From NCBI GenBank assembly GCA_041641305.1, contig JBEPYN010000001.1:704001-768000 (forward strand): a DNA stretch of 64,000 nucleotides. The letters are read 5' to 3'. Source of the stretch: Nitrososphaerota archaeon. Lineage in GTDB: Archaea > Thermoproteota > Nitrososphaeria_A > Caldarchaeales > Caldarchaeaceae. A program made the position numbers and the translations under genes. Below, piece after piece: positions 1 through 64,000 of this stretch (within the stretch, counting starts at the first letter, position 1; each line of letters begins with the position of its first letter). The notes under the pieces were generated by a model. The model was not told where the DNA came from. It saw only the letters and a list, made by a program, of their open reading frames with translations, and did not search any database.

Positions 1-249
1 GAGGGGCTGCGGATTCGGCGCGTCTATCTCTCTTTTTGTGGGTATGTCTATTGTGACCTGTCCAAACTTGACGACAACTGTCCCGTGTTTGGTTTTGATT
101 TCGTAGTCGCTCATCGAGTTGACGAGCTGCTGAAGCCCTGTCTTGACGAAGTAGTTGTAGGACCTGAGATGATGCTGCACAAGCCCTTCGTCTTCGAGGT
201 TTGACCGGAATACATCCCAGAGCTCATCCTTGTTTAGCTGCGTCGCCAC
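1..249 (-). CDS. rpoB: DNA-directed RNA polymerase subunit B, N-terminal part (runs off window)
   Basis: Manual translation from GTG at 249: MATQLNKDELWDVFRSNLEDEGLVQHHLRSYNYFVKTGLQQ... matches the RpoB N-terminal motif; directly downstream of rpoH; SD GGTG 7 nt upstream. Confidence 0.9.
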   Translation of the reverse strand, partial: MATQLNKDELWDVFRSNLEDEGLVQHHLRSYNYFVKTGLQQLVNSMSDYEIKTKHGTVVVKFGQVTIDIPTKREIDAPNPQPL

Positions 250-251
250 AT

Positions 252-518
252 CTATTCACCCCACACAACTCGGTAGTAGACAGCTTCTCCAGCGGTCTCG
301 GAGCGGCGGGTGATTTTTATGATGTCTCCGGTCTTCGCCTTAAGTCTCTTCACCATAGGGTCCGATGGATGAATGTAGGGGAGCTTATCACGTGATACGC
401 CAAGCTGCTGTAACAGTTTCTCCGCCTCGTCATGGGGCAGAACCTCGTGCCTAGGCACGAGCACGTGTTCAGTTATGTCGAAAACCTCTTTTTCAGCCGT
501 TTTCTCCTTCTTGACCAT
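252..518 (-). CDS. rpoH: RNA polymerase subunit H (Rpo5)
   Basis: HVLVPRHEVL...LPYIHPSDP...GDIIKITRRSETAGEAVYYRVV; ATG at 518 follows a GGGTG SD. Confidence 0.97.
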   Translation of the reverse strand: MVKKEKTAEKEVFDITEHVLVPRHEVLPHDEAEKLLQQLGVSRDKLPYIHPSDPMVKRLKAKTGDIIKITRRSETAGEAVYYRVVWGE

Positions 519-650
519 GTCAGACACCCAAAACTTCTAAGCTGAATACAGCTCCGAACCGCTCACTAATAAGGGTTCATGGAAAAACAGTTCCTCGGCC
601 CGAAAAAGCCGCAGACAACATTTATATTTTAACCAGCCGCAGCACAACCC

Positions 651-750
651 GGGCCCATAGCTCAGTCAGGTAGAGAGAACCATGTAAAACGGTTCCTATA
701 GCGGCCGGCTCTTAACCGGCAGGTCGCGGGATCAAAGCCCGCTGGGCCCG
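651..750 (+). tRNA. tRNA-Lys(CTT) with a 26-nt intron (676-701) at position 24/25
   Basis: Acceptor GGGCCCA/TGGGCCC; anticodon arm GCCGG-CT CTT AA-CCGGC; removing 676-701 restores the D-stem GAGC; BHB-like motif at the junctions; TATA (TTTATA) at about 621-626; no encoded CCA. Confidence 0.93.
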
Positions 751-1487
751 CTTTTCACCGCGTGAATTATTTCTGCGAGTTTTTCCCGGTTTTTCTCCGC
801 GGCTGTTCCCGTCACTATGATGTCGGCCCCAGCGGCTGCGACTGTTTGCGCGTCTTTTCCCGTTTTTATTCCTCCTCCCACTATGACGGGGATTTCGACG
901 GCTTGTTTGACGGCTTTGATTGTCTGTGGAGGGATGTGTGCAGCAGCGCCTGAGCCTGCCTCGAGGTAGAGATACCTCATGCCAAGATACTGTGCAGCGA
1001 GGCCATAGCAGACAGCAATCTCAACATTATGCGGCGAGAGGGGGAGAACTCTCCCCATCGCAGCCACTGTGCTCTCGTGCCCGAAGACAACATAGCCCAT
1101 CGGCAAAGCCTCGAGGTTGAAATGCTTAACCGTCAAAGCACCCTGCAGCTGAGCACCGACGATGTAGTACCAGTCGACGCTGTTGAGGAGGCTCATGAAC
1201 CATATTGCGTCGGCGAAACGTGAGATTGACTGGACGTTGTTCGGGAAGATTATGACGGGTAGCCTTGTCTTTGCTTTGATGGCTTTGATGTAGTTGTCCA
1301 GCTGCTCCTGTGTGTGGACCGTGGAGCCTCCGACCATGATTGCGTCGGAGCCCATTTCCTCGACATGCTTAGCCAGCATCGCTGCGTCATCCTGAGAGAC
1401 GCTGATCGGGTCTATCAGGGTCATGTGTAGCTTTTCCCCAGCCCCAAGCTTTGCGTGGATGTAGCTATCAACCCTGCCCAGCTTCAA
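732..1487 (-). CDS. Geranylgeranylglyceryl phosphate synthase
   Basis: HMTLIDP, AIMVGGST, YLYLEAGSGA, VGGGI motifs of the GGGPS/PcrB family. Confidence 0.93.
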   Translation of the reverse strand: MKLGRVDSYIHAKLGAGEKLHMTLIDPISVSQDDAAMLAKHVEEMGSDAIMVGGSTVHTQEQLDNYIKAIKAKTRLPVIIFPNNVQSISRFADAIWFMSLLNSVDWYYIVGAQLQGALTVKHFNLEALPMGYVVFGHESTVAAMGRVLPLSPHNVEIAVCYGLAAQYLGMRYLYLEAGSGAAAHIPPQTIKAVKQAVEIPVIVGGGIKTGKDAQTVAAAGADIIVTGTAAEKNREKLAEIIHAVKSGPSGL

Positions 1488-1725
1488 CAGGTTTTTCGCC
1501 CCGGGTCACCATATCATACCATTTCGTGTAAGCATCCACCTCGCTGTAGGCTGGGTACCACGGTATCTCGGCGGACGCGTTGCAGCTGCCGCATGTCACC
1601 GTCGCCGTCTCGCTGTTTTTCTCATGCGCAACCCTCACCGCCGTTGCTCCGCATAGTGGGCAGCTGAATACTTTTGGGAATGGCCGAGGTGTCCGCTTGA
1701 TAATCTTCCGCCTTTTTCTGCCCAT
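1468..1725 (-). CDS. elf1: Transcription elongation factor Elf1 (zinc ribbon)
   Basis: MGRKRRK basic N-terminus; FSCPLCG...CGSCN; EVDAYTKWYD. Confidence 0.92.
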   Translation of the reverse strand: MGRKRRKIIKRTPRPFPKVFSCPLCGATAVRVAHEKNSETATVTCGSCNASAEIPWYPAYSEVDAYTKWYDMVTRGEKPVEAGQG

Positions 1726-1787
1726 GAGTAAAATTTAGATATGCGATGGATTTAAACCCGATTGGGATGCCTCGGCAGGCAGCGGCC

Positions 1788-2402
1788 ATGCATAAAGGGT
1801 TTCTGCTGGCTGTGTTGAGCCATGACCATAGATTTGTGAGGAAAATTGTTGACGAGGCACGTGGAAGAAGGCTTGAGGTGGTGCATGTCACCAGCCGAGG
1901 AGAAATACCGTTGGCGGCGAAGGCGATCGTCGTGAAAAAAGGAGAGTTTCCAGACATGGTCGTGGACAAGGCTTTTGAGGCCGAGCCAGACCAGTCACCG
2001 GCCTCTGTGGTTGACAAAGCCATCGAGAAAGGGTTCATGTTGGATAAAGTCGCGAAAGCACTTGTCGCAGTTGACCCGGGTAAGAAAATGGGACTGGCAT
2101 ACTTTGCCGACAACGTGTTGCTGCGGACAGAGACGCTGTATGACCAGGAGGTTCTCGCCGAGCATGTGGCGGACTTTTTCCGAAACCATCCAGAATCCAC
2201 ACATCATGTAGTGGTTGGGGCCGGTGCACCTGCTTATAGAGAGCAGTTGATAGAAATGCTTCTACGTAAGATGCCTGACCTTTCTGCGGAGAACATCTTC
2301 ACCGTCCCCGAGAAAAACTCTACGCGTCTCGCCCGAGGAAGAGATGAGCTGGCTGCGGCGGTTATCCACCGGATTTGGAGCAGAGGCGGCAAGAGGAGCT
2401 AA
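1788..2402 (+). CDS. YqgF/RuvX-like RNase H-fold nuclease with an N-terminal extension
   Basis: VAVDPGKKMGLA, VVVG, VPEKNST, DELAAAVI resemble the YqgF motif set; ATG 1788 lies about 30 nt after TTTAAA (ORF track start 1746). Confidence 0.65.
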   Translation: MHKGFLLAVLSHDHRFVRKIVDEARGRRLEVVHVTSRGEIPLAAKAIVVKKGEFPDMVVDKAFEAEPDQSPASVVDKAIEKGFMLDKVAKALVAVDPGKKMGLAYFADNVLLRTETLYDQEVLAEHVADFFRNHPESTHHVVVGAGAPAYREQLIEMLLRKMPDLSAENIFTVPEKNSTRLARGRDELAAAVIHRIWSRGGKRS

Positions 2403-3526
2403 GTTTGGACATCCCCGCTGGAAAAACGCTTCTGATAGATGGGCCCGCATCTGTTAAGCTTATCGAGGGAAAAGCCTCCATCTACGGCTGCCTCCTGAAA
2501 ACCCGGCGATACTATGTGATGAGGCCTTGGAAACGTTACCCGCTCTACGCCGAGGAAGATGTAAAAATCGAGCTAAACCTCGGCACAGACGCTGAAGCAA
2601 CTCTCGTAAACACAGGCGATGAACATGTGGCGTGGCGCGAAATAGTGGAGAGCCTCGTGGACAAAACCGCGTTGGCTGTCTGCGGAGGTGTCGACACAGG
2701 CAAAACATCTTTCGCAACTTTTGCAGCCAACCACTTGGTGCAAAGGTTTGGACGATGTGTCGTGGTTAGTCTTGACCCCGGGCAGACAAGCTTCACCCCA
2801 CCATGTGTGGTCGGATGCGCCGAGATGCGTGAACCCGTCCACGACTTTGCAGGCCTGACACCTTTTCTCCAGAGACCTGTCGGCTCTCCCTCAGCAGCCC
2901 TATGCTCGGCCGAGATAGCTGAAGCGACGCGTGAAATTGCACAAGCGCTCGCCGACGGGATTTTCGTGGTGGATGTGGACGGCTGGGTGGATGGACCTGC
3001 AGCGGTTGCACACAAGCTGGCTGTGGTGAAGGAGCTGAACTGCAGCCACGTGGTTGTGATGGGTGAGAACAAACCCCTCGCCGAAGCCTTTTCACAAGCA
3101 GGCATGAAAGTGTTCACAGCACCTGTGTCAACCTACGTCAAGCAACGCGAAACAGTAACACGTCGTAAAACACGAGAATGGCTATACAGAAAACATCTCG
3201 GAAAACCGAGGACACGGCTCATACCTTATTCATGGATAAAGCTCTTCACGGTCTGTGGACAAACCCCGCCCGAAGAACTGGTGAAACAGGCCGATGAAGC
3301 ACTCGCGCAGACAACACAGGAAAACAGCATAAGAAAGAGGATGGGGTTGATAGCTTTTCTCTACGACGGAGCAGGACGCTACAAGGGCATGGGTGTCTTG
3401 ACGGGCTTCAACGACGAGAAACGCGCATACATGGTTTTGACAAGTGTCGAAGACGAGGTTCGGCAAATCGGCCTCGGCCGCGTGGTTCTCACAGAAGATG
3501 GAGACGAGATTCTCCAATTAGATTAG
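2375..3526 (+). CDS. Clp1/Grc3-family polynucleotide 5'-hydroxyl kinase
   Basis: Walker A GGVDTGKTS, LDPGQ, VVDVDGWV, RRKTRE lid. Confidence 0.85.
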   Translation: MEQRRQEELSLDIPAGKTLLIDGPASVKLIEGKASIYGCLLKTRRYYVMRPWKRYPLYAEEDVKIELNLGTDAEATLVNTGDEHVAWREIVESLVDKTALAVCGGVDTGKTSFATFAANHLVQRFGRCVVVSLDPGQTSFTPPCVVGCAEMREPVHDFAGLTPFLQRPVGSPSAALCSAEIAEATREIAQALADGIFVVDVDGWVDGPAAVAHKLAVVKELNCSHVVVMGENKPLAEAFSQAGMKVFTAPVSTYVKQRETVTRRKTREWLYRKHLGKPRTRLIPYSWIKLFTVCGQTPPEELVKQADEALAQTTQENSIRKRMGLIAFLYDGAGRYKGMGVLTGFNDEKRAYMVLTSVEDEVRQIGLGRVVLTEDGDEILQLD

Positions 3527-4081
3527 CTTCATAAGCCTAACCACTTTCTTCTGCGCCAAAGCCACAGCATTCGCGTGATAGATTGTGGCGAGGTCTCCTT
3601 CCTTGAAGGGCCCGTAGCTAACAAGGTCTTCTCCGACAAACTTGGGGAAATCCCTGAGAAACACCACCACCTCCAGCTTCTCATCCTCCTCGGCGTAGAG
3701 GGTCCTGGGGTTGTGTACACCGTTTCGAACCTTGGCCTCGTGAAACGACAACGCACGCATTATGTGCTCCATCGTCTTCTTCTCAAACGGCAAAAGATTT
3801 TCCAGCTGCTCCTGCCTCATAGCAGCCTCCGATATTTTCCTGAAGCGAATGCTCAAAACAGATTCAAGAAGCTTGCCCAACATCTGGAGCTCCGCAGACT
3901 TCAGAGACGCGTTAAGAGAGTCTCTTTCACTTAGCCTGACTTGGCGCCGCAGCATTCCCATATAGTTCGCCAAAGTGTCGAGAAAAATTTCATCTATTTT
4001 CTGTAGACTGGGTTCGCTGCGTTCTCTTCCCCAGAGCTCCAGCAGCTTCTCGTAAACTTCCTCCATCCGGACAAGCTCCAA
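3518..4081 (-). CDS. GINS complex subunit Gins51 (Psf1/Sld5-like)
   Basis: ERSEPSLQKI helical A domain; C-terminal FVGEDLVSYGPFKEGDLATI B domain; near priS. Confidence 0.85.
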   Translation of the reverse strand: MELVRMEEVYEKLLELWGRERSEPSLQKIDEIFLDTLANYMGMLRRQVRLSERDSLNASLKSAELQMLGKLLESVLSIRFRKISEAAMRQEQLENLLPFEKKTMEHIMRALSFHEAKVRNGVHNPRTLYAEEDEKLEVVVFLRDFPKFVGEDLVSYGPFKEGDLATIYHANAVALAQKKVVRLMKLI

Positions 4082-4112
4082 TATGCATCCTTTTAATGGT
4101 TGTGTGGAAAAA

Positions 4113-4571
4113 TCAGCCGTACATGGGTTTTGTTGTTTCCTCCTCTGTTTTTACTGCGCGGAGAATTTGTTGTAAAAGCTCTTCAACGGTTTTCTGCATG
4201 GATGCAAGCGCGCGAGCAGCCTCTGTGATGGTTACAACTCCTTCGAGCTTCCCCTCTTTCGACACGACGGGAAGGCGTCTGAACCCATGTGTCGCCATCA
4301 ACACGACGGCGTCCTCGACAGATGTGTCGGGGGAGACGCCTATGACAGGAAAAGACATAACGTCCTTGACTTTTGTCCGGCTGTGGTCGAGGCCCGTGGC
4401 CAGAACACGTCGAACAGCATCTCTTTCGGTGAAAATTCCCACAAGTTTATCATCGGACTTTACCAAAAGATAACCGACGTCCAGCCTGTCCATCAAAATC
4501 GCAGCCTCACGCACGGATATTCCAGCATCAACCACGTTGCCGACCCGCAGCATAATGTCTCCTACATGCAT
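4113..4571 (-). CDS. CBS-domain pair protein
   Basis: VGIFTERD, VKDVMS, RRLPVV motifs; start moved to ATG (MHVGDIM). Confidence 0.88.
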   Translation of the reverse strand: MHVGDIMLRVGNVVDAGISVREAAILMDRLDVGYLLVKSDDKLVGIFTERDAVRRVLATGLDHSRTKVKDVMSFPVIGVSPDTSVEDAVVLMATHGFRRLPVVSKEGKLEGVVTITEAARALASMQKTVEELLQQILRAVKTEEETTKPMYG

Positions 4572-4648
4572 CTTAGGCACGCCGTCGCCAGCCTCTTCCC
4601 CACGGCTCACGGCTGTAAAGCATCCAACAACCTGATAACCTTTGCCCA

Positions 4649-5869
4649 CTATGCCAAGGTTGCAAGGCCTTTGCATAATAGGTAGACAGCGGCGTAGGCG
4701 GGCAGCTTTTGGGCCTGGTTTTCCCAAGGGCCATAAACGTTGTCCCCGAGCATGAAACTCGGCGTATGAAACACTTTTACAGCGAGAAGGGGCTCCTCGG
4801 GCAGGGCGACGGCGTCACGTAGCGGGTTAAAATCTTCAAGCAGGTCGCGTGAAACAACCATGGCTCTGAGGCCTGTTTTGCCGTTGAGCGTGTCAGCCAA
4901 CCTCAGCAACCTGTGGACATCGGTTGTAACAACTGTGTCGATGTGCGAAGCCGCATCATCCACAGACAGGGCCACAAGCTTCTCCAGCTGCTGGCTCCGC
5001 TTTCCCTGTTTGAGCAGCTCCCACCGCGGCCTCTCCCTCCAAAGAGAAGAGATAGAGCGCAGCTCCTCCACCTGCCTGGGCCCAAGCAAACGGCTCAGCC
5101 TCTCATCGTCCCCAGAAGATGTCTCCAAAACAATACGGCGCACTCCACGGGCTATTCTACCACGCCAGCCAGGGTCGCTGTAATCGGGGGCATGGGAGGC
5201 GGAGGATGCGGGAAGGCCGTGAAATCCGATGCCGATGTGTGAGCCTGTCACATAATCCACAATCTCTTGACGGGCGTCGCGTCCGAGCTCGAGCACCTCC
5301 TCTGCTTCAACCGCCAGATGGTAACCGCGGTTGCCTGAAAAGCTGACTGTAAACGAGCTGAGGCCAAAATCATTCTCCATAAAGTCGATGAGCCTGAGCA
5401 GCTCCTGCTTCGTCTTCCCCAGACAAGTGTCACACACCATCTTCACCTCGGCAACCTCGCCGCCGCAACCCCCGCATCGCTGCGTCTTCTCACCTGTTCT
5501 CCGGCCACATGAGAGACATAGATAGTAGTCGTGACCCTGTTTACAGCTTGTCTCAAGATGGTCGGCGTCTATGTCGAAGATAAGCTCAGCGCCCAGCCAT
5601 CCCTTCTCCTCCATCGGCGCCTGCGGATACTGGTAAAGAGCAGCCGAGCGGTAAACATGTAGAGGAGCCTCGCGGACAAGCATCTTACGCAGGTCATCAA
5701 AATTCCTGAAAGAAAGATGACGCACCATCACACGCTGGCCAAAAGGCATGTAGCCGAACTCACGCCTCTCAAAACTGAAAGGCTGAAAAACGTCAACATA
5801 CCTCCTCTCATAATAAAGCCTGAAAAGCTGTTGAACAAGCTGCGCATCAGTAACCGTTCGGAAACTCAT
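4649..5869 (-). CDS. priS: DNA primase small (catalytic) subunit
   Basis: REFG, ELIFDIDADH, FSGNRGYH, IDTVVTTDVHRLLR; Cys-rich zinc insert. Confidence 0.95.
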   Translation of the reverse strand: MSFRTVTDAQLVQQLFRLYYERRYVDVFQPFSFERREFGYMPFGQRVMVRHLSFRNFDDLRKMLVREAPLHVYRSAALYQYPQAPMEEKGWLGAELIFDIDADHLETSCKQGHDYYLCLSCGRRTGEKTQRCGGCGGEVAEVKMVCDTCLGKTKQELLRLIDFMENDFGLSSFTVSFSGNRGYHLAVEAEEVLELGRDARQEIVDYVTGSHIGIGFHGLPASSASHAPDYSDPGWRGRIARGVRRIVLETSSGDDERLSRLLGPRQVEELRSISSLWRERPRWELLKQGKRSQQLEKLVALSVDDAASHIDTVVTTDVHRLLRLADTLNGKTGLRAMVVSRDLLEDFNPLRDAVALPEEPLLAVKVFHTPSFMLGDNVYGPWENQAQKLPAYAAVYLLCKGLATLA

Positions 5870-5982
5870 TCGCCGCCTCTCAACCTGCTGTAGACAACGT
5901 AGGCCGCGACCAAGACAAACCCCGCAACCACAAGCCAGTAGCTCGATGCGAAGAGAAAGTCGACAAACTGCTCGAGAGACAT
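5866..5982 (-). CDS. Small single-pass membrane protein (38 aa), not in ORF track
   Basis: MSLEQFVDFLFASSYWLVVAGFVLVAAYVVYSRLRGGE*; stop overlaps the priS start (ATGA); TATA-like TTTAATA about 25 nt upstream. Confidence 0.6.
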   Translation of the reverse strand: MSLEQFVDFLFASSYWLVVAGFVLVAAYVVYSRLRGGE

Positions 5983-6090
5983 CCCGCAGCCTTTACGCCA
6001 CAAGATGCTATTAAAGATATGGTGTCACAAGCCGTTTGGGCACCTTTTTCGTTCAGCAGCTGCACGTAAGAGGTGCCCTAAAGCGTCTCA

Positions 6091-6164
6091 TGGGCCGGGG
6101 CGGACTTGAACCGCCGACCTCTGCTTCGTAAGAGCAGCGTCCTACCAGGCTAGACCACCGGCCC
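6091..6164 (-). tRNA. tRNA-Val(TAC)
   Basis: GGGCCGG...CTGCT-CT TAC GA-AGCAG...GGTTCAAGTCC...CCGGCCCA cloverleaf, 74 nt, no intron. Confidence 0.95.
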
Positions 6165-6177
6165 CCCGGGAGGAGGT

Positions 6178-6339
6178 TTAGCGCTTTATCTCCCGCCGTT
6201 TCCACCGCAGGTTGTAGCTTCTGCATTTTCGGCATTTGACGGCTGTTTTGGCGTTTCGGGCGCCGCAGTCTCTGCAGATTTTGATGAGTAGGCGTCGGCT
6301 CTGGGCCAGCTGTAGCAGTGCAGGGTCTCTGATGGGCAT
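6178..6339 (-). CDS. rpl40e: 50S ribosomal protein L40e (53 aa), not in ORF track
   Basis: MPIRDPALLQLAQSRRLLIKICRDCGARNAKTAVKCRKCRSYNLRWKRREIKR. Confidence 0.95.
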   Translation of the reverse strand: MPIRDPALLQLAQSRRLLIKICRDCGARNAKTAVKCRKCRSYNLRWKRREIKR

Positions 6340-6427
6340 GGCGGTGTTTGAATGTTTTCACACCTATTTATAGGCTGTCTCTTGATAACTATTTATTTCA
6401 CATGGTTTCCTTAATTGAGCGCAGAGG

Positions 6428-6721
6428 ATGGTGGATATGGCTGAGAAACAGATTACTCCAACGGTTTTGGTTGGGAAGAAGCCTGCGATGAGCTATGTGC
6501 TGGCGTGTCTGACGGGTTTCCAGAGCGGTGCGAAGGAGATTGTCGTCAAGGCCCGTGGCAGAGCTATTAGCAGAGCCGTCGACGTCGTGCAGATTGTGAA
6601 GAACAGGTTTCTGCAGGGGGTTAACATCAAAGACATACGCATCGGCACCGAGCAGATAACCGATGAGCAGAACCGGACACTCAACGTAAGCACCATAGAG
6701 ATTGTGCTGAGCTCGTCCTGA
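6428..6721 (+). CDS. albA: DNA/RNA-binding protein Alba
   Basis: [33 protein letters not shown]. Confidence 0.96.
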
Positions 6722-6742
6722 GGGGCAGTCTGATGCCCCACG

Positions 6743-7285
6743 GTGCCTGCGTTGGAGTTTCCGGTATGCGTCTTCGACCTAAAAACCGGTGTCCTATGCA
6801 GCAAGTGTGAGCAGAAAATCCGCCGAGGAGAGCTAACGTCAAACGACCTCGAGATTATGCGTTTTTTTCTCGACCTTGAAAAAAAATATCCCCAGATTTC
6901 TTCTCTGAAATATTTTAGAAGCCTTATGGCTGATGGTTATTTGTTTGTGTTTTTTGAGCGGGGGTTTTCGGGGCTTCCCGCCGATGTGCAAGCGGCTTTG
7001 AGGAATGAGCTTGGTCTCAGGACAGGGTTGCGTGTTAAGCTGATGGATGTTAGCAGGGATTTGAATGTGTTTCTGCAGAACCTTGTTGCGCCGGCGCGTC
7101 TCTTGACGATTAACAAGGTTTGGCTCCCTGACCAGACGACTGAGGTGAAGGCGGTTGTCGATGATGAGAGGGCTGTGGGTGTCCCCGCTAATGTGCTCGC
7201 AGATGTTGTTCACATGATTCTCAACGTGTCTGTTAGTTTTGAGTTTCAGCGGAGGACGAGGGCGCCTCCGCGGTTTGGACGGTGA
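6743..7285 (+). CDS. Archaeal NusA-like (KH) protein
   Basis: PVCVFDLKTGVLCSKCE N-terminal motif, INKVWLPD; typical neighbour of alba and aspS. Confidence 0.7.
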   Translation: MPALEFPVCVFDLKTGVLCSKCEQKIRRGELTSNDLEIMRFFLDLEKKYPQISSLKYFRSLMADGYLFVFFERGFSGLPADVQAALRNELGLRTGLRVKLMDVSRDLNVFLQNLVAPARLLTINKVWLPDQTTEVKAVVDDERAVGVPANVLADVVHMILNVSVSFEFQRRTRAPPRFGR

Positions 7286-8613
7286 CTGGGTTGCTGGATG
7301 AAAGTGTGCGTATGGCTTTGCGTAGCCGTGTCATGGCGAGGGATGTGAAGCCCGAGCTGGATGGCAGAGGTGTCAACCTTTTCGGATGGGTTCATGAGAT
7401 ACGCGATCTTGGAAAGCTTGTCTTCATACTTCTCCGCGACGTGTCGGGAATTTGTCAGGTTGTCTTCAGGATGGAGGAGGTTGAGCAAAGTGTTAGAGAC
7501 GCTGTGAAGGGGTTGACCAACGAGTCCGCTATTTTTGTTGAGGGTGTTGTGGTGAAGCAGCCGCGGTCGAAGCTCGGTGTCGAGGTTGTTGGAAAGAGGC
7601 TGACTGTTTTGGGCCGTGCGGTGCCCAAGCTTGAGCTCGACCCTACCGGGAAGGTTCCAGCGGGACTGGATGCAAGGCTCCGTCACAGGATTCTCGACCT
7701 CAGGAGACCCGAGGTCAGAGCTGTCTTCCTCTTGGGCAGCGAAGTCCTCAAGGCCATGAGGGATTTCTTCCACATGAAAGGCTTTGTGGAGGTGCGGACG
7801 CCGAAGTTAATCGGCTCAGCGACCGAGGGCGGGGCCGAGCTTTTCGAGGTGAAGTATTTTGACAGGGCCGCTTACCTCGCCCAGAGTCCTCAGCTCTACA
7901 AGGAGCAGCTTACAACAGTTTTCGAGAAAGTCTGCGAGATAGGGCCCTATTTCCGGGCGGAAGCCTCGCACACAGGAAGGCACATCAGCGAATTCACCTC
8001 GGTCGACATCGAGCAAGCCTTCGCAGACATGTATGATGTGATGGATGTTCTCGAGGAGCTTGTCGTCCACGTCCATAGACACCTTGTCGAGAACAATCAG
8101 CATCTTTTGCAGATGCTTGGGGTGAACCTGCGTGTTCCGAAAAGGCCTTTCAAACGTTTCACCTACGACGAGGCTTTGGAAATTCTCCGGAGCGAGGGGG
8201 TTGAACTGCGGTGGGGCGAGGACTTCGGCACACCCCACCTACGGATACTCGGCAAAAAATACACCACCTACTACTTCATCACACATTTTCCAACCGAGTC
8301 CAAGCCCTTCTACATACAGGAAACAGAGAAAGACCCGAAGGTTTCCGAGTCATTTGACCTCATGTATCAGTGGCTTGAGCTGGCCTCGGGCGGGACACGT
8401 GTATCGGACCATGATGTGCTTGAGCGGAAGCTTCGGGAGAAGGGGCTTAACCCTGCTATGTTCGAGGATCATTTGAAGGTGTTTAGGTATGGGATGCCTG
8501 TTCACGCTGGATGGGGGCTCGGGTTTGAAAGATTTTTGATGGTGTTGACGCGGCGGACAAACATCCGGGAGACTGTGTTGTTTCCACGTGACAGGTTCAG
8601 GCTTACACCGTAG
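7282..8613 (+). CDS. aspS: Aspartyl-tRNA synthetase (archaeal type)
   Basis: OB fold GWVHEIRDLG; LAQSPQLYK; motif 2 FRAE; motif 3 GLGFER. Confidence 0.97.
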   Translation: MTGLLDESVRMALRSRVMARDVKPELDGRGVNLFGWVHEIRDLGKLVFILLRDVSGICQVVFRMEEVEQSVRDAVKGLTNESAIFVEGVVVKQPRSKLGVEVVGKRLTVLGRAVPKLELDPTGKVPAGLDARLRHRILDLRRPEVRAVFLLGSEVLKAMRDFFHMKGFVEVRTPKLIGSATEGGAELFEVKYFDRAAYLAQSPQLYKEQLTTVFEKVCEIGPYFRAEASHTGRHISEFTSVDIEQAFADMYDVMDVLEELVVHVHRHLVENNQHLLQMLGVNLRVPKRPFKRFTYDEALEILRSEGVELRWGEDFGTPHLRILGKKYTTYYFITHFPTESKPFYIQETEKDPKVSESFDLMYQWLELASGGTRVSDHDVLERKLREKGLNPAMFEDHLKVFRYGMPVHAGWGLGFERFLMVLTRRTNIRETVLFPRDRFRLTP

Positions 8614-9076
8614 TCGCCGCGGGCCTGCTGTAGCGTCGCATGTGATAGATTAGCGGCTGATCCTCCGAGAAAAGTTTTACCTGTTTCACCCGCCCCATGA
8701 TGATCAAGTGTGTTGAGCAGTCGACTTGGCCGCTGACCTCGCAGAAGAGCACGCCCAACACATCCTGCAGCACAGGAAAACCATCCTCAAGCACATACTT
8801 CACCCTCGAGAACCGCTCCTCATGCGGAGTGTATGCAAACACATCAGAGACCCAGCCCTGTTTCTCCGAGAGAAGGTTAACGCAGAAACGCCCCGATTTG
8901 AGAACACTTAAACATGTCTTGGTGGTTTTCTCCAAAGAGATGAGAACAGTAGGAGGCTCAAGCGAAACGGATGTGAAGGAGCTAACGGTCATCCCATGCG
9001 GCCGCCCCTCATAAAAAGTGGTGACAACCGTGACAGGCTGGGGAACACGCCTCATAAACTCCCTTAAATCGGTCAT
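8603..9076 (-). CDS. Flavin reductase family protein (HpaC/RutF-like)
   Basis: VTVVTT, GMTVSSFTSVSLEPP, FCVNLL. Confidence 0.9.
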   Translation of the reverse strand: MTDLREFMRRVPQPVTVVTTFYEGRPHGMTVSSFTSVSLEPPTVLISLEKTTKTCLSVLKSGRFCVNLLSEKQGWVSDVFAYTPHEERFSRVKYVLEDGFPVLQDVLGVLFCEVSGQVDCSTHLIIMGRVKQVKLFSEDQPLIYHMRRYSRPAATTV

Positions 9077-9120
9077 CTCCGCCAACCCAAGTGCACATTC
9101 TGGTTTTAACTCTGTTGGTC

Positions 9121-9624
9121 TTACTCTTTGACGGTGAACATGGTGTGTGTGGAGGTCATGTTTACCTCGGTTAGCAGCCATAACCGCTTGAACACGCGGT
9201 TGAAGAAATCATCACGCGCAACCTCGTCAACGCTAACAACCACATCCCACATGCCGAACAGCTCATGGGCCTCGAGAACCTCGTCGATGGACATGAGATA
9301 TTTTTCCCAGAGCTTGGGTGCGGAGGGCCTCCTCATCTTAATGAAGATGTATGCGCATTTACGTTTGGAGCTGGCCCCCTCTTTCTCAAATGAGAGGCCG
9401 CCTTCGTTAACTATGAGAGAGTTTGTGTCCACTACGCCATATCCACGCATAGCGTCCAAGACGCTGTTAAGGTGTTTGAGCGACTCGACGTTGACTTTGC
9501 TCATTACGTCATAGGGGCCCCAGATTAGGTATGATTCCTCCACGTTCTTGTCGGACCTTATGGCTTGGAGTGTCTCGATTAGGCCGCTTCGGCTGCCGAC
9601 TGTGCCGAGAACAAACGCTTTCAC
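9121..9624 (-). CDS. Tandem Lrp/AsnC ligand-binding (RAM) domain protein without HTH
   Basis: Two repeats: KAFVL...LIWGPYDV...TNSLIV and AYIFIK...LFGMWDV...THTMF. Confidence 0.7.
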   Translation of the reverse strand: MKAFVLGTVGSRSGLIETLQAIRSDKNVEESYLIWGPYDVMSKVNVESLKHLNSVLDAMRGYGVVDTNSLIVNEGGLSFEKEGASSKRKCAYIFIKMRRPSAPKLWEKYLMSIDEVLEAHELFGMWDVVVSVDEVARDDFFNRVFKRLWLLTEVNMTSTHTMFTVKE

Positions 9625-9659
9625 GTTTCTCTACAACATAGCAGGGTATTTTAGCTTTG

Positions 9660-10550
9660 TTAAACCGTTTCCCAAGCATATGCCGCGGCGCCCAGAAGAG
9701 CCGCGTCCTGCCCAAGTGAGGAGAGCTGCATCTCTGTCCTAAGCAGCTGATACTTTTTCATGATTTTTTGGGGTCTTTCAACGGTTTCGCGTGGATGGCT
9801 TAGGGCGAGGCCTCCGCCGACCACGAGAACCTCTGGGTCGAATGTGTTGATGACGGATGCGTAGCCCGCCGCGTTGTATTCCGCCATCTTCGCCACAACT
9901 TTTCTCGCTCTAGTGTCTCTTGGCAAACTTTCAAAAATCTCCCAAGAGGTTTTCCACAGCCTTTTTCCGAGCATCTGGGCTGCTAGCTTGGGCAACCCTG
10001 TTCCGGCGCAGAATGCCTCCCAGTGGCCTGTTCCGCCGCAGCCGCATCTAACCCGTGAATTCGCGTCCACAACTATGTGGCCTATCTCGACTGCGTTTCC
10101 GTCTTTCCCGAGCAGCAGATGGTTGTCGACAACAGCTCCTCCTCCAAGACCAGTCCCAAAAGCTATGTAGACAAGGTTTTCAACCCTCTTCTCTACGCCG
10201 AAAACCTTCTCACCCCACGCGGCGGCGGTGCAATCATTTAACAGAGCAAACGGGCCCCTGTGAACACTCTCAATTATCTCTTTCAGGTTTATGCTGAGAC
10301 CTCCGAGGTTCGGAGTGTTCAGGACGAGCCCTCTTTTGATCGATAACGGGCCTATGGAAGCTATTCCAAGGGGTGCTTTTGCTGAGACACCCGTCTGCCG
10401 CAGTATGCGGAAGCCTTGCCTAAACATTCCTTTGATGGCTGGAATTGTTTTAGGCGTTGTTGTAACTATTTTGCGGCGGATTTTTCCCGAAGGCGTCACG
10501 ACAGCGAAGCGTGTGTAGGTGGCGCCGAAGTCTACAGCGACTATGTCCAT
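9660..10550 (-). CDS. ROK family sugar kinase (glucokinase-like)
   Basis: VDFGAT, LNDC, GTGLGGG, EIGH, CGCGGTGHWE. Confidence 0.9.
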   Translation of the reverse strand: MDIVAVDFGATYTRFAVVTPSGKIRRKIVTTTPKTIPAIKGMFRQGFRILRQTGVSAKAPLGIASIGPLSIKRGLVLNTPNLGGLSINLKEIIESVHRGPFALLNDCTAAAWGEKVFGVEKRVENLVYIAFGTGLGGGAVVDNHLLLGKDGNAVEIGHIVVDANSRVRCGCGGTGHWEAFCAGTGLPKLAAQMLGKRLWKTSWEIFESLPRDTRARKVVAKMAEYNAAGYASVINTFDPEVLVVGGGLALSHPRETVERPQKIMKKYQLLRTEMQLSSLGQDAALLGAAAYAWETV

Positions 10551-11926
10551 GGGACGTCGATGTATTTCCCTGGGTTAAGTATGTTGTCGGGGTCGAAGAC
10601 TTTTTTGATTTTCTGCATCAGCCTGAGTGTTTCGACGCCGTTGTGCGCCTCGAGCTGCTGCACAAGCTCCCTCATCTTCTGAAGGCCGACGCCGTGTTCA
10701 CCCGTTATTGTTCCACCCACCTCTATCGCGAAACGGACAAGATCCCTGACAGCCTGCTCAGCTCTCTGAACTTCTTCAGGGTTGTCGGGGTCGTAGAATA
10801 TCAGGGGATGTATGTTTCCGTCGCCCGCGTGGCCGTTCATCGAGATCGTCAAACCATGTTTTCTCGAAAGCTCCTGCACCTTCTCGAGATAGTCCACTAT
10901 CCTGTCTATGGGTACGCAGACATCCTCCACCATCACCTCCTTGGCGACAGAGCGGATGGCGAGGTACATCGTGGCCCTTATCTGGAGAAGCTGCTCAGCC
11001 TCCTCCTCTGTCTCAGCGACCTTCACCTCCTTCACGTGGTTTCTCTCGAGGATTTCGAGAACCTTTGGCAGCTCTTTCCCCGTTATCTCCTCAACATCTA
11101 TCAGCAGCATCGCCTCACCAACTGGCAGGGATGTTCCATGCATCTTATTGGCTGCCTCAAGCCCTACTCTGTCAAAGAACTCAAGCATCCGTGGAACAAC
11201 TCTGTTTGTACGTATGTCGATGATGGCTCTGCCCGCATCCCTCCAATCGTCAAACACGGCGTAAATCCTTCTTATGCTGAATTCGGACAGCGGCGCAATC
11301 TTGAGCCAAGCCTCGACGATCACGCCTAGGGTTCCCTCGCTGCCCACCATCAGTTGGCACAGGTTGTAGCCTGCCCTGTTCTTTGCAAGCGGCTCGCCGA
11401 AGACAACCACGTCACCTGAGGCGAGCACAACCTTGACGGCGAGCACCCAGTCTTTGACTGTTCCGTACTTGACGCAGCGGAGCCCTCCAGCCCCCTCTGC
11501 TACGGCGCCTCCCACGGTGCAGAGAAAACTGCTCGCGGGGTCGGGTGGGAAGAAGAAGCCATATTCCCTAAGCGTGTTGTTCAACTGCTCGAGAACAACC
11601 CCCGCCTCCACATGTGCATAGTAGTTTACCGTGTCCACCTTCAGTATACGTGTCATGGCTGACAAATCCAAGACCAGGCTGTCTGTCACAACTGCGCCGG
11701 TCAGGCTCGAGCCCGCGCCCCAAACCGTCAAAGGAATTTTCATGCGGCTACAGTATCTCAAAAGCTTAGACACATCCTCTACACAGCTAGCTCTTACGAC
11801 GATCTTGGGCCTCCGCGTGAACCCGCCCATGTCACGAGAATATTTTTCAACATTCTCCTCATCTGTGAAGACTTTATCGCCGCCGAGCAGGAGACGCAGC
11901 TCCTCCGCAACTTTTCCAAAATCCAT
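10541..11926 (-). CDS. FAD-linked oxidase (GlcD / D-lactate dehydrogenase family)
   Basis: GAGSSLTG, PPDPAS, GSEGTLG, GHAGDGNIH, GEHGVG, FDPDNILNPGK. Confidence 0.92.
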   Translation of the reverse strand: MDFGKVAEELRLLLGGDKVFTDEENVEKYSRDMGGFTRRPKIVVRASCVEDVSKLLRYCSRMKIPLTVWGAGSSLTGAVVTDSLVLDLSAMTRILKVDTVNYYAHVEAGVVLEQLNNTLREYGFFFPPDPASSFLCTVGGAVAEGAGGLRCVKYGTVKDWVLAVKVVLASGDVVVFGEPLAKNRAGYNLCQLMVGSEGTLGVIVEAWLKIAPLSEFSIRRIYAVFDDWRDAGRAIIDIRTNRVVPRMLEFFDRVGLEAANKMHGTSLPVGEAMLLIDVEEITGKELPKVLEILERNHVKEVKVAETEEEAEQLLQIRATMYLAIRSVAKEVMVEDVCVPIDRIVDYLEKVQELSRKHGLTISMNGHAGDGNIHPLIFYDPDNPEEVQRAEQAVRDLVRFAIEVGGTITGEHGVGLQKMRELVQQLEAHNGVETLRLMQKIKKVFDPDNILNPGKYIDVPWT

Positions 11927-11957
11927 GCCTCTACTGGTTCATCGTATTCTAAAAGGG

Positions 11958-12716
11958 TTATGCGAGGATGAGCTGGATGATAGTGTCTTTGAGCTTGTTG
12001 AAGCTTGTTTCTTCCTGTTTTTCTTTGTATTGTTTTAGGTGGGTTAGCAGGGTTGGGTCGTTTTTTCTTTCTCGGAGTATTGTGCGGATGAGGTAGGATG
12101 TGAAGGATGTGACGTTTCTCGGTTTTCTCTGCTGGGAGCTGTGGCTGAAGTCGATGATTGTTGCTTTTCCACGGGGTGAGATGATGACGTGGTCGGAGGA
12201 GTTTGAGAGCTGGCCATGGTCGAGATGAATTTTGTCGAGTAGATGTGCTTGGTCGAGAATCTTCCCCACTATCTCGGCTATTTCTGCGCGGTTGTTTGCT
12301 TTGATGAATTGTGCCAGGGTCTCACCTTCGACATATTCCATGATGATGACGTGTTGGGAGTGGTTGAGAAGCCTCGGCCCCACATCGACCGTGTTGGCTT
12401 TCCCGAGATGCATCGCCTCCTGCACCACAGTCGGAACAGCTGCGTCAGTCCGCACCACCTTCACAGCGACACATACATCATCCACGAGGCCGAGGAAAAC
12501 CATGCCACGGCCGCCTTTCCCAAGCAAATAGGGCGCAAGCTTCCCAGACGACTCCGAAACCCCCACCGCAGCCACGCCCAGGATGTCAAGCTCCCGCAAA
12601 ACCTCCAACACTCTATTCTCTTCCCCCGACGGGTAGGCGAACAAACTGAGGTCGACGCCTTTCTCTCTCAGCTGGTTGAGAGAGAGGAAATGTATGTTGC
12701 GATGTATTTGGGACAT
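11958..12716 (-). CDS. Atypical Ser/Thr protein kinase (Bud32/RIO-like archaeal family)
   Basis: LGKGGRGMV, VAVK, MEYVEG, DHGQL, IIDF; typical neighbour of cca. Confidence 0.82.
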   Translation of the reverse strand: MSQIHRNIHFLSLNQLREKGVDLSLFAYPSGEENRVLEVLRELDILGVAAVGVSESSGKLAPYLLGKGGRGMVFLGLVDDVCVAVKVVRTDAAVPTVVQEAMHLGKANTVDVGPRLLNHSQHVIIMEYVEGETLAQFIKANNRAEIAEIVGKILDQAHLLDKIHLDHGQLSNSSDHVIISPRGKATIIDFSHSSQQRKPRNVTSFTSYLIRTILRERKNDPTLLTHLKQYKEKQEETSFNKLKDTIIQLILA

Positions 12717-14029
12717 GTTCTCACAAACTCTTTGAGGAAATGTTTTCCCTCGCCCGTGAGCGTCTCCATGAGGCTAGCTATGTTTGTGTAGGTTTTCGCG
12801 TTTCTCAGATGGGGTTGGAGATGTTTGGAGACGGACGCCTGGCCCGATTGTATGAGATGCTGGAGGGCCTCAGCCGCGTCGCGGTGCCTCCTCCTCAACA
12901 GCGAATACAGCCTGTCTCCAGACACCCATGGAGGAGCCAACAACATTTTCTTAAGCATCTGCTCAGCGATGAACCGTTCAGCGTTGCCGCTCCACACAGG
13001 AGGACCCCTATGCAACACAACAGGTGGAAGAATGTTTGTCTCAAGCTCGAAGACCATGACACCTGTTTTTTCCTCGGCCCATCTATCGTATCTCAGCACG
13101 GTGAAGCCGAGGCCGTTGAGGCCGCGGGCCAATCCTTCGACGGTGTGGTTAAGCTCTCCCCAGAGAACGTCGGGCGGCTGCTCAGGCACGGAGAAGACGA
13201 GGCCCAGAAAACTCCGTTCCTCGACAACATCTTCCAAGCCTGTGTCGCCGACGAAATAGTCTTCGCTGGGTTTTGTGAGGAAGAGTTTGGATTTGAGGAT
13301 GAAGTTTGACAGGGTTGTGAGGGAGATTGCTGCGGCTGTGTTGCGGCTTGGGTCGACTGGGTCGGGTAAATGAAGCACGGTGTCTGGGGCTGGTTTGCCT
13401 TCGCCAAGCACCACAGGAGGCCTCCACTTTGAAGCAGCCTGAAGAAGCGAGGTGAAGGAGCCGAACCTGATTATCAAAAGTTCGCAGACGTATCCGCTGA
13501 AGCCTCTTGTCTTCAACTCGGCGCCGTAGAGGTTGTCGTTCATGAGGAAGGCTTTGAGGAGACGGACATGGTCAGCGCCGCCGGGTGGAAGGTTTTTCTT
13601 CACATAGGCTGTGTGGTAGGGTGTGCGGTCGACTGGTGTAATCCATCTCCCATACTCGGCGTCATAGCATGGAACGATGTTGACACGTATGCCGTCCACA
13701 AACCCTTCCACGTAGGGGTGGCTCGCATACCGAAGCCGATAAGCGCCACCAACCCCGACAACGGCCTTCACACCCTCTTCGACGACGCGGCGGCAGGCCT
13801 CATCGACGGGAAACCCTGGCCTAAAATGGATGAAGATGTCGCTCTCCTCCCTGCCGCGGACCATCGTCCCCTTCGCGAAAGAACCCTCAACAGAGACAAG
13901 GCCCCTGCCGAAAACATCCTCAAGCCGCTGAACCAAACGTGATGTAACATCCTCGGTCTTCTCAAGCGTTTCTTGCAAGGGCCTGAGCTGCTCAACCACA
14001 CGCCGAAGCACGTCCTCAACAGCTGTCAA
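12668..14029 (-). CDS. cca: CCA-adding enzyme (class I)
   Basis: GSFAKGT, YASHPYV, VDRTPYH, GFSGYVCELL, DPVDPSRN. Confidence 0.95.
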   Translation of the reverse strand: MTAVEDVLRRVVEQLRPLQETLEKTEDVTSRLVQRLEDVFGRGLVSVEGSFAKGTMVRGREESDIFIHFRPGFPVDEACRRVVEEGVKAVVGVGGAYRLRYASHPYVEGFVDGIRVNIVPCYDAEYGRWITPVDRTPYHTAYVKKNLPPGGADHVRLLKAFLMNDNLYGAELKTRGFSGYVCELLIIRFGSFTSLLQAASKWRPPVVLGEGKPAPDTVLHLPDPVDPSRNTAAAISLTTLSNFILKSKLFLTKPSEDYFVGDTGLEDVVEERSFLGLVFSVPEQPPDVLWGELNHTVEGLARGLNGLGFTVLRYDRWAEEKTGVMVFELETNILPPVVLHRGPPVWSGNAERFIAEQMLKKMLLAPPWVSGDRLYSLLRRRHRDAAEALQHLIQSGQASVSKHLQPHLRNAKTYTNIASLMETLTGEGKHFLKEFVRTCPKYIATYISSLSTS

Positions 14030-14577
14030 AGATTCTTCACCGCCAAATCCGAGTAAACAGGGCCTGAGGAGGTTAGCACACTCTTCTTCAACACGATTTT
14101 GTTGACGAGCTGTTTGCCGAAGAATGTGTTTCTGTTTCTGTTGATGACGTCGAGGAGCTGGCCGCGGTTTCTGAGATACTTGACTCTGCAGACGGTTAGG
14201 TGGGGGATGAACCTCTGCTCCTCAACCCTGATACGTGGAAGACGTTTCCGAAGCTGGCTATACACCTCAACCAGGTTATCAGCACCATCCCTCACCCCAA
14301 CCCATATCACATTAACACGGCCTCCTCCCGGAAAATAGCCTACACCATTCATCTCAATCTCGAAAGGCTTCGACTCTATGGAGTGCAGGGCCTTCTCGGC
14401 TTCGGCTACCTCTGTGTCATCCAGCTCGCCAAGGAAGAGGAGTGTGATGTGTAGGTTTTGGGGTTCAACGGGTTTGAGGCCTTCTCCAGCGGCTCTAAGC
14501 AGCTCGTTCTGAAGTGCGACGAGGTTTTGGACGGTTTGCTCATCGTGTATGTCGACGGCGAAGAAAGCTCTAACCAC
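14026..14577 (-). CDS. thpR: RNA 2',3'-cyclic phosphodiesterase (2'-5' RNA ligase)
   Basis: RAFFAVD; two HxT motifs (HITL, HLTV). Confidence 0.93.
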   Translation of the reverse strand: MVRAFFAVDIHDEQTVQNLVALQNELLRAAGEGLKPVEPQNLHITLLFLGELDDTEVAEAEKALHSIESKPFEIEMNGVGYFPGGGRVNVIWVGVRDGADNLVEVYSQLRKRLPRIRVEEQRFIPHLTVCRVKYLRNRGQLLDVINRNRNTFFGKQLVNKIVLKKSVLTSSGPVYSDLAVKNL

Positions 14578-15244
14578 GTAGACGCGCCTCCCTCAGGAAT
14601 ACAAGCTTCTCAGCCAGCATGGACGCCACCTCATCCAACATACTGTCGCCGTTGAACACCTTAACCGCCTCACTCGGCCTCCACATGAGATAGACATCAT
14701 AGTATTGGCTCACAAGCCTCTGCAGCTCCTCGTCAACCTCGAGAACCCTGTCGCTCGAGACGGTTTTCTGCGCGGTCCGTCTACGCCGCGTCTCTTCATC
14801 CACTTCAACCACAACTGTTAGATCAGGTTTTGCGAAAACATCTTTCCCAAGCATTTCAACAATTTCGATAAACTGTGTGAACAGTTTCTCCTCAACTTTT
14901 CTACCGTATCGCTTCGACCAAAGGGCGAACCCGTAAACGACCGAGCAGAGGCTGTATCTGTCTATCATCATATAGTCTGGTTTCTTCTCCTCGATGATTT
15001 TCTTGATGACTGAGCTGTCGTCTGATGTGTTTGCGAGGAAGAGGAGCATCCGTGTCAGGGGATCTGTCTCGGGTCTGTTGCCGTGTTGTGCTGCGAAAAT
15101 GCCTGATGGGGTGAGGCTGGGTGTCTTGTAGGTCTGGACACCGTGGCCCCTCTCAGCAAGCTTGCTGACAACCGCGTTCATAAGGGTTGTTTTACCCGAG
15201 CCGTCGACACCCTCCCACGCCACCACAAAAGATGAGCCGAGCAT
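14570..15244 (-). CDS. tmk: Thymidylate kinase
   Basis: EGVDGSGKTT, IDRYSLCS, PDLTVV. Confidence 0.85.
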   Translation of the reverse strand: MLGSSFVVAWEGVDGSGKTTLMNAVVSKLAERGHGVQTYKTPSLTPSGIFAAQHGNRPETDPLTRMLLFLANTSDDSSVIKKIIEEKKPDYMMIDRYSLCSVVYGFALWSKRYGRKVEEKLFTQFIEIVEMLGKDVFAKPDLTVVVEVDEETRRRRTAQKTVSSDRVLEVDEELQRLVSQYYDVYLMWRPSEAVKVFNGDSMLDEVASMLAEKLVFLREARLRG

Positions 15245-16078
15245 CCGGCCACAAGGTCAAGCAATTTTTATTAAGGATTAATTGAACTTAGCCCCTGTAC
15301 CCTAATTCCCTTGGTTCTATGTCCTCTTTCTGACAACATACATACGCCCTTCTTCAACAACCACGCTAAACCTGATGTCCTGCTCCGCCATAATGTTGTC
15401 AACATCATAGGGCGTGGCATAAGACAGAATTGTTATGTGGCTTTTCCTATAAGCTGTTTCAGCATCAACACGGCTCATATAAATCTGTTGGAACAGCATA
15501 TCGCTTCAATCAAAAACCATCCACTACGTGAGACGCCATTAGTGACAACGGTATTTTGCGAAGCATTTTATATGTTCCTCTAGGTCTTTGGATTTTTCAG
15601 CAGTGAGGGTGAACTCAATAGTTCGCTCAGTCACGTTGCACGGTATCGTAACTTTCTGCGGAAGAGAGAGCAGCGCTTGAAACGTTTTTTTTGCGGCGGC
15701 CACAGCCACTGAGCTTGGAGACTGGACCTGCAGCAGGATGGTCTTATAAGGCCGTGGGCGAACTATACAAAACTCAAAACCTAGACCCAACATGCCAAAG
15801 GCTCAGGCGGTATAGCCAAATTAGCACCGCCGACTGTCGTCTGGCGGAGCCCAATACAAATCCCGGCCTGGCGGATATATTGATATGTGGTGATGTGCGA
15901 TAAAGTAGGTTGCAGAAATTCTCTTTAAGATGATGGAAGAAAATAGTTGATGGCTGGCTGACAAGCACGACAACAATTTTTTACCGGTTGGGACTAAATT
16001 CCTCCACCGCCTCCTCAAAATCCAGAGCAGTCTAGCAACGTCCTATCACTAACTGTTACGTTGTAATTTTCAACGAAT

Positions 16079-16870
16079 TTATCCCGATTTGCTCGGCAGG
16101 ATTTTGATACCAGTATTCGCTAACTCCTCGTGAAATTCTTTCAGAAGGAAAAGGCTTATGTCATCTTGAGTTTTCTCGCCCTTCCTAAACGGGGTGTCAA
16201 GTATGTGTGTTAGGCGGTTCATGTAATTGACGAAGTAGGCGAGAATGCCAAAGGTCGCCATAGCCGAGGTTATGTTCTGCGACTCTGTGAAAAAGAGCAC
16301 CGTGATTACGCCAATCATTAGAACATCTGCTAGCAACCTTGCTGAAGGAAGGTATGCAATCCGCTGGATATAGTAGATGCGCAGAACTATTTTCAAGAGG
16401 TTTTCACGAGCGTCCTTGATACGTGAAATACTTGTCGACGATGTTCCATACATCTCAATTTCGGAAACGAGGTTGGACAATTTTCTGATATTTTCGATAC
16501 AAGGTCGGAGATCTGCGAAACCACTCTGTTTCTCAACACCTCTGATAAAGCTGTTGATGATTGCCAAAATGTTGCTGCGGATTCCCTCTATATTCAGTTT
16601 TCCATGAATGGCTTGTAAGGCTCTGGCTTCATCCCAAATCTTCTCAAGAAGAGCACGGATCTCGGCGGGAGCCCTCTCCGCCTCCTTATAGTCGGTGACC
16701 AGTCCCGCTAAAATAAACCCCATAACAAAGAGAGCGCCAGTAACCACGCTCCCAACTAGGAAATTTGGCTGAATGAACTCTAACCCGTTTGAATACACCA
16801 CATATTTAGCCAAAACCAAGGGGGCTGTCATCATGAAGGCGGTTAACGCTACACTGGATCTTACAAACAT
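16079..16870 (-). CDS. Membrane protein, bestrophin-like/DUF4239-like
   Basis: Two N-terminal TM helices, DYKEAER coiled region, two further TMs then LDTPF; AT-richer than flanks. Confidence 0.55.
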   Translation of the reverse strand: MFVRSSVALTAFMMTAPLVLAKYVVYSNGLEFIQPNFLVGSVVTGALFVMGFILAGLVTDYKEAERAPAEIRALLEKIWDEARALQAIHGKLNIEGIRSNILAIINSFIRGVEKQSGFADLRPCIENIRKLSNLVSEIEMYGTSSTSISRIKDARENLLKIVLRIYYIQRIAYLPSARLLADVLMIGVITVLFFTESQNITSAMATFGILAYFVNYMNRLTHILDTPFRKGEKTQDDISLFLLKEFHEELANTGIKILPSKSG

Positions 16871-16999
16871 CCGATAAACCCCAAAAAGAGGGATATATAG
16901 TCCTTTTTTCCGACTGCAGCTCTCTCCCTTGCCAGTACAATCAAAGTGGATATTACACCACACTTCACAGCCTTGTTCGCCTATGATGTGTAAGATGTT

Positions 17000-17332
17000 T
17001 TGCTTGTACGGGAGGTGTGGAGGTTAACCGGGTCAGGCTTTATGTTGGGATTGCAGGCTTCTCGGTTGTGGCTGGGTGTGTTTTCACGGCAACAAGTCAT
17101 TGGATGGCACCCAGCTTACTCTGCAGGCGAGCATCTGGGTATCGCATTTAACTGGGGGCTGTGGTTTATGGGTGGGCCGTTGACCGTCTATGTAGTGAGG
17201 AGGCCATGGTCGCCTTTCGCCGGAGAGACGGCGGGTGCGATCGTAGAGCTGAAGCTAAGACCTTTCTCTACTATTCCGGTCCAGCTCCTTGAACGTCAAT
17301 TGATTAAGGGTTTCAGCGCAGCCAAAGCTTAA
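17000..17332 (+). pseudogene. Fragment of an ECF transporter S component (YkoE-like)
   Basis: GLWFMGGPLTVYVVRRPWSPFAGETAGAIVEL resembles YkoE-type S components; flanks divergent, truncated. Confidence 0.5.
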
Positions 17333-17366
17333 AAACGGCGCGGCAGAATATTATCCGTGGTGAGCT

Positions 17367-17783
17367 ATGCCTGTAACGCTTCGTGTGAAGGATGTGATGG
17401 ATAGGAAGGTTGTGGAGATTGATGAGAACGCGACTGTGGCTGATGCTGTGAAGGCGATGCTTGACAACGAGGTTTGGTCGCTTGTGGTGACGCGGCAGAA
17501 GCTTCCCATAGGTGTTGTGACAGAGCGGGATATCATCAGGAGATGCATAGGCAAAGGCCGCCCCATGACGATAAAAGTAGGAGAAATAATGTCCACGCCA
17601 ATAGAAACCATCTCGCCGGAGGCCTCGCTCGGAGAGGCCATGGCCAAACTCGTGGAGAAGAACATCCGCAGACTCTTCGTGATTGAAAACGGGAAGATAA
17701 TTGGCAGGGTTACGCAGACCGAGCTTTTCGAAAACACGTTGAACGTGATGATGGCGTTGTCGGCGCTCAAGTCACAGCTTTGA
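17367..17783 (+). CDS. CBS-domain pair protein
   Basis: VKDVM, GVVTERD, VGEIMS, IRRL. Confidence 0.9.
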   Translation: MPVTLRVKDVMDRKVVEIDENATVADAVKAMLDNEVWSLVVTRQKLPIGVVTERDIIRRCIGKGRPMTIKVGEIMSTPIETISPEASLGEAMAKLVEKNIRRLFVIENGKIIGRVTQTELFENTLNVMMALSALKSQL

Positions 17784-18160
17784 AGCTGTCAGCAACCGTA
17801 ACAGCCCCACTATACTCCACAGAAGACGAGGAAAAAGTAGCGAAAGCCCTCCTCAACATTTTTCCAAAAGCCACCCTCGTCCAAACAAGTGATGGAAAAA
17901 TCGTTGCACGGATAAGCGGGTTGGAGGGTTTTGAGAAGCTTCGGATGATTATCCGGACGCGCCGCATCAGGAAAACGGTGAGAGCTCTTCTCAACAAGGG
18001 CCTGCGAGACAACACGGTAACGTTTTATCTAAACAAGCAGGCCGCCTCCGTCGGCAAGGTCTCGTTTTTTGAAGAGGGCGAGGTGATGGCTCTCGGGCCG
18101 ATAACCGTGGTCGTCGAAACAGATGAGCCGGCGAGATTTATCGAGTGGCTGACCGAATAA
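17780..18160 (+). CDS. Predicted RNA-binding protein (DUF54/UPF0201)
   Basis: TEDEEKVAKALLNIFP, LNKQAASVGKVSF, GPITV. Confidence 0.8.
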   Translation: MKLSATVTAPLYSTEDEEKVAKALLNIFPKATLVQTSDGKIVARISGLEGFEKLRMIIRTRRIRKTVRALLNKGLRDNTVTFYLNKQAASVGKVSFFEEGEVMALGPITVVVETDEPARFIEWLTE

Positions 18161-18161
18161 G

Positions 18162-19076
18162 CTATCTCAGCGGAACAAGGTATGTTTCAAAATCTTCCGC
18201 GACATAGGATTCGGGGAAAAATGCTCTGGCCTCGATGAGGAGTTTTTCGGGGTCTTCGTAGCGTGGGCTTATGTGGAAGAGGTAGAGACGCTTGACAGAA
18301 GCTTGGGCGGCTGTCTTGGCCGCGTCCTCGGCGGTTGAGTGGCCCTGCTCCAAAGCTTTTTCGCGGAGGGAGCTGTCGAATGTCGCATCATGTATGAGGA
18401 CGTCGGCGTTCTGGGATGCTTTCACCACTTCTTCACAGGGCCTTGTGTCGCCTGTGTAGACGATTTTTCTCCCAGGCCTCGGCGGCCCTAGTGCCTCCTC
18501 GGGTGTTATCACCCTTCCACCATACTCTACTGCATCGCCTCTCTGAAGCCGGCCCCAGAGCGGGCCCCTAGGCACCCCGAGGCTCTCGAGAAACTCGACC
18601 CTCATTTTGCCTAGACGGTCGTCCTCCTTGACAACGTATCCGAGGGAGTTTGTTGTGTGGTCTGTTTTGAAGGATGTGACTGTGACTGTGTCTATCCGGA
18701 TTGTGTCGCCTGGGGATAGCTCGTGGACGTTGATGGCGAAGTTTAGGGTGCCGAGGTGTGGGAGTGTGAGGGATTTGATGAGTGTGGCGGTGTTTTTGGG
18801 CCCGTAGATGTTTACCTCTTTTTCGCGGCCGTTCATCGAGAGGGTGAAGAGGAGGCCGGGGACGCCGAGGACATGGTCGCCGTGTAGATGTGTGAGGAAG
18901 ATGTGGAAGCCGGGTTTGACGCCCAGGCCTGAGGTGATGAATTGACGCTGGGTGCCTTCTCCGCAGTCCATCAGCAGGATTGATTTGCTCATGCGGATGG
19001 CCACCGACGGCATCCCTCTTCTCCGAGTGGGCATGCCGCCGCTTGTCCCGAGAAAAACCAGCCTCATCTCAGTCAA
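18162..19076 (-). CDS. rnz: Ribonuclease Z
   Basis: FLGTSGGMP, DCGEGTQ, THLHGDH, YTGDT, HST, HISPRY. Confidence 0.96.
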   Translation of the reverse strand: MTEMRLVFLGTSGGMPTRRRGMPSVAIRMSKSILLMDCGEGTQRQFITSGLGVKPGFHIFLTHLHGDHVLGVPGLLFTLSMNGREKEVNIYGPKNTATLIKSLTLPHLGTLNFAINVHELSPGDTIRIDTVTVTSFKTDHTTNSLGYVVKEDDRLGKMRVEFLESLGVPRGPLWGRLQRGDAVEYGGRVITPEEALGPPRPGRKIVYTGDTRPCEEVVKASQNADVLIHDATFDSSLREKALEQGHSTAEDAAKTAAQASVKRLYLFHISPRYEDPEKLLIEARAFFPESYVAEDFETYLVPLR

Positions 19077-20085
19077 GCTTCATCACCACAACACGGCGGG
19101 TCAAACTCCTGTGAACGTAGAGGTCATGGTGCTCGAGCTCCCGGAAGCCTGTGAAGGCGTCGACGAGGTCGGGGTAGGCTGTGTGGGGGACGGTGACGGC
19201 GAGGCGGGCGCCATCTGTCAAGACGTTGACCACTTCTTCTCCAAAAGCTTTCAGCAGATTTTTGAAAGAAACGCCTCCGAGTGTCGCAGACCTTCCATAA
19301 GGCGGGTCGGTCGCCACCGCGTCGAAAAACCTTCTAAGCGGTAGACGACGGGCGTCGCCTTGAACCGCGTGGCCGAAGCCAACCCCGTATGATTGCATGT
19401 TTCTCCACATACCGTTGCAAACCCATGTCTTAACCTCGACACCGAGACAAACGTGTCCGAGGAGGCCGGCCTCTATGACGAGGGCTCCCGAGCCGGCGAA
19501 AGGGTCCAGAACCCATGAGCCGCGGCTGTTGACTGCGAGGTTGACGAGGCAGCGTGCGAGTTTCGGCTGCATCGCCGAGGGGACGCGGAAGGGTCTGCGG
19601 CCCGCTTTTCTCTCATCGAAAAAGTGCTTGGGCTTCTCTGCGATAAGCATTCCGACGAAGCAGTTGCTCATGGTGACGACCGCGACGAACGTTGCCTCGG
19701 GTGTGCTCAGGTCGACCCTCAGCCCGGGAGCCTGCGCCATTATAGCTGCGGCCAGCTTCTTCTCTACATCGACAGAGTTCACATCCACTCCACCCACTTC
19801 ATAGACCATGACGTCGAAGCTCCGCCTACCGTCGACAGCCTCGGCCAGCTTCTCGGAAAAGACGACATCCATGTAGTTCCTTCCCACACCCAGCCAAACA
19901 GCCGCCAGCTTCGTGTAAGCCGCTCGATACACAATCTCCGCGGCCAATCCATCGTCGACCTCCGCAGCCGCCACCCTCTCATCAACTCTCTCAGCATCGA
20001 CGCCGCCGAGAATTTTCACCAAGTGGCGTAGCTCCGAGTATGAGAGGGCGGGGTTTTCACCCGATAGGAGGAAGAAAACCGCCAA
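19069..20085 (-). CDS. trm11: tRNA m2G10 methyltransferase (THUMP + MTase)
   Basis: LLSGENP, PKLARCLVNL, LDPFAGSG, TDPPYG, VHRSLTR. Confidence 0.9.
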   Translation of the reverse strand: MAVFFLLSGENPALSYSELRHLVKILGGVDAERVDERVAAAEVDDGLAAEIVYRAAYTKLAAVWLGVGRNYMDVVFSEKLAEAVDGRRSFDVMVYEVGGVDVNSVDVEKKLAAAIMAQAPGLRVDLSTPEATFVAVVTMSNCFVGMLIAEKPKHFFDERKAGRRPFRVPSAMQPKLARCLVNLAVNSRGSWVLDPFAGSGALVIEAGLLGHVCLGVEVKTWVCNGMWRNMQSYGVGFGHAVQGDARRLPLRRFFDAVATDPPYGRSATLGGVSFKNLLKAFGEEVVNVLTDGARLAVTVPHTAYPDLVDAFTGFRELEHHDLYVHRSLTRRVVVMKLD

Positions 20086-20093
20086 GCCTGTCT

Positions 20094-20984
20094 TCAGCTT
20101 AGATGCGAGGCGATTAACCCAGCCACCGACGCATATCCATAGGGGTTCGGCACCGTGTCCGTGGTGAAAATCAAGTCAGCCCCCGCCGATGTTATCTTCT
20201 CGGCAGCCGAGCCGATGAACAATCCATGAACAGCGGCGACAATAATCTTCGACGGGTTGTATGTCTTCAGCTTCTGGATTGTTTTGGCAACGGTCGTCCC
20301 CGTGCTTATGATGTCGTCAACCACCACCACTTGCCGCCCCTCATCTATCTTTTCCACCGTGACCTCTACTTCGCCTGTCTCAGGGCTGCGCATGGTTTTG
20401 ACTGTGGCGTAATCTGTTTCGATGACCGAGGCGACGGCAGCGGCCATCTCGGAGCCTTTTTTACCCGGTGAAAGGATGAGCGGCTTCTCCACACCCGCCT
20501 GTATGATGTAGGATGCGAGAAGACCTGATGCATCGATGTTGGTCAGCTTCACCGGCGACTGCTCCGCTGTCCACGGGGAATGTATGTTTACGGTTATGAC
20601 CTCGTCCGCTCCCGCGGCCTTGAGCGCTTTTAGCAGGGCTTGGATGCTGACCGGCTCCCCTTCGAGAAACACCCTATCCTGTCTCGCATAAGCCATGTAG
20701 GGGATGACTGTTTTCACCGACTTCGCTCCCATGCGTGTAGCCGCGTCCACGAGAAGAAGGAGCTTGACAAAGTTGACATCCTGCGGCGGATGCATACCCT
20801 GGACAACAACCACATCCTCTCCACGCACATCACCCGCTAACCTGACATAGGATTCGCCGTCGGGGAAAACCTTCTCAAAAACATCGACAGCCTCGACATT
20901 CATGTATCTCGCCACTTTCTCAGCCAACTGAGCAGAGGAGGGGCCCTTCACAACCTTCAAGCCAAAAACCTCTATCGGATGCAT
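20094..20984 (-). CDS. prs: Ribose-phosphate pyrophosphokinase
   Basis: FPDGE, PYMAYARQD, VVDDIISTGTT. Confidence 0.95.
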   Translation of the reverse strand: MHPIEVFGLKVVKGPSSAQLAEKVARYMNVEAVDVFEKVFPDGESYVRLAGDVRGEDVVVVQGMHPPQDVNFVKLLLLVDAATRMGAKSVKTVIPYMAYARQDRVFLEGEPVSIQALLKALKAAGADEVITVNIHSPWTAEQSPVKLTNIDASGLLASYIIQAGVEKPLILSPGKKGSEMAAAVASVIETDYATVKTMRSPETGEVEVTVEKIDEGRQVVVVDDIISTGTTVAKTIQKLKTYNPSKIIVAAVHGLFIGSAAEKITSAGADLIFTTDTVPNPYGYASVAGLIASHLS

Positions 20985-21044
20985 AACTTAATGTTTGCGT
21001 GTTTTTGGATAACGCTTATATGCGTTTTCGGCGGCTTGTATGGC

Positions 21045-21194
21045 ATGGAGAAGAAGCTGGAGCAGGTGGAGATTCCTGAGCCGAGCCTGCCGGTTTGTGA
21101 GGCAATCCTGATGCCCGTCTCCGACGAATACACCTACATCCACCACAACTCTATCCAGATAGGTGTCTTCAAGTACATCGAGAAGGCTCCATAG
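21045..21194 (+). CDS. Small hypothetical protein (49 aa)
   Basis: MEKKLEQVEIPEPSLPVCEAILMPVSDEYTYIHHNSIQIGVFKYIEKAP*; TTATAT box about 25 nt upstream; TAG directly abuts the next ATG in frame. Confidence 0.6.
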   Translation: MEKKLEQVEIPEPSLPVCEAILMPVSDEYTYIHHNSIQIGVFKYIEKAP

Positions 21195-21926
21195 ATGAGC
21201 TACGGCTACGACGAGTTCGAGTCCAAGCTCGGCCAGTTCATCTACACTATGGTGATGTATGAAAGGCTCCGCGACTATCTACTGGATAAGCTGAAGGGGA
21301 AAGACCGTGTCTCGGTCAGGATAAACCTTGGAAGCGATAGGTCGGGCAACCAAGTGGTTATGGATGTTGTGCTCACTACTGTCCGGCCTCAGCTCCTAGG
21401 AGAGGTCAAGCATGAGAAGCCTTCGCGGAAAACGCTTGTCATGGTTTTGGGGAATGAGAAGGTTGCGGGTGAGCGTGGTCAGATAGCCGCTGAGATGGAG
21501 AGGCTTGTGATGGAGAGTTTGAAGTGGTGGCATGGATATTTCGGTGACAAGGATAAGCTGATGCTTAACGAGTGGGTGGCTGAACGTGTTGAGGTTTTGG
21601 ACGCGCCGGTGGTCGGAACAGTTGTAGAGGTTCCTGTGAGACAGGTCATATACCAGCCGACGGCCACCTTACCCATGAGCGAAGAAGAGATCGAGACTTT
21701 GACACAGTTCGCCGAAATCCTCGGCCCCGTCCTGGTCAGGCCTCTGGACAACGGCTTCTTCGAGCTCGTCGCCGGCCACAGAGTTTTCGATGTCTTGGTC
21801 AACAGGCTGGGCTACGAGAACGTGAAAGCCCTTGTCCTCGACGTCGACGATGCAGCCGCCTCAAGCATGCGTTCGGAATATGAGGAGAAGGTTGAAAAAC
21901 TCGTCAAAACGGTCTTGAACAGATAA
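21195..21926 (+). CDS. Hypothetical protein with a C-terminal ParB/Srx-like domain
   Basis: PVLVRPLDNGFFELVAGHRV...LGYENVKALVLDVDD resembles the ParB N-terminal domain. Confidence 0.6.
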   Translation: MSYGYDEFESKLGQFIYTMVMYERLRDYLLDKLKGKDRVSVRINLGSDRSGNQVVMDVVLTTVRPQLLGEVKHEKPSRKTLVMVLGNEKVAGERGQIAAEMERLVMESLKWWHGYFGDKDKLMLNEWVAERVEVLDAPVVGTVVEVPVRQVIYQPTATLPMSEEEIETLTQFAEILGPVLVRPLDNGFFELVAGHRVFDVLVNRLGYENVKALVLDVDDAAASSMRSEYEEKVEKLVKTVLNR

Positions 21927-21929
21927 GCC

Positions 21930-22421
21930 GTGTCACCGATTCTGCGGAAAATCCAGGGCATTTTCACGGAGGGGCCTCCAAACTTCTCCATGTTTACTGA
22001 AAACGTTGCAGCAAGCGGGTTGCCCAGCAGACGGAAACATATCAAGTTTCTCAGACGCATGGGAATAACCGCGATAATCAGCCTCACCGAGCAGCCTCTC
22101 CCACCGAAACTTCTCGAAAACATGGACATCAAATATTTCCACCATCCTCTCGCCGACCATCAGCCAGCAGACCCCACAAAAATCCTCGAAATAGTAAAGC
22201 ATCTCCAGAGGCTTGTCTCCTCGGGTGAGAAGGTGCTTGTCCACTGTCTCGCGGGGCTGGGGAGAACAGGGATGGTGTTGACTGCTTACACGATGCTTGA
22301 GAAAAACCTCGACTGGGGAACGGCTTTGGAGACTGTGCGGAGCATTCGTCCCGGCTCCGTGGAAAAGAATCAGGAAACATGTCTGAGAGAGTTTGAGAAG
22401 CTTGCTAAACTTGGCTCTTGA
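21930..22421 (+). CDS. Dual-specificity protein phosphatase
   Basis: VHCLAGLGRTG CX5R motif; IRPGSVE. Confidence 0.9.
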   Translation: MSPILRKIQGIFTEGPPNFSMFTENVAASGLPSRRKHIKFLRRMGITAIISLTEQPLPPKLLENMDIKYFHHPLADHQPADPTKILEIVKHLQRLVSSGEKVLVHCLAGLGRTGMVLTAYTMLEKNLDWGTALETVRSIRPGSVEKNQETCLREFEKLAKLGS

Positions 22422-24612
22422 TGCTGGCCGCTATCCGAGGCCCTATGCTCGGTACACGGGCCAGCTCCTCTGCAGATGCCCGCCGCAAATCCTCTATGGT
22501 TCTGTAGCCTGCGTTGTAGAGGTTACGGGCCCTGACACGACCCACACCCTTCAGGGAAACGAGAGGCAAAAGCTCGGGCCTCACACCGTGTTCAACTCTT
22601 TCAGACAATAGCTCAAACAAGTGAACCAAATCCATGTACCCCACAACCCGCATAAGCTGTGAAGCAGCGTAGGAGATCCAGCTAACCCTTTCACGGAGAA
22701 CCGCGAGGTCGCCGGGCTCGACACCCCAACGCTCATAGAGCTCACCCTCGCCAACCTCCTCAATCCAAGCATTCATCAACACGGCTGTCTTCACAGAGTC
22801 GAGGAACAATTCGTAGTCGTCGGGGTTTTCAACGGGGTCCGGGATGTGGAAAAACTGTTCACGGTTCTCTTCAACGAATCTCTCAAGCCTCGCAGCCTCG
22901 GTTCTGCGCATAGGCACGCTCGGCACCTCGGAGGTGTTGCACACAACCTGCAGCAGGCTCAGCTCCGTCATCAGCCGAGGCCTGTTCTCACATGTCCTGA
23001 TTATTGCGAGAGCTGTCAACGGGTCTATGTAGAGCTCGGCGACACGTTTACCCAGCCGTGTAGCCTCCAAGCCATCGACCGCGTCAACAAACCCATGCCG
23101 CGCGAGAAAATCTACAACACCTGTCAGCGATTTGCGGAGTAGGGCTGAGCCAAACTGGTGGCAGAGAAAAGTCGACTCAAAGAATTTGACGAGGCCGTCG
23201 AAGGATTTGACAGGCTCGGAGGCTATGACCGCTAGTGTCTGTATTCTGAGGTGGCGCTCTCCTCCCAGCCTCGACCACACTCTCTCAGGCCTCCCCTTGA
23301 TGTATTTCTCCATGATGAGCTCAAGCTCCTCCTCGCTTCTCGCAACCGTCACCGCCTCGCCCTCGGTGTCGAACCCCGGCCGCCCAGCTCGTCCGCAAAA
23401 CTGTTTATACTCGGTGACGGAGATGCTTCTGAGTCCTTCGCCTACCTCGTATCTGCGCAGCTCAGGGATTATGACGACTCGTGCGGGGAGGTTTACTCCA
23501 GCGGCCAAGGTGGGTGTGGCGGCGAGAACCTTGAGAACCCTGTTTCTGAAAGCTTTCTCCACATACCTTCGGTGGATGGCGCCGAGGCCTGCGTGGTGGA
23601 AACAGGCGCCCTGACGCATGAGTGCCGCAACCCTCTCGGTGAAAGACGACGCCTCAGCGGACAACAATAGCTCATCAGCCAAGCCGTTCAGCTTATCGCG
23701 CTCATCATCCGTGACCAGCATCTCCCGGGAAAGAGCCGCCGCAGCCTTCTCAGCATATTGTTCAGCCCGTTTACGGGTGTTCGCGAACACGATGACCTGT
23801 CCACCATCCTGCACAACCTCAAGCATCAGTGAGATGACGGGGTTGTAGTCGAGCTCCCTCACCTTCCGCCGAGACCTGTCGCTGTAACGTATCTCGCCAT
23901 CATAGTAAACACCCTCCCTAAGAGGCACAGGTCTCCAGTCGAGGCTTATGAGCTCTGCGCCAAGCCACTCAGCTATCTCATCGGCGTTGGGTGCCGTCGC
24001 GCTTAGTGCGAGAAGCTGGGCTCGTGGGTTTCTGTTGCGGAGACGTGTGAGCGTCATCTCGAGTGTGGGTCCCCTGTCTATGTCTCCGAGCATGTGAACC
24101 TCGTCGGCTACGAGGAGGGATACGCTGTCTATCCATGGGGCTCCATGTCTCAGCAGGCTGTCGGCCTTCTCGTTGGTTGTTATGATGACGTCGTAGTTGG
24201 CGAGCCATGGGTCGGCGGAGTCATAGTCACCTGTGCTGGCGACTACTTTGAACTCGTCTCCGAGAAAATCTGTAAATTCCTGCAGCTTCTCTGCCGCGAG
24301 GGCCCTGAGTGGTGTGAGGTAGAGGACTTTGCCGCCGTGTGCTACATGGTTGTAGGCAGCCATCATCGCTATCAGGGTCTTGCCCGAAGCAGTCGGCGTC
24401 GCAACCATCAGATGCCTCCCATCTAGCAACCCTTTCGACAAGGCGAGCGACTGAGGCGGATAGAAACTGGTTATCCCTATTCTTTCAAGGGCGCGGCGAA
24501 TGTGTGGAGGCGCGTCGGCGGATGAGCGGTAACCTGTCATCTTCCCATCGGTCTCTGCCCCATCTATATACACATAGCCCTCCTTTCCCGATGTGCTGCG
24601 GGTTTTCCTCAT
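22405..24612 (-). CDS. hel308: Hel308/Hjm (Ski2-like) DNA helicase
   Basis: PTASGKT, DEVH, SAT, TLAAGVNLPA, GRAGRP; C-terminal HhH; real start may be ATG 24540. Confidence 0.94.
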   Translation of the reverse strand: MRKTRSTSGKEGYVYIDGAETDGKMTGYRSSADAPPHIRRALERIGITSFYPPQSLALSKGLLDGRHLMVATPTASGKTLIAMMAAYNHVAHGGKVLYLTPLRALAAEKLQEFTDFLGDEFKVVASTGDYDSADPWLANYDVIITTNEKADSLLRHGAPWIDSVSLLVADEVHMLGDIDRGPTLEMTLTRLRNRNPRAQLLALSATAPNADEIAEWLGAELISLDWRPVPLREGVYYDGEIRYSDRSRRKVRELDYNPVISLMLEVVQDGGQVIVFANTRKRAEQYAEKAAAALSREMLVTDDERDKLNGLADELLLSAEASSFTERVAALMRQGACFHHAGLGAIHRRYVEKAFRNRVLKVLAATPTLAAGVNLPARVVIIPELRRYEVGEGLRSISVTEYKQFCGRAGRPGFDTEGEAVTVARSEEELELIMEKYIKGRPERVWSRLGGERHLRIQTLAVIASEPVKSFDGLVKFFESTFLCHQFGSALLRKSLTGVVDFLARHGFVDAVDGLEATRLGKRVAELYIDPLTALAIIRTCENRPRLMTELSLLQVVCNTSEVPSVPMRRTEAARLERFVEENREQFFHIPDPVENPDDYELFLDSVKTAVLMNAWIEEVGEGELYERWGVEPGDLAVLRERVSWISYAASQLMRVVGYMDLVHLFELLSERVEHGVRPELLPLVSLKGVGRVRARNLYNAGYRTIEDLRRASAEELARVPSIGPRIAASIKSQV

Positions 24613-26636
24613 GTGACCTTGTATGCGCCGGTGCGGGGCATGAATATCCTGCCGTCGGTGATTAGGCGGGTCAGCAGCTTCGTTATCTCTTCATCGGACA
24701 ACCCTTCTTGAAGAAGGGCGGTTCGCAGCTCCTGCTCAGCCGCGTAGCCGCTCTGCTCCTCAAACTTCTTTATGGTGTCGATGACGAGCTTCATCTTCTC
24801 CCTCACACTCTTCGGCTTGCCTGTCATGATGGTGTCGATGTCGGGCGCTCCGCTCTCTATGTCCACGCCCACCTCCTGCAGACTCTTCCTCATCAAGAGA
24901 ATCGACGCGGCAGCGTCCTCTTCATCAGCCACATTCCTGAGACGAGCACGTGCATGGGCCTCCGTCAACCTTATCAGCGACTCGAACTGGCGCGCCGTTA
25001 TGCTGACCGTCGCCGTCTTCTCATACATCGCCCTCATCTTCAGGTAAAAGTCCTCAAGCTGTTTGAGTGCCTTCGGCGAAATCACTGGCTCAATCCTCTT
25101 GGCGTATGCTATGTATTTTCTCAATACATCGGGGGCGATTGGCGGAGCTTTCTCCGGCTCACCTATCTGGTGAAGCGCGGAGATGTGTGAGGAGATTCTG
25201 CGGTCTATGTCGGGGTTTGGCTCATCCCGGAGAACGAAGATGAGGTCGAAGCGTGAGAGAACTGTTATTGGTAGGTTGACGTTTTCTATGAAGTTTTTGT
25301 ATGGGTCATATCTGCCGAGATAGGGGTTGGCGGCCGCGAGAACCGCTGTCCTAGCGTTCAAGGTGGCGACGATTCCGCCTTTTGCCACGCTCACCGTCTG
25401 CTGGGCCATCGCCTCGTGAATAGCCACCCTATCCTCATCCCTCATCTTATCAATCTCGTCTATACAGCATACACCCATGTCGGCCAAAACCATGGCACCG
25501 GCCTCAAGAACCATCCCACCCTCCTTCTCACGTATGACGGCGGCGGTCAACCCGGCCGCTGTGGAGCCTCGGCCCGATGTGTAGATACCTCTGGGCGCCA
25601 AGCCCGCCACATACTGGAGAAGCTGGCTCTTCCCTGTGCCTGGGTCGCCTACAAGCAGGACGTTGATGTCGCCTCTTACGCGGAGGCCGTCTGGGAAAAC
25701 CTTTGTCCTCCCACCTATCAGCAGAAGCAGGATGGATTTCTTGATGTGCTCGAGACCGTAAATCGACGGGGCCACAGATTCTGTAAGCTTGTTGATGATG
25801 AACGGGTCCTCCGCCATTTTCTTGAAAAGCCTTTCATCTTCGGGAGTGATTTGGACCGACTGAGGCTCCTTGCTCGCAGGCTCCATGCTGACCGCGTCCA
25901 GGTATATTCGGAATGTTTTGAGCGGCCCCTCTCCACCACGCTCCTGCACGGACTCGACCACTCCCACGGCTATGACCCTGTCACCTGGCCTCACAACATC
26001 AACCAAATCATCCCTGACGCGGACCTCGATGACGCGTGGAAGCTGTCCCGGCGGAAGGTCCTCAGGCTTCTCCTGCACACCCAACACCTGGTAATCCATG
26101 TAGCTGGACTCCTCGGGAACCAGCTCGAAGCTCGGCCTCTTGCTGCCCCTGCACGTCCTGTCCAAGCAGGCCTCGGGTGTCAAAAGCTTCTGAGAAACCT
26201 GCTCAACCTCCTGAAGGTTTCCGCAGTAGCGGCAGCGGAAAACACCAACCCTTAGCAGCGGCTTCACAGCAGTCGCCTTAGAAACCATGCCATCTATCAT
26301 CACCAGCTTACGGAGATGCTCTGACCTCACTTCACGAATAGCCGTAACTGTGGGAAGCGAGACAATCCGGGCAGTAAACCATTTAACCGCTGAAGCATAC
26401 TCAGGGTCCTCAATCTGCAGCTGCCGAAAACACGCCCTGTTCAAAACCTTGAGCAGAGTGTAGGGCTTGTCAACCAGCTCGCGGGCAAATTTCTCATCAA
26501 ACTTGATGAGGTCGTTGAAGTCGACAGGAATGCTGCGACGCTTCTTCACAGCCGCTTCTCGCAGCAGCTCCCTATACTTCTCAGACTTGAAGAAGTTTAC
26601 AAGCCTTTCTTCAAGAGGTTGCTCCGCCATCCCCAT
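24609..26636 (-). CDS. mcm: Replicative helicase MCM
   Basis: Zn finger CRYC..C..C, GDPGTGKS, IDEIDKM, SRFD; no intein. Confidence 0.97.
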   Translation of the reverse strand: MGMAEQPLEERLVNFFKSEKYRELLREAAVKKRRSIPVDFNDLIKFDEKFARELVDKPYTLLKVLNRACFRQLQIEDPEYASAVKWFTARIVSLPTVTAIREVRSEHLRKLVMIDGMVSKATAVKPLLRVGVFRCRYCGNLQEVEQVSQKLLTPEACLDRTCRGSKRPSFELVPEESSYMDYQVLGVQEKPEDLPPGQLPRVIEVRVRDDLVDVVRPGDRVIAVGVVESVQERGGEGPLKTFRIYLDAVSMEPASKEPQSVQITPEDERLFKKMAEDPFIINKLTESVAPSIYGLEHIKKSILLLLIGGRTKVFPDGLRVRGDINVLLVGDPGTGKSQLLQYVAGLAPRGIYTSGRGSTAAGLTAAVIREKEGGMVLEAGAMVLADMGVCCIDEIDKMRDEDRVAIHEAMAQQTVSVAKGGIVATLNARTAVLAAANPYLGRYDPYKNFIENVNLPITVLSRFDLIFVLRDEPNPDIDRRISSHISALHQIGEPEKAPPIAPDVLRKYIAYAKRIEPVISPKALKQLEDFYLKMRAMYEKTATVSITARQFESLIRLTEAHARARLRNVADEEDAAASILLMRKSLQEVGVDIESGAPDIDTIMTGKPKSVREKMKLVIDTIKKFEEQSGYAAEQELRTALLQEGLSDEEITKLLTRLITDGRIFMPRTGAYKVT

Positions 26637-27138
26637 CCCCGGACCCTATCGCACGCAACCACTCGTCGACAACCCTGTAAACAGCCCTATACAAGGCCTC
26701 TTCCTCAGGCGTCATCCGCCGCACAATCTCGCCGTCAAGCCTCTTAGCCGCTATACTGACAATCTTCATCAAACGCATCGTGACGATGTCCCGCAGCTTC
26801 TTCTCCACATAATCATCTCGAACACCTTCCCTCAACGACTCGACATAGAAATGCTTCTGCAACGGCTGAAGCTCCCCAGGATTGTTCTTCTCCCGCCACT
26901 CTATCTGGAGAAGCTGATTGGCCAGAGACTGTTTGGCCACATACTCGGCACACCGTCTCGAAACAAGCACATCCGCAACCCATTTCCACACATTCAACAC
27001 CGTCCCCTTCTTAAGCTCCTCAAACGTTCGCCCAGCGTAGCTAAGACGTGGAACATCCACAGTCAAAACAACCTTAACCACAGAATGCAGGTTCTCGATA
27101 CGGTTCTCCTCAACCACCTGCATGAGGCCCTGAAACAT
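26611..27138 (-). CDS. GINS complex subunit Gins23 (Psf2/Psf3-like)
   Basis: VWKWVADVL, LQPLQKHFY, RLMKIV, MTPEEEALY; directly upstream of mcm. Confidence 0.8.
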   Translation of the reverse strand: MFQGLMQVVEENRIENLHSVVKVVLTVDVPRLSYAGRTFEELKKGTVLNVWKWVADVLVSRRCAEYVAKQSLANQLLQIEWREKNNPGELQPLQKHFYVESLREGVRDDYVEKKLRDIVTMRLMKIVSIAAKRLDGEIVRRMTPEEEALYRAVYRVVDEWLRAIGSGDGDGGATS

Positions 27139-27241
27139 CCAACACCTAGTATCAAGTAAGATACTTAAAGATACCTTGTCGGTATGGGGCTGGTAATGCG
27201 TTTGTGGGAACCGGGGTAATATATTTGTATCCGGGGGCTAT

Positions 27242-28261
27242 GTGTGTCATGGGTTGAGGATAGCGGTCGTGGGATTGGGTGTAGCGGGAAGCTATCTTCT
27301 GAGGCGTCTCTCGCTGGAGCATGAGGTTGTAGGCTTTGACAGGCAGAGGAGGGAAAACTTCAAAGCAATATGTGCGTGGGGGACATCGAGAAACCAGATA
27401 AAGAAGATTCTCCAGAAAGTGGAGATTGATTTTGATGAGTATCTTCTCCACCTCGGCGATAACCTCGTCCTCGACAACGGTAAGGAATCCTCATCTATTC
27501 CTCTTCTGGGCCTGTGCACATTTGATAAGAGGCGTCTGGAGCTCGACATGACAAAGGGCTACAAAGTCTTTTACGGAACCACTCCAACCCTCGAGGACCT
27601 GCGCAGAGACTTCGACCTAATCATCGACGCAACAGGTGTTTCGAGAACCCTTCTACCGCCAGCCCCCCGCGACAAAATTGTTCCATGCTTCCAGTACAGG
27701 GTCAAATACCATGGGAAAATGCCGTTTGAAGATTTTTACGTCAGAATATTCAGCTCCTGGGACGGTTATCTATGGTATTTTCCGCTCGGCGACAGCGAAG
27801 CCTATGTGGGCGCAGGACACATGGGAGGAAACCATGTAGCGGAGGTGAACACGTTCATAAATCGGTATGGCGGCAGCCCTGTCGAAAAAATGGGGAAATC
27901 TGTGCGGATTGCGCCGCCTGAGCTCATGACGCCTTTTTTCGACGGAAAAGTTGTTGGCGTGGGCGAGTCGATTGGAACGGTTTTTCCCCTGCTGGGCGAA
28001 GGTATACTGCCCAGCCTCGAGTGCGCGGAGATTCTCGCCGAGACGCTTGAAAACCGGGAAGCTTATCGGAGAAAGGTTCTCGAAACATTCAAACCATTCT
28101 CAGACATGTACAGGCTCATACAGCTTCGTCAAAATAACCAGCTGAGCCTCACGAGACATTTCCCTCTTGTGCTACGCTGCTACAGGTACATGAAGGAGCG
28201 GGAGGAGCGGTTTGGCTTGGTTATCCGCAGGAGTGATTTGATGCTCATAATCAACGCTTGA
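27242..28261 (+). CDS. FAD-dependent oxidoreductase, geranylgeranyl reductase-like
   Basis: VVGLGVAG, IIDATG, GYLWYFP, VGESIG..PLLGEGI. Confidence 0.78.
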   Translation: MCHGLRIAVVGLGVAGSYLLRRLSLEHEVVGFDRQRRENFKAICAWGTSRNQIKKILQKVEIDFDEYLLHLGDNLVLDNGKESSSIPLLGLCTFDKRRLELDMTKGYKVFYGTTPTLEDLRRDFDLIIDATGVSRTLLPPAPRDKIVPCFQYRVKYHGKMPFEDFYVRIFSSWDGYLWYFPLGDSEAYVGAGHMGGNHVAEVNTFINRYGGSPVEKMGKSVRIAPPELMTPFFDGKVVGVGESIGTVFPLLGEGILPSLECAEILAETLENREAYRRKVLETFKPFSDMYRLIQLRQNNQLSLTRHFPLVLRCYRYMKEREERFGLVIRRSDLMLIINA

Positions 28262-28309
28262 ATAAGGTTTTTAAATTGGGAGAAAGCTTCTCCGACAAGG
28301 TGGTCGGAG

Positions 28310-29536
28310 CTAAAGCTCGTATGTAGGAACTGTGGTTCAGAATATTCCAACGAGCTGAGAAATGTATGTGACAAGTGTCTCGGGGCCCTTGACGTCGTCT
28401 ACGAAGAGGTAGCGGATGGTCTGCGCAGCAGAATAGCCAACAGTTTTGTCCGCGGTGTCTGGCGATATGCTGAGCTTTTGCCCGTGAAGAAGGAGTACCG
28501 CGTCGACATCGGGGCAGGAGGCACAGCCTTGGTTCATGCACGTGAGCTGGGCCGTGTGATAGGTGTCCGCAACCTCTACATCAAAAACGACACGACAAAC
28601 CCCTCCTTCTCCTTCAAAGATAGGCCGGCGTCGGTGGCTGTCTCGAAGGCGCGGGAGTTTGGTCTCAGGATTGTTGGATGCGCGTCCACGGGCAACCTCG
28701 CCTCGGCCACGGTAGCCCACGCGGCTGCAGCCGGCTTGACGGGGTTCGTCCTCATGCCCGACACAGTCGAGCTCCCGAAGGTGCGTCAGGCCTCGATATA
28801 CGGCGCAAAAGTAATCCTCGTCGACGGCACCTACGACGACGTCAACCGCCTCGCATACCTCCTCGTCGACACAGCTGAAGTCGGAATAGTCAACGTCAAC
28901 CTAAGGCCCTTCTACGTGGAGGGCTCCAAAACCATGATGTATGAAACCGTTGAAGCCCTTGGCTGGCGCGCCCCACAGCACATCGTGGTCCCCATGGCGA
29001 GCGGCGCCCTCTTCGGAGCACTCTACAAAGGACTGCACGAGTTCGAGACGTTTGGAGCCATATCGCATGCCGACACAGTTTTCCACGGGGTACAGCCCAT
29101 AGGATGCTCACCGATATCAACAGCGTTTGAAACAGGTGCGGAGGAGGTTACACCTGTGAAGAAACCTGAGACCCTTGTGAAGAGTCTCGCCATCGGCAAC
29201 CCAGGCGACGGACTATACGCCCTAAACGTCGCCCGTAAAACAGGAGGCAGCTGTCAAAAGGTCTCCGATGACGCCACCGTTGAAGCGGTGAAGCTTCTTG
29301 CAAAGTATACGGGGATTTTCGCCGAACCCGGCGGAGCCATCACCGTCGCTGCGGTCAAGCAGATGAGGGAGAACGGGGTGATCGATGCGGGTGACGAGGT
29401 TGTATGCTGCGTAACTGGCGCGGGCTTCAAGGTTGACGAGGTTGTTGAGCAGGTGAGCGGCCCCGCCTACGTCGTCCCAGCACGCCTCGACAAAATCCTC
29501 GAAACCCTCCAAACCAACCAGCCCCTATCCCATTAA
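28310..29536 (+). CDS. thrC: Threonine synthase (PLP, N-terminal zinc ribbon); no canonical start, probable CTA start
   Basis: Frame open from 28262: (L)KLVCRNCG...CDKCLG...GVWRYAELLP, then NPSFSFKDR, ASTGN; no ATG/GTG/TTG in frame before 28478. Confidence 0.88.
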   Translation, partial: LKLVCRNCGSEYSNELRNVCDKCLGALDVVYEEVADGLRSRIANSFVRGVWRYAELLPVKKEYRVDIGAGGTALVHARELGRVIGVRNLYIKNDTTNPSFSFKDRPASVAVSKAREFGLRIVGCASTGNLASATVAHAAAAGLTGFVLMPDTVELPKVRQASIYGAKVILVDGTYDDVNRLAYLLVDTAEVGIVNVNLRPFYVEGSKTMMYETVEALGWRAPQHIVVPMASGALFGALYKGLHEFETFGAISHADTVFHGVQPIGCSPISTAFETGAEEVTPVKKPETLVKSLAIGNPGDGLYALNVARKTGGSCQKVSDDATVEAVKLLAKYTGIFAEPGGAITVAAVKQMRENGVIDAGDEVVCCVTGAGFKVDEVVEQVSGPAYVVPARLDKILETLQTNQPLSH

Positions 29537-30006
29537 AACACCTTCTCCCTCGGCTTCGTCGAATACACCACCACAACCGTGTCCCTGAACCGTTTGTTCG
29601 GCACCACTATCAAGCACTCATCGCCAGAGATAATGGTTCTGGTCAGGGACATAGCGATGATTTTGCCACGTTTTCCCTCGATTTCTACCTCGCTACCGAT
29701 GTTTATGTATGGGTCGAGGGCGATGGAGATGCTGGCGAAGACATCGTTTACATATGGGACGAGTGCGAGGGCGAACAAAAGGCCCAGCGCACCTGCGGTG
29801 GCGAAGACGCCTACCACGAACTCGAAAAGCCGCCAAATGTATCCAAGGTATCCGACGTAGACGACGCCGAGCAAAACCAGCACAAAATAGAGAACCTTGC
29901 GATGCTCCTGCCTAAACTTCGCACGCAGAACATACCTGACAAACAGAACCACCAACCCGAAAACAGCCGACGCAACAAGCGTCTCAACAACCTGCGCAGA
30001 AAACAT
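29533..30006 (-). CDS. Small mechanosensitive channel MscS family protein (short)
   Basis: Three TMs, GLLFALALVPYVNDVFAS, IGSEVEIEGKRGKI, IVVPNK. Confidence 0.75.
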   Translation of the reverse strand: MFSAQVVETLVASAVFGLVVLFVRYVLRAKFRQEHRKVLYFVLVLLGVVYVGYLGYIWRLFEFVVGVFATAGALGLLFALALVPYVNDVFASISIALDPYINIGSEVEIEGKRGKIIAMSLTRTIISGDECLIVVPNKRFRDTVVVVYSTKPREKVF

Positions 30007-30045
30007 AGCCAAAATATCGAAAAACCCAGATATTATTTTATACAA

Positions 30046-30106
30046 GATGCTCAGAGCTCAAGATCCCAGTCACCTAATCAGACTGGTCAGACTCATCATC
30101 GCCATC
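30046..30106 (-). ncRNA. C/D-box methylation guide sRNA
   Basis: Minus strand: GAUG stem, C box AUGAUGA (30099-93), 11-nt guide, D' CUGA (30081-78), degenerate C' GGUGACU, 13-nt guide, D CUGA (30054-51), CAUC stem; TTTTTAA box about 21 nt upstream. Confidence 0.8.
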
Positions 30107-30182
30107 TGTGGAATGTGTGACGGATCTTAAAAACGTTGAGAACGGGAAGTGACTGGGTTAGGGCTGTAAGACTTGTGAATAT

Positions 30183-30779
30183 TTAGGCTGTTTGGCATAT
30201 GTCGGGTTTTCTCGCATCTTTTTTCTGTGGTGAATGGTTGTGTGCGTCGTGTTGGATGTAGGTTGTTAGCCATGCGGCGAGGAGTTTTCCCCGTGGTGTG
30301 AGGCTGTATTGTACACGTATGGGGGCTTGGTTTGTGTGGATGGTTTTTTCTACGAGGCCGTGGTTGCAGAGTTTTCTCAGCCGGTCGGAGGCTATTTTCC
30401 AGCTGAGGCCGTTTATGGCTGCGACGAGTTCAGCGCTGTACAGCGACCCTTGTCGAAGTGTTGTGAGAATTTCTCTTGACCATTTGCATTTGAGAACCTC
30501 GGCCAAGACATGTGGCGCGACGTGGCTGGTGAGTGGTTTAACAAGCTCAGCTATGGCGAGGCCTTTCACGGTCAACCTGTAACCCGCCTCATCCACCGAA
30601 ACAACTCCATGAACCATCAGGCTCGACAACTTGCTCGATAGAACCTTCCTGCTTATTCCTAGGCTTTTCACGAGGTCGGCGAAACGGCGGGGGCCCTGCA
30701 TCAAATCAACTATGAGGGGAACCGTCCACTTGCATCTAAACAAATGGGTTGGAAAGCTTTGGACAACAGCCTCCAGCAT
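30183..30779 (-). CDS. Tandem-duplicated HxlR-family winged-helix regulator
   Basis: Two repeats CKW(T/S)..I...L..G...ISRKVLS/LSWKIAS..L..L...G.V...Y.LT.KG/RG. Confidence 0.85.
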   Translation of the reverse strand: MLEAVVQSFPTHLFRCKWTVPLIVDLMQGPRRFADLVKSLGISRKVLSSKLSSLMVHGVVSVDEAGYRLTVKGLAIAELVKPLTSHVAPHVLAEVLKCKWSREILTTLRQGSLYSAELVAAINGLSWKIASDRLRKLCNHGLVEKTIHTNQAPIRVQYSLTPRGKLLAAWLTTYIQHDAHNHSPQKKDARKPDICQTA

Positions 30780-30852
30780 CCCAACAGAAAGGCTCGCTTA
30801 GAGATATAAGGGTTGAGAAAGCTAGGGCAGAGGCTTATCCACATGGTGGGAT

Positions 30853-30868
30853 GTTACACAAAGGTAAC
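30853..30868. promoter_or_regulatory. Palindromic operator GTTAC-N6-GTAAC between hxlR and protoglobin
   Basis: Perfect 5-bp inverted repeat between the two divergent TATA-like boxes. Confidence 0.55.
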
Positions 30869-30923
30869 GACCTAACCGTTTTGAAACCATTTACTCAAAT
30901 ACCGTGGAATAGGCTGGGGCGTC

Positions 30924-31514
30924 ATGGCTCAGCAGATTCCGGGATACACATATGGCACAGGAAAGGTTTCGCAGGCCCCTGTTTCGGATGAGGAGTTCCG
31001 GCTGCTCAAGGCAACGGTGCTGATGACCGATGAAGACATCAAGTATCTGCGGATGGCTGGAGAGGTTCTAAAGGACCAAGTTGATGATGTGCTCGACCTC
31101 TGGTATGGCTGGGTAGGCTCCAACCAGCATCTTGTCTACTACTTCGGCGACCGCAAAACAGGTCAGCCGATAGGCGAGTATCTACAGGCTGTGAGGAAAA
31201 GGTTTGGGCAGTGGATTCTTGACACATGCTTCAGAGAATATGACCGCGACTGGCTCAACTACCAGTATGAGATAGGGCTGCGCCACCATAGAAGCAAGAA
31301 AAACAAGACAGACAAGGTTGACTCGGTTGAGCATATTCCGCTCCGCTACCTCATCGCATTCATCGTCCCCATCACCTCGACCATCAAGCCGTTTCTAGCT
31401 AAGAAGGGTCACTCACAGGAGGATGTTGAGAAGATGTATGCAGCGTGGTTCAAGTCCGTGACGTTGTCGGTTGCGCTGTGGAGCATACCATACGCGAACA
31501 AGGGAGAGTGGTAA
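30924..31514 (+). CDS. Protoglobin
   Basis: IPGYTYG N-terminus, LWYGWVG, RKRFGQWILDT, EIGLRHH, HIPLRYLIA, AWFKSV: archaeal protoglobin signature. Confidence 0.95.
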   Translation: MAQQIPGYTYGTGKVSQAPVSDEEFRLLKATVLMTDEDIKYLRMAGEVLKDQVDDVLDLWYGWVGSNQHLVYYFGDRKTGQPIGEYLQAVRKRFGQWILDTCFREYDRDWLNYQYEIGLRHHRSKKNKTDKVDSVEHIPLRYLIAFIVPITSTIKPFLAKKGHSQEDVEKMYAAWFKSVTLSVALWSIPYANKGEW

Positions 31515-31518
31515 AGGC

Positions 31519-31896
31519 CTATCTCTTGAAAAGCTCCTTCAAATCTTTCGCCTCTCCCCTTTTAACATACGTAATCTTTGTATCTAGCTTGACCCTTAGG
31601 CCGAGGCTTCGGAAAAGGTTGTAGAGCTCTCCGCCGTCGATTGGCTCGGTTATCTGACCCGCTTTCATGAGCTGGGCGAGCTTCTCCACTATGGCCGACG
31701 TTTCTCGTGGATATTGTTCAAGCGCTGCCTGTAGCACTTCGTCCCCCCTTGGGCCGAGATTTTTCTTCACCACGTCGAGAGGTGTCTCGGCTGGGGCTGG
31801 TTTCTGCTGCTGCTCAGCTCCCGCCTGAGCCGCCATCGATGCAAGCTGCATCATCTTCTTTAGCTTAAGCCGTTTGAGCTCAAGATCCTCCGACAA
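31519..31896 (-). CDS. PDCD5-like dsDNA-binding domain protein
   Basis: DLELKRLKLKKM, EVLQAALEQYP, IDGGELYNLFRSLGLRVKL. Confidence 0.75.
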   Translation of the reverse strand: MSEDLELKRLKLKKMMQLASMAAQAGAEQQQKPAPAETPLDVVKKNLGPRGDEVLQAALEQYPRETSAIVEKLAQLMKAGQITEPIDGGELYNLFRSLGLRVKLDTKITYVKRGEAKDLKELFKR

Positions 31897-31898
31897 GG

Positions 31899-33365
31899 CT
31901 ACGCAGGCCTCCTTACACCAAGCCTAACGCCGCTCAATAGAACAGAGGGGCCTCCGAACCAGACGGGTATTCCCTGCATCGGGTCGCCTTTCCCACAGTA
32001 GCCTGCGTAGAACTTGAGGTCGTCTGCAACAGCTTTGACCGATGACCAGAGACCCTTCGTCGTCAAGTCAACAACGGGGTCTCTTATCATCTCTGCGAGT
32101 TTGCCGTCCCTGACCCTGTATGCTACGACGCCGACGTAGCGCTGGTTCCACCGCCTGTCGTCGATGTTCCACTCCTGGTAGGATTTGATGTAGACGCCGT
32201 TGCGCATGATTTCGAAGAGTTCTTCGAGGCTGTGGTCGCCGGGCTTGAGGTAGGTGTTGGCCATGCGGACGATCGGTTCTTTGCTGTAGCTGTTGGCCCT
32301 CGAGGCTCCGTTGCTGTGTGTCCCCAGCTCCGCAGCGGTTTCACGGTTGTGAAGCAACCCGCTCAAAACACCCTTGTCAATCAAGACCCGTTCAGACGTG
32401 GCGACGCATTCGTCGTCGTAGAGATAGTAGCCGAAGGAGCGTGGAAGACGCGGGTCATCCACGACCGTGACATGTTCACTGCCTATCCTCGTGCCTAAAA
32501 GCTCAGGCTTGACATAGGTTTCACCGGCCTGCGCAGCTTCTCTGCCCAACATCCTATCCGCCTCACCGGGGTGGCCGCATGACTCGTGGCAGACAAGGCC
32601 CACAATCTCCGAGCCGAGAACAACGTCCACGGGCTCCCGCGGCGGCTCAACACCCCGCAGCAACGCCTTGCATATGTCACGAGCCTCCTCGGCTAGTCTA
32701 CCGGGCAGGTCCCATCTCTCCACCGCCTCCCAGCCAGCTGATTCGCCGAGGTTCTCAAACCGCTGGACAACGCCGCGCTGAGGATGATAGGCTGTGATTA
32801 TGTAGTTGGCTGTGGCGCGTTCAACAGCGAACCTGACATCGCCGCCGTCGCTGTTGACCACGTGCTTCTCAGTGCTCCATTTCCCCAACTCGATGAAACG
32901 TGAGACAAGCTTGACGCCGAGCTTATCAGCGGCCTCGACACCCGCGGCATCAGCCTCCTTCAACAGCTCAATCTTATCCCTGTTATCCACGTCATCGTAT
33001 CTTATCCTCGGCTTCTTTATGTCAGAGGCCTTTACAAGCTTCTCCTCCGACATCCTGACATCCTGCGACCCTGCTGCGGCGGCCCTCGCCATGCCGAAAG
33101 CCGCGGCAACAGCCTTCCTCAGAGACGCTCTGTCAAGCTGGTTAACGTATGCGAAGCCCAAGCTCCCGCGGTAGAGAAGACGAATACCCACACCCTTCTC
33201 GACAACATCCGCCGACACCTCTGGTACACCGTTCTTCAAAACAACCTGCGACTGATGATCCCGCTGAAACCGTGCCTCGACATAGGAAGCCCCCAGCTCA
33301 CCGCCCCTCTTCAAAACAAACTCCAAAAGATCCTCAACATCCATCGGCCCTGACACCACATTCAA
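31899..33365 (-). CDS. tldD: TldD/PmbA family metalloprotease (TldD type)
   Basis: HESCGH, EADR, DDE, PIVRMANT, CGKG.P.Q, GGP. Confidence 0.92.
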   Translation of the reverse strand: MNVVSGPMDVEDLLEFVLKRGGELGASYVEARFQRDHQSQVVLKNGVPEVSADVVEKGVGIRLLYRGSLGFAYVNQLDRASLRKAVAAAFGMARAAAAGSQDVRMSEEKLVKASDIKKPRIRYDDVDNRDKIELLKEADAAGVEAADKLGVKLVSRFIELGKWSTEKHVVNSDGGDVRFAVERATANYIITAYHPQRGVVQRFENLGESAGWEAVERWDLPGRLAEEARDICKALLRGVEPPREPVDVVLGSEIVGLVCHESCGHPGEADRMLGREAAQAGETYVKPELLGTRIGSEHVTVVDDPRLPRSFGYYLYDDECVATSERVLIDKGVLSGLLHNRETAAELGTHSNGASRANSYSKEPIVRMANTYLKPGDHSLEELFEIMRNGVYIKSYQEWNIDDRRWNQRYVGVVAYRVRDGKLAEMIRDPVVDLTTKGLWSSVKAVADDLKFYAGYCGKGDPMQGIPVWFGGPSVLLSGVRLGVRRPA

Positions 33366-33450
33366 CTGGGCCGAGAAATATATAAACGGTTAACACAAGG
33401 AACAAGTGTGTAAGCTCTTATAGAGGAGTAGGCCAAGCATATCCCGGGTC

Positions 33451-33954
33451 ATGAAGGCGAAGAACTACCGCAGGCCTGAGGGCATGACATACGCCAGGGT
33501 GGAATATATCCATGGCCCGCCGCAGTCCCGCATAACCAAGTACAACGCCGGCGTCTACCGCAGCGATTACACTCATGAGCTGCTGCTCGTGCCTGAGACG
33601 GATTTGCAGATACGTGATGTCGCAATCGAGTCGGCCCGCATAGCCATCAACAAGTATTTGACGGAGAAGCTTAACGACAGGTTCTATCTCGAGGTTACGG
33701 CGCATCCTCACCATGTTCTGCGGGAGAACAAGATGATTTTCGGGGCGCATGCCGACAGGCTGCAGGAGGGTATGAGGAGAGCTTTCGGAAAACCGATTGG
33801 AAGAGCTGCACGCGTGGAGATGGGTGAGCCGGTTTTCAGGCTTCTCACCTACGCCGACGGAGTGAGAACGGCCCGTGAGGCCCTAGAGCTTGCGGCGAAG
33901 AAACTGCCCAAGAAATACTACATCGTCGAGAAGGTTCTCGCCCAGAGTGCCTAA
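33451..33954 (+). CDS. rpl10e: 50S ribosomal protein L10e (uL16)
   Basis: PHHVLRENKM..GAHADRLQEGMRRAFGKPIG. Confidence 0.97.
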   Translation: MKAKNYRRPEGMTYARVEYIHGPPQSRITKYNAGVYRSDYTHELLLVPETDLQIRDVAIESARIAINKYLTEKLNDRFYLEVTAHPHHVLRENKMIFGAHADRLQEGMRRAFGKPIGRAARVEMGEPVFRLLTYADGVRTAREALELAAKKLPKKYYIVEKVLAQSA

Positions 33955-33957
33955 CCC

Positions 33958-34362
33958 TTGTCCCATGAAGCAGAAATCTATGTCGACGGCGCCTCAAGAG
34001 GCAACCCAGGGCCCGCGGGCATCGGCTACATAATCAAAATCGGAACACAATCATACAAGCACCGGGAATACATCGGCGTCGCAACCAACAACCAAGCAGA
34101 ATACCGTGCCTTGATAACTGCTCTGGAAAAAGCTCTCCAGCTCGGTGTAAAGAAAGCATATGTTTACAGCGACAGCGAGCTCCTCGTCAAACAGGTCACC
34201 GGCACATACAGAATACGAAACACCACGCTCTCATCCCTGCATCAGAAGCTTCAGCAACTTTTACCGAGTTTTGAAGAGCTCAAGATAACGCATGTCGATA
34301 GAGAAAAAAATAGGGAGGCCGACCGCTTGGCCAACCAAGCCATAGACGAAGCTACGCCTTGA
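33958..34362 (+). CDS. rnhA: Ribonuclease HI
   Basis: YVDGASRGNPG, TNNQAEY, DSELL, REKNREADRLAN. Confidence 0.94.
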   Translation: MSHEAEIYVDGASRGNPGPAGIGYIIKIGTQSYKHREYIGVATNNQAEYRALITALEKALQLGVKKAYVYSDSELLVKQVTGTYRIRNTTLSSLHQKLQQLLPSFEELKITHVDREKNREADRLANQAIDEATP

Positions 34363-34459
34363 CGGTTACGACCGCCGGCTCCTGAACAGTCTTCTTCGAG
34401 GCCTCCCTTATCCGCTTCAACATCGCCTCATACTCTTCCTCACTCATGCAGTGGCACAT
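34352..34459 (-). CDS. Small hypothetical protein (35 aa) with N-terminal CHC motif, not in ORF track
   Basis: MCHCMSEEEYEAMLKRIREASKKTVQEPAVVTVKA*; A-rich BRE + TTATAA about 26 nt upstream. Confidence 0.5.
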   Translation of the reverse strand: MCHCMSEEEYEAMLKRIREASKKTVQEPAVVTVKA

Positions 34460-34617
34460 TGCAGCAAAAACGCGATCACGCCGAGTTATAACATTTTTTC
34501 AGCTACTGACTTCTGGCGAAAATGCCTTCTTTTACATGTTTAAGGTTTTCCAATTTTTCTTGTGCGTGTCCGTCGGCTGGCATCATGCTTTTATTCGCCT
34601 GTTTGCGGCTGGTGGCT

Positions 34618-35268
34618 GTGGCCAGGATTGTTAAGCTCTCTGGGTTGCGGAAAGCTGTTGCGGACAGGCTTGGCTACAGTTTTCGGAACAGCCTGCCCGT
34701 CGCGTTGATGACAGAGTATGATGCGGCCCCTCTCATGGATGTTTACCGCAGAATGCGTGAGAAACATGGTTCAAGCAGCCCGAGCATAACCGCTTACATT
34801 GTTAAACGCGTCGCACACGCCCTCATACTCCACGGCGAGTTCAACGCCAACATCGAGGGCGACGAGATCAAGTTGTTTGATGAGGTGAACATAGCGGTGG
34901 CGGTTGACACGCCGCGTGGCCTCTACGCACCCACCATAAGGAACGTGGACAAAAAGACCGTTTTCGAAATCGAGGCAGAGCTCAGGGCTCTTGCCGAGAA
35001 AGCGGCGAAGGGAACAATTACCATGAATGAGCTCGCGGGCCATGGCTTCACCGTCTCCAACCTCGGACACCTCGACATAACCTACTTCACCCCCATCATC
35101 AACCCACCCGACGTAGCCATCCTCGGCGTCGGAGCCATCAAAAACACGGGGCAGGGATACCTTGGACACCTAACACTTGTCTTTGACCACCGAGCCGTCG
35201 ACGGCGCACCAGCCGCCAAGTTCCTCAAGGAAATTAAGCACCTGCTCGAGACTGTCTCTGAAGAGTGA
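34618..35268 (+). CDS. Stand-alone 2-oxoacid dehydrogenase E2 acyltransferase catalytic domain
   Basis: NIAVAVDTPRGL, FTVSNLG, PIINPP, DHRAVDGA; no lipoyl or E3-binding domain. Confidence 0.85.
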   Translation: MARIVKLSGLRKAVADRLGYSFRNSLPVALMTEYDAAPLMDVYRRMREKHGSSSPSITAYIVKRVAHALILHGEFNANIEGDEIKLFDEVNIAVAVDTPRGLYAPTIRNVDKKTVFEIEAELRALAEKAAKGTITMNELAGHGFTVSNLGHLDITYFTPIINPPDVAILGVGAIKNTGQGYLGHLTLVFDHRAVDGAPAAKFLKEIKHLLETVSEE

Positions 35269-36317
35269 GGGGAATGATTTCCGCGGTCTCTGTTTTGGCG
35301 AGCCACAGCGCTTTGGATGTTTTGGATGGGGCCCGTGAGACTGGGTTTAGGACCGTCGCGGTCGCGAAGAGGGGCCGTGAAAAGGCTTATCGAATGTTTC
35401 CTGTGGTGGATGAGCTTGTGGTGGTTGAAGAGTTCGGCGAAATCGTGTCAGAACATGTTTTGGAGAAGCTTGTTGACAGCGTGTTTGTGCCGAATAGGAG
35501 CTTCGCGGTCTACGTGGGCTATGACACCATCGAGAAAAAATTCAAGATACCTGTTTTCGGTAACAGGTTTCTGCTAAGATGGGAAGAACGTGTCGGCGAA
35601 GCTAGCTACTACAGGTTGTTGGAAGAGGCTGGGATAAGGAGGCCGAAAACCTACAGACTAGATGATGTCGACGGCCCTGTGATTGTGAAGCTGCCCGAAC
35701 ATGGGAGACCCTTTGAACGAGCATTCTTCATAGCAAGGGACCAGGCCGATTTGGAGAAGAAGCTCGGTGAAATGCTTGCGAAGGGAATCGTCGACGAGAG
35801 TGATTTGGAGAAGGCGTCGGTTGAGGAGCTTGTGCTCGGCGCCCATTTCAACGCAAACTTTTTCCACAGCGTGGTCAGAGACAGGCTGGAGCTTCACAGC
35901 ATAGACCGGCGTATACAGAGCAACCTCGACGGCGTCATCAGACTAGGCGCAGCGGACCAGCTGGAGCTCAACCCACTCATCCGCTACATCGAGGTGGGTC
36001 ACGAGTCCGCCACCATCCGCGAAAGCCTCCTCGAAAAAGTCTTCACCATCGGTGAAAAATTTGTGGCGGCATGTAGCCGACTGGTTCCGCCGGGTGTGAT
36101 AGGACCCTTTACTCTACAGTTTCTCGTAACACCCGAGCTCGACCTCGTGGTTTACGATGTTTCGCCGCGTATAGGCGGCGGCACCAACGTCTACATCGGC
36201 CATGGTGGCCAATATAGCAAACTCTATCATGGAAAGCCCGTGACCATGGGGCGTAGGATTGCGATGGAGATAAGAGAAGCCGCTGAACAAAACATGCTGT
36301 CAAGAGTAACCACATGA
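35265..36317 (+). CDS. PurP-family ATP-grasp ligase (paralogue 1)
   Basis: ASHSALDV, FVPNRSF, RESLLEKV, IGPFTLQ, RIGGGTN, MGRRIA. Confidence 0.88.
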   Translation: MRGMISAVSVLASHSALDVLDGARETGFRTVAVAKRGREKAYRMFPVVDELVVVEEFGEIVSEHVLEKLVDSVFVPNRSFAVYVGYDTIEKKFKIPVFGNRFLLRWEERVGEASYYRLLEEAGIRRPKTYRLDDVDGPVIVKLPEHGRPFERAFFIARDQADLEKKLGEMLAKGIVDESDLEKASVEELVLGAHFNANFFHSVVRDRLELHSIDRRIQSNLDGVIRLGAADQLELNPLIRYIEVGHESATIRESLLEKVFTIGEKFVAACSRLVPPGVIGPFTLQFLVTPELDLVVYDVSPRIGGGTNVYIGHGGQYSKLYHGKPVTMGRRIAMEIREAAEQNMLSRVTT

Positions 36318-37315
36318 AGCGTTTAGCCGATTACGATGTGGATAAGCTCACCGTCGCGACTGTTGCGAGCCACACAGCCCTCCAGCTACTCCGCGCAGCC
36401 AAGAAAACAGGCTTCAAAACAGCCGCCATCTACCTAACAGACAACAAAACATTCTATCAAAAATTCGGCTTCATCGACAAAATCTTCACAGCATCAGTCG
36501 ACACGTTGGATAAACTCGCACCTTACCTGGCTGAACGCAACACCATCTTCATACCTCATGGCAGCTTCGTTGAATACTGCGGCCCCGAGAAAGCCCAATC
36601 ATTCCAGGTGCCGTTTTTCGGCACTCGGCAGCTCATCGAGGTTGAGGCGGACCAAAGAAAGAAGATGACGCTCCTGCGTGAAGCAGAGATACCCACCCCA
36701 GCCGAGTACGGATCCGTTGAGGAGGCTGAGTCCCCTGTAATCGTCAAACTGGGAGGAGCCAAGGGCGGGGCAGGCTATTTCCTCGCCTTCTCAAAACAGG
36801 AGCTTCTGGAGAAAACGCAAAAAATCAGCCAATCTTACATCATCCAGCAATATGTCATAGGCGTCGGCGTCTACATGCACTATTTTGCGTCACCCATGTA
36901 TGGAAGGGTCGAGGTCTTCGGCGCCGATACACGGTATGAGGCGAATGTCGACGGCCGCGTCTTCGGATTGGCCGAGCCCAGCTTCGTCGTCGTCGGAAAC
37001 AGGCCCCTAGTAGTCAGAGAATCACTCCTGCCACGCTACATGCTCTACGGCGAAAAATTCGCAGCCGCCGTCGAGAAAACTCTCGGCACACCCATGATAG
37101 GCCCCTTCTGCCTCGAAACCATCATCACAGACACATTAGAAATCAAGTGCTTCGAGTTCTCCGGAAGAATTGTGGCGGGCACAAACGTTTACATGGGCAC
37201 AGGCTCACCATATTCCGTCCTCTACTTCGACAAAGCCATAGACATGGGTGAGAGGATAGCCCATGAGCTGAAGAATGCTGCTGAGAAAAACTGTCTCGAG
37301 AAGGTTACGAGTTAA
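36314..37315 (+). CDS. purP: FAICAR synthetase PurP (paralogue 2)
   Basis: ASHTALQL, IPHGSF, GAKGGAGYF, RESLLP, GPFCLE, RIVAGTN. Confidence 0.88.
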   Translation: MKRLADYDVDKLTVATVASHTALQLLRAAKKTGFKTAAIYLTDNKTFYQKFGFIDKIFTASVDTLDKLAPYLAERNTIFIPHGSFVEYCGPEKAQSFQVPFFGTRQLIEVEADQRKKMTLLREAEIPTPAEYGSVEEAESPVIVKLGGAKGGAGYFLAFSKQELLEKTQKISQSYIIQQYVIGVGVYMHYFASPMYGRVEVFGADTRYEANVDGRVFGLAEPSFVVVGNRPLVVRESLLPRYMLYGEKFAAAVEKTLGTPMIGPFCLETIITDTLEIKCFEFSGRIVAGTNVYMGTGSPYSVLYFDKAIDMGERIAHELKNAAEKNCLEKVTS

Positions 37316-37341
37316 ACCTTATAGGCTGTGTTGGGAGAAGA

Positions 37342-38832
37342 TTGGCTGGAGTGGACTGGAACGGTGTGAAGCTGGAGCAGATTGGGTTGGTGGCGAGCCC
37401 GAGTGGAGAGAACGGCGCGATGTGTATTCTCCAGGATGGTATGGAGACGAAGGTCACGACCGAGACGCTTGTCCTCATCGAGAACAGAAACGGAAACAAA
37501 ATTCTCGCGATCTGCCGCAGCGGAATAGGCAGCAACGACTCCCTCAAGACAAACGTCTACAACCCGGGTGTGGCGTATGCGAAGACGGGGAAGGGCCCGA
37601 GCACCGCGAAAGAATTCTTCGGCTACCATCTAGTCGTCATCGGCGACGTGACTGATGGCACGATAAAGCCTAACAGGCTGATCATAGCGCCTGCGTCAAA
37701 GGTGTACAGGTTTGACGAGGGCTTCAACCCTATGGAGCTAATGGGTGGAACCGGGCTCACCCTCGGCTACTATGCGACAGGCACACCCGAGTGGAAAATC
37801 CCCGTGCTCAAGGAATACATCACCCACCACATCGGCGTATTCGGCGTAACCGGCTCAGGCAAATCCTACCTCACCCGATACCAGCTCATCCCCCACCTCA
37901 GACAAGCAGGCTTCGACGTCCTAATCTTCGACTGGAAAGGCAGCGACTACGCACCATACTACAGCGACGTCATCAACATGGGCGACATACTGCTCGACGA
38001 CGAATCCACACTCTCGTTTCTACTGGAGCGGGTCAACTACTTCGGCGGAGGCAGTACCGGGCAAAAGCTCGCCGAATATTTGGAACAGGTCATCGCAGAA
38101 GGTAAATGGAGAGGAAAAACAGCCGACGAGGCCCTCGAAACCATAACAAACGAGCTATACAGGATAATTACGGAGGACAATCCAGGTAAATCTCCTAATC
38201 AACCCAGTCACTGGGCCAACATATATCTGCGGAAAGCCCAACGCTACATGAACAGGCTCGACGAGGAAGATATCAAGCCGCTGCTGGGCACACTCACCGC
38301 CGAGGAGATTGTCGCAAAGCTTCGTGAAAAACATCTTGTCACAATCGATTTGAGCTACGGCTCCAAGGAGCAGAAGCTAAGCATCTTCCTATCTATCGTG
38401 GGTTATCTGAAGAGGTTGATGGAGGAGAAAAACAGGTTGAACATAGCCTTGGTTGTGGACGAGGCTCCTCAATACTGTCCATGGAACCCGAAAGGCATAG
38501 AGGAGGAGGCCACACGCGCCATAATGAGCATAGCTGCTCTCGGCAGATCCTACGGCCTATCCATCACCTTGATTTCGCAGGGGATTGCGGGTGAGATAGG
38601 TGTAAACGCCGCCGTCAGAAGAAACCTCAACACACTTTTCATAGGAAAAATCCATCCACTCGACGTGCCGGAGGCAGAGAGATTCTTCGCCACGACTCTG
38701 GTGGATTCTTCCAGTCTTCTAAGGCTGCCCGAAGGCCATTTCTACATGATCGGGAAGATGAACCCTTCGCCTGTGCCGCTGCTGCTGACGTTTGAGATAC
38801 CTGAAGAGGAGAAAACAGTTGGCAGGCGCTGA
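37342..38832 (+). CDS. HerA-like (DUF87) helicase/ATPase
   Basis: N-terminal HAS-barrel-like region, HIGVFGVTGSGKS, IFDWKG, VVDEA, GRSYG, ISQ. Confidence 0.87.
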   Translation: MAGVDWNGVKLEQIGLVASPSGENGAMCILQDGMETKVTTETLVLIENRNGNKILAICRSGIGSNDSLKTNVYNPGVAYAKTGKGPSTAKEFFGYHLVVIGDVTDGTIKPNRLIIAPASKVYRFDEGFNPMELMGGTGLTLGYYATGTPEWKIPVLKEYITHHIGVFGVTGSGKSYLTRYQLIPHLRQAGFDVLIFDWKGSDYAPYYSDVINMGDILLDDESTLSFLLERVNYFGGGSTGQKLAEYLEQVIAEGKWRGKTADEALETITNELYRIITEDNPGKSPNQPSHWANIYLRKAQRYMNRLDEEDIKPLLGTLTAEEIVAKLREKHLVTIDLSYGSKEQKLSIFLSIVGYLKRLMEEKNRLNIALVVDEAPQYCPWNPKGIEEEATRAIMSIAALGRSYGLSITLISQGIAGEIGVNAAVRRNLNTLFIGKIHPLDVPEAERFFATTLVDSSSLLRLPEGHFYMIGKMNPSPVPLLLTFEIPEEEKTVGRR

Positions 38833-40099
38833 AGAGTTACCCGACTTCCTCAAGATACCTAAGCCGCTTCAGGAAAAATTCTTCACCGCCGTCGAGGAGG
38901 AGGTCAACAACCTCATCCCCCAGATTAAAAGATTCTCCGAAGCCGTGGCCCGTGTCAGGAAAGAATTGTCAAAGGGAATCAGTAGGATACGTGACTCCGG
39001 CCGCTGGCGCGACATGCTGGTCTGTGCGGTGGATGGCTCCGATGTCCCCGCCCTCGACGATAGAATAGGTGTGAGATACGGGTTATACGCCGTCGCATAC
39101 AAAATGTTCAGGGGAATTGATGCTCTCGACGGTGGTGAGGGATATTTCGGCGACAAGCTTCCAGGAAAAATAAGCATGCGTCGCGAAACTTTTCTCAAGC
39201 TTCTCGACCTCCTCACCACCTACTATGAGAGGCTTACGGCGAAAACCCTGCTAGACATCAGGAAACCTGACCTGATAATTGTGGACGGCAGCTTCTTCGG
39301 CTACAGAGCAGGATGCAGCATAGTGAAGAAAGATCCTCTCAACTGGCGTGACCCGGTGACGGGGAAAAGGTTTGACACCGTGTTCGACCTCATAAGCGAG
39401 ATCAACAGTTTGACCGTGGCGCTTCTCGAAAGCGGGAGAGCTGCAGGCGTGATTAAGAGGGTGCCTACTGCGGCGATAGACGGCTACCTATGCTACCGCT
39501 ATGGCCTCGAGATGGGGCTGGATATGAGCGACAGATCCATCCTCTCGCATCTGATGAAACGGGGCGAGGTCTTTGATTACGAGGAGATTTTCGGACCTGA
39601 TGTGAGATACGATGTCTTCACATGGTTTAGGACCGCGGCACTCGAGAAATCCCTTGCAAAAAAAGGTGCAGACGCTGTGTTGAAAAAAGCCGAGCAAAGA
39701 GTAAAGGTGCAGCTCGTCGCGGACTTGACCAACTGGCCGGGAGGCAGAAGCCCAAGCTGGACACAGTATGCGCAAGACCCCGTAGTCAAGGCTGTGAGAA
39801 GCACTCGGCGAGTCTTCATAAAAACTGTGGATGATATTCCGCCTATTTGTGTCGAGTTCTCTGAGAGGACTTCGCGGGAGATGGCTGAGGATGTGCTGGC
39901 CTACATCTATGCCACGGCCAACCCTGCGACGGGGCTGCCGATTGTACTCGACCTTGTGGATGATCTTGTCTCTCTTCCGCGTGGAATTGGCCGAGAGTTT
40001 GTGAACGAGATTGAGGCGGAGCTTCTCCGCCGGGGGATGAGTAAGGAGAGCCTTACCGCCATCTTCAGCCGCTACAACCCGCAGAAAGACGAGCCCTAG
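38819..40099 (+). CDS. NurA-family nuclease
   Basis: CAVDGS, IIVDGS, GVIKR, C-terminal GLPIVLDLVD; overlaps the herA stop. Confidence 0.78.
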   Translation: MAGAEELPDFLKIPKPLQEKFFTAVEEEVNNLIPQIKRFSEAVARVRKELSKGISRIRDSGRWRDMLVCAVDGSDVPALDDRIGVRYGLYAVAYKMFRGIDALDGGEGYFGDKLPGKISMRRETFLKLLDLLTTYYERLTAKTLLDIRKPDLIIVDGSFFGYRAGCSIVKKDPLNWRDPVTGKRFDTVFDLISEINSLTVALLESGRAAGVIKRVPTAAIDGYLCYRYGLEMGLDMSDRSILSHLMKRGEVFDYEEIFGPDVRYDVFTWFRTAALEKSLAKKGADAVLKKAEQRVKVQLVADLTNWPGGRSPSWTQYAQDPVVKAVRSTRRVFIKTVDDIPPICVEFSERTSREMAEDVLAYIYATANPATGLPIVLDLVDDLVSLPRGIGREFVNEIEAELLRRGMSKESLTAIFSRYNPQKDEP

Positions 40100-40111
40100 G
40101 GGTGTTGAGCC

Positions 40112-41026
40112 ATGTCGGTCACAAATCTCGGCCTAAGCGTCTTACTGCTTTTTATCTCTACATGGTTATTTGTCGACGGGGTTGAGGTTTTAGCCGCCAG
40201 GCTCAGGCTTACCAGGTTTGCTGCAGGAGCGTTGTTGGCCGCCATGTTGACAGCTATACCCGAGACGTTAATAGCAATGATATCTTATTTTCAACAAAAT
40301 TCTTCATCAGAGCTTGTTGGTGCTGGAAGTGTTATAGCAGCTCCCTCGATCACCCTTCTAATTGGGGCGCCTTTAGTAGCACTCTTTGTAAAGAATATCT
40401 CGGTCAGCAACGGTGTCGCGAAAAACTATGTCTACTTCATTGTATTTTTCACTTTGGCTATACTTCTTTCACAGTTTAACTTAGGCTCTTCCAGATACCT
40501 ATTCGGCTTGGTGTTTTTCCTCGTCTTTATTTATCTCGCTCGCTCTATATATGTTGAAGAGGGTGAGGAATTCGAGGTTGAAAGAATTGCGCTTGTTGAG
40601 AAGATTATTCAGAAAAACACTTGGCTTGTTGCTTCTCAGACTGGGTTGGCGGCGGCTGGGCTCTTCTATGGTTCAGATTTGTTCATAGATGCAGTTGCAA
40701 TGGCCGCACACCCGTTTGCGCTTACTTTGTTGGTTTCACCACTGGCAACATGTTTAGGGGAGATATTGTTGTCTTTCTATTGGCTGTTAAAAAATAGGGC
40801 CGACATCGCTTTAAGCCTTCTTTCGGGGGAAAACGCTATCCAGTCAACTTTTGTAATGAGTGTTGGGCTGGTTTTTACCAGATGGAGTTTTCCGCCGTCG
40901 GTGTTCAGCATCACCTTAGTTTATTTGACAGGGGCTGCTATCCTCTCGCTTCTTGTTTACAAAAAGAGGTTCAAGTTTGCTGCTGTGGTTCTACTGCTTT
41001 ATCCGTTTTACTTGCTTGCGGCATAG
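40112..41026 (+). CDS. Na+/Ca2+ exchanger family (CaCA) membrane protein
   Basis: About 10 TMs; alpha repeats TAIPE...GS and TCLGE...GEN; AT-rich. Confidence 0.78.
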   Translation: MSVTNLGLSVLLLFISTWLFVDGVEVLAARLRLTRFAAGALLAAMLTAIPETLIAMISYFQQNSSSELVGAGSVIAAPSITLLIGAPLVALFVKNISVSNGVAKNYVYFIVFFTLAILLSQFNLGSSRYLFGLVFFLVFIYLARSIYVEEGEEFEVERIALVEKIIQKNTWLVASQTGLAAAGLFYGSDLFIDAVAMAAHPFALTLLVSPLATCLGEILLSFYWLLKNRADIALSLLSGENAIQSTFVMSVGLVFTRWSFPPSVFSITLVYLTGAAILSLLVYKKRFKFAAVVLLLYPFYLLAA

Positions 41027-42921
41027 TGTTTCTTTGCTCTCTCTATAGTGTTTACTACCAGGCTGTGGAGCTGTTTACCGTCTATTTTTCCGCGGTATTT
41101 CTTCATCAGGTCGCCCATAAGTTTGTTGACGAGCCTTGGGTCACCTGCTTCGGCGGCATGTTTTTGGACAAGCTCCTCAACCTCCCTCTCAAGCTCCCTC
41201 GACGAAACAGGTGCGAGACCGAGGCTTTTCACAGCCTCCTCGACAGATGCCTCGAGGTTCTTTGACATCCAGCCAAGTATTTCCAGTAAAGCCTCTTTCG
41301 AGAAAAGGCCCGCGGCAAGTGAGTGGAATATTTCGGAGAGCTTCTGGTCTGATAGGTTTTGGACGGGATAGCCTTCGCGGCGGAGGTTTCTCATTGATTC
41401 GGTGAGGGCTGCGGCGACGACCGTGGCTGGGAGACCGGTTGCATGGACAATTTGCTCAAAGAGTTCCTCTTTTTCCTCATCTATCAGGGCTTGGACAAGC
41501 TGGCTGCTTAGGCTGTATGTTTTTGCGAGTCTCTCCGCTGTTTGCTCAAGTGTTTCGGGGAGGCTGCTGAGGATTTTCTCCAGGTGTTGGCGGGTTACTG
41601 GGAGAGGCGGTATGTCTGTCTCGGGATACATCCGTGCGGAGCCGGGCCGCGGCCTCATGTAAACCGTCAACCCATCAGGCCTGGCTGCACGCGTCTCACC
41701 GGGAACACCCTCAACCGCCTGCACAGCCCTCTCATAAACCGCTCTCAAAGCCTCCAACGCCCTGGCCTCTTCGTCGACAACCATGACCACGGCGTCCTGC
41801 TCATCGGCCTGTACAGCCTCTCTTAGCAGCTTAACCTCCTCCTCTGTGATGCCGTAGGCGGGCAGCTCATCTGTATGCAGTATTCCCTCTACCTCGGCCC
41901 ATGCCTTCGCATGTCCTGCGAGCTCGGCTCCCAGCCTAATGCCTTTCACAGGCTCCTTGGATAACAGGCCCGCGAACTTCACCAGCTTTACCGCGTATGC
42001 TTTACCGCCCGCCTCCAGCTTCTTCCTCAACATCGAGGATTTGGTGTTTTGGAAAATGTGTGTCACATCGATGAATTTTGGAGGTGGTAGCGGCTGGCCT
42101 CCGAGACGTCTCCTCAGCTCCTCGGCGGCCTCGAGCAGATGTAGCTGCCTCTTCACCTCGAGCTCCACAACAAGAGGTATCAGCTCAAGCTCCTGAACAC
42201 CCTTGATCTCGGTAACAGCGCCTCCCGATATCGAGACGTTAAGGTCCTGCCTAACAGTCCCGATCCCGCGCTTCACCCGCCGCGTGGCGCGCAGAACCCT
42301 GCCAATCGCCTGAGCAACCCTCGCAGCCTCCTGAGGAGAGCTAATCACAGGAGCGGTCGCAATCTCAATCAAGGGAATGCCCAGCCGCGACAAATCATAC
42401 TCGACAACTCCTCTACTCGTGGAAACTATCTTGGCCGCATCCTCCTCAAGCGTCACGGTCTGTATCGGGATTTTCTTCCCGTCGACAACAAGCTCGCCGC
42501 CCAGAGCCACGATGCATGTCCTCTGAAAACCGGAGGTGTTGGAGCCGTCTATCACTATTTTCCGCATAACATGGATTTCGTCGACCGGTGTTGCTTTGAG
42601 AAGCGCGGCCACCCTGAGAGCTGTTTCGACTGCTTCGGGGTTAAGCTCATGCGGCGGCTCCTCATCCATCTCGACCAGGCAGACATTTGCCGGGTTGATG
42701 TGATAGATTATTTTCTTCCTTTTCTTTGATTCGAATAGTGCCGCGGGGTCGATTTCGCCCAGCTCGCTCTGAGCTTCTCTGAGGTAACGTGTTATCTTGA
42801 TTACGGAGCCTTCGACGGGTTCTGTTGGGCAGTCGCAGAAGAGCTTCCGCGCTGTGTCGAGCTGTCTGTGAACCTCGAGACCGACTTTCAGCCCAAGCTT
42901 GTCATACAAATTCTGTCTCAC
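41008..42921 (-). CDS. gatE: Glutamyl-tRNA(Gln) amidotransferase subunit E
   Basis: GLKVGLEVHRQL, DGSNTSGFQRT, LEEDAA, RQDLNVSI, RMYPETD. Confidence 0.97.
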   Translation of the reverse strand: MRQNLYDKLGLKVGLEVHRQLDTARKLFCDCPTEPVEGSVIKITRYLREAQSELGEIDPAALFESKKRKKIIYHINPANVCLVEMDEEPPHELNPEAVETALRVAALLKATPVDEIHVMRKIVIDGSNTSGFQRTCIVALGGELVVDGKKIPIQTVTLEEDAAKIVSTSRGVVEYDLSRLGIPLIEIATAPVISSPQEAARVAQAIGRVLRATRRVKRGIGTVRQDLNVSISGGAVTEIKGVQELELIPLVVELEVKRQLHLLEAAEELRRRLGGQPLPPPKFIDVTHIFQNTKSSMLRKKLEAGGKAYAVKLVKFAGLLSKEPVKGIRLGAELAGHAKAWAEVEGILHTDELPAYGITEEEVKLLREAVQADEQDAVVMVVDEEARALEALRAVYERAVQAVEGVPGETRAARPDGLTVYMRPRPGSARMYPETDIPPLPVTRQHLEKILSSLPETLEQTAERLAKTYSLSSQLVQALIDEEKEELFEQIVHATGLPATVVAAALTESMRNLRREGYPVQNLSDQKLSEIFHSLAAGLFSKEALLEILGWMSKNLEASVEEAVKSLGLAPVSSRELEREVEELVQKHAAEAGDPRLVNKLMGDLMKKYRGKIDGKQLHSLVVNTIERAKKHYAASK

Positions 42922-44257
42922 CTGTGAAAACCGGCTGTGGCCCTGTTCTTCCCCCGATTTCGCCGCAGATGTCGCGTAGCATGAGGCTTTTCACTTCTTC
43001 ATACGTGGCTTTCTCGCCCAGTTTTCCGAGAACCCACATCAGCTTAACCAACGCGGTCTCGGGCAGCATGTTGTCCAGAGGGATAACACCCGCTCTCATC
43101 AGGTCTCTCCCGTTCTCGTAAACGTTCATGTTCACGCGTCCAAACCTGCACTGACTCGTCATCCCCACGAAAACACCCTTTTCCCTCAGCTTCTTCAACA
43201 CCGGCACGAAGCTTGTGGCCACGTGGCCCAACCCCGTCCCCTCGAGAATCACGCCACGCAAACCCATCCTCTCAACCAAAAGCTCCAACGCCTCCGGCTT
43301 CATGCCCGGGAAAAACTTCACAAGCATAACCCTCTCGTCGAACACGGGCTGGAACACGTATCCATGCTCTCCTCTCTTGTGGAACCTGGTGGTGAGGAGT
43401 TTGAGGCCCTGGGGTGTTTTGGCGGCGATTGGGCCTGCGTTGATAGACTGAAACGCTCCTCTGCTGCTTGTGTGGAGCTTGGCCACACGTGTCCCCCTAT
43501 GTATCAGGATGGTGTCATCACCGTGCCACGCATGCATGGCGACAACAACTTCAGCGAAGGGCGCCCACGCGGCAACCTCAACAGCCGTCAAAAGGTTCAG
43601 CGCCGCGTCGCTCGAAGGCCTGTCGGAGGAGCGCTGTGCACCGACGAGAACAACGGGCCCTGGCGGGTTCTGTAAAGCGAAGCTCAGGGCTGCGGCTGTG
43701 TAGCCCATGGTGTCGGTGCCGTGAGTTATGACGACGCCGTCAAAGCCTCTGCGGAAAAGCTCATCCACTTTCCGAGCAATCTCTGTCCAGTGGGCGGACG
43801 TCATGTTCTCGCTTACAACCTGCATCAGTATCTCCGTCGAGACGTTAGCCTTCTCAGCGATTTCGGGAACTATGCTGACGAGGTCGGATGCTGTGAGAGC
43901 GGGCTTTACTCCCCCTGTGCGGTAGTCTATTCTGCTGGCTATGGTTCCGCCTGTGTTGACGACCATGACGCGTGGCAGGTTTTCCCGGGGTGGGGCTGGC
44001 GGAGGTGGGTTGAAGGTGGGCGCGACGGCTGAAGAGAGTTTGCGTATCTGTGTAGAAGCGTCAACACGCACACCCATGTTGTAGCCGTTTGGAAGCTTCA
44101 AAACCAGAACATCCGGTTCCCCAAACTCGTAACGAGCCATCACAAACCCACGAAGCCTCAGCCCATTTCTAACAACCTCAACCTCGTCACCCAACCCCAC
44201 ACCAAGCCCTCTCAACACATCCGCAACAAACCCGCCGTAACCAAGTTCAGAAACCAT
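42902..44257 (-). CDS. gatD: Glutamyl-tRNA(Gln) amidotransferase subunit D
   Basis: LKLPNGYNMG, TGGTIASR, HGTDTM, QRSSDRPSSD. Confidence 0.96.
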   Translation of the reverse strand: MVSELGYGGFVADVLRGLGVGLGDEVEVVRNGLRLRGFVMARYEFGEPDVLVLKLPNGYNMGVRVDASTQIRKLSSAVAPTFNPPPPAPPRENLPRVMVVNTGGTIASRIDYRTGGVKPALTASDLVSIVPEIAEKANVSTEILMQVVSENMTSAHWTEIARKVDELFRRGFDGVVITHGTDTMGYTAAALSFALQNPPGPVVLVGAQRSSDRPSSDAALNLLTAVEVAAWAPFAEVVVAMHAWHGDDTILIHRGTRVAKLHTSSRGAFQSINAGPIAAKTPQGLKLLTTRFHKRGEHGYVFQPVFDERVMLVKFFPGMKPEALELLVERMGLRGVILEGTGLGHVATSFVPVLKKLREKGVFVGMTSQCRFGRVNMNVYENGRDLMRAGVIPLDNMLPETALVKLMWVLGKLGEKATYEEVKSLMLRDICGEIGGRTGPQPVFTGETEFV

Positions 44258-44292
44258 GCTGTCAAAACACCTCTCACCCATGATATAAATCG

Positions 44293-44574
44293 TCAAGAAT
44301 TAGGCTCATATCCCCTCAACAGCTCGACAAGCTGCACCAAGCTCCCGGCAACAGGGTTCTCTGGGTTGAGCATAATCATCTTCACGCTCCTAAGCTTCCT
44401 CTGATACACTATTCCCAGCTTCTCAAAATTGTTCACCACTATGATGACGGTTGAAGGGGCCAAGCCCGTGGCCCGTGCAAGGTACCGTAGGCTGAAGGCC
44501 TTTCCCGGGTTTTCGAGGAGAAACTGCAGTATCTTTGAGTGTGCTTTTGATGCGAAGAGGTCGTGTAGCTTCAA
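44293..44574 (-). CDS. Winged helix-turn-helix protein
   Basis: KILQFLLENP..FSLRYLARATGLAPSTV...EKLGIV. Confidence 0.8.
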   Translation of the reverse strand: MKLHDLFASKAHSKILQFLLENPGKAFSLRYLARATGLAPSTVIIVVNNFEKLGIVYQRKLRSVKMIMLNPENPVAGSLVQLVELLRGYEPNS

Positions 44575-44604
44575 CCCCGCGGGGGTAGGGCTGTCGGCAG
44601 CCTA

Positions 44605-45294
44605 TTAATCTGCTACTATTGTTCCCGCCTGCTTGCCTATGAGGGCTTGGCGGACGGCTTCGAGGTTGTTTCCGTTGACATAGTAGAGTGGTATGCGTGT
44701 CCGGAGGGCCATGGCGAGGCCTACTGCGTCGATAAGCTGGTAGTCGCCGGCGCGCTGCGAAACTTTTTGGCTGATTTCGGCGAGCTGTGCGAAGCTTATC
44801 CGAGGCAGAAGCTTTGCGTCGGGGTTTTTCTTCGGGTCATCGGTGTATACACCGTCCACGTCGCTTGCTACGACGACTCTCTCAGCCCCTATAACAGAGG
44901 CCGCGTGTATGCTGACGGCCATCGTCGACTGCCCCGCCTGCATACCTCCCGAGACAACAATCTTCCCAAACCCCGTCAAGTAACGTATCTCGTCAACCGT
45001 CGTCGGCACAGCTTGGACAGCGAGGTCTCCGAGAGCTCTCGCAAAGAAATAGGCATGCAGCCGCGTTACCTTGATCGCCGCCTCGTCACAAGTCGCCTCA
45101 TCTAGGCCGATTTTCCTCGCGGCCGCAATATAACGGCGTGCCTGTTCACCGCCGCCCACCACCACAACCCAGCGCCCACCATCAAACAACTCCCCCAGAA
45201 GCCTCACATACCCCATCAACAACTCCACATCAACACCCTCACCAAAAACAACATGCCCACCAAGCTTCAACACAACATTAACCACGCCAACCAC
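44605..45294 (-). CDS. pyrH: Uridylate kinase
   Basis: VLKLGG, VVVGGG, DVDGVYTDDPK. Confidence 0.93.
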   Translation of the reverse strand: MVGVVNVVLKLGGHVVFGEGVDVELLMGYVRLLGELFDGGRWVVVVGGGEQARRYIAAARKIGLDEATCDEAAIKVTRLHAYFFARALGDLAVQAVPTTVDEIRYLTGFGKIVVSGGMQAGQSTMAVSIHAASVIGAERVVVASDVDGVYTDDPKKNPDAKLLPRISFAQLAEISQKVSQRAGDYQLIDAVGLAMALRTRIPLYYVNGNNLEAVRQALIGKQAGTIVAD

Positions 45295-45460
45295 TCACGA
45301 AAAAGAAACAAGACTGCCATAAAAACACAAGCTGATTAAAATACTGATTGAAGTAGAGCTGCGGGGAAGGGTTTTATCGATGGGAAAAGTTGACGGCTTA
45401 GCGTGGAAGCCGTTAGAGAATTTGCTGAGAAAATACATGAACTGAATCTCGTGGGCTTGG

Positions 45461-48196
45461 TTAGGGTGAATTTTTAGAGATTTTTCGTCTGATTATTTTT
45501 GATGTTTCGACGGCGGTGTAGGTGAATAGTGCGCCTCCGATTATCCATGTTAGGTCTGCTGTGGTGGGTGTTGTGAGGCTTAGGAGCTGTGCGGCTCCGG
45601 GGATTGTGAGGATGGCTGTTATAAGCGCTATTTCCCATGCGATTGCTATGAGCAGCCATTTGTGGGGTTTTGCCTCGAGGTTTGTGTACACGAGGGAGCG
45701 GCAGTTGAGGGCCAGCACAAGCTCGTTGGCGATGAACATGAGGAAAAGCCGTGTCCGCGCATGCTCTATCCCCTCGGGCAACGCTGTCAAATAGCCTATG
45801 AGGTAGAGAGGGGTGGTGACAACCAATATTGTGGCGAGCATGCCGAGCACCTCTCTGTTGAACACGGGCTCGTTTCGCGGGATTGGCTTCCGCTTCATGA
45901 TGTCGGGGTCGGGGGGCGCGAAGCCCAGCGCTATAGCGGGCAACCCGTCGGTCGCGAGGTTGATGTAGAGGATATGGACGGGGAGAAGAGGCAGCGAATC
46001 CTCGCCCCTAAGCCCAAGCAACTCAGCGAAGATAAGCGCAACAGAGGAAATCACGATTATCTCGACGAGGTTCGCCTCGAGCAGATAGGTTAGATATTTT
46101 CGCACGTTCCCATATATCCATCGCCCCAGCTCCACGGCTTTGACGATTGTCGCGAAGTTGTCGTCGGCGAGCATCATGTCCGAAGCCTCTTTCGCAACAT
46201 CTGTCCCCGTTATGCCCATCGAGACACCTATGTCCGCTCTCTTCAGAGCCGGTGCATCGTTTACACCGTCCCCGGTCATGGCGACAACGTATCCCTTTCT
46301 TTTCCAAGCCTCGACGATACGCAGCTTATGCAACGGAGATATTCTGGCGTAGACGACTACTTGTTCGACGATTTTGTCCAGCTCCTCGTCCGAGAGCCTG
46401 TCAAGCTCCTCGCCTGTTAGAACCATGTCTCCTTCCTTCATTATGCCGACTTCGCGGGCGACAGCCACCGCTGTGAGCTTGTGGTCGCCTGTCACCATCA
46501 CTGTCCTGATGCCTGCTTCATGTGCTTTCTTCACCGCGTCGTAGACCTCGGGCCTCGGCGGATCCATCATCCCAACCAACCCAAGAAAAACAAACCCGCT
46601 CTCCTCAAAACCGTCACCAGAATCAGGTTTATGGGCCACAGCCAACACCCTTAAACCCGCGGAGGCCATCTGCTCAGCAACGGAGAGAACCCTGGCCCTC
46701 TCCTGCTTATCAAGCACATGCATCTCCCCTTGCTTGTAAACTGCGTCGCACTTGGTTAAGACAACCTCGACCGCGCCCTTCATGTATCCAGCGACTCCAC
46801 CTCCCTCCACCTTGTGAAACGTTGTCATCATTTTCCTCTCCGAAGTGAACGGAATCTCATACACGCGTGGATGTGTCTTCCTAAGCGCCTCAACATCCCA
46901 GCCCAGCTTCCTCGCAAACAGAATCAAAGCACCCTCTGTCGTATCCCCTCTAACAGTCTCCCGTCCATCGACATCCTCGATTATGGCGTCGTTGCAGAGG
47001 ATGCTTGCCTTCAGTAGATGCTCGAAGGCCGGTGACTGTTTTTCTAAGCTGTCTACGTCGATGAGCTGGTCGTCTACGTAGACTTTTCTGACGGTCATTT
47101 GGTTAGTTGTGAGTGTTCCTGTTTTGTCGAAGCAGATGACCTGTGTGGAGCCGAGTGTCTCTACTGCGGGGAGTCTTCTGACGAGGGCGTTTCTCCGAGC
47201 CATTATGCCTGTTCCGATGGCGAGTGTGCCGGTCACGATGCCGGGAAGTGCTTCGGGAACAACCGCGACAGCAAGCGCGACGGCAAAGAGCAAAACCTCA
47301 ACTATGAAGCTCAGCGAAAAATCTCCCCCGGCCAGCTCGCGGAAAAGCTCCACCGCGAAGATAGCCACTATCACGACCGCGGCTATCACCGCGAACTTTT
47401 TCCCAATCTCATCCATCCTCCTCTCAAGAGGTGTTTTCTCCTCCTCTATCGCAGTGGTTGCCGCCGCTATTTTCCCGAACTCTGTCCTCTGACCCGTGGC
47501 CACGACGACGCCTTTCCCACGTCCATAGGTTACGATTGTTCCTGCGAAGGCCATGTTTACTCTGTCGCCCAGCGGCAGGTTCACTGGGAGAGGCTCAACC
47601 TTTTTCTGCACAGGCGTCGATTCACCCGTCAACGCCGCCTCGTTTGTCTGAAGGTTGATTGACTCAACCAAGCGGAGGTCTGCTGCAACTTTTGTTCCAG
47701 TTGTGAGGATGACGAGGTCTCCGGGGACAAGCTCCTTGTAAGAAATCTCACGTTCTCTCCCATCTCTGACAACCATGACCGACTGTGTGAGCATCTTCTT
47801 GAGAGCCTCTAGTGTTTTCTCGGCACGATATTCCTGCACAAACCCGACGACCGCGACGAAGAAGACGATGACAGCTATTACCAGTGAGTCAACCCATTCG
47901 CCGAAAAAAGCCGATATAACGATGGCTATGAGCAGTATCCCGATGAGTATGTTGGCGAATTGTTTTAGGAAGATTTTGATGGGCGAGGTTTTCTTCGGCG
48001 GCTCGAGCTCGTTAGGGCCGTATGTCTTAAGCCGGCTCGCTGCTTCTTCGCTCGATAACCCGTTTACAGAGTCTGTGCCAAGCCTCGCAACAACCTCCTC
48101 CACCGGCAAACTATGCCAACCCACTTCTTCGGCGATTGCTTGAGACAAGGGCTTCTGAAAGGGCGCTTTCACCCCTCTATAAAATGCTATTACCAA
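45461..48196 (-). CDS. P-type cation (Ca2+-like, type IIA) ATPase
   Basis: TGES, PEALP, DKTGT, KGA, MVTGD, GDGVND. Confidence 0.95.
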   Translation of the reverse strand: MVIAFYRGVKAPFQKPLSQAIAEEVGWHSLPVEEVVARLGTDSVNGLSSEEAASRLKTYGPNELEPPKKTSPIKIFLKQFANILIGILLIAIVISAFFGEWVDSLVIAVIVFFVAVVGFVQEYRAEKTLEALKKMLTQSVMVVRDGREREISYKELVPGDLVILTTGTKVAADLRLVESINLQTNEAALTGESTPVQKKVEPLPVNLPLGDRVNMAFAGTIVTYGRGKGVVVATGQRTEFGKIAAATTAIEEEKTPLERRMDEIGKKFAVIAAVVIVAIFAVELFRELAGGDFSLSFIVEVLLFAVALAVAVVPEALPGIVTGTLAIGTGIMARRNALVRRLPAVETLGSTQVICFDKTGTLTTNQMTVRKVYVDDQLIDVDSLEKQSPAFEHLLKASILCNDAIIEDVDGRETVRGDTTEGALILFARKLGWDVEALRKTHPRVYEIPFTSERKMMTTFHKVEGGGVAGYMKGAVEVVLTKCDAVYKQGEMHVLDKQERARVLSVAEQMASAGLRVLAVAHKPDSGDGFEESGFVFLGLVGMMDPPRPEVYDAVKKAHEAGIRTVMVTGDHKLTAVAVAREVGIMKEGDMVLTGEELDRLSDEELDKIVEQVVVYARISPLHKLRIVEAWKRKGYVVAMTGDGVNDAPALKRADIGVSMGITGTDVAKEASDMMLADDNFATIVKAVELGRWIYGNVRKYLTYLLEANLVEIIVISSVALIFAELLGLRGEDSLPLLPVHILYINLATDGLPAIALGFAPPDPDIMKRKPIPRNEPVFNREVLGMLATILVVTTPLYLIGYLTALPEGIEHARTRLFLMFIANELVLALNCRSLVYTNLEAKPHKWLLIAIAWEIALITAILTIPGAAQLLSLTTPTTADLTWIIGGALFTYTAVETSKIIRRKISKNSP

Positions 48197-48276
48197 ATTA
48201 AGCTATTTAACATGGCTCAACGGATTTATTGCTGGTTAGCTTGGCTGTTTGTCTTTCGTAGCTGGTTGGTTGGCTG

Positions 48277-49542
48277 GTGTCGTTTATGTCTCTGAGACGG
48301 GATTCTGTTTCACTGTATCAGTTTAGGCGTTTGCTAGAGACTATTGAGAGGCTTGAGGGCCGGGGCACGGAGCTTGTCACCCTCTATGTCCCTCCTGACA
48401 AATCCATATCCGATGTCATCAACTATCTCAGGCAGGAGTATGCCACCGCCTCTAACATCAAGTCGAAGCAGACGCGGAAAAATGTCCAAGACGCTATCGA
48501 GAGCGCTATTCAGCGGCTTAAGCTCTTCGACAGCCCGGGGCCAACCGGCCTCGTCATATTCAGCGGAGCCATTCCCCAGAACAGCGGCCAGACAAGCAAG
48601 ATAGAGGTTTACCATGTGATACCGCCGGAGCCGATAACCACTTTCCTCTACAGATGCGACAGCCGGTTTCACACCGAGCCGCTCAAAGAGCTCCTTCGCG
48701 AAAAAGCTGTCTACGGGGTGATTGTGATAGATAACGAGGAGGCCGCTGTAGCGGTGGTTAAGGGCCGCAGCATCTCCGAGCTGAAGACATACACCTCAGG
48801 CGTGCCTGGTAAACATCATGCAGGCGGACAGTCCGCGAGAAGGTTCGAGAGACTCCGGGAAATGACGCTCAACGAATTCTATAAACGCGTCGCCGAAAAA
48901 GCCAACGAAACCTTCCTACAGTACCCAGAGCTGAAAGGGGTGATTTTAGCGGGCCCGGGGCCCACCAAAGAGGTTTTCGCACAGGGCGATTATCTTCACT
49001 ACTCGCTCCGCGACAAAATCCACATCGTCGACACCTCCTACTCCGGGGAAAGCGGTGTAAGAGAGGCGGTGGCCAAGTCGGCTGATTTCTTGAAGGAGGT
49101 GAGGATGGTTGAGGAGCAGCGGCTTATTCAGCGGCTGATGTCGGAGGCGACACGGGCCGATGGCTTGGCGGTGTATGGTGAGAAGCAGGTCCGCGAAGCC
49201 CTCCGCAAAAACATGGTTGAGCTTCTACTCATCTCAGAGGACCTTGACAGGCTTGAGGTTAAGATAAGGTGTCAAAACTGCGGCTACGAAACAGTCTTCA
49301 CAATAGACTCGGGGGAGCTTTCGACAGAGGTGCCTAAGAAGCTCGCCGAGAAATGTCCCAGCTGCCAGAACCAGACTCTCACCCTCGCCGAAACCACTCC
49401 GCTGATAGATAAGCTGATTGCGGAGGCGGAGAACGTGAATGCCAAGGTTGAGCTGATCTCGTCGGAGCACGAGGAGGGGGAGATGTTCAAGAAAGCCTTC
49501 AGCGGGGTGGCAGGTTTTCTGCGACACCGTGGAGGCTACTGA
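48277..49542 (+). CDS. prf1: Peptide chain release factor aRF1
   Basis: NIKS, YRCDSRF, GGQSARRF; zinc-ribbon insert. Confidence 0.97.
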   Translation: MSFMSLRRDSVSLYQFRRLLETIERLEGRGTELVTLYVPPDKSISDVINYLRQEYATASNIKSKQTRKNVQDAIESAIQRLKLFDSPGPTGLVIFSGAIPQNSGQTSKIEVYHVIPPEPITTFLYRCDSRFHTEPLKELLREKAVYGVIVIDNEEAAVAVVKGRSISELKTYTSGVPGKHHAGGQSARRFERLREMTLNEFYKRVAEKANETFLQYPELKGVILAGPGPTKEVFAQGDYLHYSLRDKIHIVDTSYSGESGVREAVAKSADFLKEVRMVEEQRLIQRLMSEATRADGLAVYGEKQVREALRKNMVELLLISEDLDRLEVKIRCQNCGYETVFTIDSGELSTEVPKKLAEKCPSCQNQTLTLAETTPLIDKLIAEAENVNAKVELISSEHEEGEMFKKAFSGVAGFLRHRGGY

Positions 49543-49891
49543 GTTGGATGAGAAGAGCTACATCGCGGTAGCCGACACCGTGCGGCTCAAGCTGGTTCAC
49601 GTCACAAAAGCTGAGCCGGAAGCATCTATTGGAAAGGATGAGCTTGAGAGATTCCCCCAGCTTCTCGACGCTCTGCAAAAAGCCAAAAACACTGCGTCGA
49701 CGACAATTTACCCAGGTGAGTTCGAGGCCCTCAACCCCGCACCCGTCGTCGTCACACTCTCGAAACAGGATGCGGAAAAATTCGTTGAACTTGTTAAACG
49801 TAAAACCAGCGTCAGCCTCTACAAACGGGCTGTGAAAATAGGGGTTGACGGCGATGTCTTCATCGTAGCGGTTGAGCATCACTGCGGCTAA
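49529..49891 (+). CDS. Hypothetical protein
   Basis: 120-aa ORF overlapping the aRF1 stop, coding-like composition. Confidence 0.55.
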   Translation: MEATELDEKSYIAVADTVRLKLVHVTKAEPEASIGKDELERFPQLLDALQKAKNTASTTIYPGEFEALNPAPVVVTLSKQDAEKFVELVKRKTSVSLYKRAVKIGVDGDVFIVAVEHHCG

Positions 49892-50646
49892 GGTTTTCCA
49901 TGGATGATTTCCAGCAGGTCCTTGGTTATTCGGCCGGGGTCGGGGTGCTGGAAAATGTTTCGGCCCATGGCTGCACCAGCTCCTCCGACGGATACGCTTT
50001 CTCGAACCATTTGAAGAACCTGCTGCTCCGACTCTATTTTCTCGCCGCCTAGAACCACGACGGGGACGGGGCATGTCTCGACAACATGTCTGAAGCTCGC
50101 GGGGTCTCCGGTGTAAACAGTTTTAACAAAATCACCGCCATATTCGGCACCTATCCGCGCCATCTTAGCCACCTCCTCGGGCGAGGGCCTTGACACAGGA
50201 TACATTTCGGCGAGAACAGGCAACCCGTATTCGCGGCAAGCCATGTTAACCGCCCAGAGGATATCCAAGTCCCGTTTCATGTTCTCGGAGCCGTAGCTGA
50301 TGTAGACTTTGACGGCGTCCGCGGCAACAGCAACAGCCGATGCGACACTCCTCTCAACGGTGTATGGGGATGTGTCCAGAAGAGTGAGTATCCACCCCAA
50401 GTTTTTGCGGGAAACAGAGGCCGCGTAGTTCTTCATTATGCCGTAGGTTGCCATCACGGCGTCAACACCTGCGCCAACGACCTTCTCCAAAACCTCGAGA
50501 GGCTTCTCGACACCTTTTACAGGGCCCATGAAAAACCCGTGGTCTATAGCAAAAATCAACGCGCGGCCATCTTCGCGGAAAACCCGGCCCAACCGTAGCC
50601 TCACACCCGTGTAATCCATGGCTGTTGGATATGTTCGCCTGGTCAT
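49888..50646 (-). CDS. Class I aldolase, DhnA/FbaB/LsrF family
   Basis: AIDHG, GGDFVKTVY Schiff-base Lys, VLGG, MGRNIFQ. Confidence 0.88.
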   Translation of the reverse strand: MTRRTYPTAMDYTGVRLRLGRVFREDGRALIFAIDHGFFMGPVKGVEKPLEVLEKVVGAGVDAVMATYGIMKNYAASVSRKNLGWILTLLDTSPYTVERSVASAVAVAADAVKVYISYGSENMKRDLDILWAVNMACREYGLPVLAEMYPVSRPSPEEVAKMARIGAEYGGDFVKTVYTGDPASFRHVVETCPVPVVVLGGEKIESEQQVLQMVRESVSVGGAGAAMGRNIFQHPDPGRITKDLLEIIHGKP

Positions 50647-50748
50647 ATGTTTTCCACGTCACATCTCTGCCTCACCGTGTTTAGAAAAGGCCTCTGTTGT
50701 CGGCATCGTGGTAAAATTGTGGTTGTTGGATGCTTTTTGAAGGGCTAG

Positions 50749-51441
50749 ATGTTGAAAGCGGTTTTGTTCGATTTCGATAACACGTTGGTGGATTCGGCTG
50801 CGGTCCTTCCTGTGGCGCAGAGGCGTGTCGCAGAGGAGATTGTCGCCTATTATGGTGGCTCTCTTGATGTTGAGGAGGTTGCACGTGTTGTTGCATGGGT
50901 TGAGCATGTGGTTGAGCGGCAGGGGCTTCTGAACAGGGACCTCATATGGGAGCATGTGTTTCAAAGCCTCGGGCTAAACAATTCACCTCCCGAGGATCAG
51001 CTACGCAGATGGAGCAGCATATACTGGACCGAATACATGAAGGGCCCTCTTTTCCCCGACGCCGTCGCTGTCTTGGAGAAGCTGCAAAACAGGTATGTGT
51101 TGGGTATGGTGACGAACACGGATGGTTTGCCTGGGATGAAGATGCACAGGCTTATGAGAAGCGGGGTTTTCAGGTTCTTCAAGGCCGTGGTAGTGGCCGG
51201 TGAAGATGTTCCCGAAATCAAGCCAAGCCCGAGGCCTTTTCTGCATGCCGCCCAGCTCCTCGGCGCAAAACCTCAGGAATGTATCATGGTTGGAGACGAC
51301 CCCGTCAACGACGTGCTCGGCGCAAAATCCGCCGGAATGGCCGCGGTCCTCCTCGACAGACACGGCGACAAACCCTGCCCAGTCAAACCAGACTACGTCG
51401 TGAAAAGTCTCACAGAGCTTCTGGAATTGCTGGATGCATGA
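50749..51441 (+). CDS. HAD-superfamily hydrolase
   Basis: FDFDNTL, VTN, KPSP, VGDD..ND. Confidence 0.92.
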   Translation: MLKAVLFDFDNTLVDSAAVLPVAQRRVAEEIVAYYGGSLDVEEVARVVAWVEHVVERQGLLNRDLIWEHVFQSLGLNNSPPEDQLRRWSSIYWTEYMKGPLFPDAVAVLEKLQNRYVLGMVTNTDGLPGMKMHRLMRSGVFRFFKAVVVAGEDVPEIKPSPRPFLHAAQLLGAKPQECIMVGDDPVNDVLGAKSAGMAAVLLDRHGDKPCPVKPDYVVKSLTELLELLDA

Positions 51442-51496
51442 GTTGTGGAAAACTTTTTACCCCGGCTGAATCCGTTGTCTCAACGGGTGAGCTAAG

Positions 51497-53170
51497 CTAC
51501 AGAAGTGGGTTGTCTGCGGGGCCTGGCCCTATATCAACACAGTTCCACACCTCGGCACACTCATAGGCTCCGAGCTTTCAGCCGACGTTTTCGCACGCTA
51601 CCTCAGGGCCAAGGGCTACAGAGTTGTCTTTGTCAGCGGCTCTGACGAGCATGGCACACCCATCGAGGTTGAGGCGGCCAAGAGAGGAGTAGACCCACGC
51701 GAAATAACCGACAAAAACCACGCCATCGTCGTCGACCTCTTCAACAAGTTCCACATCTCCTTCGACAACTACACCCGGACACACAACCCAACACACATAA
51801 CCTTCTGCCAAAAATTCTTCAGGAAAATATACGAAAACGGATACATCTACGAGGAGGATGTCAGCCAGCTCTACTGCAGAAACTGTGGAAGGTTTCTGCC
51901 CGACAGGTTTGTTACAGGTGTTTGCCCTTCATGCGGCTACCAACGTGCACGCGGCGACCAGTGCGAGTCATGCGGAAAAGTCCTCGACCCACTTGACCTA
52001 CTCGAGCCACGGTGCAGCATCTGCGGCGAAAAACCCGTCGTAGAATCGAGCAGGCACTGGTTCTTCGACTTGCCCCGGTTTAGCGAAAGGTTGAGAGAAT
52101 GGCTGAACACAAACACTTTTTTGTCTGAGAAGGTGCGGAACTTCAGCCTCAGCTGGATAAGGGAGGGCCTTAAGCCAAGGGCCGTTACACGTGACAACCT
52201 CTGGGGCATTCCCGCACCTTTCCCAGGCGCGGGCAACAAAACCATCTACGTATGGTTTGAGGCGGTGCTAGGCTACGTGAGCGCAACGGTTGAATGGGCG
52301 GAGAAGAGGGGGGAGCCCGAGCTCTGGAGAGAGTTCTGGCTAAGCCCAGACACGAGGTCAGCCTATTTCATCGGCAAAGACAACATACCCTTCCACACAG
52401 TCATCCTCCCCGCCCTCCTCCTCGCAACACATGAGCCATACATCCTCCCACACATAGTCTCGGCCACAGAATACCTCACTTTCGAGGGCAAAAAATTCTC
52501 CAAAAGCCTCGGCGTAGGAATATGGCTCGACCAAGCCATCGCCATGCTCGAAGCCGACATCTGGCGATACTACCTCATCAAGATAAGGCCCGAAACAGGT
52601 GACACAAACTTCAGCTACGATGGGCTGCAGGCGGTTGTCAACTCCGACCTCAACAACGACCTCGGCAACTTCGTCCACCGCGTCCTCACATTCATAAACA
52701 ACAACTTCGACGGAAAAATCCCCGAAGCAACAGATTTGACAGAAGAAGACAAGGCGATGCTGACGGCGATAGAGAAGACATTCAACGAGGTGGATAGCCT
52801 TCTCTCTGAAGCGAGGGAGAAACAGGCCCTCGAAACAGTCATCCAACTCGCCCGCGAAGGAAACGTCTACTTCAACAGGCGGGAGCCATGGCGGCTCGTC
52901 AAGACGAGGAAAGAAGAGGCCGCAACGGTTCTTCACGTGGCTGCACAAGTTTTGAAAGCTCTCGCCCTGCTCCTGTCACCTTTCACACCCGCCACCACGC
53001 ACAGGATACTCGAGCTAATAGGCCAGCGCGAAACAGCTCTAACATGGCTTGGTGAAAAACCATGGCACCTCCCAGCGGGCACACCCATAGCCAAGCCTGT
53101 CCCCCTATTCGAGAAACTCAGCGAAGAGAAGCTCAACGCAATACGTGCAGGCGCTTCATCCGCTCACTGA
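51497..53170 (+). CDS. metG: Methionyl-tRNA synthetase (557 aa); no canonical start, probable CTA start
   Basis: Frame open from 51491: (L)QKWVVCGAWPYINTVPHLGT...SGSDEHG, Zn knuckles, KFSKS; ORF track starts only at internal TTG 52070. Confidence 0.93.
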   Translation, partial: LQKWVVCGAWPYINTVPHLGTLIGSELSADVFARYLRAKGYRVVFVSGSDEHGTPIEVEAAKRGVDPREITDKNHAIVVDLFNKFHISFDNYTRTHNPTHITFCQKFFRKIYENGYIYEEDVSQLYCRNCGRFLPDRFVTGVCPSCGYQRARGDQCESCGKVLDPLDLLEPRCSICGEKPVVESSRHWFFDLPRFSERLREWLNTNTFLSEKVRNFSLSWIREGLKPRAVTRDNLWGIPAPFPGAGNKTIYVWFEAVLGYVSATVEWAEKRGEPELWREFWLSPDTRSAYFIGKDNIPFHTVILPALLLATHEPYILPHIVSATEYLTFEGKKFSKSLGVGIWLDQAIAMLEADIWRYYLIKIRPETGDTNFSYDGLQAVVNSDLNNDLGNFVHRVLTFINNNFDGKIPEATDLTEEDKAMLTAIEKTFNEVDSLLSEAREKQALETVIQLAREGNVYFNRREPWRLVKTRKEEAATVLHVAAQVLKALALLLSPFTPATTHRILELIGQRETALTWLGEKPWHLPAGTPIAKPVPLFEKLSEEKLNAIRAGASSAH

Positions 53171-53427
53171 AAAGCGAGCGTTACCTCCCCGTCTCTCATC
53201 TCGATAACGAGTTTGGCCTTGCCGCGGCTCTCAGCCGCTATGCTTGAGGGAAGCGTTGCACGGCCGTAGCGGTCCAGCTTAAGAGAATGCTTGCCTCCGC
53301 CGTAGCTGACCTTTATTGTCTTGCCTTTCCCCGCCAACAACGGGATAACCGCCTGAGGCAGCCTTATTTTTCCATACTTTGTCAGGGTCGGCGGAATTTC
53401 TGACTCAAGCCGCAGGAAAACCTTCAC
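53164..53427 (-). CDS. AbrB/MazE-like swapped-hairpin protein (internally duplicated)
   Basis: LTKYGKIRLP and LDRYGRATLP repeats. Confidence 0.6.
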   Translation of the reverse strand: MKVFLRLESEIPPTLTKYGKIRLPQAVIPLLAGKGKTIKVSYGGGKHSLKLDRYGRATLPSSIAAESRGKAKLVIEMRDGEVTLAFQ

Positions 53428-53571
53428 AAGAGGAGAAACGTGTAGGAGGGTAATTAAAGGTTACTGATGCGTCTAAAAGCCTGTCGAGGAAAATTTTACC
53501 ATAATACATCAAGACCCGATACGGCAAAGCAGGAGCAACGATTCATCGATGGGAAAGTAGGCTGAGGGGAT

Positions 53572-54339
53572 GTGGTTATGCATTTTTATGTTTATTTGTT
53601 GGTGATGTGTGCTGGGATGTGGTTGAGCTCCGTTTCAGCTAATGTGAAAGAGGTTTCTGAGGCTGTCTCCATCTTTGATGAGGTGAGAAACGTGGGAGCC
53701 GTTGATGAGGGTTTCACGGTTTTCACGTGCAGCAATAAGGCGGCGGTCGGTCGTCTGAAGCCGGTGAAAGAGGGCGGCCTCTGGTTTGCTGTGCTTGTTT
53801 ATCCGAGGCAGAGTGCGACGACGTCTCCCCTGCTAATCCTGACCACTGCGTTATCGGTTGTGGAAGGCGTGGCCAAGACGACCGGGCTTCAACCTCTTCT
53901 CAGATGGCCCAACGAAGTCTCCCTACATGGCTCGGTTGTCGCAGCTGCCTCTGTTGAGATGGAGGTTGTCAACGACACGATAGCAAGAGCTTTCGCCGGC
54001 GCAGGCATTTACGTCAACTCAAAACCCACGGAGCATGAAACCTCGATAGCCGAGCAGGCCGGCGGAGAAATCGACCACATGCTTCTCCTCGAGAACATTC
54101 TCCAATCTTTCACGAGGAATTATCATCTCTATAAGGAGGGATGGCGCGTTGAGCTGCTGGACAAGATAAGGGACATGCTGGAGTATGTGCGGACGGTTGT
54201 GTCAGTCAACCTGTCACAGGGCACCCAGCTCATCGGGTTTCTCGAAGGCCTCGACGAGCTAGGACGCCTAATCCTCCGCGTCGACCAGGAAAGAATACCA
54301 CTGGCCCCCGCCGACGTCGAATCCGTTACCTTGTTTTAG
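53572..54339 (+). CDS. Divergent biotin-protein-ligase-like protein
   Basis: GGLWFAVL, RWPNEV, GAGIYVN, C-terminal GLDELGRLIL SH3-like domain; catalytic motifs degenerate. Confidence 0.65.
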   Translation: MVMHFYVYLLVMCAGMWLSSVSANVKEVSEAVSIFDEVRNVGAVDEGFTVFTCSNKAAVGRLKPVKEGGLWFAVLVYPRQSATTSPLLILTTALSVVEGVAKTTGLQPLLRWPNEVSLHGSVVAAASVEMEVVNDTIARAFAGAGIYVNSKPTEHETSIAEQAGGEIDHMLLLENILQSFTRNYHLYKEGWRVELLDKIRDMLEYVRTVVSVNLSQGTQLIGFLEGLDELGRLILRVDQERIPLAPADVESVTLF

Positions 54340-54373
54340 AAACGTTTTTCAACAGCTTTACCAAGGCTTTTGC

Positions 54374-55087
54374 ATGGTTCAGCCACAGCATTTGAAGACC
54401 CGTGAAATTGCTAAACGTGTCGTCGCAGCCGGCGACCCAGCACGTGTTGTCCAGCTCTCGAAGATGCTTGAGAACCCGCGTCTCGTCAACGAGAACAGAG
54501 GCTTCATAGCCTATACCGGAAAGTATGAGGGCGAGGATGTTACCGTCATCTGCCATGGGGTCGGCGGCCCCTCTTCAGCGATTGTTTTCGAGGAAGCAGT
54601 TATGCTCGGCGCGAGGCTGATCATCAGACTCGGCTCATGCGGCGCATTTCTCAAAGGTATGCAAATCGGTGAAGCAGTCATCCCCACAGCAGCATCCTAC
54701 ATAGGTGGAACACTTCAGCAATACATTCCAGACACACACATCACACCCGTGCCAAACTATGATGTCCTCACCACATTGGTTGACGAGTTTAGGCGAAGCG
54801 GGCTCAAGACATACATCGGCCCCGTTTTCTCCAGCGACGCCTTCTACGCCGAAGACCCCAACTTCGTCGCAAGATGGAGCGGCCTCGGGTACATAGCTGT
54901 TGAGATGGAGTGTGCAACGCTCTTCGGCCTCGGAATGCTCCGAAAATTCAAAACAGGCTCAGCTCTACTGATAAGCGATAACCTAGCAGAAATGACGCCC
55001 ATGGTCGACGCAGAACAGCTAAAAACCTATGTAGAGAAAGCGGGACGCGCCACATTATCAGCGGCCGTGAAAATTCCATTAGAATGA
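54374..55087 (+). CDS. deoD: Purine nucleoside phosphorylase (hexameric, DeoD/MTAP I type)
   Basis: GDPAR, HGVGGPS, IRLGSCG, FSSDAFY, VEME. Confidence 0.88.
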   Translation: MVQPQHLKTREIAKRVVAAGDPARVVQLSKMLENPRLVNENRGFIAYTGKYEGEDVTVICHGVGGPSSAIVFEEAVMLGARLIIRLGSCGAFLKGMQIGEAVIPTAASYIGGTLQQYIPDTHITPVPNYDVLTTLVDEFRRSGLKTYIGPVFSSDAFYAEDPNFVARWSGLGYIAVEMECATLFGLGMLRKFKTGSALLISDNLAEMTPMVDAEQLKTYVEKAGRATLSAAVKIPLE

Positions 55088-55188
55088 TTGTTCTAAACAG
55101 GCGCCGCCGATTTTAGAACCATTTCTCGGTTTATTCCGAACATCATGCGGTAGAGATGCCTTATTAGGTCCTGTGCGGCGGAGCCTTC

Positions 55189-56010
55189 ATGCGTGCACAG
55201 CTCGCGGTCTCCAGCCTGATCATCTTCGGCATAATTCTTGTTGGGCTGGGGTTCGCGGGGCTGCCCACCGTAATCACCTATGAAGAGACCGTGGCTTTAC
55301 AGACATCGAGCGCGACCAATGTGGTCGAGACAGAGGCCATAGCATGGACAACAACGCTGGAGCTTGCGGAGACTTTTGAGACCACTTTGGTGTCGACCAC
55401 GTTGTCCACGGTGACAGATGTGACAACAAGCACCTTGAAACGTGTGGCCGCCGAGGCCGTCAACCAAACAGTCTCACCCGAAGCCGCCTTAGTAACTGGC
55501 CCCATCACGATACAGCGGATGAGAAGCCTTGAGCTGTCGTGGAAGTCCAATAAAACCGTGGACATATACATCGCGGTCGGCGACTATCTAAACGCGTCCA
55601 GTTGGACACTGGTTGGCAGAGGCGTCGTCGGAAGCGCCGTCATCCCATTCACCGAAGAGGCAGAGGTTTACGTCATAACCGGTTCAGCTGGAGCTCATGC
55701 CTCTGTCTCGGTCACGGTTCTTGAGACATGGTCCGAGACCATCGCCGAAACCCGAACAAGCACATTGTCAACAACATTAACAACCACCATGACCTCGACA
55801 CGCTATCTCACAAGCGAGACAACCTACACCACCAGCTACACCACCGAGAAACAGGTCTACTATGTGACGACGCTGGTGACCACAGTAACCGAGACCCGCT
55901 ACCCCGACCTAACCTTCATGACCCTAATGGGGAGCTTCATAATCTTCGTAGGCATCCTGTTCATGATTCTTCTGCTGCGTACACTGGGAAAACCCGTGGA
56001 AAAAACATAG
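55189..56010 (+). CDS. Thr-rich membrane/surface protein
   Basis: N-terminal signal/TM, two Thr/Ser-rich stalks around a small beta domain, C-terminal TM. Confidence 0.65.
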   Translation: MRAQLAVSSLIIFGIILVGLGFAGLPTVITYEETVALQTSSATNVVETEAIAWTTTLELAETFETTLVSTTLSTVTDVTTSTLKRVAAEAVNQTVSPEAALVTGPITIQRMRSLELSWKSNKTVDIYIAVGDYLNASSWTLVGRGVVGSAVIPFTEEAEVYVITGSAGAHASVSVTVLETWSETIAETRTSTLSTTLTTTMTSTRYLTSETTYTTSYTTEKQVYYVTTLVTTVTETRYPDLTFMTLMGSFIIFVGILFMILLLRTLGKPVEKT

Positions 56011-56023
56011 CGGCAACGGGTGC

Positions 56024-57019
56024 TTACTCTCTTACATAGGGTTTTCCAAGAGCTTTGGGGAATCGTCGGGTGGATGGAAAGAGGGCTAGGACGGCCACGG
56101 TCACTATGTATGGAAGCATCATGATGAAATGGAACGGGACGGCTTCTTTCACTGAAGGCGTCACAACCACGGCGAACGCGAGGCCCTCCGCGAACCCGAA
56201 GATGAATGTGGCCGCGAGGGCAGTCAACGGGTTAAGTCCTGAGAAAACCACGGCGGCCAAGGCTATGAACCCGCGGCCGGCCGTTATCTCCTTCACAAGT
56301 CCTCCGAACCATCCCAGAGGCATGAAGGCCCCGCCCACACCCGCGAGAAAACCGCCGACAATGCTTGCGAAAAGCCTCACTCTGTAGACGCTGAGGCCAG
56401 CCACGTCGACGGACTCTGGTTTCTCGCCCGCGGCTCTCAGCCTGATTCCGAGAAGAGTTTTGTTTAGGAGGAGGTATGCCGCGAAGGCGGCTGCTATTGC
56501 TGTAAGCGATATGGGGCTGACAGCCAGTTCTCCTCCGAGAAGCGGTATGGATATGCGTGGCACGACGAGTATCCTTGGAAAGATGTGGATACCGGGGAAA
56601 GCCCATATCGCCATGAGAAGATACTGGAAAAGGCCGATGGCTAAGATGTTGAGGCCCATTCCGGCGACGACCTGCTCAGCTCTTCCGTAGACGTTTAGAA
56701 TCCCCAGCACACCGCCTATCAACGCGCCAAAAACCCCACCCATTAAAAGCCCCATCAACCCTGACTCAAACACCTCGGCCCAGAAAACACCCGCCACAGC
56801 CGAAATCAGAAATATCCCCTCGATGCCTATGTTGATTTGCCCAGATTTCTCGTTGATACATTCGCCGACGGCTGCGAAGGCGAGAGGTGTCAGGGCGAGC
56901 AGCGCAAACTCTATCAACCTTGTGGGCCTGAGGCCGAAAAAGGACAGCGCATACATCGTCGCTGCGGCGGCTGCAAATCCTATCAATAGCCAGAAAACCC
57001 TAAGACGACGTGGCTTCAC
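56024..57019 (-). CDS. Nucleoside/sugar ABC transporter permease (CUT2)
   Basis: EKSGQINIGIEG, RAAGE, GRGFIALAAV. Confidence 0.92.
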   Translation of the reverse strand: MKPRRLRVFWLLIGFAAAAATMYALSFFGLRPTRLIEFALLALTPLAFAAVGECINEKSGQINIGIEGIFLISAVAGVFWAEVFESGLMGLLMGGVFGALIGGVLGILNVYGRAEQVVAGMGLNILAIGLFQYLLMAIWAFPGIHIFPRILVVPRISIPLLGGELAVSPISLTAIAAAFAAYLLLNKTLLGIRLRAAGEKPESVDVAGLSVYRVRLFASIVGGFLAGVGGAFMPLGWFGGLVKEITAGRGFIALAAVVFSGLNPLTALAATFIFGFAEGLAFAVVVTPSVKEAVPFHFIMMLPYIVTVAVLALFPSTRRFPKALGKPYVRE

Positions 57020-58089
57020 CGTGTCTCACCCCTAATTCTTGGGAAAAATTTCTTGATTAAATCAAGGGCCGCGGGGACTGCCAGCGCCAGTATGATTATG
57101 CCGTTTATGGCTCTGACGATTTCCGAGGCTACTCCGGCCTCGAACTCCATGAACCGTCCTCCGTGTAGTAGGCCACCGTAGAAGATGCTTGCGAAGATTA
57201 TTCCTACTGGGTGGTTGCGGCCTACTAGGGCTACTCCTATTCCTTCGAACCCGAGGTTGATGAGGTTGCCCATGGTCGCGAAAACTGTCCAATGAGGAGG
57301 CCTGCCCAGCACCTGCGAAACTCCTGCAAGACCCGCGGCCAGCCCGCCGATGAAGAAACTCATTATCATCGTCTTTGAAATGTTTATTCCAGCGTATCGT
57401 GCTACTTCTTGGTTATGGCCCACAACCCGCAGCTCGTAGCCGACAGTTGTTCGCCATAGCAGGAAATAGATCATGAGCGAAAAAGCTATCACAACTATGA
57501 AGACAGTGGTCAGAGACGAGCCTAGGACAATGTAACGTGCTGTTTCCTGTGCGGGAATCGCTCTCTCAGCTCTCGCCGGATCGGCTAAGTGGTAGGTTAT
57601 CAGGTATGTGACAAGCCAGAAGGCAATCCAGTTCAGCATTATCGTGGAAACAACTTCATGTACTCCTCTGCTGATTTTTAGAAGGGCCGCGGGCATACTC
57701 CAAACCGCTGCAGCAACCATACCGAAAATTGTGGCGAAGACCAGATGTATGATAGGGGGTAGGTTTAACGCTCCTCCGACGAAGGCCGCTCCTATGGCTC
57801 CTATGTACATCTGGCCCTCTGCACCTATGTTAAACAAGCCTGAGCGGATGCCTATGGCGAAGGTAAGGCCCGTCATTATAAGTGGTGTGGCGAAAGCGAG
57901 GGTTTCGAGGAAACCCGAGAAGTCTCCGAATGCTCCGAGAAAAAGCGCTCGATAGGCTTTGACGAAATCGTAGCCGTAGACCGCCATGAGGGCTGCGCCG
58001 CCCACGAGGCCCACGGCCACGGCGAGCATGGATTCAGCTAACTTCTTTAAGGTTTTACGGACTTTTCTGGATAAATTTTGTTGCATCAT
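57016..58089 (-). CDS. Nucleoside/sugar ABC transporter permease (CUT2)
   Basis: GLFNIGAEGQ, EVVSTIMLN, GFEGIGVALVG. Confidence 0.92.
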   Translation of the reverse strand: MMQQNLSRKVRKTLKKLAESMLAVAVGLVGGAALMAVYGYDFVKAYRALFLGAFGDFSGFLETLAFATPLIMTGLTFAIGIRSGLFNIGAEGQMYIGAIGAAFVGGALNLPPIIHLVFATIFGMVAAAVWSMPAALLKISRGVHEVVSTIMLNWIAFWLVTYLITYHLADPARAERAIPAQETARYIVLGSSLTTVFIVVIAFSLMIYFLLWRTTVGYELRVVGHNQEVARYAGINISKTMIMSFFIGGLAAGLAGVSQVLGRPPHWTVFATMGNLINLGFEGIGVALVGRNHPVGIIFASIFYGGLLHGGRFMEFEAGVASEIVRAINGIIILALAVPAALDLIKKFFPRIRGETR

Positions 58090-58113
58090 GATGAAAAAAT
58101 GAGGTAGGGTTGT

Positions 58114-59607
58114 TTAGCCGAGAAGTTCACGCCATCTATCGACTTCTTCCTTGGTCAGCACCATGGGTACCTGGACTTGCCCGCTTCTTATCTTGCTCTC
58201 CAGCTCTGTCAAAGCGTCCCAAATCCATGTCGGCAGATTGTTCCGCATCTCCGTTACCTTCCGACGGATTTCTTCAGGAGCCATGGGTAGAACCTTCTTT
58301 CCGGTCAGCTGCTCCGCGTTGACACCCATTCTGATGAATTCATCCAAGTCTGCGAGGGTGCTCACCGAGATTCCCTCCATAGCGAGGTTGCCTACCTTAG
58401 TGCCGATGCCGAGAACCAGCACACCGTTCGTCTCAGCCACTACTTCCTTGAATTTCCCAATCACCGTGAGAAGCGCAGCATAGTATACACCTCTGTCCAC
58501 ACGCTTCATCATGCTGGCGATGACGAAGCCGGGGTTAATCCAGTCCTGGTTAGCGTCTACACCTATCCAGTATGGCGGCCCGTTTGTGAGCCCTTTCTCG
58601 GTCGCTATTTCCTGGATAGCCTGATTAATTCCTAGACCAAGCGGCCCGGCGATGTTGTACACCGCTATCGCCTGCTGCTCATACATGGATTTAGCGGCTG
58701 CGTATCCCTTGGTTATGTCGCTGAAAGTGCCCGTGTATGTCCAGAGCACGCGGCCCTTGTACCAGCACTGGCCTGCCTGTGGGCAGTATAGGCCGTTGTT
58801 CCAGTTAGGTCCGGAGCCGTATATCCCGTCCTCGCCTATGATGGGAGCCCGTCTTCCGAAACGCTGTTCATACCACTTCAGGCCCCAGTCGCATCCCCAC
58901 TTGTAGCCTATCTCGAATTTCCATAGAACAGGTATCTCTATCCCGAAGACTCCGCCGATGTATGGATAGTTTCCTCCCTGTTCATTGTAGTATGCTGCGA
59001 GTAGACAGCCGAGCGCGCCGACCATGGCGCTGCCTTTATGCTCCTCGTAAACGATGTCAAGCATGTTTGGCAGTGGCTTGCCGTTTTGTTGAACCGCGAG
59101 CGCTTGTGTGAACGTGTCTATTCCGGCGAAGTTTTTGTCCGGATATTTGCTGGCGACTTCTAGAAGTGCTTCGCTGAGGAGGAAGCCTACTCCTACGATG
59201 AGTTTGACGTCGGGGTCACGGGCGGCTGTCTCGAGGTTGGGGACGTAGTCGGCCTCCGTTTTGCTAATCAACTCAACCATTTGGACCCCTAAATCTTTCT
59301 CGGCCTCGTCCCCGCCTTTGAACGCCATGTCGTTGAAGGAGAGGTCTCCGCGGCCACCTACGTCGGAGATGACGGCTATCTTGATGGTTCCGGGTGAAAT
59401 GGGACGCTCTACCGTAACCGTTGATGTTACAACACGAGTGGTGGTGATTGTTTGCGCCGAGCCTCCGACGGTGGTGGTTGTCGTGACAGTTTCAACGATT
59501 CTTTGCCCCGACTGTGTCCAACCAACTGCTCCGGCAATAATCGCGACAACAAGCAGGACAGCGAGGATAGATTCGGTTCTCGTCAAGGCTTTCCGACTCA
59601 TACGCAT
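58114..59607 (-). CDS. BMP-family ABC substrate-binding protein (nucleoside)
   Basis: GGRGDLSFND, IGVDANQ, SMMKRVD; N-terminal TM and Thr-rich linker. Confidence 0.92.
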   Translation of the reverse strand: MRMSRKALTRTESILAVLLVVAIIAGAVGWTQSGQRIVETVTTTTTVGGSAQTITTTRVVTSTVTVERPISPGTIKIAVISDVGGRGDLSFNDMAFKGGDEAEKDLGVQMVELISKTEADYVPNLETAARDPDVKLIVGVGFLLSEALLEVASKYPDKNFAGIDTFTQALAVQQNGKPLPNMLDIVYEEHKGSAMVGALGCLLAAYYNEQGGNYPYIGGVFGIEIPVLWKFEIGYKWGCDWGLKWYEQRFGRRAPIIGEDGIYGSGPNWNNGLYCPQAGQCWYKGRVLWTYTGTFSDITKGYAAAKSMYEQQAIAVYNIAGPLGLGINQAIQEIATEKGLTNGPPYWIGVDANQDWINPGFVIASMMKRVDRGVYYAALLTVIGKFKEVVAETNGVLVLGIGTKVGNLAMEGISVSTLADLDEFIRMGVNAEQLTGKKVLPMAPEEIRRKVTEMRNNLPTWIWDALTELESKIRSGQVQVPMVLTKEEVDRWRELLG

Positions 59608-59646
59608 TTTCCAACCCTTGAGGTTATATAAACTTTCTTGAAAATT

Positions 59647-60486
59647 TTATCTCAGTTTCTTCACAATGTTCATCAGCTTCTTTACTCTTTCGGGTTCGAC
59701 GGGGTTCCAGAATTTTCCGTCTCGTCTCAAGTATGAGCCTACGATGGCGCCGTCGGCTACTTTCAGCAGGGTTTCGGCGTTGTCCGCGTTTAGGCCGCTG
59801 CCTATCAAAACAGGTAACGAGGTTGCTTGTTTAGCTCTCACCACTTTTTCCAACGGTGTCTCGGCACCTGTCCTCGTTCCCGAAACTATGATGGCGTCGG
59901 CGTCGAAGAACTCTGCATCAGCCACCTGCTCCTCGAAAGGTCTATCACTTATGATGAAGTGGCTCCCATGCTTCACGTTAACATCCGCGAAAACCCTCAC
60001 ATCATAAGCTCTGAGGTTCGCTCTGTATCTGAGCGCGTGATGAGCTATGGCTTCCACGAAGCCTTCGTCTGCTATGTATGCGTTGGCCCACTCGGCCGCC
60101 CGCACCCACTTACCTCCAGAGGCGACGCATGCGGCGATGGCTGGGATAACGCCGTTGGCTAAGCAGCATATACCCACAGGAAGCCCTGTGGATTTTCTCA
60201 CCTCACGGGCCACCACAGCCAGGATGGAGCTGGTCTCATGCCCGATATCATCCGGCTTCAAGTATGGATAGTCACCGATGTTCTCAACCTGGAGACCGTC
60301 AACATCGTTGCTTTTCAGAACCTCGGCGTCACGCAGTCCATATTCGATAATGTCTTCAACAGACATTCCCATGTAACGTGGCGCGCCAGGTAGAGGCGGG
60401 AGATGAATCATCGCGATGATAGGCTTCGGGTTCTTGAAAATTTCTTTCAAAGCATCTGGTTTCATGGGCAAAAGAGGTGAGGACAT
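59647..60486 (-). CDS. BtpA/SgcQ family TIM-barrel protein
   Basis: MIHLPPLPGAP, VENIGDYPY, ADVNVKH, VSGTRTG, IGSG. Confidence 0.9.
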   Translation of the reverse strand: MSSPLLPMKPDALKEIFKNPKPIIAMIHLPPLPGAPRYMGMSVEDIIEYGLRDAEVLKSNDVDGLQVENIGDYPYLKPDDIGHETSSILAVVAREVRKSTGLPVGICCLANGVIPAIAACVASGGKWVRAAEWANAYIADEGFVEAIAHHALRYRANLRAYDVRVFADVNVKHGSHFIISDRPFEEQVADAEFFDADAIIVSGTRTGAETPLEKVVRAKQATSLPVLIGSGLNADNAETLLKVADGAIVGSYLRRDGKFWNPVEPERVKKLMNIVKKLR

Positions 60487-60517
60487 GCGGGAACATGGCT
60501 GTCTTGGTTTAAAAACT

Positions 60518-61402
60518 TTATAGATGCTCCAGTCTGCCGCCGATGGTTTTTACTGCAAGGGCTCCTAAACGTGTTGCGAGAAGGCCGCATTCGGTAACCG
60601 GCGACCCTTTCAGCATCTCGTGGAGAAAACCTGCGATGAATGCGTCCCCCGCACCTGTTCCGTCTACGCTTTCCACGGGTTGAGCAGGGAGTTTCAGGAC
60701 TTCGCCATCGGTCACGGCGATTTCACATCCTTCACCTCCTTTCTTATAGACAATCATGCAGCCCCATAGCCTTGACAAATCAGAGACAGAACCTACACCA
60801 AAATACCTCGCAACTACACGGTATTCCGCCGCGTTTAGAAAGACGCAGTCAACATGTCTAACGATATTTTTCAGAAGATATGGTTGGCTGGCTAGTGGTA
60901 TACACATGTCCAGCGTGATGGTGTTGTCTGCTTTTCCGAGAATTTTCAAGGCTGCTTCTCTCTGCGGGCCTTCGAGGAAGCTGTAGCCGGAGATATGTAG
61001 TAGAGATGCGTTTGTTAAAGCTTCGGCGGAGAGGTATTCATAGCTGAAGTGCTTATTTGCACCCCGGTACGCGAACATCGTGCGTTCTCCGTTTCTGCTC
61101 ACAATTATGTAGGTGATGCCTGTCATGTCAGCTGAGGTTTTCTGCACATGTGCTGTGTCCACTCCCACATCCTCCAGCCCCTTCACCAGCATATCGCCCA
61201 CAGGATCCTTTCCCACACAGCCCAACATCACCGCATCTGTTCCAAGCAAAACAAGTGTGTGCGCAACGTTTGCGGCTGAGCCACCGTGTCGGATGAATGC
61301 TTTCTCAGCCATGTCTTCATGCCCTTCCTCAGGAAACTTTTGATGAAACGCTATTATGTCGAGGTTGATATCACCGAGGACCGCGACCCTCCGCCGTTTC
61401 AA
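60518..61402 (-). CDS. PfkB family carbohydrate/nucleoside kinase
   Basis: GGSAAN, GCVGKD, DGTGAGDAF. Confidence 0.92.
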   Translation of the reverse strand: MKRRRVAVLGDINLDIIAFHQKFPEEGHEDMAEKAFIRHGGSAANVAHTLVLLGTDAVMLGCVGKDPVGDMLVKGLEDVGVDTAHVQKTSADMTGITYIIVSRNGERTMFAYRGANKHFSYEYLSAEALTNASLLHISGYSFLEGPQREAALKILGKADNTITLDMCIPLASQPYLLKNIVRHVDCVFLNAAEYRVVARYFGVGSVSDLSRLWGCMIVYKKGGEGCEIAVTDGEVLKLPAQPVESVDGTGAGDAFIAGFLHEMLKGSPVTECGLLATRLGALAVKTIGGRLEHL

Positions 61403-61479
61403 TTTTTACACCTAGAGTGTCAGGAGGTTTTTTAAACTTACCGTAACTGATATAATCATCGTCTCCGAGAAGCTGGGAT

Positions 61480-61878
61480 GTGAAGTATGCCACGCTTTTG
61501 GACTATGCGTTTCAGGCTCTGAAGAACTCGTATGCACCGTATTCCCGGTTTAGCGTCGGCGCGGCTTTGTTGTCGGCTGATGGAGAGGTCGTGACAGGAT
61601 GCAACGTTGAAAACGCTAGCTACGGTCTCTCGATGTGCGCGGAAAGAACGGCTGTCTTCAAAGCTGTGTCCGAGGGGTTGAGGGAATTTGAAGCCATAGC
61701 CGTGGTCTCCAGCAAAGTAAACCCAGTTTATCCATGCGGCGCCTGTAGACAGGTTCTCCGAGAATTTAACCCACGTCTTAAAGTGCTCGTCGCGGGCCCG
61801 GGTAAGAAACCAATAGCCACATCGCTGGATAAACTTTTGCCGAAAAGTTTTGGAAAAGAAAGCTTAAGGCGGAGATGA
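61480..61878 (+). CDS. cdd: Cytidine deaminase
   Basis: YAPYSRFSVGAAL, NVENAS, CAE, PCGACRQ. Confidence 0.96.
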   Translation: MKYATLLDYAFQALKNSYAPYSRFSVGAALLSADGEVVTGCNVENASYGLSMCAERTAVFKAVSEGLREFEAIAVVSSKVNPVYPCGACRQVLREFNPRLKVLVAGPGKKPIATSLDKLLPKSFGKESLRRR

Positions 61879-61891
61879 AGGTGGCTTTGCT

Positions 61892-62827
61892 ATGCTGCGT
61901 CTGATAATAGACACGGATACAGCGGGTGATGACACGATTTCGCTGTTGCTAGCCTTGAAATGGCCCGGGGTGCGGCTTGAGGCGGTCACCGTTGTCTGTG
62001 GAAACGTCGAGTTCTCCCAGCAAGTTGAAAACGCACTCTACACCGTTGAAAGCTTCGCCGACCACTATGTGCCTGTTTACCCTGGATGCGACAAGCCGTT
62101 TCTAAGAAGCTGGAAATACGCCGACTATGTCCACGGAAAAGACGGCATGGGCGAGAACTACTTCCCCAAAGCTCGTCAAAGACCAGAGAACAAGCACGCG
62201 GTGCAAGCCTTGCTGGAGCTGGTTAACTCAAGACCAGGCGAATACACCATCATAGCACAAGGCCCCCTCACAAACATAGCCACCGCCATCATGCTGGACA
62301 AAAACTTCGTGAAGAACGTGAAAAGGCTCTACATAATGGGCGGCTACGCGGATGGATACGGCAACGTCACCCCCGCGGCCGAGTACAACTTCTGGGTCGA
62401 CCCCGAAGCCGCCAAAATAGTTCTCCACTCTGGAATAAACCCGTTCATCGTCGGATGGGACATAGCAGTCAAGTATAGTGTAGTAGAGGAGGATATGCAT
62501 CGAGAGATTGCTAAATGGGGGACACGGGAGGCTGATTTCTTCGTCAAAGTGAATAGGAAAGTGGTGGAGTTTGAGAAGAAGGTGATGGGTATCCCTGGTA
62601 GCACACATCCCGACACGATAACCACGGCGATAGCGATAGAGCCTAAAATCGCGAGAAAAGTTGAGCGACGGTATGTAGATGTAGAGACCCAGAGTGAGCT
62701 GACGCGAGGCATGTCCGTGGTCGACCACAGAGGAGTGCTGGGAAAGGAGCCGAACGCAGACATATGCTACGAAGCTGATGCCCAGATTTTCAGACAAATG
62801 CTCTTCAAAATCCTGCGAGGCCAATAA
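61892..62827 (+). CDS. Inosine/uridine-preferring nucleoside hydrolase
   Basis: DTDTAGDD, VHGKDG, GPLTNIA, AEYNFWVDPEAA, HPD. Confidence 0.94.
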   Translation: MLRLIIDTDTAGDDTISLLLALKWPGVRLEAVTVVCGNVEFSQQVENALYTVESFADHYVPVYPGCDKPFLRSWKYADYVHGKDGMGENYFPKARQRPENKHAVQALLELVNSRPGEYTIIAQGPLTNIATAIMLDKNFVKNVKRLYIMGGYADGYGNVTPAAEYNFWVDPEAAKIVLHSGINPFIVGWDIAVKYSVVEEDMHREIAKWGTREADFFVKVNRKVVEFEKKVMGIPGSTHPDTITTAIAIEPKIARKVERRYVDVETQSELTRGMSVVDHRGVLGKEPNADICYEADAQIFRQMLFKILRGQ

Positions 62828-62883
62828 CAGTCTCTAACCTAATCCGGCAATCAATTTATTAAACATGGACATAGACATTTACC

Positions 62884-63573
62884 ATGTCCAACATATCTGT
62901 GAGAGATATCGCTTCTCGGATACAGCACACCAACGTCTCCCCCGATGCTACGGCGAAAGACATTGAGAAGCTCTGCAGCGAGGCGGTGAAGTATAGGTTT
63001 AGCGCCGTCGTCATCAATCCCATCTGGGTTAAACACGCTGCCGAACTCCTGAGAGGAACAGATGTCAAGGTTTGCGTCGCCATAAACTATCCCATGGCAG
63101 GCTCCAAGCCAATCACAAAAGCCGTGGAGATACGTGATGCAATAGCTGATGGATGCGAGGAAATAGACTTCATGATTAACGTGGGGTACCTCAAGTCTGG
63201 GATGATTGAAAAGTTTCGGAGAGACGTGGAGACTGTTGTGGAGGCGGCTGACGGTAGAATAGTTAAGGCGATTCTCGAGACAGCTATTCTCACCGAGGAT
63301 GAGGTTAGGCTTGCTGCGAAGATTTGCGAGGAGGCGGGTGTCAACTATGTCAAGAACTCGAGCGGGTGGGGCAAGGGAGGGCCTGCGACGGTCGAGGTGG
63401 TCAAGCTTCTCCGCAGCTCCGTAAGCAAGAAGGTTGGGGTGAAAGCCTCGGGCGGCATAAGAGATTTCGCCACAGCGGTGAAGCTGGTCGAAGCCGGTGC
63501 AGACCTGTTGGGAACCAGCAGAGGTGTCCAGATAGTGACTGGTGAGACAGGCTCGGGCGAGGTATCCTACTGA
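62884..63573 (+). CDS. deoC: Deoxyribose-phosphate aldolase
   Basis: EIDFMIN, VKAILE, YVKNSSG, VKASGGIR, GTS. Confidence 0.93.
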   Translation: MSNISVRDIASRIQHTNVSPDATAKDIEKLCSEAVKYRFSAVVINPIWVKHAAELLRGTDVKVCVAINYPMAGSKPITKAVEIRDAIADGCEEIDFMINVGYLKSGMIEKFRRDVETVVEAADGRIVKAILETAILTEDEVRLAAKICEEAGVNYVKNSSGWGKGGPATVEVVKLLRSSVSKKVGVKASGGIRDFATAVKLVEAGADLLGTSRGVQIVTGETGSGEVSY

Positions 63574-63574
63574 G

Positions 63575-64000
63575 ATGAGCGGGAAAGTAGGAGCCATAGG
63601 CAGCTATAACACCGGTTTTGTCGTCTACGTCGAGCGACTGCCAATCGAAGGCGAAACCCTCAAGGGCCGAGGGTTCCGGATAGAGCATGGCGGCAAAGGC
63701 TCCAACCAAGCTATACAAGCCGCACGCCTCGGCTGCGACACATTCATCGTCGCCCGCGTCGGAGCCGACATTTTCGGCGAAAGAGCCCTGAGCAAATGGA
63801 GTGCAGAAAAAATCGACACAGAATATGTTGTCGTTGACAGGGACAACCCTACTGGCGCCGGCTTGGTGATAGTGGGGCCTGCGGGCAAAAACATTATAAT
63901 CGTTGACCTCGGAGCAAACATGCATCTGACAAAAAATGATGTTACACACGCGGGTGAGAGAATAAGGTCGGCGGACGTGGTCCTCGCACAGCTTGAAATA
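63575..64000 (+). CDS. rbsK: Ribokinase, N-terminal part (runs off window)
   Basis: MSGKVGAIGS...LPIEGET...GGKGSNQAIQAARLG...VGADIFG...GAN...VLAQLEI. Confidence 0.88.
   Translation, partial: MSGKVGAIGSYNTGFVVYVERLPIEGETLKGRGFRIEHGGKGSNQAIQAARLGCDTFIVARVGADIFGERALSKWSAEKIDTEYVVVDRDNPTGAGLVIVGPAGKNIIIVDLGANMHLTKNDVTHAGERIRSADVVLAQLEI

Follow-up and report, generated by a model that had tools for sequence, protein, structure and literature searches.

The gene for threonine synthase, thrC, is located on the plus strand of a 64,000-nucleotide stretch of DNA (the window, G000:C1:704001-768000). The genome to which it belongs, G000, is that of a hot-spring archaeon and comprises 1.66 Mb in 4 contigs, with a G+C content of 52%. 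When the thrC frame is scanned from 28262, no ATG, GTG or TTG is encountered before the TTG at 28478, the zinc ribbon of the enzyme included. The features of the locus are listed below, in positions of the window.

27242 to 28261, + strand: upstream gene, with its stop codon TGA at 28259-28261; the thrC frame is open from 28262
28268 to 28277, + strand: TATA box TTTTTAAATT of the thrC promoter, GGTTTATAAAAAGC-like in orthologues
28298 to 28305, + strand: Shine–Dalgarno sequence (SD) AGGTGGTC, with 8 pairs (one G-U) to the 16S rRNA 3′ end ...GGAUCACCUCC
28300 to 28326, + strand: out-of-frame GTG ORF, GTG GTC GGA GCT AAA GCT CGT ATG TAG, of 8 codons and a stop
28310 to 28312, + strand: CTA, the proposed start codon, 7 nt past GGTG and conserved in orthologues
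28310 to 29536, + strand: proposed thrC coding sequence, 408 codons and a stop, for threonine synthase with an N-terminal zinc ribbon
28322 to 28378, + strand: zinc ribbon CRNC-x11-CDKC, residues 5-23, conserved at the protein level
28478 to 28480, + strand: TTG at codon 57, the earliest canonical codon of the frame, rejected as start

The product of thrC obtains 271.6 bits over the whole protein against TIGR00260, for which the curated equivalog cut-off is 167.1, and it matches PF00291 (PALP) at 8e-63, being of PLP fold type II. Its archaeal-type CxxC...CxxC zinc ribbon is encoded in frame and is under selection. The start context reads AGGTG GTCGGAG CTA AAG CTC GTA TGT, followed by AGG AAC TGT, and encodes KLVCRNCG...CDKC. 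Upstream of it, a TTTTAAA element is present at 28269-28275, with 23 nt separating it from the GGTG at 28299. The GTG at 28300 is one base out of the thrC frame, i.e., the thrC frame is +1 relative to the GTG ORF, the length of which varies among thrC orthologues and is not conserved. A first-pass annotation of this DNA had already drawn attention to the frame that is open from 28262 and has no canonical codon ahead of the zinc ribbon, to the CTA 7 nt behind GGTG with TTTTAAA about 23 nt upstream, and to the 8-codon ORF that starts at GTG 28300 and ends in ATG TAG. All of these elements are confirmed in the sequence.

On its own, the GGTG-N7-CTA geometry occurs at chance frequency: 4 copies are observed in the window versus 4.8 expected, and in the genome as a whole GGTG-N7 followed by CTA and a long open frame is at background level (5/182). 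The weight of the arrangement at thrC comes from its conservation in relatives. In a set of thrC orthologues from 47 genomes, representing all four families of the class, the start-position codon is CTA in 43 cases, CTC in 3 and CTG in 1, and 27 of the 47 lack any in-frame ATG, GTG or TTG in the interval from the TATA box to the CTN codon. The spacing of GGTG to the CTN codon is N7 in 31 orthologues and N6 in 10. The other 6 possess a GGAGG-type or G-rich ribosome-binding site, and in 4 of these CTA lies 9 nt past GGAGG, a register identical to that of GGTG-N7. In most orthologues the TATA box is held at a constant 31-34 nt 5′ of the CTN codon. The frame is closed directly ahead of the codon in some of them, by a TGA immediately 5′ of CTA in one genome (L060) and by a stop one codon further 5′ in another (L048). 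Coupling to the upstream gene through the ATA at 28262 was considered as well and rejected, as there are orthologues with in-frame stops 2-8 codons before CTA. The codon that follows CTA is variable, with AAG, AGG, AAA, AGT, GCC, GGG, GTC and TCC all being represented.

The question whether CTA is kept as a codon for leucine or as a nucleotide sequence was addressed in an alignment of 20 thrC orthologues that contains 93 invariant columns of amino acids with four- or sixfold degenerate codons. Every one of these 93 columns is encoded by more than one codon. For the 15 invariant leucines the number of codons is 3-6, and the commonest codon occurs in at most 11 of the 20 orthologues. The start-position CTA is identical in 20/20. 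Because internal invariant leucines vary in codon, the start CTA is conserved as nucleotides and not as leucine, which indicates that this codon is under nucleotide-level selection. Outside the class, canonical ATG, GTG or TTG codons are present 4-9 codons before the first cysteine in all 12 genomes examined of family f5, and outgroup families have an in-frame ATG GAG GGx ... CTC at thrC. Three genomes from two other families outside the class (G182, G166 and G138) have no canonical start, and carry CTC or CTA behind an SD.

The same arrangement is found a second time in the window, at the gene for methionyl-tRNA synthetase, metS:

51486 to 51499, + strand: GGTG-N7-CTA sister site of metS, with CTA at 51497 in a frame that is open from 51491

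The two genes had been described as about 23 kb apart and of the same geometry, and the metS CTA indeed sits 23,187 nt from the one of thrC. The metS frame opens 2 codons before CTA, and its first canonical codon, TTG at 52070, comes 191 codons later. Among 25 metS orthologues, the start-position codon is CTA in 19, CTC in 5 and GTG in 1, and in-frame stops occur one or two codons 5′ of it. The single GTG (in L039) lies exactly at the position that is occupied by CTA or CTC in the other metS orthologues. By these comparisons, thrC stands as a second independent case, beside metS, of CTA in start position.

At thrC, the SD AGGTGGTC forms its 8 pairs, one of which is G-U, with a 16S rRNA 3′ end that reads ...GGATCACCTCC in G000. 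The energy of this duplex is -12.7 kcal/mol, which is in the top 14%; the metS duplex is at the median. The idea that an exceptionally strong SD makes up for a weak codon consequently holds in part. Before long ORFs in G000, GGTG is spaced from ATG, GTG or TTG by N7 in 83 genes, by N6 in 46, by N8 in 40 and by N5 in 31, and the spacing of the thrC CTA, GGTG-N7, is the canonical optimum of the genome. For initiation led by an SD, thrC thus combines complementarity to the 16S rRNA and the usual spacing with a codon other than AUG, GUG or UUG. Seen as a near-cognate start, the codon is conserved across relatives, but CUA differs from AUG at two positions, 1 and 3, instead of one. A coding-potential screen revealed other genes of G000 without a canonical start that have a near-cognate codon at GGTG-N7 behind an SD, among which the genes for TFB (ATA) and malate synthase (CTG) and a signal-peptide gene at C1:561272 (ATT). 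Together with the GTG of L039 and the metS orthologues in general, these genes indicate that the GGTG-N7 position holds real start codons. As an apparent start in G000, CTA was found only at thrC and metS. A third candidate, a moeB/thiF-like gene (G000 C1:672288) with GGTG-N6-CTA, was dropped in view of the in-frame TTG and GTG just upstream.

The translation machinery of G000 looks ordinary where it could bear on these starts. The initiator tRNA has an A1:U72 pair and three G:C pairs in the anticodon stem, tRNA-Leu(UAG) is unremarkable for a leucine tRNA and carries an intron in the D-arm, and the explanation that a special tRNA is behind the CTA start was therefore rejected. The genome encodes the initiation factor aIF1, which can be aligned over its full length with solved archaeal aIF1. 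The first-pass annotation had suggested relaxed start-codon selection in this lineage, with fidelity-lowering changes in the initiation apparatus as a possible cause. The ATA, ATT and CTG codons at GGTG-N7 elsewhere in the genome speak for the relaxed selection; the restriction of CTA to thrC and metS speaks against it, and no fidelity-lowering change is apparent in the initiator tRNA or aIF1 of G000.

The distance to the promoter is relevant to the way in which the ribosome reaches the codon. For the SD-less genes of G000, the modal distance from the TATA 8-mer to the start codon is 20-26 nt, and at thrC the GTG at 28300 is located 22 nt from the TATA end and CTA 32 nt. Promoter geometry places the 5′ end of the thrC transcript probably at about 28296-28300. 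GTG 28300 occupies the position of a leaderless start, because its 22 nt match the SD-less mode. It does not provide an in-frame start at the transcript 5′ end, since it is offset by one base (+1) from the thrC frame in G000 and in 31 of the 47 orthologues. In the 10 orthologues with N6 (genus g8, L020, L057 and L072) the GTG is in the thrC frame, and the thrC starts of L019 and L020 differ by one G in a G run. Since the GTG is in frame in the N6 forms and the outgroups have an in-frame ATG, the N7 forms seem to descend from a normal leaderless gene whose original start lost the frame through a single additional base. G000 does contain canonical genes in which GGTG is close to the promoter and the start follows at N7 or N8. 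As a general class, such promoter-proximal SD genes amount to single examples, weakly enriched over background.

On balance, these data are best read as initiation at CUA, for which a ribosome-binding site would position the ribosome on a very short leader. The conserved TATA box at 28268-28277 would drive a transcript with its 5′ end at or just before AAGGUGGUC, and the resulting leader, of approximately 12 nt, would essentially consist of the SD AGGUGGUC. Pairing of this SD with the 16S rRNA 3′ end would then bring the codon 7 nt past GGUG into the P site, and this codon would be CUA instead of AUG, GUG or UUG. We infer that the SD lies inside the thrC mRNA and that the ribosome starts at CUA. 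By default the first residue would be methionine, delivered by the initiator tRNA on a non-cognate codon, by analogy with E. coli. We accordingly lean towards thrC being an intact, functional gene that is translated from a non-canonical codon, most likely CUA 28310.

Several elements argue against initiation at CUA. Firstly, two of the three positions mismatch AUG, which implies poor pairing with the initiator anticodon, and the better near-cognates CTG and ATA are one substitution away but are almost never seen at the thrC and metS sites. That CUA is nevertheless retained over CUG and AUA points to a selected property of the codon, such as a set low level of expression or a control shared with metS. 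Secondly, GTG 28300 and not CTA is at the distance from the TATA box that start codons of SD-less genes have, and because of this the SD may be at, or partly beyond, the 5′ end of the transcript. Thirdly, canonical genes with a promoter-proximal SD are as a class weakly enriched, and an ordinary leaderless GTG start would suffice in the 10 orthologues with N6. Lastly, CTA is not enriched after SDs genome-wide, and the SD duplex, strong at thrC, is median at metS.

Initiation at unusual codons that are kept by selection is known from prokaryotes. In E. coli, infC and pcnB have AUU start codons, which are selection-kept near-cognates, and the start list of genetic code table 11 includes ATA, ATT and CTG. 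As in infC and pcnB, an SD at normal spacing is followed in thrC by a codon other than AUG, GUG or UUG, and the conservation of this unusual codon among relatives suggests that the expression level is set or regulated. Unlike AUU, CUA has two anticodon mismatches instead of one and is outside table 11, and no autoregulatory factor is known for thrC. Starts at still other codons have been measured with reporters in E. coli. With a strong SD at optimal spacing, codons beyond the seven known starts are reported to initiate at approximately 0.1-1% of AUG, and the N-terminal residue of the reporter is methionine even with CAU and GGA codons, in spite of their having no base in common with AUG (Hecht et al., preprint 10.1101/063800). 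The Results of this 64-codon study give no CUA-specific value (10.1101/063800). The SD-placed start at a non-cognate codon in the reporter resembles the one proposed for thrC, and non-cognate initiation as reported in this preprint plausibly offers a default mechanism for the thrC CUA. The reporter is engineered and yields 0.1-1% of AUG, whereas CUA at thrC and metS would be the sole route to a core enzyme and an essential synthetase throughout the class.

The main rival explanation is a leaderless start at GUG 28300, after which a programmed +1 frameshift would bring the ribosome into the thrC frame inside the first three or four codons. The bacterial prfB gene, encoding RF2, is the known example of such a mechanism: a programmed +1 frameshift takes place at CUU UGA C with the help of an SD-like stimulator. 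At thrC, the SD-like AGGUGGUC would be the stimulator and xCU-A the shift site. The likeness to prfB extends to an SD-like element a few nt upstream, a canonical start in the 0 frame, a product in the +1 frame and a junction codon that contains CU. The promoter distance of GTG 28300 fits this explanation, as do its in-frame position in the N6 orthologues, the single G that separates L019 from L020, and the in-frame ATG GAG GGx...CTC of the outgroups. In addition, the fourth codon of the GTG frame is always xCT, followed by A. The shift itself is more difficult to account for. A common slippery site is missing, and the GGA-G, AGC-T and GTT-T that are found are unable to re-pair. In three cases (thrC of L006, metS of G000 and metS of G009) codon 3 of the GTG frame is a stop, and in f4-type metS genes and in L060 the in-frame stops leave one or two shift codons, of differing sequence. 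Four genomes of genus g14 (L059, L061, L062 and L073) keep the SD and CTA or CTC, but whichever frame is read, the bases in between contain no ATG, GTG or TTG, so the 0-frame canonical GTG that G000 and most thrC orthologues possess is absent there. In contrast to prfB, there is thus no conserved site for re-pairing, and in some orthologues the 0 frame is stopped at codon 3 or is devoid of a start. Frameshifting is therefore considered unlikely, while deserving to be taken seriously.

A second rival explanation moves the start to another non-canonical in-frame codon near CTA, i.e., AAG at 28313 or AGG at 28298, or supposes a codon-independent start at a fixed distance from the SD; it implies that CTA is conserved for another reason. 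AAG and AGG are near-cognates with a single mismatch, one of them follows CTA in most orthologues of the genus, and E. coli is reported, in the preprint cited above, to initiate at a low level from nearly all codons when a strong SD precedes them (10.1101/063800). However, the codon after CTA is variable when all orthologues are considered, AGG 28298 lies within the SD, L060 has a stop immediately before CTA, and nucleotide-level conservation is confined to CTA (or CTC). This makes a start at a neighbouring codon rather improbable.

Within initiation at CUA itself, the identity of the tRNA allows for a variant, which we regard as quite doubtful. CUA could be read at initiation by the elongator Leu-tRNA(UAG), placed by the SD, in which case ThrC and MetRS would be made without Met-tRNAi. 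If so, the cell could make both the enzyme that charges methionine and the one at the threonine/methionine branch point independently of the supply of charged initiator tRNA, and this would be the reason why such a start is kept. The strict bias towards CUA and CUC, as against CUG and AUA, would be explained as well, and so would the atypical 15-nt leader that the two genes share.

The remaining explanations fare worse. That the start is generated by RNA processing, through a tRNA-type (BHB) intron, editing or a frame-changing transcriptional slippage, is very improbable: no bulge-helix-bulge or other stable or shared RNA fold was found at the thrC start in G000 and the orthologues, the start region having a minimum free energy of -15.5 versus a shuffle mean of -17.4 (z +0.6) and folds that differ in every orthologue, there is no homopolymer at GGTGGTCGGAG, and the leader is just about 12 nt long. 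Even less credible is that the zinc ribbon is untranslated and that ThrC begins at TTG 28478. This TTG is the first canonical in-frame codon, and the TIGR00260 core starts near residue 50. In 12 orthologues from the genus, however, codons 2-56 comprise 27 with the same amino acid and a varying codon, 26 with a varying amino acid and 2 that are invariant, and the differences from G000 are mostly at the third position (e.g., 36 versus 9 and 4), as expected under purifying selection in the thrC frame. Nor do the orthologues agree on where the first canonical codon of the frame lies, the range being +9 to +426 nt. Codons 2-56 evolve as coding sequence and are clearly translated by this measure; the start at TTG 28478 is therefore refuted. 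Lastly, a sequencing or assembly error, in the form of a one-base insertion between GTG 28300 and CTA that hides a real in-frame GTG, can be ruled out: deletion of one base would yield the ordinary start GTG TCG GAG CTA and N6 forms do occur in some relatives, but contigs of runs X2, X5 and X6, from three studies, span 28183-28467 without indel and with letters identical to the window over 28262-28340, N7 is present in 31 of 47 independently assembled genomes, so that GTG TCG GAG CTA is not the rule among relatives, and the arrangement recurs at metS. The view of the first-pass annotation that two such genes are hard to explain as independent sequencing errors is borne out by the agreement of these contigs and by the retention of the arrangement in 47 thrC and 25 metS orthologues.

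In the literature searched, no report of a natural CUA start codon was found, nor anything on start codons of Caldiarchaeum, and a review of archaeal recoding has no CUA start among the cases it lists. Translation of thrC and metS probably starts in a manner that has not yet been described. If CUA is indeed the start, it would be a naturally used start codon that mismatches AUG at two positions and that selection has kept, class-wide, for a core biosynthetic enzyme and an essential aminoacyl-tRNA synthetase. This would extend the known set of start codons and would have a bearing on how start codons are checked by archaeal ribosomes, aIF1 and aIF2. There are consequences for annotation as well. 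Gene callers that accept ATG, GTG and TTG only will truncate both proteins, ThrC losing its zinc ribbon and MetRS approximately 190 residues including the HIGH motif, and such truncated calls carry over into databases and into the metabolic reconstructions that are made for these uncultured archaea.

Besides the codon, thrC and metS have sequence in common upstream of it. In several genomes of the genus, their leaders are nearly identical over 15-16 nt. The pattern AGGTGGTC-N4-CTA has 23 matches in the genus versus 3 for a control; starts of thrC or metS account for 17 of these matches, and the remaining 6 are intragenic and without ORF. GGTG followed by GTC or ATC was found in 0 of 87 canonical N7 genes of G000. 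The exact 15-mer was rejected as a regulon motif, as it has a single occurrence in G000. A shared translational control on genes for aspartate-family amino acids, which had been put forward for the two loci, is not supported in that wording, metS not being a biosynthetic gene of that family. The near-identical leader is the sole hint of something shared between both genes.

Several genomes of the genus carry an identical 15-16-nt leader, AGGTGGTCGGAGCTA(A/G)G, that is common to the threonine synthase gene thrC and the methionyl-tRNA synthetase gene metS, as seen when the leaders of the metS loci L027, L026 and L030 were compared with those of the thrC loci L012 and L013. The metS leader of the genome under study, GGGTGAGCTAAGCTA, differs from this shared genus leader. 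In another family of the phylum, thrC (L117, genome G182) reads ATG GGG TGA TGT GAA CTC, with an in-frame TGA two codons past an in-frame ATG, followed by CTC at GGTG-N7, i.e., the ribosome-binding-site motif with its 7-nt spacer.

Non-canonical codons at the same spacing are additionally found elsewhere in the genome under study:

C1:667678, - strand, malate synthase (lies outside the window): about 90 conserved codons lack ATG, GTG or TTG, and an in-frame TGA is directly followed by GGTG-N7-CTG
C2:490827, + strand, TFB paralogue: the part coding for the zinc ribbon has no canonical start, and an in-frame TGA lies two codons ahead of GGTG-N7-ATA
C1:561272, + strand, gene whose N terminus resembles a signal peptide (KKSLVTCLLLIAALLTL): preceded by GGTG-N7-ATT, the next canonical codon being 17 codons further on

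An adenylosuccinate-lyase-like gene (C2:60537, - strand; ...ITPIDGRYREKL) lacks a canonical start over 65 codons, and its conserved N terminus is closely preceded by an in-frame ATA.

In sequencing runs X2 and X5, the thrC contigs overlap at their ends with short contigs of far greater depth (34-188x vs 8-13x), which may represent assembly-graph junctions or strain-variable points. The overlaps are located at:

window 28183-28212
window 29486-29520

The 16S rRNA gene (C2:678829-681974) probably contains large introns, as the match spans 3146 nt compared to 1478 positions in the model. Insertions in the D-arm are present in four tRNA-Leu genes and in a further tRNA gene within the window, all of which were missed by ARAGORN and detected solely by the Rfam tRNA model:

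C2:41545, tRNA-Leu (CAA)
C2:313694, tRNA-Leu (UAG)
C2:241420, tRNA-Leu (GAG)
C1:691972, tRNA-Leu (UAA)
window 651-750, further tRNA gene

Follow-up and report, generated by a model that had tools for sequence, protein, structure and literature searches.

The metG locus

The window, by which we mean the whole 64,000-nucleotide stretch of DNA that was analysed, from the hot-spring archaeon Candidatus Caldarchaeum (Caldarchaeaceae), carries a gene for methionyl-tRNA synthetase (MetRS), metG, that lacks a canonical start codon. The sequence at the start of the gene reads GGGTGA GCTAAG CTA CAG AAG TGG, and the features that concern us here are the following.

51447–51461, + strand: predicted archaeal promoter of metG, a purine-rich BRE-like GGAAAA followed by TATA-like CTTTTTAC, placed by relatives and by the geometry of this genome
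51485–51490, + strand: Shine-Dalgarno (SD) sequence GGGTGA of metG, complementary to the 16S rRNA 3' end GGATCACCTCC
51491–51496, + strand: spacer GCTAAG, which with A 51490 makes 7 nt from GGTG to CTA, the GGTG-N7 spacing of canonical genes
51497–51499, + strand: CTA, the proposed metG initiation codon, from comparative conservation and SD distance
51497–53170, + strand: metG coding sequence, 557 codons from CTA plus the stop codon at 53168–53170, from translation and NCBIfam

Re-reading of the sequence confirmed that the metG frame is open from 51491 and that in-frame TGA codons lie at 51488–51490 and 51467–51469, as an earlier sequence-only reading of this DNA had reported. The frame of 559 codons is intact and keeps all of its motifs; its translation includes HLGT (within WPYIN..HLGT), KFSKS and the CxxC pairs of the Zn knuckles, and it scores 598.5 bits (cut-off 587) over residues 4–553 with the MetRS profile NF001100 and 563 bits (cut-off 336) with TIGR00398. 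The product is a full MetRS, a class I aminoacyl-tRNA synthetase. The first in-frame ATG, GTG or TTG is the TTG at 52070, 193 codons in, and a start there would leave the protein without its HIGH motif and Zn knuckles.

MetRS is an essential enzyme. The missing start codon is neither an error nor the mark of a pseudogene, because metG is present in a single copy in a genome that is 99.3% complete (the sequence-only reading had made the point depend on there being no second metG), and because an independent DNA run has the same letters around the metG start, matching the assembly throughout 51238–51531. An assembly or sequencing error or a decaying gene might be suspected from the missing start codon itself and from the gene caller, which on this genome calls metG only as a 349-amino-acid fragment, but we regard this explanation as refuted, since the same architecture is found in about 70 independently assembled genomes and the frame is whole.

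Predicted promoter and Shine-Dalgarno sequence

A similar A/T box is present in relatives, 23–26 nt upstream of the metG GGTG. In the SD-less genes of this genome the TATA hexamer ends 22–26 nt (peak 24) before the start codon, and from this distance the metG transcription start is predicted near 51482–51486. The raw reads of two hot-spring metatranscriptome runs contributed a total of one read at 90–95% identity to a stretch of 801 nt. The genome uses both leaderless genes, with the end of the TATA box about 24 nt before the start, and SD-led genes of the GGTG-N7 type. Both initiation modes are also reported for the archaeon Saccharolobus solfataricus (PMC11698992); a difference is that the SD of metG and thrC (see below) appears to lie at the extreme 5' end of a short leader. 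A counterpoint to an SD-led start is that 24–27 nt separate the TATA box from the SD-internal GTG, a distance in or slightly beyond that of leaderless starts here.

The CTA at 51497–51499 does sit 7 nt past GGTG, and the two minus-strand sites with which the sequence-only reading had compared it, those of rpoB (GGTGA-ATAGAT-GTG, ending at 249) and a permease (GGTGA-GACACG-GTG, ending at 57019), likewise have a spacing of 7 nt. No SD-to-start spacing is commoner among the canonical genes of the genome: among frames open for at least 150 codons, ATG, GTG and TTG are found 42, 33 and 37 times at N7 after GGTG, 5, 14 and 7 times at N4, and 15, 12 and 10 times at N10, and a second spacing tally in this genome peaks at N7 as well. 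Because N7 is the commonest spacing and the arrangement is kept in relatives, the spacing between the metG SD and CTA is beyond chance. The letters of the spacer vary among relatives, and the last three bases of the SD form the in-frame TGA that closes the frame upstream. In eleven genes of this genome a TATA box is followed after about 20–28 nt by GGTG and, 5–9 nt later, by ATG, GTG or TTG, and in several of these canonical analogues the SD-internal GTG does not share the gene's frame. No conserved RNA structure was found at the metG start between −13 and +75 (alifold −2.5 kcal/mol), and the folding z-score of the start sequence from this genome is −0.4.

Conservation of the metG start region

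The genomes compared are all metagenome-assembled. Within the class, 64 of 69 metG loci have GGTG (or GGGG), 5–7 nt and then CTA or CTC; CTA stands at N7 in 27 and at N6 in 6, and CTC at N7 in 25, at N7 after GGGG in 2 more, and at N6 or N5 in 4. The other five have TTA (1), ACG (3, the codon of genus g6) or GTG (1) at the start position, the GTG being exactly at the CTA position in the class member L026. GGTG is present in nearly all of the 69 loci and GGGG in three, and the SD is lengthened to GGAGGTG or GGAGGGTG in several lineages; full SDs of this kind also lie upstream of a CTM codon (CTA or CTC) in named Bathyarchaeia metagenome-assembled genomes. The arrangement covers MetRS types that share only 39% identity.

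Canonical starts are mostly absent from the metG 5' ends of close and distant relatives alike, and CTA/CTC is conserved at the nucleotide level. Going back from the CTM position to the preceding stop codon, 47 of the 69 class loci show no canonical start in frame, and the remaining 22 have some in-frame canonical codon upstream; in genera g12, g13 and g15 it is a GTG 2–4 codons before the CTM codon, mostly the SD's own, and these genera may use a canonical metG start. The start codon is CTA in 12 of 12 sequences of family f1 and CTC in 10 of 10 of family f2, whereas six other invariant Leu columns of MetRS use 3–4 codons each, a single codon is used in only 13 of the 116 invariant degenerate columns of f1, and CTA accounts for only 10.6% of Leu codons. 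Switches between CTA and CTC have occurred in several lineages, and CTG and CTT are never found at this position in the class. Among 25 metG loci of outgroup Thermoproteota the homologous codon is GTG in 12, TTG in 3 and ATG in 2, and the outgroup family f6 has CTG. By sequence comparison the metG CTA/CTC corresponds to the position at which most of the other Thermoproteota metG genes examined have their GTG, TTG or ATG start.

That CUA is the initiator, as the sequence-only reading had proposed, is supported by this comparative evidence; altered letters in the reads, canonical starts as the rule in close relatives and a second metG were all looked for, and none was found.

A second gene with the same start architecture

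A genome scan for further genes with CTA or CTC starts, where the sequence-only reading had called for one for conserved ORFs without ATG, GTG or TTG starts, found the order TATA, GGTG, N7 and CTA before a coding-like frame only in metG and in thrC, the gene for threonine synthase.

28268–28275, + strand: TATA-like box TTTTTAAA of thrC, 23 nt upstream of GGTG
28299–28312, + strand: thrC start architecture GGTGG TCGGAG CTA, conserved in relatives
28310–29536, + strand: thrC coding sequence from CTA 28310, identified with TIGR00260

The product scores 271.6 bits with TIGR00260 (cut-off 167), and the TATA-to-SD geometry matches that of metG. There is no canonical in-frame thrC start from the upstream stop codon through 56 codons beyond CTA, 72 codons in total. 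In relatives the SD is followed after 6–7 nt by CTA in 30 of 30 thrC genes, and this CTA lies 0, 9, 12, 15 or 21 nt upstream of the conserved K-L-V-C motif, so that it tracks the SD and not the protein. The gene neighbours of metG and thrC (a geranylgeranyl reductase family protein, a MarR/ArsR-type regulator, a HAD hydrolase and a biotin ligase) revealed no functional link between the two.

Proposed initiation at CUA and CUC

Taken together, the start regions of metG and thrC indicate that translation of both must begin in a non-standard and probably regulatory way, and for metG we consider SD-positioned initiation at CUA/CUC the likely explanation. metG would be transcribed from a separate promoter into an mRNA whose very short leader, some 11–15 nt long, opens with the SD, GGGUGA, the transcription start being the one predicted above. 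Pairing of the SD with the 16S rRNA 3' end would then set CUA 51497 in the P site, where translation would begin, and CUA (CUC in sister families) would be a conserved non-canonical start codon. The ordinary initiator Met-tRNA may read it through the central U only, and such a very weak start may have been retained for tuning or regulating how much MetRS, and likewise ThrC, is made. Compared with AUG, both CUA and CUC are changed at positions 1 and 3, and among the variants only the ACG of g6 and the CTG of f6 are near-cognate. We note as a counterpoint that both codons thus have two mismatches to the initiator anticodon, and that codons outside the near-cognates initiate only feebly in E. coli (see below). 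MetRS started at CUA would have the N-terminus (M/L)QKWVVCGAWPYINTVPHLGTLIGSE, in which M or L depends on the identity of the tRNA.

Two further accounts were rejected. A dedicated decoder tRNA is not found, the single initiator tRNA being ordinary (A1:U72, anticodon CAT) and the Leu tRNAs of elongator type; the GGG/CCC anticodon stem is not distinctive here, because it is present in 10 of 46 tRNAs. Nor is a fidelity factor missing, as aIF1/SUI1 is present and its gene starts with ATG.

Given a start at CUA, we lean towards the initiator Met-tRNA as its decoder, and the cognate Leu-tRNA is the somewhat less favoured candidate. In the latter case, which is a sub-case of the explanation above as far as the site is concerned, the SD-bound small subunit would take a cognate elongator Leu-tRNA, with anticodon UAG for CUA and GAG for CUC, in place of the initiator. 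As an account of the whole arrangement we think this unlikely, but several features are in keeping with it: only CTA and CTC occur among the 64 metG genes and only CTA among the 30 thrC genes, with CTG and CTT absent in spite of the switches, and the genome has Leu tRNAs with anticodons TAG, GAG, CAG and CAA, AAG not having been found, so that a Watson-Crick partner exists for CTA and for CTC but not for CTT. TTA, present at one locus, is a Leu codon too, but the matching UAA tRNA-Leu was not found here. On the other side, aIF2 recognizes Met-tRNAi specifically, the Leu tRNAs have the G1:C72 pair and are of the ordinary elongator type, CTG is missing from the class even though it has a Watson-Crick Leu tRNA (CAG), ACG in g6 and CTG in f6 are ordinary near-cognates of AUG, and a rise of ThrC under methionine shortage has no obvious logic. 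If the Leu-tRNA were used, MetRS and ThrC would be products of initiator-independent starts that carry an N-terminal Leu. MetRS synthesis would be independent of its own product, and the enzyme that charges the initiator would still be made after charged initiator tRNA had run out; its output would go up as initiator ternary complex falls, a homeostatic fail-safe operating across the Caldarchaeales and some Bathyarchaeia.

Precedents for such decoding, both cited in the review PMC7949028, are the use of Leu-tRNA to initiate at CUG in mammalian cells (Starck et al. 2012) and initiation with elongator tRNAs in E. coli depleted of initiator tRNA (Samhita et al. 2013). They resemble the present case in that a Leu codon serves as a start and in that initiation can bypass the need for Met-tRNAi, but they concern eukaryotic scanning or mutant bacteria.

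Other readings of the start region

A different site of initiation was also weighed. The mRNA could be leaderless and begin at GUG 51487, the GTG inside the SD, from which an out-of-frame start would reach the MetRS frame either by a programmed +1 shift no later than the third codon or by terminating at UAA 51493 and then reinitiating. The distances suit this reading, as the GTG follows the TATA hexamer at 27 nt in metG and at 24–26 nt in thrC, in or next to the leaderless range of 22–26 nt; of 190 leaderless-type starts in this genome 38 are GTG, and in the lineages with N6 spacing the SD-internal GTG is in frame. We nevertheless judge it improbable, since what follows the GTG is not conserved. 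The next two codons are AGC TAA, AGA TAA, AGT CGC, GTT TAC, GTC TGA, GTC GGA, AGT AGA or others, differing in nearly every genus, relatives share no slippery site, rare codon or stop, and the zero-frame stop is often absent, the mini-ORF continuing for dozens of codons in many species. N6 and N7 moreover alternate within genera (thrC in g7, metG in g15), where a shift would be needed in one sister only, the bases 5' of the GTG (GGAG, GG) are kept as SD complement, which a leaderless mRNA would not need, and canonical genes of equal geometry have the SD's GTG out of frame. The +1 slip from a GTG-AGC-TAA mini-ORF that the sequence-only reading had offered as an alternative is thus not borne out, nor is a programmed +1 frameshift or reinitiation in general; that reading had seen no slippery heptamer, and the relatives have no conserved slip site. 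The bacterial prfB gene (RF2) has a programmed +1 frameshift with an SD-like stimulator, and metG is similar in having an SD-like element just 5' of a frame change and an out-of-frame GTG one base off. Unlike prfB, it has no conserved shift site or in-frame stop, and spacing and frame relation vary among close relatives. The other shift that had been suggested, of −1 from the ATG at 51438, fails because the sequence from TATA to SD is not conserved in relatives and the frames there have stops at varying places; the TATA box between this ATG and the SD points to a separate metG promoter.

It is still less probable that translation starts at another in-frame non-canonical codon, such as AAG 51503 or AAG 51494, and that CTA is kept for an unrelated reason. 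AAG is one mismatch from AUG and thus near-cognate, and the frame is open from 51491, but the codon at 51503 varies (AAG, AAA, CGA, AGG, AGA) and that at 51494 varies freely, neither AAG is at the commonest SD spacing, and in thrC the CTA shifts with the SD relative to the protein. Two further candidates were rejected on position. A leaderless start at the metG CTA would lie 37 nt after the TATA hexamer, and the GTG found at 27 nt belongs to another frame; the in-frame GTG or ATG codons that some Caldarchaeum species have 18–24 nt before CTA are only 12–20 nt after the TATA box and 5' of the predicted transcript start, and their position is not conserved.

Relation to known systems

The bacterial infC gene (IF3) has an AUU start codon that is kept for autoregulation through start-codon discrimination. 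SD-positioned initiation at CUA/CUC would resemble it in that a gene of the translation apparatus has a conserved non-canonical start behind a good SD, and metG likewise has no canonical start, a normal SD spacing and a start codon conserved while synonymous sites drift; by this comparison, conservation of a weak start codon points to regulation. The two differ in that AUU is a one-mismatch near-cognate and CUA and CUC have two mismatches, in that the archaeal host has aIF1 and aIF2 and no IF3, and in that the gene encodes MetRS and not a fidelity factor.

In E. coli, codons beyond the near-cognates initiate at only 0.01–1% of the AUG level (Hecht et al., bioRxiv 10.1101/063800), so an SD-led mRNA can start outside AUG, GUG, UUG and their near-cognates there as is proposed here. 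Those values are reporter measurements with no natural gene depending on them, whereas the proposed metG start is class-wide, and the gene that apparently depends on it is essential and single-copy. Our literature search for CUA start codons, non-canonical MetRS starts in archaea and Aigarchaeota start codons found no description of them. To our knowledge, neither CUA nor CUC is a start codon in any NCBI translation table.

Significance

Public Caldarchaeum MetRS entries have differing chance start codons or are truncated to 545, 514 or 349 amino acids, and such mis-annotation of metG and thrC by gene callers distorts completeness checks, alignments and structure predictions. If the proposed initiation is correct, CUA/CUC would be added to the start codons as one that no NCBI translation table lists, on which an essential gene depends and which is kept throughout an archaeal class and also outside it. 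These genes would then allow one to ask, in a natural setting, how far positioning by the SD can stand in for codon-anticodon pairing on a eukaryote-like archaeal ribosome, and in these organisms such a start may bring MetRS and the threonine/methionine branch point under translational control.

A methionyl-tRNA synthetase gene without a canonical start codon

The frame of the methionyl-tRNA synthetase (MetRS) gene metG, read directly from the sequence, encodes ..KWVVCGAWPYINTVPHLGT.. and is open from position 51491; in-frame TGA codons close it upstream at 51488–51490 and again at 51467–51469. Its first in-frame ATG, GTG or TTG is the TTG at 52070, 193 codons in and downstream of the HIGH motif and the zinc knuckles. 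The 5' context is GGGTGA GCTAAG CTA CAG AAG TGG, in which the CTA at 51497 is the proposed start. Re-reading the sequence confirms the sequence-only reading on the open frame, its TGA bounds, the TTG at 52070 and the lack of a canonical start, and the two sites with which that reading compared the spacing, GTG 249 and GTG 57019 (minus strand), both have GGTGA, 6 nt and GTG.

The MetRS product is complete (598 bits on NF001100 and 563 bits on TIGR00398, each above the cut-off), and both the HLGT and KFSKS motifs are present in the translation. A pseudogene had been thought unlikely unless a second copy existed, and metG is indeed single in this genome (1.66 Mb, 4 contigs, 99.3% complete), where the runner-up matches are other class I synthetases with E ~1e-7. 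Contigs from an independent public DNA run of another study cover 51200–51582 and differ by two substitutions, at 51237 and 51532, with no indel or substitution near the start. The observation is confirmed, and metG without a canonical start is neither an artefact nor a pseudogene. Close relatives of the host are named Candidatus Caldarchaeum subterraneum or Caldarchaeum sp.

Conservation of the proposed metG start site

The GTDB class of the host is a single order of 75 genomes, in which metG 5' ends were read in 69 loci.

Codons at the metG start site in 69 loci of the class (distances are nucleotides between GGTG and the codon)
CTA, 7 nt after GGTG: 27 loci
CTC, 7 nt after GGTG: 25 loci, plus 2 after GGGG
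CTA, 6 nt: 6 loci
CTC, 5 or 6 nt: 4 loci
TTA: 1 locus
ACG: 3 loci
GTG: 1 locus

CTA or CTC is conserved at the nucleotide level, and the one canonical start at the site is the GTG of class member L026, exactly where others have CTA. Neither CTG nor CTT occurs there among the 69 loci, and CTA and CTC interchange within several lineages. An in-frame canonical codon is absent back to the upstream stop in 47 loci, that stop often being the TGA of GGTGA itself. The pattern of Shine-Dalgarno (SD) sequence followed by CTA or CTC is common to MetRS types that are only ~39% identical. Of the two families that share the window's MetRS type, the first has CTA in 12/12 sequences and the second CTC in 10/10; six other invariant Leu columns in these families each use three or four synonymous codons, and in the first family a single codon fills only 13 of 116 invariant degenerate columns. 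CTA is a minor Leu codon (10.6% of Leu codons). This comparative evidence supports the main inference of the sequence-only reading, that CUA is the initiator, and argues for metG as a case of non-canonical initiation.

Genus g6 (L106–L108) has a third MetRS type (KRKFYITTAIPYVNA) with no canonical start and with ACG 7–8 nt after GGTGA or GGTGG. L070 (G072:C14:12037-12437), in a genome placed in family f4, has TTA at the start site and encodes a MetRS of the type of families f1 and f2 (73% identity), which suggests gene transfer or bin contamination.

A phylum-level search gave 30 metG loci, 25 of them from other classes of the Thermoproteota. The homologous codon in these 25 is GTG in 12, TTG in 3 and ATG in 2, and the same G/A-K/R-W/Y-V N-terminus comes after these canonical starts. 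In four others, none with a canonical start, the arrangement is GGTGG, 6 nt and CTG (two loci) or GGAGGTG or GGGGGTG, 7 nt and CTC (two loci). By this homology the CTA site of metG is the putative start position. Among named genome records, two Bathyarchaeia MAGs have GGAGGTG, 7 nt and CTC, and in both a canonical codon lies in frame a few codons before the CTC; records of Pyrobaculum, Desulfurococcales and Acidilobus have GTG, TTG or ATG at the homologous codon.

A second gene with CTA at the proposed start site

A scan for coding-like frames lacking a canonical start, suggested along with the CUA reading, was made of the whole genome; besides metG, it found only one gene with a TATA box, GGTG, 7 nt and CTA:

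Window 28262–29536: thrC, threonine synthase gene; CTA at 28310; context AAGGTGG TCGGAG CTA AAG CTC GTA TGT

Over 72 codons the thrC frame holds no canonical start, and its product matches TIGR00260 at 271.6 bits. All 30 thrC relatives have an SD, 6–7 nt and CTA, always CTA even where the genome's metG has CTC, and 16 of the 30 lack an in-frame canonical codon upstream of it. The CTA lies 0, 9, 12, 15 or 21 nt upstream of the K-L-V-C motif, depending on the genus, and is therefore positioned relative to the SD and not to the protein. In genus g5 a GTG immediately precedes the CTA, at spacing 4. Outgroup family f5 starts thrC with ATG or TTG; some thrC loci of f19, f22 and f26, families outside the class whose metG 5' ends resemble those of the named Bathyarchaeia MAGs, have an SD and then CTC or CTA.

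Other frames also lack a canonical start. The adenylosuccinate lyase gene purB (L034:1409-1411, minus strand; C2:60508-60510 of this genome) has none for 65 codons; its putative start site is ATA, shared by G009 and G011, versus GTG in relative G010 and either ATG or GTG in relatives further away. A TFB gene (L035:128-130; C2:490827) has ATA 7 nt after GGTG (GGGTGA GGCGCT ATA), and its zinc ribbon is not preceded by any canonical start. CTG stands 7 nt after GGTGA at L036:1627-1629 (minus strand; C1:667678) and L039:897-899 (minus strand; C1:11648), followed by 89 and 27 codons, respectively, without a canonical start. A VapC-like PIN toxin frame (L037:75-494, minus strand), with none for 66 codons, could be a further case of non-canonical initiation or else a pseudogene.

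Ribosome-binding and promoter geometry

The 16S rRNA 3' end is GGATCACCTCC, so GGTGA is the core SD. When every GGTG ahead of a frame with 150 or more open codons was scored, ATG/GTG/TTG numbered 42/33/37 at 7 nt, 5/14/7 at 4 nt and 15/12/10 at 10 nt; a second count, of start codons close to where long ORFs begin, peaked at 7 with 6 next. The CTA at 51497 thus has the SD spacing that starts in this genome use most often. SD-led starts use the three codons almost equally at this spacing, and start-codon usage is therefore unusually permissive.

In SD-less genes, 22–26 nt (peak 24) separate the end of the TATA hexamer from the start codon; their mRNAs are leaderless, with ATG 111, TTG 41 and GTG 38 as starts. 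Promoter-proximal genes genome-wide are mostly leaderless, with 24 nt from the hexamer's end to the start codon. From the end of the metG TATA box it is 27 nt to the GTG within GGTG and 37 nt to the CTA; in relatives, 23–26 nt separate the box from GGTG. These distances place the predicted transcript 5' end at or just before the SD. That end would be near the GUG inside GGUG, as expected if a leaderless mRNA started there, one base out of frame, and a +1 shift followed. However, genera have no slippery site, rare codon or stop in common over the first two or three codons that follow the GTG, and spacings of 6 and 7 alternate inside single genera for both metG and thrC, so that sister species would differ in whether the GTG is in frame. 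The bases 5' of the GTG are kept as SD complement, up to GGAGGTG, and 11 canonical genes of this genome share the layout (TATA, ~20–28 nt, GGTG, 5–9 nt, start), the GTG of the SD being out of frame in several. For these reasons we rate the likelihood of a frameshift as low.

Decoding of the CUA and CUC codons

The genome has one ordinary initiator tRNA (A1:U72, anticodon CAT), elongator-type Leu tRNAs with anticodons TAG, GAG, CAG and CAA, and aIF1; tRNA-Leu(UAA) was not found in it. The initiator tRNA, Leu tRNAs, aIF1 and 5' RNA structure revealed no special decoder of CUA, and the metG 5' region has no conserved RNA structure. The Rfam tRNA model found intron-bearing tRNA genes (D-arm region) that ARAGORN missed, at window 651–750 and at C2:313694-313807, C2:241420-241533 and C2:41545-41659; by manual reading the one in the window is Lys(CUU) and the others are Leu(UAG), Leu(GAG) and Leu(CAA).

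On a conservative reading the SD would set Met-tRNAi on CUA, pairing through the central U only. Such initiation would be very inefficient, and selection against stronger codons would maintain it; CTG, one transition away, is never seen in the class. A bolder reading is that the cognate Leu-tRNA starts the MetRS chain at CUA or CUC. This genome has Leu tRNAs whose anticodons pair by Watson-Crick rules with CTA and CTC, but none for the never-seen CTT; CTG, however, is absent from the class despite its own Watson-Crick Leu tRNA, and aIF2 is specific for Met-tRNAi. In favour of the bolder reading, a review describes elongator tRNAs initiating in E. coli upon depletion of initiator tRNA (PMC7949028). 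Non-near-cognate codons in E. coli give 0.01–1% of the AUG level (10.1101/063800). Whether Met-tRNAi or Leu-tRNA reads the codon, each mRNA should yield little protein, unless archaea behave differently.

Searches of the full-text literature turned up neither an account of initiation at CUA or CUC nor one of an archaeal metG with a non-canonical start. Public Caldarchaeum MetRS entries start at differing chance codons (MIARW.., MPRW.., MFKLRW.., MLRW..) or are cut down (MNTVPHLG.., 545 aa; 514 aa), and the metG call on this very contig is 349 aa; these annotations indicate that the phenomenon has gone unrecognised. New here are the CTA form, its nucleotide-level constraint and the class-wide parallel in thrC, together with the reach into some Bathyarchaeia, the homology to outgroup canonical starts and the promoter geometry.
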